From Mayamaea pseudoterrestris (taxonomy: Eukaryota), in NCBI GenBank assembly GCA_027923505.1, contig BROI01000003.1:1116001-1180000 (forward strand): DNA of 64,000 bases, in the 5' to 3' direction. Position numbers and translations under genes: made by a program. The notes under the pieces are model-generated. The model had not been told where the DNA came from. It searched no databases and worked only from the letters and a program-made list of their open reading frames with translations. Below are positions 1 through 64,000 of the stretch, piece by piece; the stretch's first letter is position 1, and each line of letters begins with the position of its first letter.

Positions 1-2
1 TA

Positions 3-224
3 GTCACCAGACGTTGCCAATGTCATCAAGTCGGCGCGCACGCCATTGAAATGGCAAAGGACGACGAGAGCGATGGGCAGCAGGAAACATTTCGTGAACA
101 AGCTCATCATGGTGTTGCAGAAGATTCCAAATACTTTATGAAAAACAATGGCTTTCAAAAGACACGAGACGATTTAATGAAGTCTGCAGGGATTGTGAAA
201 GCGAGCGGCAATATTATCTTGTGA
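3..224 (+). CDS. possible 3' end of a gene entering from the left (…MAKDDESDGQQETF…GNIIL*)
   Basis: Frame is open from base 3 to a TGA at 222-224; no recognisable motif. Confidence 0.25.
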   Translation, partial: VTRRCQCHQVGAHAIEMAKDDESDGQQETFREQAHHGVAEDSKYFMKNNGFQKTRDDLMKSAGIVKASGNIIL

Positions 225-477
225 GCTCGATAAGCAGGCAGCAAGTTTCATTTTTGACTCCAGTGAATGAAACCATGCCGAAATGGAGACGTCGTGTGCT
301 TTTCATGATCGAAAGGTTGCACGGAGCGCCAGCTCGGTCGTGTCAAGAATCAATGTAACCAATGAAAATCGGCTACGTAGACTTCCACCATGTGCTCAGT
401 ATCAATTATCAATTTTCATTGGTTAAAAATTGACACTTGATGGAAGCTAGCAATCGTACCAAAATGCTCAAAGTGTC

Positions 478-1787
478 ATGCCTTCCAAAAACTGTTCCAT
501 GCCTGCCGGCAGGAGCAAACATGCGCCAACAGCCTGGCCTTTGGTCATTGATCCTCTTGAAGATGTTATTGATGATATGGAACGACGCATCATCCGCGGA
601 GTAAACGTTGGAGTAAAAAAATGTCCGACGAGTGTGACCGGCAAGCCAAATCCTAGATACCAAAACGTCATCTCCTCGCATCGGGAATGACGACGAAGGT
701 TCGTTCGTCCAATGTTTACTGCCATGGGAAAATGTTCGTTCGCTTCGTCTGCCATTGAAACTACGACAGCATGACTGACTCGTGCAGTCAATCTGGTTGT
801 GTATATGTGTATGGTTGCTGCTGGCTTTGGCATTGCCAATGGTTTACTGCCAAGCCCTGCAACGTTCGATCCAATTTCTTGTGTTCCGCCGACGAGCAGC
901 ATTGGAACATTATCGTCTCATCTTGCCAGCAGCGGCAGCATCTTTGACTTTGATGAACATGACAGCGCGTTGGAGTATCTACTGCTACACCAGACTCACC
1001 AAGCCGCTCCCGCATTCAACGACTGGCCCATGGCGCAAGGCGCAAGTGGCTTTGTTGACATTTTGCAAAAGTCTAATGAGTTCGCCACGTTCCGGTACTT
1101 TTTCGAGCACTCGCTGGACGTACACGACAAAGGAATCCAGCAAAAGATGAAGTAGACGTTGGCCACCACGTGATGAGCATTCCAGAAATCATGAAATACA
1201 TTCGACACGCCACGCAACTATCGTCTCGCCGCGGTATGGCCGATTTGCTGGACCCCCTCCATGATCCGTTCCAACCAAACGAGCCGCCGGAGACAGTATG
1301 GTCTGTTGGTGCTAGCGCACACGCACCATGGCCAAAGTGCATGACGGACGATGTTCTAATGCAATCCAGTGGTCGCGTTACACATTCAGCGATCCAAAGT
1401 CGCGCACCATGCGTTGGAGCAACTCACCAACCGTACACTGACACCACTGGAGGACCGTTAATCGTGATGGAAGGATTTGGAGCCGCACTTGCTACTTGGT
1501 GCGACGGAAACACTCACCGTTCATTGCCCAAGCCGTCAATCCCTTTGAAGTTTACGACGTAATGACGCTTGACACGGAGCATGGCATGATTGTACATCGT
1601 CGTGGCTTTCGCCTTTTCGTTGGCTCTCAAAAAAAAAAGTCGGCGTTCGCGACAAACGAAGCGTTTGGCAAACGATATGCATCCGACGTGCAAAGGAGAC
1701 GACCATCAATGGATCGTTGCAAGCAACGAAAGTCGTAAAAGCATTATTTTTACGGAATTGGGAGCCTTTTGGACGCCGCGAAGCTGA
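478..1787 (+). pseudogene. degenerate ORF of unknown function
   Basis: ORFs 478-690 and 799-1155 share one frame, separated by isolated stops, with a hydrophobic segment (LVVYMCMVAAGFGIA). Further fragments (1170-1562, 1496-1738, 1590-1787) follow by frameshifts. Confidence 0.3.
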
Positions 1788-1991
1788 TTGCAGCTTGCCG
1801 GTGTCATTCTTCGGCCGTGATGTAGGGAGCAAGAATGTCACTAGTACATAAGAATGCGAGTAAATGCAGTTGCTGACGCAAAATAACTTTCGGCTACTTT
1901 GAATATTAATAGTGGCAGTTTCACAAAACCTTCGCCTTTCTTCGCTCACGAAAGACAAGGTTGCACAGCTCGACAACCACTCGTTCTCTAT

Positions 1992-3795
1992 TTAAAGATA
2001 CAAATCCGAATACTCCTTCGTCTTGTCAAGGTAGGCAAACGAGGCTTGAGCACCGTTCAAGTTCCAGGCGCCGTCATAATCCTGGTACTCGAATCGGCGA
2101 CGACGCTTGCCTTCGTACAAGTAGGGACCAATAATGGTTGGATCAGCTGGCTCAATCTGCGTTCCCTCATGCCACTGTAAATGATAAAAGTATATAAAGA
2201 ATGTGAGCAAGAGCAATAGAAGTACCCAAACGCACTATCATTTCCCAAAAGCCATGCACTTACCTCATTGAAGGATGTAATGACAACTGGATTATCGTTT
2301 GCTTTCGCCGCAATCGCCCGACGCCAGAGAATTTCGTAAAGGAAGCCCTCATCTCGCTCACGGTCAATGATTGGCTTGTCGGGGTCACTCAAACGCGTGT
2401 CGTCAAAGCCGGGTGACACTGTGAACCACAACGTCTTGCCCACATTCTTGTAGGCTTGCGCCAGCGTGTTCCAGTCAACTGACGTTTCCTCGGACGCTTC
2501 CGTGCCGTAGTCATGGCCCGAGTCCCACCCACCCTTGATGATGCGGTCCTCCAAGTTGACATCGTGCGCCACAACGAACGGATTATACTTTGGCGTATTG
2601 TGCAACTGGTCCCACACAATCTTCCACTCCACCTGCCTGCCTTCGTCATAGGACCGCGCGGCGAAAAACATCATGACGGGTCGTCCGTTGCGTCGATACA
2701 TGGCGCGATGGCAGCCATACTTGTCAATCAAGTACTTGACGTCGTCGCGCGCCGTGTACGGCGTGCGCGTGCCAACGTTGTTGTTTGATTCGGGATCCTT
2801 GACGTAGCCACCACCGTACGGCTCAATGTAGAAGCCAACCTTGAGTCCGGCGTCGTCGGCGGCGTCCATGATTTGAAAGACGCGCTGGTCCTCCTTGCTA
2901 CCCTGTCCCCACCACGACAATATGAGCGTGCCAATGCCGGCGCGCACCATGTAGGCCATGTGCTGCGCCAACGTTGTTGCGGAACTGGAACTGTACGCGC
3001 CGAGCGTTGGGTAAAAGGGAGACGGCAAGTCCTTGTTGAGGGGGTCGTAGACGCCATTGTTGGGCGAGCGGCCGGCAATGGCCCAGTGGCGGAACTCGCC
3101 GTCCGTGGCAATGTTGGAATACCAGGGATAGTAAAAGGTCTGCAAAAAGGGATTAACAAGGTGAGAGGAACAGTGCATGTAAACAAGATTCAGCTCCAGC
3201 AATCATATATACTCACCTGAATGTTGTCACGCTCCGTCTCCGTTCCGACGCCGCACCGCAAGCCGGTACATCCATTGGCGCATGTCGGCACCACTGGCGG
3301 CGGCGGCGGCGGCAGCACGCACTGGTTGCTGCAGCAGTTGCCGGCGACGGTGCACGCCGCGTTGGCAGCGCCACAAACTTTGGGGCGACACTTTTTGCGC
3401 CCCGTATTCGTCAAGACGCAGGCGAAGCCGTCGCAGCAGGTTCTTGTGGCGCTGCAGCGCTGGCCGCCCAGTTGGCAGCCAGTGGTGGAGGGCGCGGCGC
3501 ATGTTCCTGTGGTCGCAGTGCGGCGATGATGCGAGTCTTCGGCTCCAGCTGCTGCATCTTGATCTTGCTGCTGCTGCTGCTGCACGGCATCAATCAGCAT
3601 GCTGCGACGCGTCTGGTTGTTGGCGCCGCCGTTGGCTTCCGAGTACCACCACGGCACCTCGCCGACGCGTTCGAGCATGGCGTGAAGGTCCACCTGCTGC
3701 TCCCAGCCCTCCTGGTCCAAAGAAACTGCCGCGCGCGTGGAAACGGTCAAGATGAGTGACAGCAGGAGTCGCGCCATGATTCGTTTCGTAGTCAT
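1992..3795 (-). CDS. glycoside hydrolase family 99 (endo-alpha-1,2-mannosidase/mannanase-like) with signal peptide and Cys-rich N-terminal repeats; 3 exons
   Basis: Exons 3795-3217, 3139-2264, 2174-1992; GT-AG introns 3216-3140 and 2263-2175 keep the frame. GH99 motifs FYYPWY, LGAYSS, SWWG, IEPY, PGFDD and ITSFNE|WHEGTQIEP (catalytic ExxE rebuilt across intron 2). Confidence 0.9.
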
Positions 3796-4925
3796 GGTGC
3801 TTGATGAAGAGGTAAGTGAGACTTGTTAGGCAGTGAGATCCAATGCAATGCCAGCCAGTCAAAAACAGAAACCAATGATGCCTGCTTGTCGTTGAACAAA
3901 TAAGATTCTTGCGTGGTGACAAATGAATGAGCGCAGCGGGTTGTGAAGCGATTTGCCAATGTTGTGAATGACTCCATGCCGGATGGATATTCCAAAGATT
4001 GCATAGCGCGCCAGGCCGGTCGTGCCGAACATATTTGAGCCAATCACAGAAAAATTTGATATTATCAATGAATGTGGTATGTCGAAATGACTGTTTATGA
4101 TTCTTTCATTGGATGGAGTAATCGTGCAATGTTGACCTGCTCAATTATTGTGACGCCACTTTATGTGTGTGAGAGTCATTTTCACTGGACAATCAATCGT
4201 TTCCGAATCAACTTGACATTGACCAAAATGTCAAGCGATTGCTCTCGTGGTGAAGCTGTCCGCCTGGCGAGAGTCAATGCATCATTTGCTTATGAATAAG
4301 TGAATGCTGCAGAGCAATAGCGACCACGTTCATTGATATTATGATTAGCATTGGCATTCGTCAGTCCAACGGCAGGATGAGGAGTAACAGTAAAAGCATT
4401 GGCTTTGTCAACCACGGCCTGCATAGAGTTTCAAAGCTTTAAGTTGATTGTCCAGTATTGTCCAGACACCACCGCATCTTTGTTGGAAAGAAATGTTCAG
4501 CATGAGACTGTTATACCCTCCTTTGCTGCCTGCATAGCAGTCGCTTTGTCAACCCGATGGACTCTCAAACAGCATGCTGTACTGGGGCTAAGGGTAGGTT
4601 GTCCAAGGTAGATTCATCATTGTTGAAAAGGAATGCATATCATGAGACTGTAGAGGATTTATACTTTCTGGGCTGCCTCTGTACCGCATGGCCATCGTGC
4701 TACTAATACGTGCTGCTGAAAAGGTTGCTACGTTGGATCGCTCTGTCGCAACACGACTCAATGCGACATTTTTTGTGACGTCGCCGATTTCCAAGCGAGC
4801 GCATCATCGTCCAAGAGATTCGTGCCAATGGGAATCTCTCGAGTTTTCTCTCTTGCAAGGTGCACCATCTCTTTCGTGCGAATCTTGAAACAAATTGACG
4901 ACTCGAGAGATTCTCCTCTACCATC

Positions 4926-6419
4926 ATGACGAGTAAAATAATGCATTCGTCGTCGCCATTAACTTTCTTCGATCGCCCCTTGCTGCATCACTATTATACG
5001 CCGACTCGATCCCTCGGTACTAGTAGTTCACTGTGGTGCCAATCCATCATGTCCGAAGCTTGCAGCAGCAGCCATCCAGTGGCAGTCGTGGCCTCAACTC
5101 TTCCGGCGCTACTCCTCAAGCGAGCCGCCCGTCGACGCGGCGGCAGCGGCAAGAGATTCAAGTCGAGCATCAGTGCTGCTGCTGCTGCTGCTAACATTCC
5201 AACATTTCGACAAGGAACGACGCATTATGCAGCAGTAACCGCTTTCGTTTCTCCCCTGCAGCAGACTCGGTCCTTTGCTGCAGCAACATCCTCAGTGACA
5301 TCGGCAGCGGCTCTTCCACGCAAGGTGAGCAATGCGGAAACGTATCTAGACGTCACGCAGCAACAGGGCTTGCAGCAATTACATCAAGTGCAGCAGCAAA
5401 AACCACTACTGCGCCACATACTGGGAGGAAGCATTGACCGAGTGGCTGCCTTTCCACAAATCGTGGGACACCGGGGCGCGCCCTACTTGGAGCTGGAGAA
5501 TACGCTGCCAGGCTTTACACGTTGCGTCGCGATTGGCTGTCACGCGGTGGAGCTCGACGTCTTTTTGTTGCGCGACGAAAAGTCTACTACTACTGCTAGT
5601 ACTACATCTCATTACAACTTTGACCGCTTGGTCTGTTTTCACGGCGGCGGCGGCGACCAAACGCCCGGAAACTTGAGCCACTACGTGTTGAACTTTGGAC
5701 ACCGCAACGTGCGAGATTTGAGCGTCGCGGAAATACGTCAACTTCGATTCAATCCACATCACGACGAATTTCCGTGTCCTTCCGAGCGTATTCAAAAAGC
5801 CAAGGTGCCGACGTTGGAGGCAGTGTTGGTGGCGCTCAAGGATTCCGGCACGCGCGTGCAAGTCGAACTCAAGGGACACGCCAAGGCGAACGTGCTACAA
5901 CAACAACATGAACAAGATGCAGCATATATCAACACCAACATTGACGTGTTGGAGCCGTGTCTTACACTCGTCGAGAAACTACAAATGATGGATCAGGTGC
6001 GCTTTTCCAGCTTCGACCACGACTTGCTGCGCGCGCTGCACACTATGCAACCAGACGCGATTTTGGGCGCACTTTGGAACGACGTACTGCCAAGCGACTA
6101 CATAAAACAAAGTGTGGACTGCGGCGCGAGGGAAGTGCATTTACGCTACGACACGTGCACGGCCGCTCGCGTGGCCGAGATTCATAGAGCTGGCTTGACC
6201 AGTTTGGCGTGGGTGCGGGGACCCGTGGGCATGCGGCGCGATTTTATGGAGCGCTACAGCAGCAGTAAACAAGGCACCGACGATGACGGAGAAGATGCCG
6301 AATGCTATCGCGCCATACTCAACACGGGCGTGCAGCAGATTTGCTGCAACAAGCCAGACCTGCTCAAGCAAGTGTTGATGGAGCATGGGCGGTACTTTGC
6401 GCCGCGACGAAAAGTGTAG
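4926..6419 (+). CDS. glycerophosphodiester phosphodiesterase (GDPD) with long N-terminal extension (possible organelle targeting; true start may be 5049)
   Basis: IVGHRGA, ENTLPGF, VELDV, PTLEAVL, ELKG, FSSF and C-terminal CCNKPD match the GDPD TIM-barrel motifs. Confidence 0.9.
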   Translation: MTSKIMHSSSPLTFFDRPLLHHYYTPTRSLGTSSSLWCQSIMSEACSSSHPVAVVASTLPALLLKRAARRRGGSGKRFKSSISAAAAAANIPTFRQGTTHYAAVTAFVSPLQQTRSFAAATSSVTSAAALPRKVSNAETYLDVTQQQGLQQLHQVQQQKPLLRHILGGSIDRVAAFPQIVGHRGAPYLELENTLPGFTRCVAIGCHAVELDVFLLRDEKSTTTASTTSHYNFDRLVCFHGGGGDQTPGNLSHYVLNFGHRNVRDLSVAEIRQLRFNPHHDEFPCPSERIQKAKVPTLEAVLVALKDSGTRVQVELKGHAKANVLQQQHEQDAAYINTNIDVLEPCLTLVEKLQMMDQVRFSSFDHDLLRALHTMQPDAILGALWNDVLPSDYIKQSVDCGAREVHLRYDTCTAARVAEIHRAGLTSLAWVRGPVGMRRDFMERYSSSKQGTDDDGEDAECYRAILNTGVQQICCNKPDLLKQVLMEHGRYFAPRRKV

Positions 6420-6511
6420 AGAACAAGAGTAGAGTGACGCCGAAAACATACATTATTTAGAAAAGTACTTGATACATATAAAATTGCACTACATCATGAT
6501 GTATTCTGCTG

Positions 6512-7864
6512 CTAGTTTAACTTGGCTTTTGTTGTCTTCGTCGTCGTTGGCTGTTTCAATCCCTTTTTGATGGCATCATGCCAGCGCTGATGCATCTCCG
6601 GCAAGACTTGCAGCGGCAAGTATTCCGGCGGCAGCACTGTCTCCAATGCGCCATTGTGATCCTTGTCACTCTTGGTGCCGCACGGCCGATTCACAATGAA
6701 GGGTTTGCCATCCTTGGAAGTGAAATCTTCAAAGCAGCCATGCTCCGGAAACAAGTGTTGATGCTGCGGCAGTGCGGCCACGGCCGGATTCACGAAAACT
6801 TTGAGTGAAATGAACAAGTGCTGCGGATTGTAAGGTTCGCCGTTGGGTGCCAGAATGGTCTTGTTGGCCGATTCTTCCGTGGCCCATTGTCGAGCTTGCT
6901 GGGTGAGCTCGTCGTCGTATTTGAAGCCGTATAGTTCGTACTTGCGGATCCACCAAGTATCGGGATGGACCTCCACGTGGTGCCAGCCGCCTGTGTGAGA
7001 ATGGAGTAGGGAGAGATGAGTTTGAGAGAAAGGAAACGTGTGAGCGAGGAATGAAGGGACGATTGCATCCGCGGTTCGTGAAAAGCCAAGTTTCTCCGGC
7101 AACTCGAAATTCGTTAGACACAATAACACCGTCTCTCAATATAGTATTTACATACCCCACCGCGAGCTCGTGACAAAAATGAGCGCCGCCTTGCGCAAGG
7201 TTGAAACGTAGTTGTAGTGAAACGGCACTCCCACATGCTCCAAAAACTCGACGGACCACGCCGCGTCGTACGTTTCGGCCGGCCACCATGGTCCCCGCGC
7301 ATAGTCGTGCTCGACGATCAAATTGGCTGGTAAATGCGACTGCGTCACGGCGTCGTGACTGCCTTCGACGCACAAGACTCTGGCGCCATGCTCCAAGAAC
7401 CAGCGACTCGAGGTGCCGCGGCCGCAGCCCACATCCAGAAACGACTTGACGCCATAATTTAAAATCATGTTGGTCCACAAGTTTGGCGACACGCCGTGTA
7501 GATCCAACTCGGTGAATCCGCCCAAATGCTTGCGGTCGCCCTTGCCGCCGTAGTCCTTGCGGACGCTGTCGACATTGTCTTGTTTGGTGCGAATCGAGGG
7601 AAGATTGGGCGGCGAGCCGGGGGGAACGTTCAAAGGATACAGCAAATGTTGCTGCAACACATCATTGTTGCTCTTGCTAGTACTACTACTTGATGACGCT
7701 AACAGTAAATCACCACTTGACGATCCGTTGCCGCCCCGAAACACCAAGACCAAAAAAATGGCCTGCGCCATCAAGACGTTGGCGAGTATTAGAATGGAAG
7801 TTGCATTGTTGAGCGACTTGACGCGGTTCCAGCAAGAGTTTTGCTTGCCGTTATTAAAGCGCAT
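6512..7864 (-). CDS. type II membrane class I SAM-dependent methyltransferase; 2 exons
   Basis: Exons 7864-7156 and 6990-6512; intron 7155-6991 (GTATGT…CAG) joins SSRWG|GWHHVEVH. N-terminal TM (ILILANVLMAQAIFLVLVF), motif I FLDVGCGRG, WSVEFLEHV. Confidence 0.85.
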
Positions 7865-8328
7865 GGTGATTGAGTAGCTCGAGCAAGTATGAAGAAGTAG
7901 TTCGCGAGCAATTGGAGTGCAGCCTCGTCGGGAGTAGTTTGGATGCATGCAGCAAGGAAATGGCGCGCCCTCGCGCGGTTGGTCATGCGGCTGGTCATTC
8001 TGGAGAGGTATCTTTCGTGCTTGATAATGGATGAACGAATACCGGTGCGAGAGGCATAGACATTGTGACCCAATTGTATGTATGCACGACTCACACGCGT
8101 TGCCGATGACACCCATCACGCATCACACCCCTCACTTCCTTCATGTTTCTGCTTGCTAATATACAACAACGCATTCATTCGCTGGGGACGATTGTGAGGA
8201 GATTTACATGGACTTATCATTGTCTTGCGAAGCCAAACTCTTATCTGTTGGCATTTGAACCGGCCCGCTGGGTGCCACTAAGCAGCGATTTTCACGCCTC
8301 TCACTTCCCCCTTTGCCGACCAACAACC

Positions 8329-9492
8329 ATGCGAGATGTTTCTCATACAAAACTGTACATTTCAATGGTTGTTATATTTCTGCTACTGTTCAATTCGTTC
8401 GTTGTGCTTTCTCCTCGAAGCAAGGGAGCGACACGGAATGAAGGCAGCGTCACGAAACTTGTCGACAACGACGGAAACCGTTCATACACTGAGCAAGACC
8501 CGCTACGAGATAAAGAATCAGCAGCAGCAACAATACATCAAGTCGAAAATACTGCTATAACTAGAATCAATTCATTATGCTCTCGAAAGCAGATACAAAA
8601 TGGGCAATGGCACAAAATTCGGCTTGACAAACCACCCTACGTTCCTCCCAACATTTCCAAGTTTCTGTGCATGCCAATCGATGCCTATCAACAAGACTAT
8701 TTTGATACATACGAATGGAAGCCACTTGGTGAATGCGAGTTTTTGCCGTTTAACGCGACACAGTTTTGCAGTCTACTCGTCAATCAAAGTGTCCTCTTCA
8801 TGGGCGATTCGCTCACGCAGGAGTCCATGTTTTCCTTGGGCGAGTTGCTGCAGCTGAAAACGTCACCCAGCGACTCGTTGGAAATGCCAATCTACAATTT
8901 TTCGTCTGCCTGCCGTAACACTGTTTCGCTGTCCTTTCGCCGCGACGACTTTTTGAATCCAACCAAAGTGGCCTGGGAGCTACACGACAAGCAACCATCC
9001 GTTGCCGTGTTGAATCGCGGCGCGCACTATGTCAATGATGACACGCTACTGCAAGATATGAATGAAACAGTACAGCATGTTAGTAACTGGCAAGAGGATT
9101 GTCGCCAGCGAAACCAGCAGTGCTTGCTGGTATGGCGAACAAGCGTACCGGGCCATCCAAACTGCGCATCCTTTCATGCGCCAAGCACGAACCGTACGCT
9201 CATGGAGCACTTGATTCAAACGTCTCGGCAAGCCAAAAAGTACCATTGGAATGACTTTGACCGTCAAAACCAATTGATTGAAGCAATCTTGCAACAGTCG
9301 AACGTTGAATACGAAATGCTGGACGCCTACGACGTGAACATTTTGCGGCCTGACAATCATCGAGCATCGCTAAAGGACTGCTTGCATAGCTGCATGGGAT
9401 CCAAACTGGATGTTTACGCGCAGTTACTGCTGCATATTTTGCAGAGGAAACGAGCGAATGCAAATGGCGTGGCAAATGATGGAGGGGCTTGA
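8329..9492 (+). CDS. TBL/PC-esterase (SGNH) polysaccharide O-acetyltransferase-like protein, paralogue 1
   Basis: N-terminal TM anchor, Cys…GQW…YEWKP…C…F…FC segment, GDSL, NRGAHY, WRTSVPGHPNC, RPD.H, DCLHSC (DxxH). Confidence 0.85.
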   Translation: MRDVSHTKLYISMVVIFLLLFNSFVVLSPRSKGATRNEGSVTKLVDNDGNRSYTEQDPLRDKESAAATIHQVENTAITRINSLCSRKQIQNGQWHKIRLDKPPYVPPNISKFLCMPIDAYQQDYFDTYEWKPLGECEFLPFNATQFCSLLVNQSVLFMGDSLTQESMFSLGELLQLKTSPSDSLEMPIYNFSSACRNTVSLSFRRDDFLNPTKVAWELHDKQPSVAVLNRGAHYVNDDTLLQDMNETVQHVSNWQEDCRQRNQQCLLVWRTSVPGHPNCASFHAPSTNRTLMEHLIQTSRQAKKYHWNDFDRQNQLIEAILQQSNVEYEMLDAYDVNILRPDNHRASLKDCLHSCMGSKLDVYAQLLLHILQRKRANANGVANDGGA

Positions 9493-9589
9493 TACGCGTT
9501 AATGCAACAACCACATGGCACATGCGGAAACTAGTTGCAGACGCTCGTTTCGACACAACTACCGGTACACCTCTTCGTTGATACAAAGT

Positions 9590-9839
9590 AGTCTTCCCAA
9601 AATGCTAGACATTTTCATTGGGATGACTTTCAGCGCCAAAACCTTTTGATGGAAAGCATTTTGCGCGACGCCTACGTTACCTACGAAATGCTGGGCGACC
9701 CGACGAGCACCAACCCTTGATCAACGACTGTCTGCATAGCTGCATGGGGTCGTCCAAAACGGACACGTTGGTGCAATTGCTGATGCACATTTTGCGACGG
9801 AAACGTGCAAATGAAGTTATAGCGGAGACGAGTGTATGA
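9590..9839 (+). pseudogene. truncated tandem copy of the 3' end of the upstream TBL-like gene
   Basis: Reads FHWDDFQRQNLLMESIL…YEML/RPDEH…DCLHSCMG…LLMHILRRKRAN, matching the end of 8329-9492; an internal deletion shifts the frame and the 5' part is missing. Confidence 0.8.
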
Positions 9840-10175
9840 GTGGAATGAAGCGGTTGAGTTTGTTAATGGACAGACTTACATGGGTTTTAGAAAGGTACAT
9901 ATGATATGATTTATAAGACTGCGTACTGCTTGACTACCAAGACAATCAATTGACAAGTCGTGCCTTTGTCCGAAGCGCTCCTCTCCATTGGCAGGTTCGC
10001 AACTTTTTGCAGGGAATCCTTAGCTAGACGAGTACCAGTGTGAGTCCTAATGACGTCATCATTCACGAACGCCGATTTGTTTTCAACCTCTTGTCGTTCA
10101 CCATGGCAGTCGCCTGTCGTTTGACGCTCTACTGCACACTATAAGATCATTTGACTCTACTGCGATAGCGTCACC

Positions 10176-10862
10176 ATGGGAAAAGGAAAGAACGCCGTTC
10201 GATTCAAGCAAGTCGGCGGATCCAAGTCGGCCGCCATGGTGGATCCTACCGCCTTTTTGCACCAGCCACTCGAGGAGATTCGCCTTCCCGTGCCGCCCGA
10301 TCGGTCGTATCAAATCAAGTGGCCGCTGTCACTTTGGAATAGTAAAAGCAATGACGCAAATAGTATAGACGTTCACGACTACTGGGTCGTCTATCCAAAT
10401 TATTTGGATGCCACCAAGACGGTGGCGCAGGGTCGGCGGATTGCGATAGTCGACGCGGTGTCGCCATCTCCCACCGTCATGGACTTGAGCATGGCGCTGC
10501 AGCGACTGAATATTGACCACATGATTCAACCCCATCGAGGCTACTCGCGCGCGACTAGTGTTTGGGACAATCCGGGACGAATCATGGTATTAAAGAGTAA
10601 ACTAGCTAGCAGCGAAATTGGTAGTAGCAGCAAAATGGCGCTACTCAAAGCATTGGCCAGCATTATACAGACGCAACTTCCAGAGCGAGTGGCGCGACTG
10701 CAGCGCGAGGCGCAGGAGCAGGCGGCTTACGACATGGAGGCGATGGAGTATTTACAAAAACAAGCAGTTGAGAGTGACAAGGCAGTGATAAGCAAGACGA
10801 GTAGTACTGCAACTAGCAGTAGCAGCAAGACGAATAAAAAGGGTAAAAAGGGAAGAAAGTAG
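10176..10862 (+). CDS. SRP19: signal recognition particle 19 kDa protein
   Basis: VVYPNYLDATKTVAQGRRI, HRGYSR…NPGRIMV, SKMALLK and a Lys-rich tail are typical of SRP19. Confidence 0.9.
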   Translation: MGKGKNAVRFKQVGGSKSAAMVDPTAFLHQPLEEIRLPVPPDRSYQIKWPLSLWNSKSNDANSIDVHDYWVVYPNYLDATKTVAQGRRIAIVDAVSPSPTVMDLSMALQRLNIDHMIQPHRGYSRATSVWDNPGRIMVLKSKLASSEIGSSSKMALLKALASIIQTQLPERVARLQREAQEQAAYDMEAMEYLQKQAVESDKAVISKTSSTATSSSSKTNKKGKKGRK

Positions 10863-11283
10863 CGTGTTGCTAGTTGTTACTGCAGCTGCTTGTAATCGCT
10901 TGCTGGAGTTAGTCGCAGAGCAAAAGTCTACGTGCGCTGAGCTATGGCCTTTGTAGCGGGTCGCAAGCCGGCGTTGTATAGAAAGCTATGAATGCTAAAA
11001 AAATGACTGTCTCGCATGATGGAATGCCCAATGATTTGCAGGTTTCGGCCTGCGCGATATGCAAGCGATGGTAGTGATGGCCGAGACGAGGCTTGTGCAG
11101 GCAGGCCAAAGACTACTACCGGTACTTACTTCAGCAGCTATCTACTGCTGCATAAAGCTCATATTCACAGCGTATTCTATTCAGAAAATAATTCATGTGC
11201 TATAGCTGATACTACGTTACAACGTTACAATAATCGGAGCTTCTCTTCAAGCTCCATTTGAACCGCGCTCAAAGTTTCACTGT

Positions 11284-11739
11284 TCAATCACGGTACGTGA
11301 ACGTAATTCTCTGGAAAAAGTGCTTGATGCGGGTTCCAAATCCGGGACGCGCCTCGTTCTTGGCCGCGCCCCACGCATGTTGTCCGCGGTGCTTGGCGTC
11401 CTTGGACTTGCGCTCGGCCTGCTTGCGGGCTTGCTCGCCCTTGGCTTCCAAACGGTCGCGCGCTTGGGACGCCTTTTCCTCGGCCTTGCGCTTGGCGGCG
11501 GCGGCCTTGTCGGCTGCCTTGTGGCCCAAGTCGGAGGAAGCGTCCTTGGTGCGGTCCCAGGTTTCCGAGGCCTTTTCTGTAATGGCATCCTTGGCGTCAA
11601 AGAGGCTGGACTTGGCGTCGGACGCTAGCTTGTTGGCCGAGTGATTCACGGATCCCTTGGTGTCGTCGGAGAACCATCCGCCTTGGACGCTGCTTGTCAG
11701 GCACAGTGAGAGTAGAAGGAGAAAGGAGCGAGTGTACAT
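11284..11739 (-). CDS. secreted LEA-like hydrophilic protein
   Basis: Signal peptide (MYTRSFLLLLSLCLTSSVQG) followed by A/K/D/E-rich helical ~11-mer repeats (EKASETWDRTK, EKASQARDRLE). Confidence 0.65.
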   Translation of the reverse strand: MYTRSFLLLLSLCLTSSVQGGWFSDDTKGSVNHSANKLASDAKSSLFDAKDAITEKASETWDRTKDASSDLGHKAADKAAAAKRKAEEKASQARDRLEAKGEQARKQAERKSKDAKHRGQHAWGAAKNEARPGFGTRIKHFFQRITFTYRD

Positions 11740-12606
11740 GATTGGAGATGTTTAGTTGTTGGTGTTGTATGATCAAGTCAATATTATGAAGACGTGGAGA
11801 GCCAAGGGCGATTCGATGATGCGGTTTTGGGTGAAGATCGAATGGAATGGATGTTCGCATGGATCCTCTTCGAGCTTCTCAGGAGATGGTGAAGTGAAAA
11901 CGTCATCGTGTCGCATCATAACTCGTGGTTTAGCTAAGAAGTCTTCGATCGTCCGAAACTTTGAATGCGGACGTCAAACCATCTGCCCGAGGTGTGTCAG
12001 AAGGCATAATATAATCTCTTTGGCCTCCTGTCCTAATTCATGGAACAATGCTACTATGATACCTACAGGTAGTATGCTAACACCCTACTACGAATGTCTG
12101 TGAGCTGCAATCGAGCCATCCTATGTGCTAGCTTTTCCCTTTGTCCACGATCTTGCTTAAAGTTACATTGCGGGCAAAAAAAAATTTCATAGACCAGATT
12201 AGCTGGAAGGCAATGAGACGAATGCTTCTCGCTGCCTGTTTGCCATAATAATGGCTTGTCATGAACGACGCGTCAAGACGAAGCTTCGTTCCCCGTTCCA
12301 ATAGCTACGGTATTGGACGCCCAATGAAGACTCCCGCTTCCCAAACTCGCATTGCTTTACAGAAGGGATGGATCTTAATCGCTACACGAGGATATAAAGG
12401 GACGCGACGAAGCACATTTTTGGCGAAACATTTCAAAGTCGGGCGCCTTGCCAATGTTCATCGGAATCTCGTATCTCTTCTGGCACTCTTCCTATAAAGT
12501 AAATTAAATTTACATGCACGACTACTACGACTTTACGTGTCTTACATAAAGTCCAAGTTCCATGTACGTGGACAATCACTGGGCCCAACTTTGATGACAG
12601 CATTCA

Positions 12607-14151
12607 TCAACCCTCCTTGGTCTGATCGTCCAGATTACCCGTCATATCAGTCTTGTCCAAAACGCCCAAGGCCGACTGTACGACCCAGTCAAAAACATCT
12701 CCACCTTCCCCAGTGTTACTCTTGACGGCTGACTCCTCCTCATCGAGGTGATCAAAGACTTCGCCAGCACCCAAACCCGCTTGAATGCGATGCTTGCGGT
12801 TGTCATAGTCGTCCGGATCTTCCACTTCAGGCCGCTCCCACTTGTTCTTCCAGTCCAACGGAGGCTTCTTTTCGCGTTCCGGAATGTAGACACCACCGTC
12901 CGGAACGTAGGGGTCCAAGATTTGCGCCTCGTCTACATCCTTGTCCTTGGGGTAGTTCATGTCGCGGCCAGCATAGTCCCAGTCTGGGTCTTCCTCATGT
13001 TCCTTCTCAATAGGTCGGAGCACAACCTTTTCCTGTGGGTTGTTTGGATCCGGAATGGCACCAGCGCCACGCAAGCGACGGTTCGGGTCCGGATCCGTCT
13101 CGTCAATCTTACCGTAGCCGCGACGCTTGCGAACTTCCTCGTCTTCCTCCTCGTCTTGAATGTTGCCCGATCCGCGTCCACCACGAACATCCTCCACATC
13201 TTCATACTCGTCCAACTGACCGGATCCTCCCTTGCGGCGCATGTCTTCGTCTTCCTCATACTGATCAATATGACCCGCACCCTTTTTACCGCGCACTTCC
13301 TCCTCATCTTCGTATCTACGCGGCGGAACCGCCATGATTGCCGCCGGCGCCATCATGGCCGGCTCCGCCATAATGTCGCGGTCCTGACTGGGCGGCACTT
13401 CGGACGGCGCCTGCTCCACGTCTTCCGTCACTTCCTTGACTTCCTCCACTTCCTCCTCATCCACGGCCCGACGGCGCTTCCACAAGCAGCAAAATCCAAG
13501 GCAGCAAAGCAGAAGTAATCCAAGAATGGCGCCAACAATGATGCCAGCCTTTTCACCAGCCGAGAGACCTGTTTCCGGCGCCGCCGGCACGACAGCACCC
13601 GCACCAGCAAACATGAGTGGCGGCGGGTCGTTGGGATTGTACAAATCCGGCTTGCACCCGCGCGGTTCCGGAATGGTGCCATCCGTCACGCGACAAACCG
13701 CCGTCAAGTAGGCGGCTTGCTCGGAAGTGCGCGACGGATCGAGGGAGCCTGACGTGTCAATTTGGGCATTCTGGCCCAAGCAGCAGTTGAAGCTGGCGCC
13801 TTCCTGCGAGCGACAGCGACACGCTAAAGCATTAAACGCAGCTGCTTGATTGAGAGACAATTGATCCGTTTGGTGGCAAATGCGCTTGCCGTACTCTTGA
13901 ATGAAACCCAAGTACTCGTAGTCCTTGATGAAACCGTCGCCGTCCTTGTCGGATGCCGCCAAGTCGGAAAAGCAGCCGGCGTAGTCCAAGGAAGAGTCCC
14001 AGTCTTCCGTGAAGGAAGGATCGACAACGTTGTTTCCATTGTTTGATGTACCGCCGCCGTTATTGTTGTTGTTTTGCGCCATGCTTGTTGGAAGAATAAT
14101 GGCCGTGACGGCGAGGGAAAGGAGGAGCCTGGTTGCAGACGACGTTTTCAT
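12607..14151 (-). CDS. type I membrane protein: signal peptide, EF-hand-like Cys-rich ectodomain, TM, acidic repeat-containing cytoplasmic tail
   Basis: MKTSSATRLLLSLAVTAIILPTSMA signal; DKDGDGFIKDYE EF-loop; TM GIIVGAILGLLLLCCLGFCCLW followed by KRRR stop-transfer. Confidence 0.8.
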   Translation of the reverse strand: MKTSSATRLLLSLAVTAIILPTSMAQNNNNNGGGTSNNGNNVVDPSFTEDWDSSLDYAGCFSDLAASDKDGDGFIKDYEYLGFIQEYGKRICHQTDQLSLNQAAAFNALACRCRSQEGASFNCCLGQNAQIDTSGSLDPSRTSEQAAYLTAVCRVTDGTIPEPRGCKPDLYNPNDPPPLMFAGAGAVVPAAPETGLSAGEKAGIIVGAILGLLLLCCLGFCCLWKRRRAVDEEEVEEVKEVTEDVEQAPSEVPPSQDRDIMAEPAMMAPAAIMAVPPRRYEDEEEVRGKKGAGHIDQYEEDEDMRRKGGSGQLDEYEDVEDVRGGRGSGNIQDEEEDEEVRKRRGYGKIDETDPDPNRRLRGAGAIPDPNNPQEKVVLRPIEKEHEEDPDWDYAGRDMNYPKDKDVDEAQILDPYVPDGGVYIPEREKKPPLDWKNKWERPEVEDPDDYDNRKHRIQAGLGAGEVFDHLDEEESAVKSNTGEGGDVFDWVVQSALGVLDKTDMTGNLDDQTKEG

Positions 14152-15046
14152 TGTTAAAAAAAGGTCACTGGTTGCTATACTAATGAGTGCTTGATTGAAT
14201 CCTTGACTCAATTATTTGTCGAGAGAAACGACTCGGGCTATCAATTGTTCTGTAGAGTGGAAGGATCTTTATAGACCCACTGCTAGTTTCTTCTGTTGGG
14301 TGAGAAGAGAGAAGAGGTGCAAAAGCGATGAGACTTGTAAATCAAGCAAAGTAGAATTACAAAATGCAGCACTCGTCAATTACAAAAAGACGACAAGAGG
14401 CTCTGGCGACGACATTCACTCTCGTGTAGTGAATGTTCGATCCAAGAAGGCGATGAAGAATTTCAATCTCAAGCATCAGTCGCTGAGCTCGCTTTGCAAG
14501 GACTGTAGACATCCATCGAGCCGTTTTCCAGCTAATGCCTCCAATACCCACCTCTTTTTCTCTGCTATGATGAAGCAAGACTATTCTTTCACGGTCGCCT
14601 TGTTCGAATGGTCGACGGACGAAAAGCAGCAGCCTTGCATGAAGCCACACTCGTATCTCGCTTGGGTCATTCGCGCGATCAAACAATCGAATGACCCTTG
14701 CGTGCGAGTGTCTTGGGTCTAAGTTTTCAACATTACGTCAGCGAATCATAGTCAGTCAATCGAGTCGCAGAGTGAGTATTCAATCGCTCATAACCAATCA
14801 GATTCAGGTCATTTTCGTGCAACCTTTGGATTTTTTCTTATGACGATGCGACATTAGGCGATCGTGCCAAATTTTGGATGCGCCTGCCGCGCGCGCGAAC
14901 GGACTTGAGGTGCGTTTGGCGAGCGATCGTCACCATCCGATCGATCAACAAACATTGCATTGAACTGTACTCGTATCATACAATCATAACTGCTCGTCGG
15001 TCCTATTTTCCTAGCCAATACGCCTGCACTTTCAAAGGCATCACAT

Positions 15047-16258
15047 ATGGTTTCTCTGTCGGAATGCTTGCGACTCCTCATCGTTTGGGTGGTTTGCTTT
15101 GTCGCCGTGAATTTCGTAAGCGGCAAAATCGCTTGGCAGTAAGACCGACGAGTCATACGGAGTGGATCCGTTCGAACAAACCAAGGCAAACATGCAATGT
15201 CAAAAGTATCAGTCAATGAATCTGATTACTTATCTAGTCTTGGCATATCGATTGGTCCATTTCCAGAGTGGAACGCATCATCCCTTCCAGTTCCATGCTT
15301 GCCGCTCGATCATGCCTGGAAGCAACCCGCCACGCAAACGTCGCCCGCCACCACGGGCATACTCTTCGTCAAGACGCCAAAGACGGCATCCTCCACGGCG
15401 GCATCCGTCACGCTGCGGCTCGCCTACTCTGCAGCAGCGAAACGAAATAACAACAATCATGACTTGCTGTGCCGGAACCGCATCAAACATTTTGCGCACG
15501 AAATGAACTATTTGAATCGAGACAAGCGAAGCAGCTTACTTTGGAGCATGGTGCGAGATCCAACCTCGCGCGCAATATCGGAATATTTTCACTTTCGCGT
15601 GTCGCGGCAACACGTTGAGCCATCCGACGACGATTTCATGGCCTACGTGAAACGCAAGCGACAGGCGCTCACGTCGCTCCAACTCCAGTACTTGGCCTTG
15701 CGTGAAAACGTCAATGACGATCCCGCGCAAGTGATTCAGGAAATATTCCGCGAGTACAATTTCATTGGCGTGACGGAGCGCTTCGACGAGTCGGTGGTGG
15801 TGCTGCAAATGCTGCTGAGGCTGGAGCCGCTCGATACCATGTATTTGAGCTCCAAGAGTAGCGGCGGTTTTGACGATGGACGGTCCAACGGCGGCCAATG
15901 CGTGCGCATTCGAGGAACTGTCGTTAGTCATAAAATGACCGAGTATTTGGAGAGTGACGAGTGGAAAAGTATCATTCATTGGGACGAAGTCTTGCACAAG
16001 GCTGCCAATCACGCGCTCGACTTGCGGATTGAGCAACTGGGACGCGACGAGTTTCAACGCCACCTTGCCACGTTTCAAGCGATGCGACAAAGAGTCGAAG
16101 CAACGTGCGCCAACAAAGTGAGACTGCCATGTTCGTCGACAGGTGTCAAGCGAACCGCAAAAGACACGGATTGCCTGTTGAACGACATGGGATGTGGCTT
16201 TGACTGCATGGATTCCATCGACTGGGAGAATGCTACTGTCGATGATGTGATACTATAA
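15047..16258 (+). CDS. Golgi-type (galactose-3-O-sulfotransferase-like) sulfotransferase; probably 2 exons
   Basis: PAPS-binding FVKTPKTASST, MVRDPTSRAISEYFH, FIGVTERFDES. An in-frame TM-coding start at 15047 (MVSLSECLRLLIVWVVCFVAV) is joined by a predicted intron 15139-15237 (GTAAGA…CTAG) that removes the TAA at 15140. Confidence 0.8.
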
Positions 16259-16816
16259 AGCAACTCTAGACGTGGCTTGCGCGTCGACGATTGTTGCACG
16301 AATCTGTGCGCCCTACTCTCAATTAGGGCAATGTACGCGAATCCACTCGTGGCGACGTGGGCGCATTGTATGCATGAGTGCCGACGAACGTGGCCACATT
16401 GACGCGCAGTGAGCGATGCATGCGGCAATTTTATTATCCGCATTGAGCAAGGAGACGTGATAAATCGTCGGTTGTCGACTCTAGTAGATATACTTAAAAC
16501 GGCACGTTTAACGGCAATGCATTCGCCAGCGCCTCATTTTATGTGTTCTGATATATCTTATATGGCTGAATCGCCGCTGTTTGATTGTCGGTCCGGATGT
16601 ATCGCTTGATTGCCTGCAAGCAGGTACATGCTTGATAGCTAGCTAGATACCATGACGTCACGCAGATCTTGGCGAGTGAGGCCGCGCGCGTCACGCTGCC
16701 AAGCAAATTGCCGCCGTTGGCACTGACCCAGCCTGTGGAGTTGGATGCCAGGTTGGTCTATCAGTGGGCGGTTGCAATGGATAGGCAGTTATATAGCTAA
16801 CAGCTTGTGCGGGACC

Positions 16817-17078
16817 TGTTCGCAAGAGACTCTTCGTACTGTTCGCAAGAGACTGCGGATGGGTAGCTATCCGTCTATTGCCTACAAAAGCGTCACGCGT
16901 ACTGTTCGCAAGATACAGTGGCCGGGTGGCTATGTGACATAAGATGTCGCAATGGGTTTTGTTCGCAAGAGACTGCGGATGGGTAGCTATCCGTCTATTG
17001 CCTACAAAAGCGTCACGCGTACTGTTCGCAAGATACAGTGGCCGGGTAGCTATGTGACATAATATGTCGCAATGGGTT
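16817..17078. repeat. near-perfect 120-bp tandem duplication (16841-16960, 16961-17078) with recurrent (CT)GTTCGCAAGA motif
   Basis: Two copies differ at only a few bases; the GTTCGCAAGA core occurs five times (~16818, 16841, 16904, 16961, 17024). Confidence 0.9.
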
Positions 17079-17259
17079 ACGGACACACGCACACGTAAAA
17101 CTTTTAACTCACTGAGCCCGTTCCGGGTCAGTGATAATTCCGTGAAGCGAAACGCAACCGAAGATCAAATCTTATTCGGCGCAATTGTATCATACTCGTA
17201 CCATTGCATCCTTATTTCTGGCTGCTACTCCTTCTTCTATTCGTCATTCATTCATTAGC

Positions 17260-18245
17260 ATGCCCAAGCTGACCAAGCCGCTGCGATCCTCGAGTCGCCG
17301 CGCCGCCGCTCAATCGAGTCCTTACGCAGCTGCTGCTGCTTCAACGCAATCTACTGATTCTTGGTCTGGCTACTACGAAAAACTCGTCGACTACTATAAC
17401 GAGCATGGCAACGCTGACGTTCCGCTGCACTACTACTTGGATCCAAGCTTGGGAGCCTGGGTGCAGGAGCAGCGTGACTTGCATCATTCGACGAATTTGA
17501 GCAAGGATCGCTATGATGCGCTCGATGAACTGGAGTTCGAGTGGGAGCTGGAGGAAGTGCGATACAGTAACAAACGTTCTCCGGCAATGAAGAAACAAAA
17601 GAAGGATTCAAAGGAGCAGCCGAAGACGCAGCCGGAGCAGCAGACGCAGCAGCGGAAGCAGCAGCAAGAGCAAGCAACGAAAACTCTTGCTGCTCCGGCT
17701 CGTTCCGCTTCAAAAGCTGCAACGGCAGACGCTAGCTGGAACCGCAATTTCGCCAAGCTCCAAGCCTACCATGAGAAACACGGTCACTTGCATCAAATTT
17801 GGAAGCAAACCCATTCGCTGGCCACGTGGGCCGATTTGCAAAAGTCCTTTACGCGTCGGGCCAGCTGGAATCAGAAAAGTACAATCAGCTGGATCAGCTT
17901 GGATTTTGGAGCGAGCACGCGCTGTCGCCGCCTCGCGGAACACGTGGAAATGATGGTGATAATGATGGTGATAATGAAGAAGAAGATGAAGCAGTTGCAG
18001 CAGCAGCAGACAAGACTACAGTCAACGAAGCTCCTCCTGCAGCTCCAGTCAACGAAGCTCCTGCTCCTGCTCCAGTCAATGAGCAAGCTCCTCCTGTAGC
18101 TCCAGTCAATGAGCGAGCTCCTCCTGCTGATCCAGTCAATGTGCAAGCTCCCTCTGCTGATCCAGTCAATGAGGTTGCAGTAGCGGCAGTCGTTCCGGCC
18201 GCAATGGTGGCCGAGGAGCCCCCCAAACGCTGCATCATCATGTAG
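17260..18245 (+). CDS. protein with two helicase-associated (HA) domains, Pro/Ala repeat tail and C-terminal CaaX; apparent 1-bp frameshift near 17840
   Basis: HA1 WSGYYEKLVDYYNEHGNADVP…LGAWVQEQR…LDELEFEW. HA2 WNRNFAKLQAYHEKHGH…LATWADLQK continues as VLYASGQLESEKYNQLDQLGFW in another frame after an A-run. Ends PPKRCIIM*. Confidence 0.8.
18021..18173 (+). repeat. coding minisatellite, 27-30 bp units (VNE[Q/R]APPAAP)
   Basis: Five units starting GTCAA(C/T)G plus a partial sixth. Confidence 0.85.
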
Positions 18246-18733
18246 AAATGGAATCATTTCAATTGAAAAAGGATCTATGACGGAATGATAATTGATAAGT
18301 ACTATGTAAAGCATTTGTTACACGTGACGAAGCATCGATTTGACTAGTACGCTCATGCATATGCAGCGACTATGGAAGAAAACCTTTTCCTTCGCCCGTT
18401 CGCCTACTCGGCCAATCGCGCCGTGCAACAAAGCCCGAGAGTCTCATTGTATGATGCGTATAACAGGTTTGGATCATGTTGCTACCGATAGCTTATGATA
18501 CATGCCATACTCCAAATTGTCGATAAGGCTTGGTAGTTGTAGTAAATCCTTTCATTTACCTTCATGAAAAGCCCATTTGATGAGTCATTTAAGTCTCTTC
18601 GATGGCGTTCTCAAAACTGCTATTTAAACGTAAATTGCATCATAGGCGAACTCTTAGGAGTAGGTTAGTCATTTTTGATCGTGACAAAAACCCAAAACGT
18701 CCCAAGACCACATGCGTTTCTGCAATTGTAGTT

Positions 18734-20245
18734 ATGCACCATCCTCCTCCTCCTCCTCCTTCCGCCGCTATATATACCATGATTGCGTCTCCCAAGAGCG
18801 TCGCCTTTACGCTGGTGGCTCTAGTGTCGACCCATCTACTGTCGCTGTCGCAGTTACAACTGTCGAGAGAAGTAGATATTCGAAAGTCACAGAATGCAAC
18901 AAACGCGGCACCAGATCAATCCAGAAGCAATAGCAACCAAAACCAACATAGAAACATACTAGTACAAAATCAAGACAAGTATTTTCACGTGAAACTCATA
19001 CCCAATGCATTGCCCGACCAACTATACTACGAGGGGAACGCGCTGGACAATTACCGATGCGGCAACGAGGGACGCCACCCGTTTCCAAGCAACATGCAAG
19101 CGACGCTGCAATCAGCCTACACGCCCTACATTGACGCGAACATGAATCTCATCGTCATGGGCGACTCGCTGGCCATGCAACTGTCCATCTTGTTGCAGAG
19201 TGCCGCGTTTGGTGAAGCAGATGCAACAAGCAGCAGCTACAACCACTCCTCCACCACACTCTCCAACCAGCATCGCTTGATCTTGCGCTGCTACTCCAAA
19301 GGCTGCATGCGCGACGTTTATACAATGGCGCCGACGCGCGGTGGATCGAGCATTGCGGCGTGGCGCTTGACCGGCATGCTGCAAAATGCTGGACTGTCAA
19401 AGCCACTACCCCCGAAACGAGGCGGTGGCTGGCGACTGGAAACGCTGCAACAAATGAAGGAACACGTTTGGTCGAGTCAAACAGAAGCTACTACTGCTAC
19501 TGCTACTGCCAATCAAAGCAGCTTGTCCAAAGTAATGACGATGCCAATCAAAGCATTGACTTCCTTTGACGTCATGCTCTTTCGCATTCCGCAAATTTGG
19601 ATTCCACTGCGTGCCGTCAATAACGACTCGCTGCGAGAGACGGTGGAGCTTGCCTCGTCCGTCTTTGGCGTGACAACAATCATTTTCGTCAACCTTCCAC
19701 TCACGCGGCACTACCAGGATGCGGCTGGTGTGGCGGAAACCAACTTGCGCGTGCGAACCTTTGTCAATGAGATGCAGCAACAGCAACGCCACGCTTCATC
19801 GAATGCAACCACAATCAACGTCATGCTGCTGGAGCTCGGCACACTCATTACGGAGCTTGGCGCTTGGAACGCCGGCAACCTTGGCTACAATGCTTCGCGC
19901 AGTGACTATGTGAAACACGACATACCGGGGTTCCATGGACCGATCCGTCGACCCATTGCCACCAACTGCCTGGAGGTGCCGAGTGTGAATGTGACTACAG
20001 CGAATAGTACATTTACAGCAAGCACCAGCAGTAACGCTACTACTGCAGTATCAGCAATCGCTTGCCCCTTGAACATGATTTTTGCCGATGGCGTGCACAT
20101 GTGCATGGAAACCTTTGGGCCACGGATTGTGGCCGGCGTTGGTTGCCTCGTCCATTGTGCTAATGATGCCGACTTGCAAACGTGCGAACAAATGTGCAAC
20201 GAAAAATGGATGAGATTGGACTTGCCGAGTACAAGCGTGGATTGA
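18734..20245 (+). CDS. membrane-anchored SGNH/GDSL-fold protein (esterase/acetyltransferase-like)
   Basis: N-terminal hydrophobic anchor (VAFTLVALVSTHLL), IVMGDSLAMQ, C-terminal ADGVHMC (DxxH); long intronless ORF. Confidence 0.7.
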   Translation: MHHPPPPPPSAAIYTMIASPKSVAFTLVALVSTHLLSLSQLQLSREVDIRKSQNATNAAPDQSRSNSNQNQHRNILVQNQDKYFHVKLIPNALPDQLYYEGNALDNYRCGNEGRHPFPSNMQATLQSAYTPYIDANMNLIVMGDSLAMQLSILLQSAAFGEADATSSSYNHSSTTLSNQHRLILRCYSKGCMRDVYTMAPTRGGSSIAAWRLTGMLQNAGLSKPLPPKRGGGWRLETLQQMKEHVWSSQTEATTATATANQSSLSKVMTMPIKALTSFDVMLFRIPQIWIPLRAVNNDSLRETVELASSVFGVTTIIFVNLPLTRHYQDAAGVAETNLRVRTFVNEMQQQQRHASSNATTINVMLLELGTLITELGAWNAGNLGYNASRSDYVKHDIPGFHGPIRRPIATNCLEVPSVNVTTANSTFTASTSSNATTAVSAIACPLNMIFADGVHMCMETFGPRIVAGVGCLVHCANDADLQTCEQMCNEKWMRLDLPSTSVD

Positions 20246-20791
20246 TTTGTATGAGAAAGCATGACAGCTTATGTATCGATTATGATTGCGATCGAGCAGA
20301 GAGCGGCACGGTGCTCGGCGGGCTTGATGCTATAATACTTTCGCCTCGTGTTTGCTTGTCATAGTATGCGTTCGCGGATCATCCATTGTCAAACGTTTCG
20401 ACTCTAACTTGATTGATGAATGCAAAGTAGGAACGGATTCGTTGCATATCGCTTGGTAAACGCGTCCATAGTGAATACCTATCGTGTCAAACCAGTCATT
20501 TCTGCTTAGGCATATATGTGTTAAAAATATCAGTTGTGACTATGTATTGCCCTTGACAAACAGAAAATTGCTAAAAAGTCCTGGGGCAATACTGTTTTTG
20601 GACATTTTCGTTAACACGACTGTCACGCTCGTTCCATTCGACGAAAGCCAAACAGTCGCAAGGCTGCTGGCCTCTTGCTTGCGTATGAACAAGTCTTGGC
20701 TTCCTTCCCATCCATCCTTCTTCTACTACTTATACTCTACTACTACTGTCAGCACCTCGGCCTCTCGCTCTCTTTCAAAACAGCAGTCATC

Positions 20792-21964
20792 ATGGTGATG
20801 AAATTAATCTTTGCGTTGTCGCTCATGCTGCCAGCGATTCTTTCCATTGGTTTGCTGCTGCAACAAATTTCCACCTTTCAAGACGAGCAAATGTTTGCCA
20901 TGGACGCGAGCAGCAGTTTCCATCAAGCCGCAATACAAGCAGCAGCAGAAAAGTCTTTATTCTTTACTTTGCAATCATCATTATCATCTACATCTTCTTC
21001 ATCATCATTCATTCCACTCAAAGACTTGCTCAACACCTACAACGAATCCTCCTGCCCCGAGCATTTGTTTCTCATGACGGACGACTTTCACAACCTCACG
21101 GCCGAGTACATTTACAGTCGCATTATTCCCCGCATCATTCACGTCACCGGCAAGTCGCGCTGCGTCTCCGAGCCCTTTCGAAACAACATTAACACTCACT
21201 GGCGCAACAGTTATACCGACCACGCCTTTGTCTACTACAATGATGACGCCGTCAATCGACTGCTCCAGAAACACTGGCCCGCGTTTCCGCATTTGCAGCA
21301 AGTCTTGCAGTGTCTGCAGGGCGGCGCCGCCAAGGCTGACTTGTTTCGGGCCCTCGTGCTCTGGGAGTACGGCGGCATTTACACCGACATGGACAATGCC
21401 GCCACTGGTTTCAACGCGTCATATACTATATCTCCGGATGATCAAGCGTTTTTTGTGATTGAGCAGGGCAAGTTTCTGAGTCAATTCTTCATGGCGTCAA
21501 AGCCCAAGCATCCACTCATGTTCCTGCTGGTGCAGCACATCTTGCATCGCCTCCTGTCGTTGAACCAAGTCGACAAGCAGTACGTTCCGTACGTGACTGG
21601 ACCGGGAGCACTCAAAGCAGCCTATATACACTACATGAACGCGCAGGGACCAAACGAGCCAAACAAGAAGGGTCACTCGAGTCGGTACCACAATCCCAAC
21701 GAGGAGGGAGTCTTTGTTGGCGCGCTCGATAATTCGACCGTCACTGTGAGGGGCAACAATACGGAATCGACGAAATATATTGAACGCAACGTGATTCGAC
21801 GCAAGAATGTCGCCTACGCCGCCATGAACATGACGCACTATAGTGACGAAATCAAGCCGCAGGTTAATTTGGATTCCTGCATGAATCGCATCTACCTAAG
21901 GCAAGTGTTGCAAAGAGACAGTGAGGAGGGGTACAAGCGACTGCTACTGCAGCAGCAGTGGTGA
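20792..21964 (+). CDS. glycosyltransferase family 32 (DxD, OCH1/SUR1-like) type II membrane protein
   Basis: TM anchor, IPRIIH, AKADLFR…LWEYGGIYTDMD, KPKHP, TGPG. Confidence 0.9.
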   Translation: MVMKLIFALSLMLPAILSIGLLLQQISTFQDEQMFAMDASSSFHQAAIQAAAEKSLFFTLQSSLSSTSSSSSFIPLKDLLNTYNESSCPEHLFLMTDDFHNLTAEYIYSRIIPRIIHVTGKSRCVSEPFRNNINTHWRNSYTDHAFVYYNDDAVNRLLQKHWPAFPHLQQVLQCLQGGAAKADLFRALVLWEYGGIYTDMDNAATGFNASYTISPDDQAFFVIEQGKFLSQFFMASKPKHPLMFLLVQHILHRLLSLNQVDKQYVPYVTGPGALKAAYIHYMNAQGPNEPNKKGHSSRYHNPNEEGVFVGALDNSTVTVRGNNTESTKYIERNVIRRKNVAYAAMNMTHYSDEIKPQVNLDSCMNRIYLRQVLQRDSEEGYKRLLLQQQW

Positions 21965-22034
21965 AAACTGTAATGGAGATTGGAATAACTTGATAATGTA
22001 TATAATAAATTTTTGAAAAAAGGAGTTACCGTAG

Positions 22035-22372
22035 ATTAGTTTGGTGCCATGGCTCGCTCCGTGAGAGCAAATGGCGGCCTCACCATAAACTGTTATAAGA
22101 GCGTCCGCAAGGATTGAAAGATAATATGTACACCATGGACAATGCGTCGACTCGACGTGATTCTTTCAGTCTTCATATGACTAAAAGTAGTTGGAGAAGA
22201 GCGCAGTCCTCAGTTAGTTGCCATGACTCACTTCTTGAGAGAGATGGCGGCTATAGAGTGGTATCAGCTATCGCCATTTATTGAAAAGGTTGGAAAGTGT
22301 TCCACGGACGATGCGTCCACTCGACGCGACTCAGCCACGCGTAAAAAGTATTCGGAGAAAAGCGCTGTTCAG
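22035..22372. repeat. old imperfect tandem duplication (~170-180 bp unit)
   Basis: Blocks ttagtt…gccatg.ctc, atggcggc, gga.a.tgcgtc.actcgacg.ga and aaaagta.t.ggaga..agcgc recur in the same order twice. Confidence 0.6.
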
Positions 22373-25300
22373 ATCTTAGCAGCCGGGTAGTTCGTAATGG
22401 TGGATGCAAGTGTGAGTGACAAACGCAGCCTGTTGCGCCTACCAGTAGTGCTCACTACGATTCAATTCTAATTCCATATTGTTGCATCATCAAATAGCTG
22501 TTTTCGCTACTTGGCGTCGCAAGTGGTTGTAGAGTAAAGCGAAATTTTGGCATGTCACATCGTCCTGAGCGTGCGAGGCGACAAGCAACCGAGGACCATG
22601 AGATGGTGGCATTGCCAGCAAGCGACAAGCGTCAACTCCAACTAGCGGCGAGAAATGATGCGCGAAACGCTTGTTCATTTTAATTGGATGGTTTGTGAAG
22701 AGACTACAGATTGTTTTTCGCGAAAATGTTGAACCCCTCTCGCTGCGCGAAAAGGACTGCAAATTTGCCAAGCAATCTCAAGCATACGTCGACCCGGCAT
22801 CAACTCCAACCTAATTGCAGTCAATTCAATTAGGTAGGGCAGTTTCATAAAGTGCTGGACACCAATTCCTTTCCCTAAACGTCGGATCCATGTCGGAATT
22901 TGGGCGCATGTTATCAGCCAGTACTGGGGATCCGACCGAGTGGTCTAGTCGTTCAAGTGTCGGTCAGCCCACCGCACTGTTTTATCGTTGGCCGTCTAAA
23001 AGACGCCGTCGTAGCGGTTACATTGTATATCGGCTGCATTATACAGCATCGCCGAAATTCCAGACTCCCAGACAATCAATCCCTATAATCAAAGACATGA
23101 TGACGGTTGGCGTGTCCATTAAACAGTTGGCGAGTCCACATTATCGCAATGCAGAAGTCACATTCAAGCTTAAAATTCATGCAGCCCTCATGCTGCACGG
23201 TTGCTTGAGTGTATCATGTGCCGCTCGATAGCCTGTTTGGCATTTGGTGCGCGCTGGCAACGACGCCGACGCAACAAGTTTCGTTGAAATGTTAAAACCA
23301 GAGAGAGAACTCTTACCCACCACCGACAACATGCTATTTCTGTGATCTTATAAAGCCATTCGAGTATGTATCACCCATCACCACGTTCCGAAGGCGAAAG
23401 CAATCGCCATACGTTCGCATGGAGATGGCAACATTTATTTTCCATATTTGAAGGCGGCGGCAAAAAGGCATTTCATACGAGTGGATGAGCACGGCATCGC
23501 AGATATCATTTGACTGTGTGGAAAGTGCCAAAATGCCGCATCAATTTCAATGTCGAGCCGCATCATGACGATGGGGCACACCGAAAACTAGCAGACTTGC
23601 TCTAGTAACAGCGCGCAAGGACAAGACCTTTGGCTGGCTCGTCGCATTCCGATCATCGAAAGGATTCGTGGCCATCCACTTCCCAAACCAACTGATTTGC
23701 GCAAAGCGCCGTCCTCGGAATGCTGATTGTTGAATTATTGACTGTCGCTGCAAAATAGTGTTCATGAATACAACTGCGGTGAGCAAGGCATGCATTATCT
23801 TTGCCGCCACTCGAATGACATTAGCACAGCAGGTTCGTTTCGTTTGATCCCTTTATCCAGACACGCAATTTGGCGTTGCCGATAGGCATGGCCCAACACT
23901 TTGGAATGATTCGCTAGCCTGGTGTATATCAATGTAGCGGCAGACCCACCGAGGACTCCAATCGCCAAATGCTGCGGATTTAACGCGGCCGTCAGGCCTC
24001 ATCAAAGCCAGAAAATGTCAGCAGCCCCGAGCTTGCACTAATCAATCGCAACAACCGCTACACAGTCGCTATTTTACTAACATTGCTTTCGAAAACTTTG
24101 CCAGAGTGACAGAACTTTGGGAAAGGGAAGCGAGTGATTTAGCGATGCCCGATGCGATATCAAGTGTCCCATTCTCAAGGCGGACCATGCGATCGGCAGC
24201 TGGCGCAAGGATTGATTGTTCGAACTCGTTCGTAAGTGGACGCTTCTGAATATCACCCAAAGGTGCATTTCGTCACGTTTCAATATACTCAGCTTCGACT
24301 GCAGCACGATATGAATGCCTTCGCCCTTTGTCCGACACAAGTTATTTGAGCAACACTCTAACCATCGATGACACTCATCTTTATTGTGCTGAGCGGATGT
24401 GCGTCAATCGTAGCAGTTTATCACTAGATGTCACTCGTGAGCCAGAACCATGCGGCAAACATAACTTGTATATTCGATGCATATTCAGCTGATGCTCGTG
24501 GTGCAGTGATCCTGTTGTTGACGCGAGCCATAGTTATTTCGATTCAGTCGTCCAGATGAGTGGTGCTGGTATTGATGAGTGTTATCGCTGATGAGTGTTA
24601 TCGCATACGAGCAATTAATAAGTTGTTGCAAAGTTGCACACAGAAATGTCATTCCGATCCGGTTGTAATGCAAAAAAAGTATCTGCCCTTCAAGCGCGGA
24701 TTGACTCAAGCAGAGGCTGCACGAGAGCTATTCATTCAGTCGCTGCGGCCTTGTTAATGCTGCAAACTCAAGGCGGGCTCGGTCGAGCGAAACGTATCAC
24801 ACAATCATATGCCTCGTTTGTTGTCCATTTTCATTCGGTTCGATTGGCAAGTGATCATTAAGGCATCAACATCAACCGCTTCCGCCCATCAATATTAAAT
24901 AAACAATTGGCCGCTCTGTGTCAGTTCGTCCGAGTGATTGTTGATGAATAAATGCTTTGCTTCTTCGACAAGGTAATAACGATCATGGTCTCGGAAACTG
25001 CGATTGTTGAATTGCTGGATGAGGATGCATGGGCTTTCGTTCCTCATTGAAGTGTATATAACGGCAGAGAATTGCTCATTAAAACCATTGATCGAGACGG
25101 TTGCAACTAAAATTTCAATAATGGGTGGCCATCGTTAAGTTGCGAGTGACTCTGGTTTCGATACCTCGACTCAAGAGCTCGAATCAATCGATTGCGCACC
25201 AGTTTACGAGTTAAAAGCAGCTCGATATCATGAACAAAGCCACTAGATGCGCCGCGTGTCAGTGATCACTTGCCGCAGCATGTTGCAAAGCATTCAAATG

Positions 25301-25634
25301 TACATAGACCTTAGATTTCATTCGAAATGGTTTCCGGCGAGCATTCAGTCGTGCAATGGCGATGTCGAAAAGCCGTAAATATACCCCAGAAGCCAACGGA
25401 TTACCATCCAGAACTATCAATCGATCTTTTTAATAAAGTGGACGTAGTTTGGTTCCAGATCGTCAGATGACTCCTCGCGCGATTCCGGCTTAGTTAAATG
25501 TTGTTCAGGGTTTTAATCATTCATGTTGTGAACGACACAGCCGAGCACTCGGCAGCTTCAATTTCCGATTCGTCACTGCTCTTGGTAATCCACTGATTGT
25601 ACAACGTCGAGACTGATAAGCGAAATAGCAAGCG

Positions 25635-27061
25635 TTACTCTGTGGCTGCTGGGTGACCAACTGTAGCTCCGACGACACTCTCATTCAATTGTTCCGTCGC
25701 TCGCATTGCATTTAGCTTTTGCTGGTACTTCTTGTAGGCTTGTCGGTAGCGTCGCGCATATTCCGACAAGACTGCCGGCGGCCGCTCGCGCTTCAAAAAG
25801 TGAAAGAGCATTTGCGTGTAAACGTCCATCTTGCCTGGATAGCAATTGTGCAAGCAGTCTTCGTCGCGGGTGCGATGCAAGTCTGGTCGCAGCATGTTCA
25901 CTTCAAAAGCGGGAAGTATCGTGTAATTGAAAACGCTAGTGCTATTGGATGCAGCTTCGCTCAGCATTTTCAGTACAAGGTTATTTTGCCGCTCAAAGTC
26001 CTGCCAGTGATAGGAAAGGGTTGTTCGATCGTAGTTGCGTAAATCGTTAACAATATCTCGCATTTGTTGTAAATTGTTGACTGGTTCCGTTGCTTCAAGA
26101 CAGTTTGGATGGCCGGGGACGCTGTGTCATAATGAAATGAGAGTGATTGAGAGTGAGAAACAGATGAGTGTGCGCATTTAGCTCGAGAACATTTTGATCG
26201 CTTCACGAACTTCCATTCGACTCAAAATTCATCATCCATTCCTTACCTCGTCCTCCAGAAAAAGTGACAAGTAACATTCATTCTCATACATGCACTTTGC
26301 CATTGTTTAATCGTGTCAATCGTCTTGCTCATGCCGTGCTCCAATTCCTCATCCTCCACGTAGTGCGCTCCCCGATTGAGCACTAGTACCGTTGGAAAAT
26401 CCTGCTGCATCGAGTCTTGCAAATCATCGAGACGAGCATCGTTGCGAAAAACGATTCTGACCGCTCCGCGGCAGGCGCTTTGCACGTGGTTGCGGCGCTG
26501 CGATCGACTCTTGTGCGTATCGGACTGATGAACGCGTTGCTTGAGTGATTGCAGCAAACTGCTGTAGTGCTCCCACGATAGGGAATCGCCAATGATGGAA
26601 ATGGTAGTGTATTTTGCGACTCTACAAAACTCTGTTCTATCAAAGGCGTCAAAGGAGCAGTCGGAGGATGGAATCCAAACGTGCGTTTCGTACGAGTGAT
26701 TGGCAAAATGCTCCTTGGTAGAGTGAGGACAGCGCAAATGCGTCGTTTTGGAAATGTATGGAGGCTCTGGAAGAGTCATCGGAACCCACTTTCCATCCTT
26801 TAATTGTTCAGACGTGCATAATGGCGGTGCAGATGGCAAAGGAGGAGCAGTTACTGCTGTTTCTAAAACAGTTTGCGTGGAATGCTGCATTGGCAATTTG
26901 CCATCATCAAGAGGCTTATGAATCTCTCGCGACTCTTCTACGCTTCGGCTCCAGCTTTCCGTTGCGATTGTCGCTTGCAAGCGAAGTTTATTGACATAAA
27001 TCTGCAAGGAAACCAGACAAAGAAACAAAGCTGCTGTTCCAAAGGTCCGAGGAGACGCCAT
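25635..27061 (-). CDS. TBL/PC-esterase (SGNH) O-acetyltransferase-like protein, paralogue 2; 2 exons
   Basis: Exons 27061-26247 and 26121-25635; intron 26246-26122 rebuilds WRTS|VPGHPNC. Motifs GDSLSWEHY, NRGAHYV, RPDLH, DCLHNC. Confidence 0.88.
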
Positions 27062-27495
27062 GGTTGAAATTGGAGGTGCAGAGATTGTGTCGTCCCGAGC
27101 CGGCCGGCAAATCGGCGACGACGTATCTTTTGATGTCTTTCCAATACCGCATGCTGCCTGAAAAGTCGTTGCTTACGTCACCACAACAAGACGCGCCAGC
27201 CGGCTGTCACGCCTACCAACTGCCCTGTATCTGTGAAACGTGCTCTGGGCATGTCCGCGCGCTGCCACTCGCCAAACAGAGGCATCACTTTTTCATCGTT
27301 GGTATCTCATCCTCCAGCGATCTGAGCGCATCGTTCCGACCCTCTCTTGGTGCAGCAGCAGCAGCAGCAGCTTGATCGTCATCCTTTGCTTGTGCAGTCT
27401 AGCAATAAAATTTCATATCAGCAGCAGCAGTCAAAGGCTGATTCATAATTCATACGAGCGCGCGCAACAAAAATTGCAGCAGCAGCAACGCTAAC

Positions 27496-30400
27496 ATGCC
27501 GGACGAAACAACCACCGACCATGACATGACCCAGCAAATCAAGCCCATTGTTTCCGACATTATGACAGTCTCGTCAAAAGAGACTCTTGATTCGAGAGAC
27601 GAAAAGGATACTGCGCATGACAACGAGACGAAGCAGCATCCATCCGGCGGCACTCTCGCTCCTCATGGCCGCTACCCTCCTCCTTCAAACCCGAACCAGC
27701 AGCAACAACAACAATCACGAGCACCATTCTCCATGCAGAATCGAGGAAACTACGGACCGCCGCCGCCTCTTCCTGCAGCCTACTACGGATACGGACAGCC
27801 GCCTCTTCCACCGCATCATCCTCATCATCCGTCGCAGCAAAAGTTTAACAACAGCAACAACAACATGATGCTTTCGCACCAGCATAATGGATATGGAGGG
27901 CAGCCGCCTCCGCCGCATTTCATGGGAAGACCAAACATGAGTGGACCTCCTCCGATGCAGCATCATGCGCTCAACCATCATCCTGGACAGCAGCAGCATG
28001 GTTTGCCGCCGCCGCAGCACCATCAGGTACAAATGCATCTTCTCCAGCAGCAGCAAGCGCAAGCGCATCATATTGGAGCAAATAACCATTCCATGAACCA
28101 ATTCTTTCAGCATCATCAGCATCACCACCACCATGCTTCCATGGGAGGACCGCCTCTGTACGCTGCACCAGCCAACGGCAGCAGCATGCCCATGGCAGCC
28201 TTTTCCAATCGCAACAATGGACGCGCCGACAGTCCGCCGCAGCACTTGCAGGCGGCATCCTCCATGACGAGCACCAACTCGAGCTTGCTGGGACGCAAGC
28301 GCAGCATGGAAACGTCCTTTTCCAACGCGCACGTTGTGACTGGCTTGTACGTGAACGGCAACATGTTTCGACGCTCCGACGGCAAACTCGAGTCGCATAG
28401 TCACGAGCTAATGCTGAACGACAATGGCAAAATCAAGACGCATCGTCGCAACCATTCGGGTGCAAGTACGGCGAGCAGTTTGAGTGTTGGTGGATATAGT
28501 TTTGAAAGTTACGAGGGGCCGCGAGGTGAGTTTATGAAATCGATTTGATTTGAATTGGTCTGGTTACTGCAATTTAAAAACATATCTCATCGCTGCCCTT
28601 TTTGTTTTGTCAACAGTCGGCGCGATCGAGGATCAGCTCATGACTGATATGCAAAGTAACAGTCCAAAGCGACGCAAGGGTGACCAGCTCCTTGTCGACA
28701 CGTCACGGCCAGACTCATCCTGCTCCATGGGAACGGAGAAGGGTTTCGAGCAAATGTCGATTGAGCATGCCGAAGAAGACGCAAGAAGCAAGCAGCAGCC
28801 GCACTCGACGAGCAGCGCTTCGTCCGCCGGCCATGGTAATTTGTTTCTATCGCTGTCAACCTCGCCAATCAACCAGGACATTGACCAAACTCCAGTCAAA
28901 AAGAATACCAACCGAAACGACTCGGACATGGAAGAAGAAAAGGAGACTCCAGAGCAGGAGAAAAATGTTCCGTCATCAATTTTTAAATTCAAAGGTAGCA
29001 TGATTGACAAGCCAAAGATTGATACTGCTTTATCGGATGTTTCGCGTCCGTCGGATACGCCAACTCCGCCAGCCTCGCAAAACGAACTCACTCGAACTGC
29101 ATCCATGGCGGAGGAACATTCACTTTTGAATCGGCACTTGCGAAACCAATCATTTACGCCATTGCCGCACTTGAATACAACTGGTAGCTCTGGAGCGTCA
29201 CCATCGAATGCAGCTTTCGCTTCCGCGATGGCGGCGCCACAGCTTTCGTGGAGCATAGCCGGAGATACGCCGTCGCTGGGCGATTTAGCCGACTGGGATG
29301 ACGACCATCCGAACCATGGCAAGCTTATCAAGACAGACCAAAAGATTCGACCTGGATCGGCAACTTCTGCATCGTCGGCACGTCACATGGCAATGAGTCC
29401 GCAAGACTTTCAGTTCTGGAAAGAGGAACAGGACATGGCTGATGTGGCCATGAGCGGAACAACCACACCTTTACCCGCCTTTTTTGAACAAGGCACAAAG
29501 GACGGAGCTGAGAATGGTGGCATCCGGTTCGATGCCAAGTCGGCACAAGGTCAAAAGTCGCGAGAGTACGACTATAACGCGCACCCAATGATTATGGGTC
29601 GCAATGGAGGAGGACTTCGCATGGTCAACAACAAGCAGCAGCAACACTTGTCTGGGCCTTCTTCGCAATCGAATCATAACATGCTATGGGGTAAGCACAT
29701 CGAAGATGCTGGAAATAAAACGCCAATTGGTATGCCTCCCACGCCGATGTTTGGAAATAGTGAGTTTCGCGATGATGTGCACTTTGGCCCGCGCAGTCCC
29801 ATGGGAGGAGACCGACGCGAAGGTGGAATGGAGTTTGGAGGCTTTCCTGTATACCCACCGCATCATCTAGCGCAGAGCCACAACGATCGCATCCGCAATC
29901 TTCGTGGCCGAATGCATCCAGCAATGCATATGCCACCCATGCCCCTGCATATTCCTCCGCCAATGTCGTCGCATCTACCAATGACATCGCCAATGGGTCT
30001 TGGTCCAAAGGCAGGACTATGGAGCCCACATCATCACCCGCATCATCCGTTTCACGGAGGGATGCACCCAGGTATGGGCAGTCCGCACCATCACCACCAT
30101 ATGGGTTCACCGCTCAACAGCATGGCACATAGCAAACGAAAGTGCGTTCCATTAAAGCCACCAATCCCCTCCAAATTTCAAGGTGAAATGGAAAGTGCAA
30201 AGTCCGCTCCTGTTCCAGAGTTCACAAGTCTTGTCAATTTCCCTGCGCACATGAGTCAAAAGCAGTCAGTGAACCTACCCGAAGGCATGCGCTGCTGTGT
30301 TATGTGTGGACAGGCATGTCAGTGCACGCTTGGCAATAAAACTAAAAAGTGTCCTCCCAAGAAAGGCAGCGACAGCAGTCTTGCTCCACGAAGTAGCAAC

Positions 30401-30682
30401 GGTCAAGACTGCATGGGAGACAAGGGAGGTGGTTTCGCCATGATCCCCAGCCAAAACAAAGGCTTATGCACGCTTTGTGATGTCAACGTGTGGGTCATCG
30501 TCTCGGCCGGACTTGAGATCAAGTGGTGCAAAGGATGCAAAAACTTTCGACCATGGGCTGCCTTCGGGGAAAAAGGTTTGGCGACAAAGTGCCTACGTTG
30601 TCGCGATCGACAGCGCGAAAAGTACGCATTACAAAAGGAGGAGAAGGAAAAGTCGCGTGCGGTCATCAAAGTAAAGAAGTAA
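27496..30682 (+). CDS. large low-complexity (Q/H/P-rich) putative nuclear regulator with C-terminal Cys zinc-finger domain; 2 exons
   Basis: Intron 28526-28616 (GTGAGT…CAACAG) joins the 350-aa and 710-aa ORFs in frame. C-terminal CCVMC…CTLC…WCKGCKNF…KCLRCRDRQREKY and basic NLS-like segments. Confidence 0.8.
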
Positions 30683-30764
30683 ATAAACAATTGATAAACG
30701 TTTTTTTAACTTATCACTGCATCTATGCCTGGACGAATGTGTTTGTAGTTCAGCGCGATCGACA

Positions 30765-33466
30765 TCATCTGTTCCCACCCTTACGGGGACATGCCTTATC
30801 GTATGCTTCAAAGAAATTGGTCTTGAACAAGGTGACTTCATCATCTGTCTTCAGTTTATTTTTAGACTTTAAAGATGTGATACAGAGAGACTTTACCGGC
30901 TCCCGGAGGCATTTTTTGCCGCCTCGCCCACACGGGCATCCACTTTTCCGAGAGAGCTGTCGATAGCAGGCATTTGCCAGGCGCTTGACCGCGCGGACAC
31001 GTTTTTTGGACGACTTCGGTCGTCGAGACGGGCCATTACTTGGTTGAATGGTCGCAGTTCTGACACTCCCGGCTGGCTGCCTACTCGGCCCACGGCTTAG
31101 AGAGTCAGGCTGTCGACTTGGTAATGCACTGGGGGCTACATTAGGTTTGGCGCTTGAGACAGCGGCGCTAGGCGTAACACTCGGCCAGGCACTGAGAGCA
31201 TTTTCACGTGGCTGGGCGCTTGGTATCTGGCTGGGCGGCCAACTTGGCAAAGCACTCGGAATTATGACCATAGCAACACTGGGAATAGCATTGGGAATCG
31301 CGCTTGGTAAAACGCTTGAGGCCAGGCTGGGTTGCGAGCTTGGCAGGAGACTAGGCGGTGTAGCTGGAGCAGCATTTGGATGGGTACTTGGGAGCAGGCT
31401 TGGCAGCACGCTTGGGGCCAGGCTGGATTGCAAACTTGGCATGGTGCTAGGCGGTGTAGCTGGAGCAGCATTGGGATGGGTACTTGGGAGCTGGCTTGGC
31501 AGCACGCTTGGGGCCAGGCTGGGTTGCAAGCTTGGCGTGGTGCTAGGCGGAGTAGCTGAAGCAGCATTGGGATGGGTACTTGGGAGCAGGCTTGGCAGCG
31601 CGCTTGGGGCTGGGCTGGGATGCAAGCTTGGCATGGTGCTGGGCGGAGTAGCTGGAGCAGCATTGGGATGGGTACTTGGGAGCAGGCTTGGCAGCGCGCT
31701 TGGGGCCAGGCTGGGATGCAAGCTTGGCGTGGCACTTGGCGGTGTGGCTGGAGCTGTGCTGGGTTGAATTATTGGGAGCAAGCTTGGCAGCGCGCTTGGG
31801 GCCAGGCTGGGATGCAAGCTTGGCGTGGCACTTGGCGGTGTGGCTGGAGCTGTGCTGGGTTGGGTACTTGGGCGCAAACTTGGCAGTGCGCTTGGAACCC
31901 CACTTGGTGAAACACTGGGACTTAAACTTGGCCGAGCACTTGGGGCTAGGCTGGGGTGCAAACTTGGCATGAAACTGGGTGGTGTGGCGGGGGCAGCGCT
32001 GGGTTCGGTGCTTGGAAATAAACTTGACAGAGCGCTTGGAACACCACTTGGCAAGAAGCTTGGAGGCACACTTGGCAGGTTGCTCGGGGCCATGCTAGGT
32101 TGCTTACTTGGTAAAGCACTGGGATAGGCGCTTGGAGGCAAACTTGGCGGAGCGCTGGGTGCAATCACTGGCTGTCTTGTCGGGGCCAGACTGTGTCCCA
32201 GGCTTGGTACGGCACTGGGCGTTCGCGTACTGCTTGGCGGAGTAACGGTAGGATTACTTGAAGGTAGCTTGCTAGGGGACGTGCTCGGCATACTGCTAGG
32301 CCTTCGCCTTGGGGTAGCACTCGGAATCCTTGACGGATGCTTTGATGGCATCCGACTTGGAGAAGATGATGGCTGAGCAGATGGCTGGCAATCAAATTCA
32401 ACAATAAAACCTCGTTTGATAGTCGCACAATCCCTGCCAGTCCAAATGCCGTCTGATTTGCGCTGGTCGACGCAATCGTCAACGAGGTTGGTGGGCTTTG
32501 CACCGCCATTCCAATTTTTGTAGACGTACTTTTCACCGTCGACCCATTCAAAATTGTTATTAACTCTCATGTCATTCAAACCAATCCACGAACCGAAACT
32601 ATCTGAAGCAATTTCAGCTTGAAATGCACTTCGCACGGCATTTTGCTCGGCTGCACTTTCCAGCGAGATCAAGTGACCAATTTCGTTGCAGTTAGTCATC
32701 TAGACAAAAGTCGATACCAGAAAGTAAGCAATCCGTTAGTAAATCAACGGCAGCCATGCTTGGTTCGCGCAATTACCGTACCTGTGCGCTTGCAACGACA
32801 GCTTCTGCCCACAAGATTCCATATGTATCGTAATTATAGTACTGGTATATATGTCCATTGACAAGGGCTGTGGCAGTTGGTGCAGGGATTGCACAATCGT
32901 ACTCCACCAAGATACCAACGTACTCTTCATTGCACTTGATATCGTTCCATTTGCCGCTTTTAATAGCTTGAATCTCGACACAGTCTTCAATCGGCGCGTT
33001 CTTTCCGCTTGGTTCACCTTGGCTCCATAGCTGATCCGCGGCGAGGGTGGATAGTGCTTGGCCATTACTCCATTGGTAGCTACCTTCAGTTTTGATGTCA
33101 TTTAAACCAATCCAAGCGTACCTGTCCTTGACAATTCCAGAGCTTACAATTGCGTCAAATTCCTGTTTGGTTGTCAAATCAGCAAGGTGCCCTGATACGC
33201 CACCACACTGCGAGTAATGCGCCAACATGATTAGTACAGTGAAACAACGAGTCGCAACTCGTTTCGTTTCATTCCTTACGTGTACCTACCGCCTTTGAAT
33301 TCGCCGCAAATGCTGCAGCAGCCGGTTGGCCGTCCTCTTGATTATATTTGTCCGTATCAATGAACCTGTAAATATGGCGGGCATAGGTGAATGTGTTCAC
33401 TTGCGTTTGGCAGAAACCGGGCGCGGCGAGCAGCACGATGAGGAAGCTTGCGAGCATTGTCTTCAT
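30765..33466 (-). CDS. secreted protein with two C-type lectin domains, mucin-like PS-repeat stalk and basic Cys-rich C-terminal domain; 3 exons
   Basis: Signal peptide at 33466; introns 33289-33208 and 32781-32700. CTLD motifs WIGLND…WSQGEPS…EDC…WND.KC and WIGLND…WVDG…DDC…W…DC. Confidence 0.85.
31100..32390 (-). repeat. hierarchical coding repeat: 12-bp PSxx units organised into 96-bp (32-aa) higher-order units
   Basis: PSLAPSALPSLLPSTHPNAAPATPPSTMPSLH repeats at 96-bp spacing (e.g. 31381, 31477, 31573). Confidence 0.9.
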
Positions 33467-34045
33467 CAAACTTGACGGCTATTCGATAGTCACTTGCGTT
33501 CGAAGAAGGATTTTGAATGAAGCAAAACACTCTCGCTTGTGATCGACGCGCTGCTCACTGGATAGTTGCAGCTTCACGATATATTTTTGTCAATGTATCA
33601 ATTCCCAATGACGAATAAGTAAGCTTTCAAGAAGCATCTGCAACATACTGGGCATTTACCTGTCATTTTCTGACGATTTCAGACACGGTGACGCTTGCCA
33701 GCACGCGTGAAAGGAAATTGGCTCGGTAGTATGACGCCACTTGATGAGTAGTCCACCTTGTCCAAGACGTTTTCCGCCTCCCGCTTCGACCATAATGTGC
33801 CACGCGATGACTCACTGGAACAATGAATGGCGTTGTAAGCCTTTCTGTGGCGTCAGCAATCATGACGAGTCACACTTACTCCGGGCGGAAGGAGCAAGCA
33901 ACATCCCGGCAATGATCCAAGCGGTGCTCCATGTCACATGATTTAGAAAGGTATAGCAAACTGTACATTATATCCTGCTATTTCAAGTTAACATGTAAGA
34001 GACTGCTTGGATTACTGGTTGTATGTAAATTTCATTGCAGGTGGT

Positions 34046-34582
34046 TGTTAGAACAAGCTTGCACAGCTGTGAGCTTGGTCGGGTTGTCGCAGCGGAATGA
34101 CTATCACTGACGCTACTCAATGAATCCGTTTGCGGGTGCCGTTCGGATCAAAGGAGGACTGGCCTGCTACAATGACTCTACTTGACGGTTGATAGGCTGT
34201 ATTCCTTGCAGACCAACCGTTTCCAGTCAGCTTGTCCGTCTCCGGCCAATTATGCGGCAATTGCAACAGTCTGGTTCGTGGCCGATGGATCGGTAGGGCC
34301 ACTGGGTACTTGCCTGTTGATATCCACGTTCCCGCTTCTTATTCAACTGGGAGTAATCCTAGATATATAGCTGTAGGCTTTATAGGCTTATTGTTTGGTA
34401 TAACAATAGGTCTATGGCATGCTTTTAGTTTAAAGGGTACAAAGAAAGATGAGCGAATCGGTGATCGGGTGCATCGGTCCCGAGGTCCAGCCAGTGGTGC
34501 CCGTTGACTGACGCGGCAAAGCCCTCATAACCGAATCACCAAAGGGTAGCTAAATTAGTGTGCTCCCAGACATGTTCCAACA
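34046..34582 (-). repeat. 3' LTR of Copia-1
   Basis: Matches 42369-42905; adjacent to PPT GGGGAGGG (34583-34590, minus strand). Confidence 0.95.
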
Positions 34583-34695
34583 CCCTCCCCGGCTTTAAGC
34601 ATCATGAAGCCAAGAAAGGGCAGGTCTGGACATAGACTCCGTGCTGACGAACGAGATAACGTTGTGCGACAGGGTCGTCGTGAGCTACGGGAGCC

Positions 34696-37600
34696 TTACT
34701 TGAGGACGGTTGGCGGGCCGAAGTGTCCCATGGCACGTCGCGCATGGCGGGCATGAAGGACCCATCCGAGTGCTTTAGTGAGTTGATCGGCTGGATTGAT
34801 AACGCCGGGGATATGCGCGAGCTCGACAATGCGGCGGGCGCGCCATTCCTGGATTGCGAAGTACTGAACATCGATATGCCGAGAGCGAACGGTAGGACAA
34901 TTGCTATTGACCATGGCGATCGTGGCTTGATTATCCTCATAGAGCAGAGTAGGGCCAGGCGGCGGGAAACCAAGATCCTGTAGAACGGAGCGTAAGTACT
35001 TGGCGGTTTTGGCAGCGTGAACGGCAGCGATAAACTCGGCTTCTGTGGAAGACGTTGCAACAGTAGCTTGGAGTTTGGACTTGTAGGCAATAGCGCCGCC
35101 GGCGAAGTTGAACGAGTAACCAGTAACCGAGCGGCGGGTGGTGGACTCGGTTGCATGGGCGGCGTCGACAAAACCGACTAGTTCGAGGAGCCTCGAAGTA
35201 GGAAACGCGGGCAACAGGACTGAAACGGGATCGGCAGGTGGAACAGTGTGTGCCACAGCAGGAAGGTCAGCGCGAGGTGCAGGCCGCCAGTACATGATTC
35301 CCCAAGTTTTGGTGCCACGCAGATAGCGGCAGACGTTCTTCAATGCCGTAAAGTGTTCGCTCGCAGGATGACGGGTGAACCGGCTGAGGAAGGTAACAGC
35401 GTACCCAATGTCAGGACGGCATATGACGTAGGCGTAGGTAAGCTCGCCAAGCAACTGGCGGTAGGCAAATTTCGCGGTGTCCTCAATGAGCTTTGCGGCG
35501 GGCGTTCCTTCGGGCGGACCTGTCAACTTGTCTAATTTGGCGGCAACGTCCGCGGTTAACGGTACTGTCATAGTGCTGGACGAGGGTTCGGACCAACCAT
35601 GACTGTGGAATATCCTATCCAGGTAGGACTCGCAATGGAGTTTAATGAAGTCACGCGTTTGCATCACGTCCACACCGTTATAGCGGGTGACAATGCCGTA
35701 CCCAGGAATTTCGTCGCCAATCCCCTTGCTTTCCGTGGTGACGAATTCGTTGATGGCGCCAATCAGGATATCAGCGGTCTCGGAATGCTCTGATGCAACA
35801 GCAAAATCATCCACTTGGCGGCATATAATCACATCTTCGCCGTTGGTAGTACCGCGATATAGATTGCGCTTGTGGGTCGTCGATTTGTAGCCGAGTTTCG
35901 TAAGGATACCGACAATCATTCGTTCCCATAGGCGACCAGCCTCAGGGTGGCCTTGGAAAGCCTTGAGCACGGGAACCACGTGAGTCGCAGGATCAATATC
36001 TCGCCCATGGCGTTTGCGAAACCAGGAGCGATATGCGTCGTCTATGCGCAAGTAGCATTGCTCCGAAGGGCCTGGCGACTGTTGATACGCATTGGTGGTG
36101 TCCGCGATAGTGACCACGTAATTCTTGGCGGCTGCAAGGGCAAAGAAGAGGCGTTGGCATGGTAATTCAATACAGGATGCGTACGTTTCCGCAAATTGAC
36201 GCAGCCATGGGGCAGAGCGCTTGGATCCGTCGATGCATGAACGCGCTTTTCGCCGGCCGTCTTCCTTCACCATAAAGGACCAAACCACGCGTAGGACATT
36301 CGGGCGCTTCCCGTCTACTGGCATCGGAGTCGCCATCGGGAGGCCGAGGGTGCTGTCTTTGTAGTGTTGATCTAACTGCTTGTCGTGAGCCGCATCCCAT
36401 TCAGACCAGTTGGACAATCGTCGAAGGCTGGAGCGATTCAGTTTAGGCAGTCGCCGTTCCTCGTCGGTCATAGTGGTAGATTGGAGACGATGAAGTGGGC
36501 GGAGGCGAGGCGCTTGTATTCTGTTGATTACGCGGTGCGTAGCGAGTAGTACTTCGTGAAGCTCACTATCTGCGGGAGCGCGCGCGAAGGCTGTCAGTGT
36601 AGGTTGATATGCCTGAGCGCTGTCCCCCTCCCCATCAACAGCAATAAGAGCGCTGATGCGGCGAATGTCCGCGAGGCGGAGATGGAGAGGCGTCGTTCAA
36701 AGAGAATGATCGGTAGACGCAATAGGGGCGAGGTCGAGAGTTACTTCGGAATGGAGAGCCGTGGCTGCAAGCGCAGCAATCTGGACGGCGATGTCGTCGG
36801 CAGTATACACAGGAGTGCCGTTGATGGCAGCAACGTAGGAGCCAACAAATTTCTTGCGAAAAGCAGGAAAGCTACGAAAGTGGGCGGTAGGCAGCGAGTG
36901 AAACTCCGACACGTAGGGCCGAGACAAGTACTCGCATTGTGCAAAGTCACACGCAATGGCGCCGTCGCGCAAGGCCATTGATATGGCGGTGGTATGGTAG
37001 AACATGTGGGGAGAAACGTCGAGGTCGAGAAGGGATTGCTCTAAGTCGGTAGGGGCCAGAGGGTGATTATCTGCCTGATCCTCGGCGTCATCGCGGATTG
37101 TATCGAGCCGTTGCGCATTGGGAGGCTTTAAGTGAAACGGCAAATCATTGAAAGACTCGTCAAACGAGACATGCTGGCAAGTCTTGATTTGCCCATTGGC
37201 AAGGTCCAGGTATAGGGCATTCTTGGTTGTCCGCGCGTATCCCAGGAAAACACCAGTCTTCGCTTCGTTGAGGGTTTTGGCGGAACGGCCATGACTAGGG
37301 AGGGCATACAGACGGCAGCCAAACGTCTTAAAATTGGACATGTCGGGTTGATGACCGACGCACAGTTCGAACGGCGTCTTGTGGTCATCCCCACGAGGCA
37401 TAGTGGCATTGAAGACGCGGAGGAAATGATGTAGAGCATAGGGCCAGTACTTTGGTTCAAGCCCGGCACCTATCAAGGAAGAGCGGACGCCGGCGGCGAT
37501 CGTGCGATGAGGACGTTCAACTGGGCCGTTCTGGTGCGACGAGTCGGGTGCGGTAGTCTCAACCGAGTAGCCGGCGGAGCCAAACAAGTCGACGAGAGCG

Positions 37601-39597
37601 GCGCAGCGGCCGAGTTCGCCGCCAAGGTCGAACCGAACGTAGCGATCGACGCCTTCGCCAGGATTGTGAGCAGCGAGGAATTCAGAAAGATACGCCAAGG
37701 GAGGCGCTTTGGTGCGAAAAGTACGAGCAAAAAGAGCTCCAGAGAAATGGTCTTCCACTAGGCAGTAGCACGTTTCACCGTTGACGCCAGTAAGATCGCG
37801 AACGCGCTCAGAGTTGGTGGACTTTTGTACCATGAAACCGAAATCAACCGAGAGCCCTTGAAATGGGACTGTGGCGCGTCGCGAATCACCATGACCGCGG
37901 GCGGCACGAGTGAGCTTCGCCTGTTGGCAGGTAGGACAGTTGTCCAGACTGTTGGTAAGCGGTAGACGCGGGACGCCGCGTACATGTTGATGAAGCTGGG
38001 ACATGCGCCGGTGATTGAGGTGAGCGCAGCGCTGGTGCCAGAGGACAGCTGTTTGGCGATGGGTCAAGTGATGGACGTGGTACTGGATCGGGTCGCCAAC
38101 AAGAGCGTGTAGACTGACGGGTGCAGGTGGCGCATCAATGACCGTGCAGAAGCCTTTGAACGCCGGGCAAGGACTCGTCCCACAGAGACATGGGCGCGCG
38201 CCAGAGACTTGATGGACGCAGAAATCCTCCAAGCGCGGTAGAGGTTGGAGATGCTCAAGAGCAGACGGACGCGTCCAGGGGCCGGTGTAGGTGAGGCCGC
38301 CGACAAGATCAAGCGTCAAAGAGATATCGGCAGTAGCACGGCGGAGGCAGGAAGTAAACTTGATGGTCGAGGACGATATGTCGTAGGACGTTACAGTGCT
38401 ATGGCCGCTGCAGTGGAAGTGCTTGGAGATGTGATGAGGCGATAAAATGGTGGCGGTGACTCCAGGCGTATGGTAGACCGGAATAAACTCGTGCGTAGGG
38501 CCAATTGTGGAATGACGCCAGGGTCGCTCTGTGGGTAGACGAGGCACCTTTGCGAAACCGATTCCGATGGCCTTATGTCGGGAGCCGTCTGCGACGACGA
38601 GGGTAGGACCATCAACGGTGCGGTAATTCCAGAGCAGATCTTTAGCCGGAGTGGTGGACAGTGATGCTCCAGCGTCCATGTGGCCGCGATCGGCCAGGCT
38701 GTCGCCATGAGTGGCGCGATGGATTTCATACACTTCATTTACCGTGCACTCGGGCATGCGGCGGCAGATGCGAGTGAACTCGTGTAGGCCGCGGTCCGCA
38801 GGCGAATGAGTAGCGGTGATGGACTCCAGGATGGCGTCGTCAGGAATGTTTTCCGCTTCCGAGGCAAGGAGAACTTGGTTCAGATGGTAGACAACATCAT
38901 CGGGATTGCCGTGGCCGTCGTCGGGATCCTCGTTCGGGGCGTGCGCCGCAAAGGCGGAACAATTTTCGGCATCTTGGGCATAGTCGACCATGGGGCAATC
39001 ATCGTCTGTGTAGCCTTCGTCGTCCATAATGCAGTCCAGGCCAATTGTTGTCAAGTCGAGGATCTCCATCTCGCATATCACTTGCTTGATCCGGGTCGCA
39101 TCGTTATGACGGGTCGCATCGTTATGACGCATAGGTGCGCGCTCGGCAGCCGCACATTGCGGGGCTGCACCGTCGCCGATGATGCCGGGAGGCGGTATAG
39201 GTGCGCAGGCGGCATTTGCCTCGGGCGTCGCGAACGGAACGGGCGACGGGGTAGGCGAAGAGCCAAAAGGGACCGGCTCATCATCAAGAAGGTCGGAAAG
39301 GGAATCTGGCGAATCCCGGAGGTCAATGGCGTCATCGATAGCGTCACTGGGTGGGGCCCTCCCCGAATCCAAGCCGAGGGAGGAAGAAGAAAGGGGTGGA
39401 GGCGCACAAACAGGCAGGGACGCCGGAGGTGGTTCAAAGGGTAGAGGATGGGACAAAAAATCCCCTTCGGAGGGTAGACCGGGACAGACGAGAGGCAAAC
39501 CAGGATCTCGTCCGGATTCTGTCCCGACAACGGCGGTAATATCAAAAACCCGTTCACATGCTGAGGGATGGTCGGCATGCCGGGCTACCGAAAATCC
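34696..39597 (-). CDS. pol: Copia-1 pol (protease, GAG-pre-integrase, integrase, PDZ-like, RT, RNase H) with one in-frame TGA at 36697-36699
   Basis: HMDAGAS (protease), LWHQRCAH, VDFGF…RFDLGGE…QNGPVER (DDE integrase), RQVDD (RT), FVDAAHA…SSTEAEF…EDN…NPADQLTK (RNase H). ORFs 39762-36697 and 36471-34696 are in the same frame. Confidence 0.92.
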
Positions 39598-42324
39598 GTC
39601 GAGGCGGGAGCGGAAGCGGTAGGCGGGCGCGGTTGAGGCCAAAGGAGAGCATCCAACTTGCGGGTTAAGGTAGAGATAGACCCGGGAGAGCAGTCGCGGC
39701 AAAGGCGCACGACCAGAGGGCAATTGGCGGAGGCAAGGTGATCCTCGAGACACCAACCGCAAGGGGAGAGCTGGCGGTCGCGATCAAGAGCATGAACAGT
39801 GTACTCACCAGTGGCTTCCAGGGCAGCGATGAGGGCAGCCGAATCAAGTGGAGGAGAGGTGTCACGAAGTCGTCGGCCGGAAGCGAACTTGATGAGCGTT
39901 GTAGACGCGGCCCGATCGAGTCGCGGGCGGAGGACTGGGAGGGAGCACAGGGCGAACAGAGGCCCGAGGAGTCGCAAACAGAGCGTCGCTAGTGTGAGAC
40001 TCACCGACGATATCACTCATGGTGTTGGTGAGGGCGGTAGATTGAAACTTCGATGGGAGGCAGCGGTCCCAAGGCGCGAAGCGAAGACAATTGAGGAGGT
40101 GCAGTCCATAGTGCTGATGATAGAAAGGGAGTAGGCCCGCGACGAACCCAGCCACGAAACCGCGGTCGGATAGAATGGTAAGGCCGAGAAGCTTCTTGTT
40201 AGCATAGCTTATCCACGCGTTCAGGTACGCGCTGACGGATTGTGTCGGGAGCTGGCGAGGAGCCTCCAGGAGTTCAGGGCGTTCGCGTAGACGACTGTTG
40301 GCCTCGACACCGAGCAGATACAGAGCATGATAGCCATTGGTGGCAGTCTCGACGCAACTGCGAAGCCGGACTGGGGTCTTATCGTTGTTCAGCCCAGTCT
40401 TGGGATTCTTGAGATACATGAGTAGGTGCGTTTGCCAAATGGTCTCGGTGTAGCCGTGCTGGTGGATATTCAAGTACTTGCCCCAAGCGCCAAGGTCATC
40501 GTCGACGATCATGGTATGAAGCGGAGGGATGAAGAAGCCGTGAGCCTGCCCAAAAAGGGCGAGGTGATTATACCAGAGTATAAGGGACGCCTCGACGGCG
40601 GCAGGCGTAGCGGGCGTAGGCGGTGGGAAGTAGACGGGCATGGAGCTGTTCTTTGCAAATTTGGCGAGCATCTCAGCAGACGCCAACCGACTGTGATCGG
40701 TAAGAGCGGCCATGGCCATGCGGCGATCCATAAGGGGAATGTGATAAGGAATCGGGTAGATGGGGATCGGATCCTTGGACGCAGACGCGGAGCAGAAAGC
40801 GAGCCAGTGCAGAAAGCGTTGCGTTTCTTCATCCAGGGTGAGATCCTCCGGGGACGGATACGTAATGTATTCCCAACTGGGGGATACATGGCGCTGCGGA
40901 GGATTGCGCTGACGCTCCTCGAGTACTTCTTCACGGGCGTAGGAGCGATGGACGTTGTCGGTACCGTACTGCGTGAGCGGGTCCCATAGGATCTGTCGCC
41001 CAGACGGGGCGGGTGATTCGTAGCGCTGGGTGTGCAACACCGGAGTTTGCCGGTTGCCGCGGCCAAGAAGGAACTTTGGTTCCTCAGTTGGAGAAGATCG
41101 CGACGGCGAGGACTGATAGAACGGAGAGGCAGAGGTGGCCACTTGCAGTGCTTTAAGGATGTCGCCGGACGGAAAGAGAAACTGGAACACACGATCCCCG
41201 TCTTGACCCGCGCGCGCGAGGGTACTGCACTGCGAAAGCTTCTTGAGAAGGCGAGTAGCATTAAATACGCCATACTGGTTCTTGGTCTCACTGTCAGCAA
41301 ACGCCAATGGTAGCGTTTTGGACGAGGCAAGCGAGTCGAAAATCGACAGAAGGCGATTCGCTTCGTCGGTGCCATCGATGTCGAGGAGGCCGATCAAAGC
41401 GACCAGCTGGTTGCGGATGCTGGGATAGAGATGGTTGGTGCGCCAATCGCGGCGGAACTGCCCCGATGCATCAAGTAAATCGTCTAGCCCGATTGTTTCG
41501 TAGGTGAGCGTGCGGAGCTGACTAGGATCGATGGCTGTATCGAAGAGGCGGAACCCGATCTCAGTGTTTGTCAAGTCAAAGACGGTTGATCGCTCGCTGC
41601 TCCCGGCGTCGCTGTCGGTGTAACCGTCGTCGCCGGGTTCGAGGGCAGAGTAGGTGCGGTCCGCACTGGCGGCAGTAGCACCGGCGGCGGCCTTGTTGAG
41701 AGCAAGCTGCTCGGCCATGGCTTGATCGTCCAGGGCGGCTTGAGCGGCAGCGGAGAGTTTCTTGGACCGTCTCTTGATTGCTTTCTTCGACGCCTTCGGT
41801 GGAATAGTGCCAGGAGTAGGTGTGATAGCTGCTGGAACGATCGTTGTCGTGGTGGGTGTTGCTGCGGTGGCAGGACTCGGACCAGCGGATGGCTGAGGCG
41901 GCGCGGGTTTAGGAGTGGCATCCACGGCCGCCGGCTGTTTCTTCGCCGCCTTGTTGCGTCCTGTCACTTGGATGAAAGCTTCGTCCGAGTCGGCAAGGAT
42001 AAAGGCTCGTATCGTCTCGAGCGTATTCCTGGTCTCGACAGCCGCTGCCTTGGCAGATTCCTTGGAGCTCACGGCGGCCGCATACTCCGTGGCTTTTCCG
42101 GCGAGCCGAGCTTGGAACGGATCAAACGTTTCAGCGAGCTTAGCGCGCATGGCTGCATCCGTTTCGAGATCCATGAACTGTTGGTACGACGCTGCCCTCT
42201 CGTGCAGGGCGTCTAGATCGGCCTTGATGGACGCTGTCGTTGCGATGGCGACCTCGGCTTTCTCTTCCGCTTCTCCTGCTCGCGCTAGGAGAGCCAAGTA
42301 CTTCGGATCATCCGGCGCACTCAT
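39585..42324 (-). CDS. gag: Copia-1 gag, with a 1-bp frameshift near 39870 before the zinc knuckle
   Basis: Long ORF from MSAPDD continues in the +1 frame through CGWCLEDHLASANC (CCHC-like knuckle) and ends TDFR*. Confidence 0.8.
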
Positions 42325-42355
42325 GGTAATGTTGGACACAGTGGTGTTGTAATTT

Positions 42356-42368
42356 GGGCTCGGTAACC
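42356..42368 (-). promoter_or_regulatory. primer-binding site of Copia-1 (internal-tRNAiMet type)
   Basis: GGTTACCGAGCCC abuts the 5' LTR and resembles GGTTATGRGCCC, the complement of the tRNAiMet anticodon arm used by copia/Ty5-type elements. Confidence 0.7.
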
Positions 42369-42905
42369 TGTTAGAACAAGCTTGCACAGCTGTGAGCTTG
42401 GTCGGGTTGTCGCAGCGGAATGACTATCACTGACGCTACTCAATGAATCCGTTTGCGGGTGCCGTTCGGATCAAAGGAGGACTGGCCTGCTACAATGACT
42501 CTACTTGACGGTTGATAGGCTGTATTCCTTGCAGACCAACCGTTTCCAGTCAGCTTGTCCGTCTCCGGCCAATTATGCGGCAATTGCAACAGTCTGGTTC
42601 GTGGCCGATGGATCGGTAGGGCCACTGGGTACTTGCCTGTTGATATCCACGTTCCCGCTTCTTATTCAACTGGGAGTAATCCTAGATATATAGCTGTAGG
42701 CTTTATAGGCTTATTGTTTGGTATAACAATAGGTCTATGGCATGCTTTTAGTTTAAAGGGTACAAAGAAAGATGAGCGAATCGGTGATCGGGTGCATCGG
42801 TCCCGAGGTCCAGCCAGTGGTGCCCGTTGACTGACGCGGCAAAGCCCTCATAACCGAATCACCAAAGGGTAGCTAAATTAGTGTGCTCCCAGACATGTTC
42901 CAACA
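42369..42905 (-). repeat. 5' LTR of Copia-1
   Basis: 537 bp, matches 34046-34582. Confidence 0.95.
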
Positions 42906-43203
42906 GTGGTACATTTGGGTTGTACAGGCCCTGGCATTAGCTAGATACATACTATTATACATCTGCTACTGTTTTGTTATATGGCTCAATGCACTTGTAA
43001 TTCTCAGCCACCAGTAGTCCGTCGTTCCGCCTCGTAAGGACTGTAGCCAATGTCTCCATGTATTGCGACCCAGTAGCTAAACATGACTGTATTTAGTCGG
43101 CGACTGCGCTTTTCAAATTAAGTCATGCTGCGACAACGGCGACGCTCCATCCATTGCGCGCCGCGGCACCATGACGAAACACGCCGCGTTCGCGACGTAC
43201 CAT

Positions 43204-43227
43204 TCAATCAATCAATCAATCAATCAA
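43204..43227. repeat. (TCAA)6 microsatellite
   Basis: Direct reading. Confidence 0.9.
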
Positions 43228-43468
43228 AAAGAGTATCAAAAGCCTCTCCATTGCATTAGCAAAAATACAAGAATAGAGCAATTACAGAAATCGTATTGAT
43301 AACGAGCGCGCTCTATAGATAACAGCAGACAGGCAGTCGTTCCATTCGAATCGTTCCATTCAATTTCTTGCTGCAACAAACGCGAGACGAAGCATCAGCA
43401 AAGAGACAAACTATATACCGATAGTCAGTCCGAGACATTATTTTTAGCGTCTGCGTAATTTTGAAAGC

Positions 43469-45247
43469 ATGCAAAACCGACGGTGGGGCGACGACGAGTC
43501 CGACTCGGACGACGATGACGACGTGGTGAGGATTGCGGCCAACGCCTTGGAGCAGGTTGCAATAGACAATGGCGCTGACGACGAGGATGAAGACGACATA
43601 ATTTTTGACACGAGAGGAAAGTCGCAGCAGCAGCAGCAGCAGCAGCGTCCGTCTTGGAACCATCGCAACGATTCAGGAGGCGGTTCGCAGCGAAACTACG
43701 ATCAAGGAGGCGGCGGCGGACGAGGTTCACGACAAAATACTCGCAACGATCAAGGAAGAGGCGGCCGCAATGATAATTTTGGACGAGGCGGCGGTGGTCG
43801 CAGCAGTCAGAATGCGGATCATCATGGCCGCGGCGGCCGAGGAGCAGCCGCACGAGGAGGTTTGCATAACAGCAATAGCGAGCCGCACTGGAAGCAGCTC
43901 GCTAAGGATCAGTCGACTCTACTAAAATCAAATACTACTGCAACTGCCGCATCGAAAGCAACGATTGACGGCTCCGCTTGGATGGCCAGTCGCCGCGCCA
44001 AGCAGCAGGAGCATTTGCAGGCGCAGCAAGAGTATAAAGCCCAACAGGAACAGTTGCACCAGCAGGAACTCGTAAACAAGCGCAAGTCGCAAACGGCGGC
44101 GCTCAAGGAAGCGGCGCTTCGCATCAAGGAGGAGCGACGAAAAGAGGAGGAGGAATTGAAGAAGAAGCAAGTGGTGGCGGCGGCGACAACCAACAAGAGT
44201 TCTCTGCAGAGTCAAGCGAGTGCGACGCGCAACGACTTGTCTGTTGGCAAGGGCAAGGATCGTGCATTGTCGTCAAAGACAGGCATCGCGGTCGCTAAGC
44301 CATCAAAACCTGCAGCGCCAACCAAGATTTTGCAGCATGCGGATGGATCCGTCGTTCTTTCGCGCAAGTCCATGGAGCCGCCAGCAAAGAATGTCGCTTC
44401 TGCTGCTGCCAGTGATGTCAAGACGACGACGAGTGACGCCACTGCAGCAGTAACACCTTCCACCAACGAGTCCACGACGAAATTGTCAGCCACATCGGCG
44501 CGGCCAGTCTCGTCATTGGCAGCAGCGGCAGCTGCATTGGAGCAGCGATCGTCATTCTCTGGTCGAGGACGGTATAACGGTAGTGGCAGGGACGGACGTG
44601 GTGGACGCGACTTTTCTGGCCGAGGTCAGAATGTTGCAGCAGCACTGTCAACGCCGGATGGTGGCGACGAGCAAAGCGCGACGAGTCACTCCAGTCGCAC
44701 CTCGAGTCATACGTACAGTAAATGGGAACGGGTACCAATGAATCGAGGTGGCGGCGGTGATGATGCTGCTGGGCGAGGGAAACGAGGTGGACGCTCTGCA
44801 GGTCGTGGGCGTGGTCGTCATGATGTTGCGAGTGTCGCGCCGCCCAATGAGTCTACATCAAGGGTTGATGATGCAACGCCACCTCGCAACGAGTCCGAGC
44901 CTGATCTCACTGTGGAAGCTGCATCTGGCAGCTTCGGCTTTGGTACGGCGATAATAGACGTTCGCAAAGACTACTCTTTCGGGGGACGGGGGCGTGGCAG
45001 AGGACGAAGCGCTCGAAACCGAGGCGGACGGCATGGTGCCAAGAGTGACGAGTCTAGCAAGCAGCAGCAAACTTCGTCACCCAGCAATCCCAAGGCACAT
45101 TCGACTCACGTGTTGATTGAAAACGAACGAGAACGGAGCGTGATTTTGGCGAATGCGAGACGACGGCGCGCGATTCTGACGAATGCGAAAAACGTTGCGA
45201 AATATGTGAATTGCTTTATTTCAAGTAGCATGTACTCTATGTGTTGA
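43469..45247 (+). CDS. intrinsically disordered RGG/RG-rich protein with central coiled coil (possible RNA-binding)
   Basis: 592-aa ORF starting MQNRRWGDDESD, with several RGG/RGRG clusters and an E/K/Q-rich helix; no globular domain recognised; 3' end uncertain. Confidence 0.7.
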   Translation: MQNRRWGDDESDSDDDDDVVRIAANALEQVAIDNGADDEDEDDIIFDTRGKSQQQQQQQRPSWNHRNDSGGGSQRNYDQGGGGGRGSRQNTRNDQGRGGRNDNFGRGGGGRSSQNADHHGRGGRGAAARGGLHNSNSEPHWKQLAKDQSTLLKSNTTATAASKATIDGSAWMASRRAKQQEHLQAQQEYKAQQEQLHQQELVNKRKSQTAALKEAALRIKEERRKEEEELKKKQVVAAATTNKSSLQSQASATRNDLSVGKGKDRALSSKTGIAVAKPSKPAAPTKILQHADGSVVLSRKSMEPPAKNVASAAASDVKTTTSDATAAVTPSTNESTTKLSATSARPVSSLAAAAAALEQRSSFSGRGRYNGSGRDGRGGRDFSGRGQNVAAALSTPDGGDEQSATSHSSRTSSHTYSKWERVPMNRGGGGDDAAGRGKRGGRSAGRGRGRHDVASVAPPNESTSRVDDATPPRNESEPDLTVEAASGSFGFGTAIIDVRKDYSFGGRGRGRGRSARNRGGRHGAKSDESSKQQQTSSPSNPKAHSTHVLIENERERSVILANARRRRAILTNAKNVAKYVNCFISSSMYSMC

Positions 45248-45894
45248 TGTAAGCTTTGCTTAGTTACAGTGTCTTTAAGTAGTATCGTTATCAGCGAGCG
45301 CTGTCGCAAACAATCGTCGATTTAGTTGCTTCGATGATTGCTCCGTCACAAGTCGAAAGCGTCGTGCCAATGGTGAATACTCTTCTTTGCTTGCAGTAGT
45401 AAGCGGCGGCGGCGCAATTGCAAAGGAGATGCGGCCATGGTGTGAGAGATGGATGATCTTTGTTCCGGAACGGTGAGACGAAGAAGGAAAAATGTCGCAG
45501 CGTTTCTGACGAGTTTCGCACGCACGACTGAAAGTGTCATTTTCCGACTGACGAGCACATACATGCGGCGCGGCCGCCGCGCCAGTGTGTATGAAACGAG
45601 TCGCGAAATGGTTCGACGAAACGATGGAGGTGCACATGACCAACACTCGGTGCATTGTATTTCAAATAAAGCAATTGGAGACGAGAGAATAAGACGTGTG
45701 AACAGCACAGAAAGCAAGGAGTAGAGCAGTAAGAAGCATTACCAGCAGCAGCAGCCTTAACGACAAGCAACGCGAGAAGAGCAGCTGCTGCCAAGCAGCC
45801 TATCATTCAACGGCAGCAGCAGAAACAAAGGACTTTGAATTGGTCTCGCAGACTTTGCAGCACCTCCATTGACATCCATACCAGCAGTAACATC

Positions 45895-47540
45895 ATGGTG
45901 TTTTCCTCCACCTCCAAAACCGACATCTCTCAAGACGCGCAGCAACTCGCTCCTTCACTTGGCAACGACATCGTCACAGCAGTCTGTTCAGCTTCCGGTT
46001 ACTTCACCCAATAGCAGCAACAGCAATAGCAGCAATGGCAATAGCAGCAGTCATACTCGATTACTAAATGGCAGCAGCATCACTGCTTCCAATCGCAGTC
46101 GCTTTCAATCTACGGCATTCTCTGCATGTCAGTCTTGTCGCTGGTGTGGCTGCATCAAGACTCGCTCATGATTTTGGTTTCCGGAAGCTCCATGGCCAGT
46201 TTGACCGTTTCGCGGCAGCAGCAGTCGACGCAGTCATATTTGTCCATGCGGCAGCAGCAGCAGCAGCAGCAGCAAGACTTGCTTCCTGACTTGCAGTTTA
46301 CACTGAAAGCGGCTCAACTACCTCATTCTGTCGCTGCCAAGATCAAGACTGTTTTCATCAACCAACCCCCGCGCATTTCCATAGATTCGCACATACTTCC
46401 ACCGCACCGTCCTTTTTGCAGGCGCAGTCAAGTCATTGACGGCAGAGTGGTCGCCCGTCTTGCTGAACAAGCCGCCCTACGTGACAACAACGACGCACTT
46501 GCGCTGCTACCCCAGTCAGTACTACGGACAAGTGCCGTTTCCGTCGTACGAGTGGACCGTCTCCAGTCAGGCGGAGCATGGCAGCGCCGAAAGTGTCCGC
46601 GCCGACCACGTGTACGACAACACCGACGACGTCGACGACTGCCTCTGGAGTCCGTGGTCCAAGACGGACTTTTGTCAAGCCACGGCGAATCAACACTTGC
46701 TGATCGTCGGCGACTCGCTGTCGTGGGAGCACTACGCGTCGCTGGTGCAGCTCCGGGCGAATCGGTCCATCAAGGCTTTCAGCACCAGTCCAAAGCCTAC
46801 GGCGTGCCCCGTCGGACAAGCCGTATGCAACGGCAACACGAAAGTTTGGTATCTGCGCGACGACAAACTGGACATGTTGCCGCGTTTGTTGGACGAATTT
46901 GTGCCGCACCAAATCATTGCCAATCGCGGCGCGCACTATGTCAACGACACGATGCTCATGGGAGCCTTGCGTGAAGACGTCTTTCCCGCCATTAAAAGTG
47001 GCAGAACACCTGTCGCGCGGAATATGGCGGAGGCAGCTCCGTTTGTTCATTCGCCTGGCGCACGTCCGTGCCGGGCCACCCCGACTGCAGCGACGGCAAA
47101 GCAGTCGCTCTACACAAACCGAACAATCACTTGGCAGAGGTGGAAAGCATGATTCGAAAGCTCAAGAATTACGATAATCATACCATCAACTATCACTGGT
47201 ACAACTACCAGCATCAAAATGAACTCGTGTTGGAATTGTTACAGAAAATGTTTGGCGACGGCGACGGAAGCAACGGCGCGACCGTGTGCACGACGATTTG
47301 GACAATTACATGGTCCTCGACGCCTACTACTTGAACGTGCGACGACCCGACGAGCATCGGGCGCACCAAGGCGACTGCCTGCACAATTGCTATCCCGGCA
47401 AAATGGACGTTTACTCAAGGCTGCACCTGCACTACTTGCTGGCCAAGCAGAGCAAACGAACGCAACGTGGCGTGAACAGCAGCAAGAATCACGAGTCATT
47501 GTCGGCAAGTGTGCTGCTTGGTGGGGACCAACTAGCGTGA
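45895..47540 (+). pseudogene. TBL/PC-esterase paralogue 3, broken by several 1-bp frameshifts (pseudogene or sequencing errors)
   Basis: GDSLSWEHY, NRGAHYVND, WRTSVPGHPDC, RRPDEH and DCLHNCYPGKMDVY lie in different frames, with shifts near 46443, 46997 and 47285; 5' start uncertain. Confidence 0.8.
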
Positions 47541-49007
47541 GCACCGGATATGACAAGCAGGGCTGGATGAACATTATCTATGGCGACAAAAAGAAGAAAA
47601 ATGGAACGACCTTGCACAGGAGACGGCCATGGCACTGGAGGCTCTTTGGATCGCGGCAAGTCGTCTTGAGTTAAAGCGGCGGGCCATTAGTGCGCATCGG
47701 CGACAAGTCGGTCAGCAAGTTTTTAGGTACTGGTCCGATTAACAATATTCTGATAGCATTGGTGGGCAAGTGTATTTTTTAACTACTGATTCCATTCTTC
47801 CATACGACCATAGCAACCATAGCAGCGCTAGCAACAGCACAGGTATTGCGCCTCCCATCCCCCGTATGTAGAATGGACCTTTTCATCCACTCGGGCTCGC
47901 AAAGCTTCAATGTATTCATGGCACAATGTTTCACCCTCTCCGCTTCGGCAGATGCTGCGGTGGAAAGTTATGACGCCATTGCGGGGCTCGATACGGCTAG
48001 AACGGCTCTCCCGATTGCTGGGATTCGGCTGCTTCGTAGTTGTTGGTTGAAGTGGAGCGTTTCTCCGTGAGCTCGTATTTGATGCTTCTAAAGGTTTTGC
48101 TATGACACGACCTGCTGGCGTGCAAGGCTATAATGAGATAGTCCGAAGGAAGCGCAAAGGAACTCTCCGTGTGTACTATTCGCTTCATAGCGCTGGAGTG
48201 CTGCCTCTTCGCGAAACTTTCTCGGCGGGAAATGTTGTGCCCCAAATGACTGGGCAAAATTCTCGCTCAACTATTCCTATGGTAATTCCTCATTATTTTC
48301 AAAAGCATCGTTACCAAACAACATATCAGCACCTTCGCCTCGTCCCTCTCACCACAATGCTGACGGCTCTGCCGCGGCGCTATCGATGGAGAGAGCAGGC
48401 TGCTGGTCAAATCTGATCTGCCGCAATACCTCACTCACTTTGGAACCAAGCCTCCAGGTGGCGTTGACTTCAATAGGCTCTCCATCTGCCCATGGACATA
48501 CATCGCGTGCGTCCCTTGTGATCCTGTCACAATGCTGAGCCAGACTAGAGTTGATGCAACAGGAAGCCAATACCTCTTTCTTGCTCGAGCATATCGAACA
48601 AACCCTCTCACCCCCTGCTTGTCGTCGCTTTATTTCTTCTATTGTTGCACCAGGTGACATCACATGCAGAAATATCGAACAGAGTCTGTGGTGCTGGGGA
48701 ACAGAGGCATCAAGTTTCACCACCCGCGAATGTACTTAAAATCAAGGTTTCAATAAAAAGCGCCAGCGGATGACAGCACTCTTCGTGCCCACGCCCATTC
48801 CTTGCACAAGGCAAGTAAATCGCATCTTCAAAGATATTCCACATCGTTTCGGCAAACGTGGAAGCTACTGGAAGGCTCGAGCATCGGCGATGCATGGTGG
48901 ATGACCTATGAGTCTGATTGCCACAATGGTCACACCAGCAGCTTGTACACAATGCCTTACCTATACCTGGCAACGGCGGAAAGAAAAACATCATCTGGTA
49001 TTTGCCA

Positions 49008-49952
49008 TCAGTCTTGCCTGATTGGACAATCAATTTTATGAAAGAAGTTAGGAATACAGCCAGAAGGAAAGCCACATCCAAGAAGGCAAACACAGCAGGT
49101 GATACCTCTCATTGTCCCCCAAGCGATCGAGTCCGGATATGCATCTAAGTAAAAGTGCTTGAACTTGCAAGCATAGTCAGCCGCAAGGTCATCCATTTCA
49201 GCCTTGCTTCATCAATGCTGGGTTACGGTTCATCCAAAAAGTCCAACATGCGCAAGTAGGCCAAGGTGAGAACCCTTGGAAGCAACCACCGCAATGTCTT
49301 TAAGCCAATGAAAAGCAGCATGGTGACCCCACTGTTTCATTGCAACAAGGCAATAACCCAGAGTTCCATTCATTATTGCATGCAGGGCACCTCCAGCTTC
49401 CCGATGTTTGTTAACTCTTGAGAGAAACGTAACCTTGCTCTTGTCTGTACTCTTTTTAAACAATTGAAAGACCAAGATATATTTTTATGTGTCGGGAGCG
49501 AAGGGCTTGTAGAAAGCTTTTGCATTCTCAAAGGCTACAATCATTGCAGCAGCGACTTCTGCTTTGGTGTTGACATTTAATGGAGATAATTTCAGGTCCA
49601 GCTCCTGGTCGAGCATGAGAATGGATTCAAGGTCAGCATGCCACAATCATAAGTGCACGACTTCATCGGGATGTATACTTACATAAACACATTTTTCCAT
49701 GAACAAAAGCCTGACGTTCGCTCCAACTATGACACACTTGGCAAACGATGTCAAAGCAGGATCTACCTTCTCAAATAGAATTTGCTCCTCACTTATCGGG
49801 GCAGCCACCCCTTTCTTGACTCTGCTTCTACCAGTAGTTACCATGGTATGAGTTGGATCATGCTTGCAAATCACTGTGCAAAATGGATTGTAAGCTGGTG
49901 ACTTTTGTAACTTTGAAGCAAGCAAGTGCGGCCTTCGGCTGAAGAATTTCAT
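49008..49952 (-). pseudogene. decayed ORF of unknown identity
   Basis: ORFs 49952-49647, 49475-49230 and 49196-49008 share one frame, split by isolated TGA/TAA stops in CpG-poor DNA. Confidence 0.4.
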
Positions 49953-50216
49953 ATCTCCGCACGATGGTTTGATGTTATTATAGCCCAGTCGTCACAAATC
50001 CTCAGGTTGACATAATGGAAAGCTGGCATTTCCCAACCACTGACATTGCAGCGCATGCGACGTGAACCCATAATCATGAATCTTTCAACATTCTTAGTGT
50101 GCCAGTGAAAAGGCAATCGTATGTTGATATAGCATGATATTTGCCTCTGTGATCCACTTTTGCAAGATGACATGAACATCGACTATTGCCTCCATGACCA
50201 AAATAGCTTGCTCTTG

Positions 50217-53200
50217 TTGCAGGATGCGAACGAAAACAGCGAAAATCGGGCAAGTCACACCGAATGTCCGATAGGGTGACACAGCGGCACTCGCGGCTCA
50301 CCACAGCCTCACGATCGCGTGATGCGTGGCAGCGACGGCTTCGAAGCGATTCAACAAGTATATTGCTGAAACTAGTGCGATATAGAGTAGAAACAAGCAG
50401 ACTTACTAAGCTTGAAGAGTTAAGAAAGCGATTTATTCGTCTCTCGTATTGTAGCAACTGCAAGCTTGGATTGGCCATCCAAGGACAGCTACAAGCGAAA
50501 GGTGCAACGATTTGATTTACAAGTTACAAGATTAACACTGTCTTGAGACTCATTGCCTCGGCATAGAGACTTTATCGACGAAGAGTACTATTGATTTACG
50601 AAGTAACGTGGACGCACGTTGGTTCTTGGCCCGGAAAGTTCCGCAGGTGATAGCAAGAACATTGTCACGACGACAACGATGGCGGAAACTCGCGCGCAGA
50701 AAGACGCGGCGTTTGCGCATGTTTACGAAGAGAACGTAGGCGTTTTCCAAGATCCTCAGTTCAAGGAGTTATTCGACGAACTCGGAGTAGAATCGCTTAC
50801 GCAACTGATCGAGATGGAGTACGACGATTTCGCGACGAAGTGGAACGTCACGACGACGACAACGACGACGACTGACGATGGCGACAATGTCACGCAGGAA
50901 ACGAGCGAACACTCGCTAACGAAGATGAAACAACGCACGATCACGAACGCGATCGAATGGTATTTGGCGCAAGAGTCGCCGGACATCAAGACATGGTCGC
51001 AACTGACCACCGAAACGCTGGCGACGTTCGTCACAGCACGAGCGAAGGAACGAGTCCAAGCGCGCAACATTGCGAGCGTGGGCAGCGGAAGCGGAGCGAA
51101 ACCTCCAGCGAAGGAAAGCGAAACGGAATCCAAGAAGGACGAATCCAAGGACTCCACGCTAACGAACGAAGGCAACGAGTCGAAGCCTGACTCGGCCGAC
51201 AAGGTGCCACCGACGAGTGTGGACGTGGACACGAAGCAGTCACCGACATCCGTACTGGACCTCGGCGACGACGAAGACGACGAGAAGTATTCAGACCAAT
51301 TTACGAAGTCTATCAAGTTCTCGGCGAGGGATTGTAAAGAAATGAAGCTGGATTCCTCGTGGAAACAGTGGATTTCCGAGTTGAAAGTCATCGCTACATT
51401 GCATGACTTCCACGAAGTCTTTGACGACGATTATGACCCGAAGGAAAAGGGACCGAAAGAACAGAAGGCGTATGCAAAGAAGAATGTGTTTGTATACAGG
51501 ATCTTTCTCACGCACTGTCGAACTCCGTCTGCATCACTCGCAGTACAGCAGTTCAAGAAGACGATGGACGGACGCGAAGTCTACCAACGATTGCGAACGC
51601 GATACGAAGAAGGCGCTACTGCTCACATCGAGAAGGAACCGCGCGAACGGAACTGCAGGGAATGCGGCTGACCGAGAAGTGGTCACGGCCGACGATCGAA
51701 TTTCTCGCACTGTTCTACAAGAAAGTCATCTGGCTGCTCGAAATGGACGCAGAAGCTCTGACAGGTTTACAACGATACGACATGCTACGCGACGCTTTCT
51801 CCGAGCACACAGGATTCAGCGCATCACTAGCAGGTTTTGACGGAATGATTGCCATCAAGAAACACATGGGGCAACACGACTCGGAAGACAATTTCGCGCA
51901 GTTGTACGCGCACTTAGAAGAGTGCTGCATCAAGTATGACAAGAAACACCCATCGACGACGAAGACTAAGCGCACAATCAATCAAGCGCAGTCTAGTGGA
52001 ACGAAAGGAGGCGGCGGCGGCAATGGCGGCGCGACTCCAAGCGGCTTATCGGCGGAACGATTTGCAGCGATCATGAAGAAACCTCACGCGAGCGTGAAGG
52101 ATGAAGTCTGGTTGGAGATGAAGTTTGATCAGCGAAAGCAGTTGAAGGACAAGCGTGCGACGGCGCCCAAGACACCCGAAAACGGATGGCGACCGCGCAA
52201 CCAACGAGGCACGGCTACGACGCAGACGCAAGTCAACGCGGCGCATCAAGAGCGTCACGCGACGGAATCTGTAGCGAACGATCACGCAAGCGTTCCTGGC
52301 ACGATTAATATTCAGCCCGGCAATAGTGGAATGTCAGTCCAAACGGCTGCACGATCGGTTCTGCAAGCGAACAATGCGAGTACTACAACTCAGCAAGTGA
52401 CAGGATCGTTGACGACTGATAACACCGGACGAGGTACATTCAGCTTCAACATGCATCGTCGTATGCGCGTCAATCGCGCACACTACGAGCGGATCAACGA
52501 AGGCGCGCTCATCGACAGCGGCGCGAACGGAGGCTTATGCGGAGGAGACATGCTCGTCGTTTCGGAAACGAACGCCGAGGTGGATGTGACTGGTATTGAC
52601 GATCATATTGTCCCAGCTCTCAAGATTGGCACTGCAGCTGGACTGGCAAAGACCCTTAGTGGCGAAACCATTCTGCTTCTGTGTCACCAGTATGCTTTAA
52701 AGCGAGACGGACCGACGATTCATTGCCCGAATCAATTGCGCGCAATGGGACATCGCGTCGACGATATTCCGACCATGTTTGGCGGAACGCAACGAATTAC
52801 GACGAACATTGGAGGCTACGTTTTGCCATTGGCAATTCGCGATGGCCTGGTGTACTTGGACGTGACGAAACCCACGTTCGATGATTTGGATAAGTATCCG
52901 ACTGTCATCATGACGTCGGACGTGCCGTCGGGACTCGACTGTTTACGATGTCGAGCACGCGCACGACGATTTCGACGAACGAGATCATGATTATGGATCT
53001 TTCGACGAACGATTCGATGATGACGGTATCACGCACCGCAATCGTCACACGCCGACACGCACTGGCGACGAACTTGACGTACTGATCAATCGGTGCGTGC
53101 GACACGCTCAGTTTTCACGCGTTAATTTGCGGAAGCCAAGAAGCAAGGAACCGGACTATAATGCTCTTCGGCCGTACCTCGGATCGGTCCCGACTGAGCG

Positions 53201-56200
53201 CGTTCAACAGACTTTACGTCACACGGAAGCATGGTATCATCTCAGCGCACACCCGCGATTACCATTTTCGACACCTCACGAAATCACGATTTCCGGCCGC
53301 GAACGTTCAGCGGTTGCGCGAACTATTCGCCACGGACACGATACACTCTGACACGCCAGCTTTGGATGATGGAATTCTAGGGCATGGGGAGCTACTAAGA
53401 TGCAGCTCTTTGTTGGACGAGAAAGTTTTTACACGCGCGGCTACCCGATGAAGTCGGAGAGCGAAATGTCAAACGTTAGAGGATTTTATCCGCGAAGTGG
53501 GCGCTCCTAACGGACTGCTCAGCGACAATGCCAAGTCGGAGACTGGCAAGGCTGTGAGGGATCTCTGTCGGATGTACAATATTCCTCAAGTGACCACAGA
53601 ACCGGGTCATCCAGAACAAAATCCATGCGAACGTCACACGTCGCACATTAAGCCAATGATGGAGAACCTCCAACGAGATTCGGGTTCGCCAGGCCATTGC
53701 TGGGTTTTGCTGATTAAATTCGTAATCATGATACTGAACGTCCTCGCGACGAAATCGCTGGGATGGCGCACGCCAACGGAAGTTGCGTTCGGAAATCTGC
53801 CGGATATTTCGCCTTTGTTACATTTCAAGTGGTGGGAACCGGTCACGTTTGAGGCGCAGGGGAGCTTTCCCTCGGCGGTACGATCTGGCAACGGCCGATT
53901 CGTGGGCATCGCAGAGAATAGCGGTCCGCACATGACTTTTCTCGTTCTGACGGACGACACGCTTCAGGCGATTCCGCGCTCCAACGTGGTCTCGCGCAGC
54001 TACTTGTTACCACGAGAGTTGCCTTCCTTTCCTGAGTCTGGAGGGGAGATTTCTGAAGAAGCTACACGCGCAAGCGAGCGAAATTTTGAAACTCCAGATC
54101 TCGCGACAGGACGCTACCATAGCACGCATGTGACAGAAAGTAGTCACGACAACTACGAAGGAAACGACGACGAAACATTCCGATGGCGAACCACGCCAAC
54201 GTACCAGCGAAGTTCTTCAGAAGGGCTGAGCAAGAATCAGGGAATAAATGCCCTCTGTTCTCTCCAAGCGAACTCATCGGACGCACGTTCGTAAGGGAAC
54301 ACGAAAACGGTCAGAAAATGCGAGCGACTGTATGCGAATATATCGAAGTACGCGATAACGAGCTACTCGAAACGACGAAAGGTTTCCCTAATCCAAATGG
54401 GAGAGGAGCCAGCGAAAGACTTAATAAGTTACAACGAACTGTCGGATTTAATCGAACGACAGATGGAGCGAAGATATACGAAACGATCCGGCGACTCAGT
54501 GGGTATTCACGAAGGTAATCGGACACGAGCTTAATTTGAAACCGAACGATCCGACATACAAAGGAAGTTCAAGTAACGTTCTCGTCGAATGGACTGACGG
54601 AACGACGACGTGGGAGCCTCTCGCGATCATGAAGAAGGACGATCCGATAACGATCGCAGAGTATGGACTCAAGCACGGCTTACTCGACAAGCCAGGATGG
54701 AAGCAGCTGGAGCATTACACTCGGAAGCGAAAGAAGTTTCGACAGATGGTAACAGCGGCGAAACGAAAATCGAAAGCAAACGGCGTACGCTACAAATTCG
54801 GCGTAAGGTTGCCGCGCAATTATAAAGATGCGAAAGCTCTCGACGAGATCAACGGCAACACGCTGTGGACGGATGCGATTCGAACGGAATTAAATCAGAT
54901 AAATGATTACGACACGTTCGCAGATCAAGGAGTCGGTAAGGTTATGCCGGCGCCGTGGAAACGAATAAACGTGCACATGATATTCGATGTCAAGCACGAT
55001 TTGCGACGGAAAGCACGACTCGTTGCAGGAGGACATATGACAGAGCCGCCGAAGGATTCAGTTTACTCGGGCGTTGTGTCATTGCGAAGTCTACGAATGG
55101 TAGCGATGTTAGCGGAACTCAACGGTCTGGAACTGTGGGCAGCTGACGTCGGCAACGCATACTTGGAAGCGAAAACGAAAGAGAAGGTTTATATCGTGGC
55201 AGGTCCGGAGTTCGGGGAGCTCGAGGGTCACACGCTCACGATCGTGAAGGCATTATACGGTCTTCGCACGTCAGGCGCACGCTGGCACGAGCACTTTGCA
55301 GACACGCTCCGCGACATTGGCTTCATGCCGTGTATCGCAGAACCGGACGTGTGGATGCGCGATAAAGGCACGCACTACGAATACGTTTGTGTGTATGTCG
55401 ACGATTTAGCGATAGCGATGAAGAATCCGAAGGAACTAACGGATCTTTTAATTGAGAACTACAACTACAAGTTGAAGGGCGTCGGTCCATTGGCATATCA
55501 TTTGGGCGCAGACGTTTGGCGAGACGACGACGGCGTACTCTGCTTCGGAGCGAAGAAGTACGTCACAAGACTACTAGCGAACTACAAAGAAATGTTCGGC
55601 GAGGAACCGCGACCGCAGACAAGTCCACTACGCGACGGCGATCATCCGGAACTCGACGAAACGAAAGAACTTGACGACGACGGAATTGCGAAGTATCAAT
55701 CGATAATTGGTGCGTTGCAATGGGCAGTAAGTTTATGTCGATTCGACATTCACTGTGCTGTCATGACTATGGGGGAGATTCCGAGCTGCGCCACGAGCGG
55801 GGCACTTGGAACGGTTGAAGCATATTTGCGGATACTTACGAAGATACCCGGATGGAGCGATTCGATTCAACGTTTCGATTCCAACGGACGAGCGATACGC
55901 GACAGTTGACAAGATGGATTGGGATTACAGTGTGTACGGCAAGATCTGCGAAGAGCTTCCGTGGAACATGCCCACGCCGCGCGGCAAGGCGGTGCGAATG
56001 TCAACGTTCGAAGATGCGAACCTGTACCACGATTACACGACGGGACGGGCAGCGATGGGCATGCTACACATGTTGAATGGAACAGTCGTTGATTGGTTTT
56101 CGAAACGCCAAGCGACGGTCGAGACGGCGACGTACGGCTCGGAGTTTGTAGCAGCGAGAGTGAGCACGGAGCAGATCATGGATCTTCGCTTCACGCTACG

Positions 56201-56801
56201 CATGTTGGGAGTTCCGCTCGACGGACCTTCATGGATGTTTGGAGACAACAAGTCGGTAACGCAAAGCAGCAACCTACCGCACTCTAGTCTGACGAAGCGA
56301 CACAATGCACTGGCATTTCACCGTGTACGCGAAGCGATTGCGGCGGGAATTATTAATTTCAACCACATCATGGGAACGACAAACCCGGCGGATGTACTTA
56401 CCAAGTTTCTTCCACGGGCTACGGCAAGCAAGCACTTAAAGAACCTGCTCTTCAAGGAATCTAACTATTAGGTATGACTTGAGGGGAGTTGCAGGATGCG
56501 AACGAAAACAGCGAAAATCGGGCAAGTCACACCGAATGTCCGATAGGGTGACACAGCGGCACTCGCGGCTCACCACAGCCTCACGATCGCGTGATGCGTG
56601 GCAGCGACGGCTTCGAAGCGATTCAACAAGTATATTGCTGAAACTAGTGCGATATAGAGTAGAAACAAGCAGACTTACTAAGCTTGAAGAGTTAAGAAAG
56701 CGATTTATTCGTCTCTCGTATTGTAGCAACTGCAAGCTTGGATTGGCCATCCAAGGACAGCTACAAGCGAAAGGTGCAACGATTTGATTTACAAGTTACA
56801 A
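50217..56801 (+). mobile_element. Copia-2: full-length Ty1/Copia LTR retrotransposon (CoDi-like, different lineage from Copia-1)
   Basis: 313-bp LTRs (50217-50529, 56489-56801) that look identical; flanking duplication CTTG(T); PPT GAGGGGAG at 56481-56488; order gag-PR-IN-RT-RH. Confidence 0.95.
50679..56471 (+). CDS. Copia-2 gag-pol, interrupted by many single-base frameshifts
   Basis: LIDSGANGG (protease), ATDT…SDNAKSE…QNPCER (integrase), VEWTDGTTTWEPL (chromo-like), RKARLVAGGH, ADVGNAYL, KALYGL, YVDDL (RT), EDANLY…ATYGSEF…GDN…NPADVLTK (RNase H). Confidence 0.9.
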
Positions 56802-56838
56802 CTTGTTTGTCACCCTATTCCCTGCGTTTCTCACACAG

Positions 56839-57844
56839 GTACATGGACTGACAGATGCATCATTCGGACGAACCTTGCGCCAAAGAGGAGAGGTGCAGGC
56901 GCGAATCATAGAACGGCAGTCAAGTGTCTACAAGCAGTCACGGAAAGGCAAGAGCAATTATCTATCACATACCTCTACATCTGCAGCATGGACGTGATTG
57001 AAGGTGTTCATGGGAGCCAACTGGCAGCTTGTCTACATAATGCTCATTCCCAATGGGCAGACAAAAGAGTATTTTTATGCCTTAAGCAATGACAGTGCAC
57101 TTGAGGGAGATGCAAGAACCCGCATGCTTAATCTCCATCCAGTGCGAGACTCGCCAATGATGTATTTACTTGTACAAGGAAGAAGACAAGGTCTGCTCCA
57201 TGGCACTCCATCATCCAAAGCTTGACATGCACCCTGACTCAAGTCCTGGAGATGTAACCTGTATCTTTGCACTTTGAGACATGAAAGTGGAGGCAAAATG
57301 AAGAGCCAAATTGTCAAGCTCAAGCTTCAGGATTTTGAGCTGCTTACACCACCAGGACCACCATTCTTGTCTCCGTCAATCAATGAAATGCTCCTCTCCA
57401 ACTCCGAGTCTAAAAACACAGGGAAAGTCCAAGCCAGATACCCATTGACACTTCCAGCATGCTTCCCTATTGCCCCAGTTGCCTATTCAATCATTGACAA
57501 GCATTCACCACGTGAGTTTGCTAATATGCTAAAGGAGTTGTTGGGGTGCGTCAAATCAGGAAAGGACAAAGAAGATGTTGCTCCATTGGCAAAAAATTTT
57601 GGGCCGTATACACAAGGATCAATTGGAAGAGCCAAGCGACATTATGGAGCAAATGATGTGCTCCCTTCCCAATTGTCCACTCATGCCCGAAGATGAGAAT
57701 TTACCGGACAATGTTGATGACCATTATACTGAAATTATTCACAAGCACCAGCTTATCTTTTTTGAACTGGGTGATGGGTTTAAATGCAAGACTATCGATA
57801 AGCTGCCAACTTGGTCAGGTGAAGAATACATAAGGTTGATATGA
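56839..57844 (+). pseudogene. decayed ORF of unknown identity right of Copia-2
   Basis: ORFs 56803-56997, 56998-57225 and 57274-57696 lie in one frame with scattered stops, after an acceptor-like CTCACACAG. Confidence 0.35.
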
Positions 57845-58229
57845 GTTACAACGTGACAAGCTTATGCTCAGTCCAATCTCGACAATCCATAGCATGACTA
57901 CAAAGAATATGTGCACAATTAGTTAGAGGAAGCGCATGCTAGCTGCATACTTTTTGCACAAATCATTCCAGTGCAGGGGGAGAAGATCAGGTTTTCAATC
58001 TTAGCCACTACTTCCAGCAACAGGGATTTAAGGACGGCACAGTTAAGTGGAGAATAAGGCATTTTACTTATTTTTCCTCATTGCCATCCAAGGCGTGCAC
58101 CTCCTTACCACGTATTTTTCATCTTGGAGGACAAAGGATGCCCAAAGAGATGGGTGGGAAACAAGCAAAGCAAGTGTGGTGGGCAGGGTAGATGAGCTGC
58201 TATGGGAAAAGGTGCAGAGACTATGTTGT

Positions 58230-58935
58230 AGGTGCCACCTTGGACCATGCAAGCAGCCTAGCTGGTGGTGTGTGCAGCAGTGCCATGCAGGTAGTGGAGC
58301 ATTGTGTCAGAATGCCATTGGCCCATCAATTTAGTAATATTGTCATCGCAGCAGCCATTGAGGAGAGTGTGGCACCACCAGCATGAAGGGAGCAAGCCTT
58401 AATGTCAAATGGTCTAATCCCAGTGTAGGACTGAGTGCAATGACAGCATTGCAAAGGTGCTTGTCATTTCCCCTTTTTTGATGCCAAGGGGACCACTAGC
58501 ACACCAGTAGGTAGCAAGCGGTGTTTGAGTGATAGCGCCATACTCAAACAAATAAAGAATGTGCCAAGCGGCAGCTAGCACCGGACAGCAATGAAATAAG
58601 CCGGAGCGGATTCGGCTGATGACTTCACCGCGGACTCCATTTTTCTGATCATCAAATGTGAACAACACCTGGGAAGCCACCAACAAATCTGCAGCTGGTG
58701 CAGAAAAGATGTCAAGCCAGCGTGAACCCAGATAGATTTGGACTGCACCTAGGTGTAGAGGTGGACTGTTGCCACCGTGGGTGCCAGAGTAGTCATCAGG
58801 GTGCATTAAGAAGAAGTACCCAGGGTGATGAGGTCGGCAAACATTTGCAGAGCAGGTGAGCCTGATCCGGAGTAGGCTTGGGCCAGGATGTCTTGCACAA
58901 CGGTGATTGGAATTGGTTGGACGTGACTAGGGGCC
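58230..58935 (-). mobile_element. decayed tyrosine recombinase of a DIRS/Ngaro-type retrotransposon
   Basis: Across frames: HVQPIPI, FADLI…FFLMHPDDY (FFLLRPGEY-like), FDDQKNGVRGEVI, CPV.A, TPL..Y, ACSLHAGGAT (ARSLRAGGAT-like), LMGQWHSDTMLHYLH (LLGRWRSD.MLRYL-like). Confidence 0.85.
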
Positions 58936-59179
58936 AGTGCCAAGGCTGTCTTCGAGCGAGCCATCATCCGTCATTGTTGGTTGCCAATGATCCAGTTGTT
59001 ACTCGTTTGTTCAAATTTATGGTGGACGGTTTTGGGTTGAAGATTGCGCTTTCTGTTGATGTTACCTTTTTGTGCCGATTAGGCCAAAGCAGAATTAGCA
59101 AAGAAAACGTAAGATATAGATTGCAAGTGTAAATGAGTAACTCTATAACATTGCGACAAAATGTGTTCAGAAGATTGAT

Positions 59180-62100
59180 CATCATTGGCTTGTATGAAAC
59201 TTTTGAGAGCTTCTGATAAAAGCTCTTCCTTGCCAAGTTGCACTATGCCAAGCTTTGACCAAACTGCCTTCTCGTTCCAGACAGTAGCAACATCTTTTTG
59301 TGATCAAAATCCTGCAAGCAGTCCACAAGCATAAGCATTGCAAGCACCTGCAGACCCGATCACCCTCTTCCAATGAACAATTGTTATCCAATTGCTTGCA
59401 GCAAATATTGTAAGCCACTTCATAGTGATCTTCTGAGACACATTCCAAAGCAATGTTCTTTGCATCAAAATTGTTGAGCTGGTCAACATAATCTGCAATG
59501 CATTCAGGATCACCACAAAGAGCTGATCTAATGCACAATGTCTGCAAGATCTTGCTTCCGGACAAAGAACCTTCATTCATCACAAAACTCTTTAACATAT
59601 CAACAGCCTCCCCGTTCAAGTCTGCCACCTCTAAGGCCACAACAGTGCTTTGAATTTCCTGCTTGTACATGCTATTCAAAAGACCTTTCATCACATGTTG
59701 GAAAAGGCTGTCCCAAATTTCCATGTTGCCTAGTACTTTACTCTAAACAAAGTCATTTCAAATCTTCACACGGTACTTGGCCAGGACGTCAAGAAGGCCA
59801 CGGCTTATACCATCAGGTCTCTACAAAAGGCTGGCTCTCAATTTTGGCAAGCTTAACAACTGTAAGAAGAGTTTCCTGCACAGAGGCAGTTGGCACAAAT
59901 TCCAGACAATCATTGAAAAAGTTTGGAAACTTGCTTGGCAATACATAAGCTGCTGCATATTACCCAATGCTTTTTGATGAGTCTCCCAAGCCAATCAAGT
60001 ACTTCAGCAAGTCTTTATCAAAGCCAAAGCAATTGCAGACCACATAAAGTAGTCGCAAGTTTGGAGAAGATTGGCTCATAAGAAATTTACACATGGCAGC
60101 TCCATCTAACATATGGCTGTGTTTGCAAAAATTCAAACTTCCTTCTTTTTGCCATGCTCATAAGCCAGGTTGAGGTAAGCCACATACGCATCGTGAGTAT
60201 AAGATTTCGCAACAACAGAGGAGAGGCTAAAGATTTCCATTACTTCCAAAAACCCAAGCTGCTCCGGTAGCTGATAGCCACGTTAACCCACACCGTATGG
60301 GACTCTTTTGAACCATTTTCTTGAGAAGTGCCTAACAATCTCTGACAGGGATCATTCAAAAACAATCATGGACAATATCTGGCTCCATTTTGCTTATGTG
60401 GTCAGCTAAAATGTGACAGAGAACCGCTGGATCCTTGTGGACAATCATCGCAACATCCCATTTTTCTAGATTCTCACACAAACTGCCAACCACTTTGCAA
60501 CCATAATGTGCAAACTTGCCAGCCACTAGAATAGAGAGAGCATACTCCATTTTATCAGCATCTTCACACGAAAGTACTTTCTTGTAAAAGAGCATCTGCC
60601 ATTCACTAAGTGCCGCAATGTTGCCTACATTGCGCAGAAAAAACTTGGTCATACCTTGGTAGTGACAGCTCTTCAAAAATGCTTCTACTGGGACACTAAT
60701 GTTGATCAAATCTTCCTTTACAAGCTCAGTAATGAAGTCAAAGGCTTCTTGCTTGCAACTGCTGGAGCCAACAAGCGTTTCTACCAGTTGACGGTAATCG
60801 ATCCGAGCATTGACTTCCCCTTCTCATATGCCACAATCTTGCTATACTCGCTGCAATCGGCACATCACGAAATCACTTTGTTGTGGCAAGAGGCTATTTT
60901 GAGAACCTGTACGGCTCACTCAACATTGTTAATCTTGACAATGTCATCCAAATCTTCTGATGCCTTGAGCTTCTTGCGTTCGACCAAATCAAGAATTACT
61001 ATACTCTTGTTGCTATCATCCATGGTAGTATTATACAACAGCAACTCAACTTCATATAGCCCAGAGTTTCTCCCAAGGGCTTTCAAAGCCATGTTGCCTT
61101 GCTTCATTGAAATATCACGGACAATCTCAACCACCAGCATTCGCAAACCGTTGCCATAAGCAGTCACAAAGGAAGCATCTGCGTCTACCTTTCCTTCAGA
61201 ATGACAGAGGCAAAATAAGTCAACCACATCATTCTTGTCAATAGACACACCAATGCGCTTTGCCATGTCAGCTGCGACATTTGTGTCGGCCCAAACTGCC
61301 CCCGCGGCAAGCTCATCTTGTGGTAGGCTGCATTCAGACCTAATATATCGCACCAATGCTGTATCATCAAATCGCAGACGCACCAAGGCCAACCTGCTTA
61401 TGCGTCCATCTTCAAAGCTAAGTTTAATGCATGAGACGTCTCCAGTTGACTCTTGCATGCATGTTGTGAAGACTTGTCCAGAATTTAGAGAGCCCTTGAA
61501 AATCATTGTCAGAGAGAGCAGGTCAAACATAAAAACCTCTCTGCCTGTAGATAGCAAAGTGGCAGTCCCATTGACTTGGCTGATGCACATGCGGGCTGGA
61601 GCATTCCCCGGCGCAAGGGGTATCATGAGACACTGATCATTGGCCAATCCCTGTCCAAACTTGTGAAAGAAAGTTTATGCTCCTGTTCCGATACTTTTTG
61701 CCAATAAATTATTACCTGCATGGGGGCTCCAGTAGAATCTTGGAGACACGTCAAGGCAGCAACATGAGTGTGGTGCCAGGTTTTGAGCTACATCCTTATT
61801 TTAATTGAATAAGCTGCGTGACTCCTTAAGCCATGTTCGCGACAGCATGAATTGCCAAACCACCAAGCAGAGCAACTTGGCCGTCATGCGAGACAGAGTA
61901 ATCATACGGTTTAATACACACATCCATTGGACGTTTAAATACCTGGTTGATTCCACATATCCAATGCAAGGCAGATGGAAAATCCCCAGAGGAGCAATGA
62001 TGGCCAGCACATCCTTGCTGATCCACTTGAACCATACCATTGCGCCATCTGATGCGTACTCATCTAAAGCAATGATATTGTGTAGTTCAAGCCCCTTGTC

Positions 62101-62624
62101 AGTGACAATGTAGAGGAATATGGCCTTGTTCGACCGCAGCGCTAAATAGGACGCAGTGGGTTGATTGCTGCCGCATCGACTGTACATGGCATACGCCTAC
62201 TCGATTTGGTGCCACCTTGGCTTACGTCAATTATACTTACATGCTTTGCCTCAATTGTTACCATCGAGCGGTTGGACTGCATGGTAGTCTGTAGATATTT
62301 AATCTTGTGGCGTGCTTGCTGTGGAAAAAGCATGAGAGGATGAGGATGAGTGATGCAGACATTATTGCCAGGCATGGAATTGATGAGAATAGATGCAGAA
62401 CTCAAATCAATGATGTGATACCCTGTGCAAGTCAACACACAAAGCAACTCCACTTGCTGAAAAGAGTGATGTCATGGCGTACGCGACTCACTAAACTATA
62501 GAAAACATTCGTTCACTCTTTTCCTTGCTCGCTCGCTCGCCACTACGATGCAAGCAGCTGCAGCAAGATGCAAGAGTTCACTTACATGATACTCATTGAC
62601 CACCATCAATGGATCATCCGCCAT
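59180..62624 (-). pseudogene. divergent, 3'-truncated clathrin heavy chain-like pseudogene with introns
   Basis: Colinear CHC-like segments: RRMPCTVDAAAINPTASYLALRS, WFKWIS, VVCNCFGF..DLLKYL, STVVALEVADL…LQTLCIRSAL…YVDQLNNFDAKNIA…YEVAY, AVWSKLGIVQL…EALKSFIQANDD. Many stops and frameshifts; GTAAG donors (e.g. 62585). Confidence 0.8.
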
Positions 62625-63319
62625 GGCTTGGCACGTTTGGCTTGGTCATATGGTAGACTGAAACTCTGCACAGCAAAGTATACTTGAGAGAGAAGACAAG
62701 ATTTCGCTCTCGGTTGGTGAGATGACCCCCACCCGTGGTATGGCCAAGAAGAGACGATTCGCAAAAGCGAGATATAGATTTTACAAGCTTAGAATAGAGA
62801 GTCGATTAATCATTTCTATCGCTTAGTTTTAGTAGTAAGAGATAGATGTGACAGAAACACGACAGAAACATTGCGACAAAATGGAGCTGCGGGAAACGAA
62901 CAGAAAACCAACTAAATAAACAACAAGCTTTCTACCTCTGCTTCTACGCTCTACTCTTTTATTCTCCATCAACATCGTCACTGTCACATTATCTTCTTTG
63001 TTCATCAACAAGGCGACCGACACACCGACAGTCACACTGTTGTGCCAATGGGCATCACATTTGGCGTACCACTAGTACTGCCCGCCATACGAACTGGATC
63101 CGCTATTGCTTCACAGCAAGCACAAAGAACGTACCTGTTGTCGTACTCAAGAAAGCCGTCACGCTTGCGAGCATACAAGACAATCCTTGTGTCCCTTGCC
63201 CTGCCCCAGCGCTCCTTGATCATCATGGCCATGGTCAAACCATTGCCGGCCTCTTGTCGACGGGTCACGATTCCTACACATTCATCCACAGTGATCAACG
63301 AGCGTTAAGTATATGAGTA

Positions 63320-63855
63320 CCGTTTCGGATAAACTTTTAATGTGCGAATAGTGTACGATAATTGTCCGAATAATTCCTACACTTTTCGTATATAGTAAAT
63401 ATGTACGAAAAATGCGTCCATGGCGATTTGTGCTAATTTTGAGCTCTTCTATCTCCATGATGACACGTCGCGGGACCAAACCAAGTATATGAGCTGATAG
63501 AGGGTGACAAGCGCTATAAAATTGTAGAAGGGTTTTCTCTCATTCACTACCGACATGGAGATATGACGACTCAAAGAATGTGTGTTTGCCTTCAAAACTC
63601 CAATTCGTACATTCTTTGAACATCAATATCTCTATAACCAAAATGATCTATGCTACCAAATTGATACATTAGATAGAGTACACCATGGTACTTTAGATGA
63701 TATAATGGTGTAGTCTTGGAGCCAGTATTGGTGGAGAGATCCCGCGGCAAACTTTGTTCGAATTATTCGTATATACGAATTTTGTCGGAAAAACTCGTAC
63801 ATAATTCGGGCATAATTCGTACATTTTTCAGGCATAAATAATTTATCCGAACCGG
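63320..63855. mobile_element. MITE / non-autonomous Tc1-mariner-type DNA transposon
   Basis: TIRs CCGTTTCGGATAAA / TTTATCCGAACCGG (13 of 14 match) with looser inverted similarity ~80 bp further in; TA on both sides (63318-63319, 63856-63857); AT-rich and non-coding. Confidence 0.85.
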
Positions 63856-64000
63856 TACAAAATATATATGCCCTTTTCATATCTTGTGTTGCAAGGCTTA
63901 TATAGATACGTCTTTTCATTGGCGGGTGTCAAGTGTGCATCACGTTGTGGTGCACGGAGCGCTTCCACGCGGGCGCGATGGAAGAAAGGAACCACCATGG

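Follow-up and report, generated by a model that had tools for sequence, protein, structure and literature searches.

The window, by which we mean the whole 64,000-nucleotide stretch of Mayamaea pseudoterrestris DNA analysed here, carries on its minus strand an LTR retrotransposon whose gag ends at a TAG and whose integrase lies in the -1 frame. How would ribosomes pass from one frame to the other? A reading of the sequence alone had proposed a programmed -1 frameshift at a GGATTTT heptamer just ahead of the TAG, and this proposal is assessed below.

The host element

The element is complete, and both flanks could be read.

34046-42905, minus strand: Copia-type LTR retrotransposon, complete, 8860 bp
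42369..42905, minus strand: 5' LTR, 537 bp, TG..CA, 100% identical to 34046-34582
34046..34582, minus strand: 3' LTR, 537 bp; a purine-rich tract adjoins it (reverse complement of 34583-34592)
42906..42910 and 34041-34045, no strand: target-site duplication GTGGT, read in the flanks

The LTR termini are TGTT...AACA. The integrase lies upstream of a reverse transcriptase of the RVT_2 type, and because of this order, the RVT_2 match and the 5-bp duplication, the element is classified from its sequence as Ty1/Copia type. As the two LTRs are identical, the sequence indicates that the insertion was very recent.

Another LTR element of the window, at 50216-56801, has LTRs that are likewise identical and shows at least four frame changes. 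The assembly therefore contains young copies that are broken, or indel errors.

Reading frames of gag and pol

The gag frames were compared with P0001, an 890-amino-acid hypothetical protein of the diatom M. pseudoterrestris and the only true homologue in the protein collections searched. The frames are as follows.

39862..42324, minus strand: ORF1, the ATG-started main gag part, 820 codons plus TGA at 39864-39862
40016..39585, minus strand: stop-to-stop frame ending in the gag stop TAG, 143 codons, no ATG
39588..39845, minus strand: gag C-terminal part, ending Asp-Phe-Arg; 65% identity to P0001 residues 803-890, E 2e-31
39783..36697, minus strand: open -1 (pol) frame, 1028 codons
36700..39597, minus strand: first part of pol in the -1 frame (linker, protease-like region, integrase)
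36697..36699, minus strand: in-frame TGA at the integrase/reverse transcriptase boundary, spanned by contigs identical to the window
34696..36696, minus strand: second part of pol (reverse transcriptase, RNase H), 666 codons, ending in TAA at 34698-34696

ORF1 (42312-39880) aligned to residues 5-793 of P0001 with 50% identity. P0001 is continuous: it covers ORF1 and then the 143-codon frame through its own final residue. Both P0001 and the window gag end in Asp-Phe-Arg-stop, and the 25 residues preceding this end are poorly conserved. Since P0001 also ends in this way, the family gag is, on the sequences compared, one ORF of about 900 codons whose stop after Asp-Phe-Arg is ancestral, and the position of the stop and the Asp-Phe codons appear conserved at the protein level; P0001 is a gene model, which shows the stop in its genome and says nothing of the pol frame there. 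If the stop is ancestral, pol is not part of a single gag-pol ORF and needs recoding.

The gag C-terminal part shares with P0001 a Cys-X2-Cys-X3-His-X5-Cys arrangement, which is not CX2CX4HX4C. No Pfam family was matched by ORF1, the 143-codon frame or P0001. A structure model of P0001, built from a two-row alignment, had a pLDDT of 38.1 and was confident in the N-terminal coiled coil only. When the 143-codon frame was used as query against a representative library, two proteins matched, P0001 and P0002; the match to P0002, a bacterial repeat protein, was rejected as spurious. A search for longer proteins carrying the 143-codon frame gave none, and the N-terminal 460 residues of pol had no relative among 7999 candidates scored. 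Metagenome scans gave no relative with ORF1; with the gag C-terminus they gave two loci, L001 and L002, with the same match figures, and L001 was discarded, being bacterial and matched by chance in an off frame. Scans of viral and prokaryote genomes gave no relative.

Domain searches of the open frame at 39783..36697 gave gag_pre-integrs (1.7e-07) and SH3_retrovirus (2.8e-13), with Pol_BBD (0.0086) below the cut-off. The second part of pol, 36696..34696, matched RVT_2 at 4.9e-14 and 52.9 bits (cut-off 31.6). In the pol frame, about 240 codons of the open stretch precede the first Met.

A codon usage model was trained on the clear coding parts of the element. It favoured the ORF1 frame above about 39975 and the pol frame below about 39390. 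Over 39930-39615 the gag C-terminal frame scored best, the pol frame giving -0.73 to -0.09 bits per codon, and over 39570-39390 the model was ambiguous between the pol frame and the old gag frame. The latter is open again past the TAG for 168 codons (39584..39078); the element is rich in GC and has many off-frame open runs of 130-294 codons.

ORF1 and pol share one frame, with four TGA codons between them (39864, 39846, 39807 and 39786), and all of the internal stops of that frame (5/5) are TGA. Reading TGA as sense, which would give a single ORF, was rejected for 39864-39784, as P0001 matches the other frame there at 65% identity; the TGAs of that stretch are the off-frame NNT_GAN that is to be expected. 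Two introns were likewise rejected. One using GTGAGT (40004-39999 or 39808-39803) with CAG acceptors is at odds with P0001, whose alignment runs on in the ORF1 frame over 40032-39880, and a 28-nt GT..AG segment spanning the TAG is too short.

The slippery site, spacer and hairpin

39591..39597, minus strand: slippery heptamer GGATTTT, register G_GAT_TTT of gag, in the frame ending at the TAG
39585..39587, minus strand: gag stop TAG, 3 nt past the heptamer and after the same residues as in P0001
39549..39584, minus strand: hairpin of 4 + 6 bp with a GAA bulge and a 13-nt loop

The minus strand reads ...ACG GAT TTT CGG TAG CCCGGCATGC CGACCATCCCTCA GCATGT GAA CGGG..., where the five codons at the start occupy 39599-39585. 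The 6-nt CGGTAG separates the heptamer from the hairpin, whose 5' arm is CCCG (39584-39581) followed by GCATGC (39580-39575), and whose 3' arm is GCATGT (39561-39556), the GAA bulge and CGGG (39552-39549). In the minimum free energy fold the stem gains A-U and G-U pairs at 39586-39585 / 39548-39547. The hairpin starts 4-6 nt past the heptamer, which we scored as agreeing with a structure 5-9 nt downstream. The heptamer, 6-nt spacer and hairpin are thus present where the sequence-only reading had put them on the minus strand. Its placing of the heptamer in the gag register, with a -1 slip leading into pol, was also borne out: a 0-frame stop lies near the site, and the -1 frame, which reads ...LDGFSVARHAD... 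across it, is open and carries the integrase domains.

The hairpin is the minimum free energy fold of the 51 nt past the heptamer (-17.1 kcal/mol, z -1.78), and 11/200 shuffles folded as stably. It was retained when 120 nt and 221 nt were folded, with z-scores of -1.16 and -0.88 that are not significant. The heptamer is non-canonical in that GGAUUUU does not fit X_XXY_YYZ. Taken with its context, GGATTTT CGG TAG with the stop 3 nt downstream is a cassette of the umbravirus type. A search of the site region against Rfam gave 0 matches at E up to 1.

Chance versus signal

The window has 12 GGATTTT where 9.1 are expected. When the codons of the 65-codon gag/pol overlap were shuffled 20000 times, some in-register slippery heptamer appeared in 11.7% of the shuffles, and one at most 3 codon positions before the stop in 0.77%. 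Across the whole element there are 5 in-register heptamers in 2543 codons. The heptamer by itself is therefore not rare; its placement is unusual. The 45 nt past the heptamer fold at -15.7 kcal/mol, a stability reached by 2.5% of the element's 1549 windows and by 2.6% of 680 GC-matched windows. The hairpin beats shuffles modestly.

The proposed frameshift

The best reading of the site, to which we give a probability of about 0.6, is family-level programmed -1 frameshifting at G_GAU_UUU, because the gag end is conserved, the heptamer is rarely so placed, the hairpin is stable and the cassette matches that of umbraviruses. From this anatomy we infer slippage, and its efficiency, as a property of the family, and the window copy carries a candidate signal for it.

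On this reading, a diatom family of Ty1/Copia type, whose Gag is unusually long at about 900 residues, would use the site to recode from gag into pol. Ribosomes at the last gag codons would pause on G_GAU_UUU, with the hairpin, starting 4-6 nt downstream, at the mRNA entry channel and the 0-frame UAG one codon ahead. A fraction would slip one base back, tRNA-Phe re-pairing from UUU to UUU and tRNA-Asp from GAU to GGA, and would then read ...Thr-Asp-Phe-Ser-Val-Ala-Arg... into pol (protease, integrase, reverse transcriptase, RNase H). They would thereby make a Gag-Pol fusion in a low, fixed proportion, and the remaining ribosomes would end at the UAG and make Gag. The hairpin is expected to stimulate the shift, and the nearby stop possibly does so too.

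Defects of the window copy and comparison with relatives

The window copy does not carry gag as one frame.

39846..39879, minus strand: gag frame break, 34 nt (3n+1) against 9 residues in P0001, including the ORF1 stop TGA

In tblastn the match switches from frame -2 to frame -3 between 39880 and 39845, and a one-base shift puts the window gag out of frame at 250-290 nt upstream of the slippery site. ORF1 stops at the TGA at 39864-39862; therefore ribosomes that started at its ATG never get to the site in this copy, and the cassette is reachable from the gag ATG only with an extra frame change at 39879-39846. That the ATG-started ORF1 is not joined to the 143-codon frame, and that pol contains a TGA, had both been overlooked in the sequence-only reading.

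The element was present in five public sequencing runs from two studies, none of them recorded as RNA. Contigs of four runs (X1-X4) were compared with it, and 40 of 566 substitutions and 12 of 26 indels were listed. Every contig covering 39863 has an extra base there (2/2 in X1 and 1/1 in each of X2, X3 and X4); these contigs are relatives at 92-95% and not the window copy. One lineage of relatives exceeds the window by 11 letters, every one of which falls inside 39838-40242, and another has 20 letters inserted and 3 deleted. Both +11 and +20/-3 leave a remainder of 2 (mod 3), which is the amount that joins ORF1 to the gag C-terminal frame. Relatives with a continuous gag fit these figures, which are an arithmetic of lengths and not a sequence read through. 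Among the 12 of 26 indels listed for the relatives, none falls between 39438 and 39841.

Other contigs are identical to the window over 36264-37192 (X3) and 36521-37017 (X4). Because they span 36699-36697, the TGA within pol is real DNA.

The window copy is probably defective. With a gag frame break and a premature TGA in pol, its frameshift signal is probably idle, and the copy resembles a defective family member that inserted recently and was mobilised in trans or damaged in reverse transcription. Retrovirus-like control of the gag:pol ratio, as proposed from the sequence alone, agrees with the anatomy of the site and the conserved gag end; the two breaks speak against it for the window copy.

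Alternative explanations

The site could be a chance look-alike in a decayed copy, with the offset between gag and pol an indel of this copy and pol made by readthrough or from one ORF. We hold this to be unlikely, while taking it seriously. The copy does have a gag frame break and a nonsense codon in pol, and a third accident peculiar to it may have happened at the site beside these two defects; the element at 50216-56801, which has at least four frame changes although its LTRs are identical, points the same way, as do the 12 GGATTTT against 9.1 expected and the 11.7% of codon shuffles that yield an in-register heptamer in the overlap. Against a look-alike, Asp-Phe-Arg-stop is kept in a homologue of about 50-65% identity, hence gag and pol are not one ORF. 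A heptamer within 3 codons of the stop arose in only 0.77% of shuffles, no more than 2.5% of the element's windows fold as stably as the hairpin, and the cassette equals a tested viral one but for one spacer base. The relatives, with no indel at 39438-39841 among the 12 of 26 listed, also argue against a copy-specific offset. A different view of the breaks is that they are assembly errors, so that the real copy has a continuous gag and the cassette is in use, which is compatible with frameshifting at G_GAU_UUU. None of the covering contigs in four runs has the window version at 39863, the LTRs are 100% identical and the duplication is perfect, as in a young and possibly active copy, and the second LTR element of the window likewise shows several frame changes. 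At 39863, however, the contigs come from relatives at 92-95% and not from the window copy, there is no homopolymer at the break, and stretches of 300-929 nt elsewhere, including the pol TGA, match X3 and X4 without differences. Assembly error is thus quite unlikely in our estimation.

Pol could also be made without slippage here, either by readthrough of the TAG followed by a shift before 39078, or from a start of its own or a separate RNA. Past the TAG the old gag frame stays open for 168 codons (39584..39078), with a CCCTTTG in register at about 39441-39435; between 39570 and 39390 codon usage does not decide between the frames, and the first Met of the pol frame stands some 240 codons inside that frame. 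Readthrough with a second shift requires two recoding events instead of one, and a relative has a 3-nt deletion at 39437, within the CCCTTTG; given how common off-frame runs of 130-294 codons are, the 168 open codons may have arisen by chance. The UAG-CCC context is not known to fit a readthrough motif, which we counted against readthrough. Contigs from four runs, none recorded as RNA, showed no splice-like joint near 39500-40100. Expression of pol without slippage at the site is accordingly improbable. Finally, the copy might be undamaged and use three recoding events in series (+1, -1 and UGA readthrough). An antizyme-like +1 shift at UCG_UGA_C (39867-39861) would join ORF1 to the gag C-terminus, an umbravirus-like -1 shift would follow at G_GAU_UUU_CGG_UAG, and readthrough of the UGA at 36699-36697 would lead into the reverse transcriptase. 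If true, the element would make a graded set of Gag core, full Gag, Gag-PR-IN and Gag-Pol. We regard this as very unlikely indeed, because the TGA at 39864-39862 is absent in relatives.

Comparison with known recoding systems

Dianthoviruses also use GGAUUUU, and gag-pol recoding has reportedly been surveyed by Gao et al. in 2003.

The proposed -1 shift at G_GAU_UUU in the window element is closest in form to that of the umbraviruses. In the part of the review PMC5009743 consulted, the shift site of pea enation mosaic virus 2 (PEMV2) is given as G_GAU_UUU_UGG_UAG, with the stop 3 nt downstream, and changing this stop to a sense codon drastically cuts frameshifting. Table 2 of PMC13098196 gives GGAUUUU, then 0 or 3 nt, then a stop for most umbraviruses, and GGGUUUUCGGUAG for the umbra-like virus SgULV1; the abstract of PMC11050907 terms G_GAU_UUU a typical -1 motif. 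The statement in the sequence-only reading that GGAUUUU is a known -1 site in RNA viruses is supported by these umbravirus cassettes (PMC5009743 and PMC13098196, as far as the cited parts go). The window and PEMV2 share the heptamer, its register, an NGG codon, the UAG and a structure just downstream; the window site, G_GAU_UUU_CGG_UAG, differs in one spacer base. It also differs in lying in an LTR retrotransposon integrated in diatom DNA, and its structure was compared by simple folds only. We treat the resemblance as a functional analogy and claim no common descent.

In retroviruses and Ty3/gypsy elements, as here, a -1 pol overlaps the end of gag, and there a heptamer and a structure set the ratio of Gag to Gag-Pol. 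Unlike those, the window element is of Copia type, its heptamer is not X_XXY_YYZ and its gag stop lies 3 nt past the site.

Among Copia-type elements, the diatom CoDi elements, according to the cited part of Maumus et al. 2009 (PMC2806351), separate gag from pol by a single stop or frameshift or by neither. They share with the window element a diatom host and, in the same part, the order PR-IN-RT-RH, whereas the window Gag has about 900 residues and CX2CX3HX5C. In plants a single ORF is found in most Copia-type elements and a +1 arrangement in Sireviruses (PMC2829016, in the section cited), so the earlier statement that Copia elements mostly use a single ORF or a +1 shift holds for plants on this source. 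Gag-pol frameshifting is mentioned for Drosophila 1731 in the cited part of PMC5009743. Ty1, Sireviruses and 1731 resemble the window element in being of Copia type with gag and pol in different frames; going by the portions of these sources cited, Ty1 and Sireviruses shift +1, in contrast to the -1 proposed for the window element. The limited collection of literature searched described no -1 signal in a Copia element.

Significance

Gag-pol -1 frameshifting is already known as a mechanism, and the site opens no new kind of it; what is new is the uncommon host lineage and the virus-like cassette. The site offers a short, testable frameshift signal from a eukaryotic alga. For the annotation of diatom genomes it would mean that gag and pol ORFs of this type are to be joined by a -1 shift and not entered as separate genes. 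If the frameshift is confirmed, -1 slippage would add to the recoding repertoire of Copia elements, which the parts of the literature cited describe as single-ORF or +1, and the family would have converged with plant umbraviruses on G_GAU_UUU_NGG_UAG. A diatom Copia lineage would then set its Gag:Gag-Pol ratio by -1 slippage on an umbravirus-like cassette.

Frame interruptions in gag and pol

Two interruptions lie in the coding region of the host element, the Copia-type LTR retrotransposon on the minus strand.
39846-39879, minus strand: frame change in gag of the window copy, with the stop TGA of ORF1 (the ATG-started main part of gag) at 39864-39862
36697-36699, minus strand: single in-frame TGA in pol, after the integrase region and before the RT region

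The ORF1 stop lies in UCG_UGA_C, a context similar to stop-stimulated +1 shift sites. In contigs from public sequencing runs, however, relatives have extra bases at the gag frame change instead.

The TGA in pol stands in the sequence CTT TGA ACG and is backed by contigs identical to the window in two runs. This codon could represent either a nonsense mutation or a site of stop-codon readthrough. The element that it interrupts has two identical LTRs.

Within pol, a 34-nt stretch (39106-39139) was found on either side of which the contigs diverge into unlike sequence in all four runs, and this stretch is probably common to another locus as well. It coincides with a tandem duplication encoding RHNDAT-RHNDAT.

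Neighbouring features

The following features lie outside the host element.
16840-17078: tandem array, 2 copies of about 120 nt
31176-32087: tandem array, 8 repeats in a 96-nt register, 60-100% identical
32773-33285, minus strand: ORF encoding a C-type lectin domain (Lectin_C, E 1.2e-14)
50216-56801, plus strand: second Copia-like LTR element, unrelated to the host element, with rve and RVT_2 matches

Roughly 760 bp separate the lectin ORF from the 3′ LTR of the host element. The second element has 100% identical LTRs of 314 bp and a probable target duplication, CTTGT; its reading frame changes at least four times, including a change within gag near 51650.

Size and domains of Gag

Gag of the host-element family has about 900 residues, as seen in the window (42324-39588) and in its M. 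pseudoterrestris homologue P0001, and exceeds the usual size of Copia Gag several-fold. The Pfam search of host-element Gag and P0001 gave no family. In the structure model, an N-terminal coiled coil was predicted confidently for residues 1-110 of P0001 (pLDDT 62-86). The canonical knuckle is replaced in this family by a CX2CX3HX5C motif.
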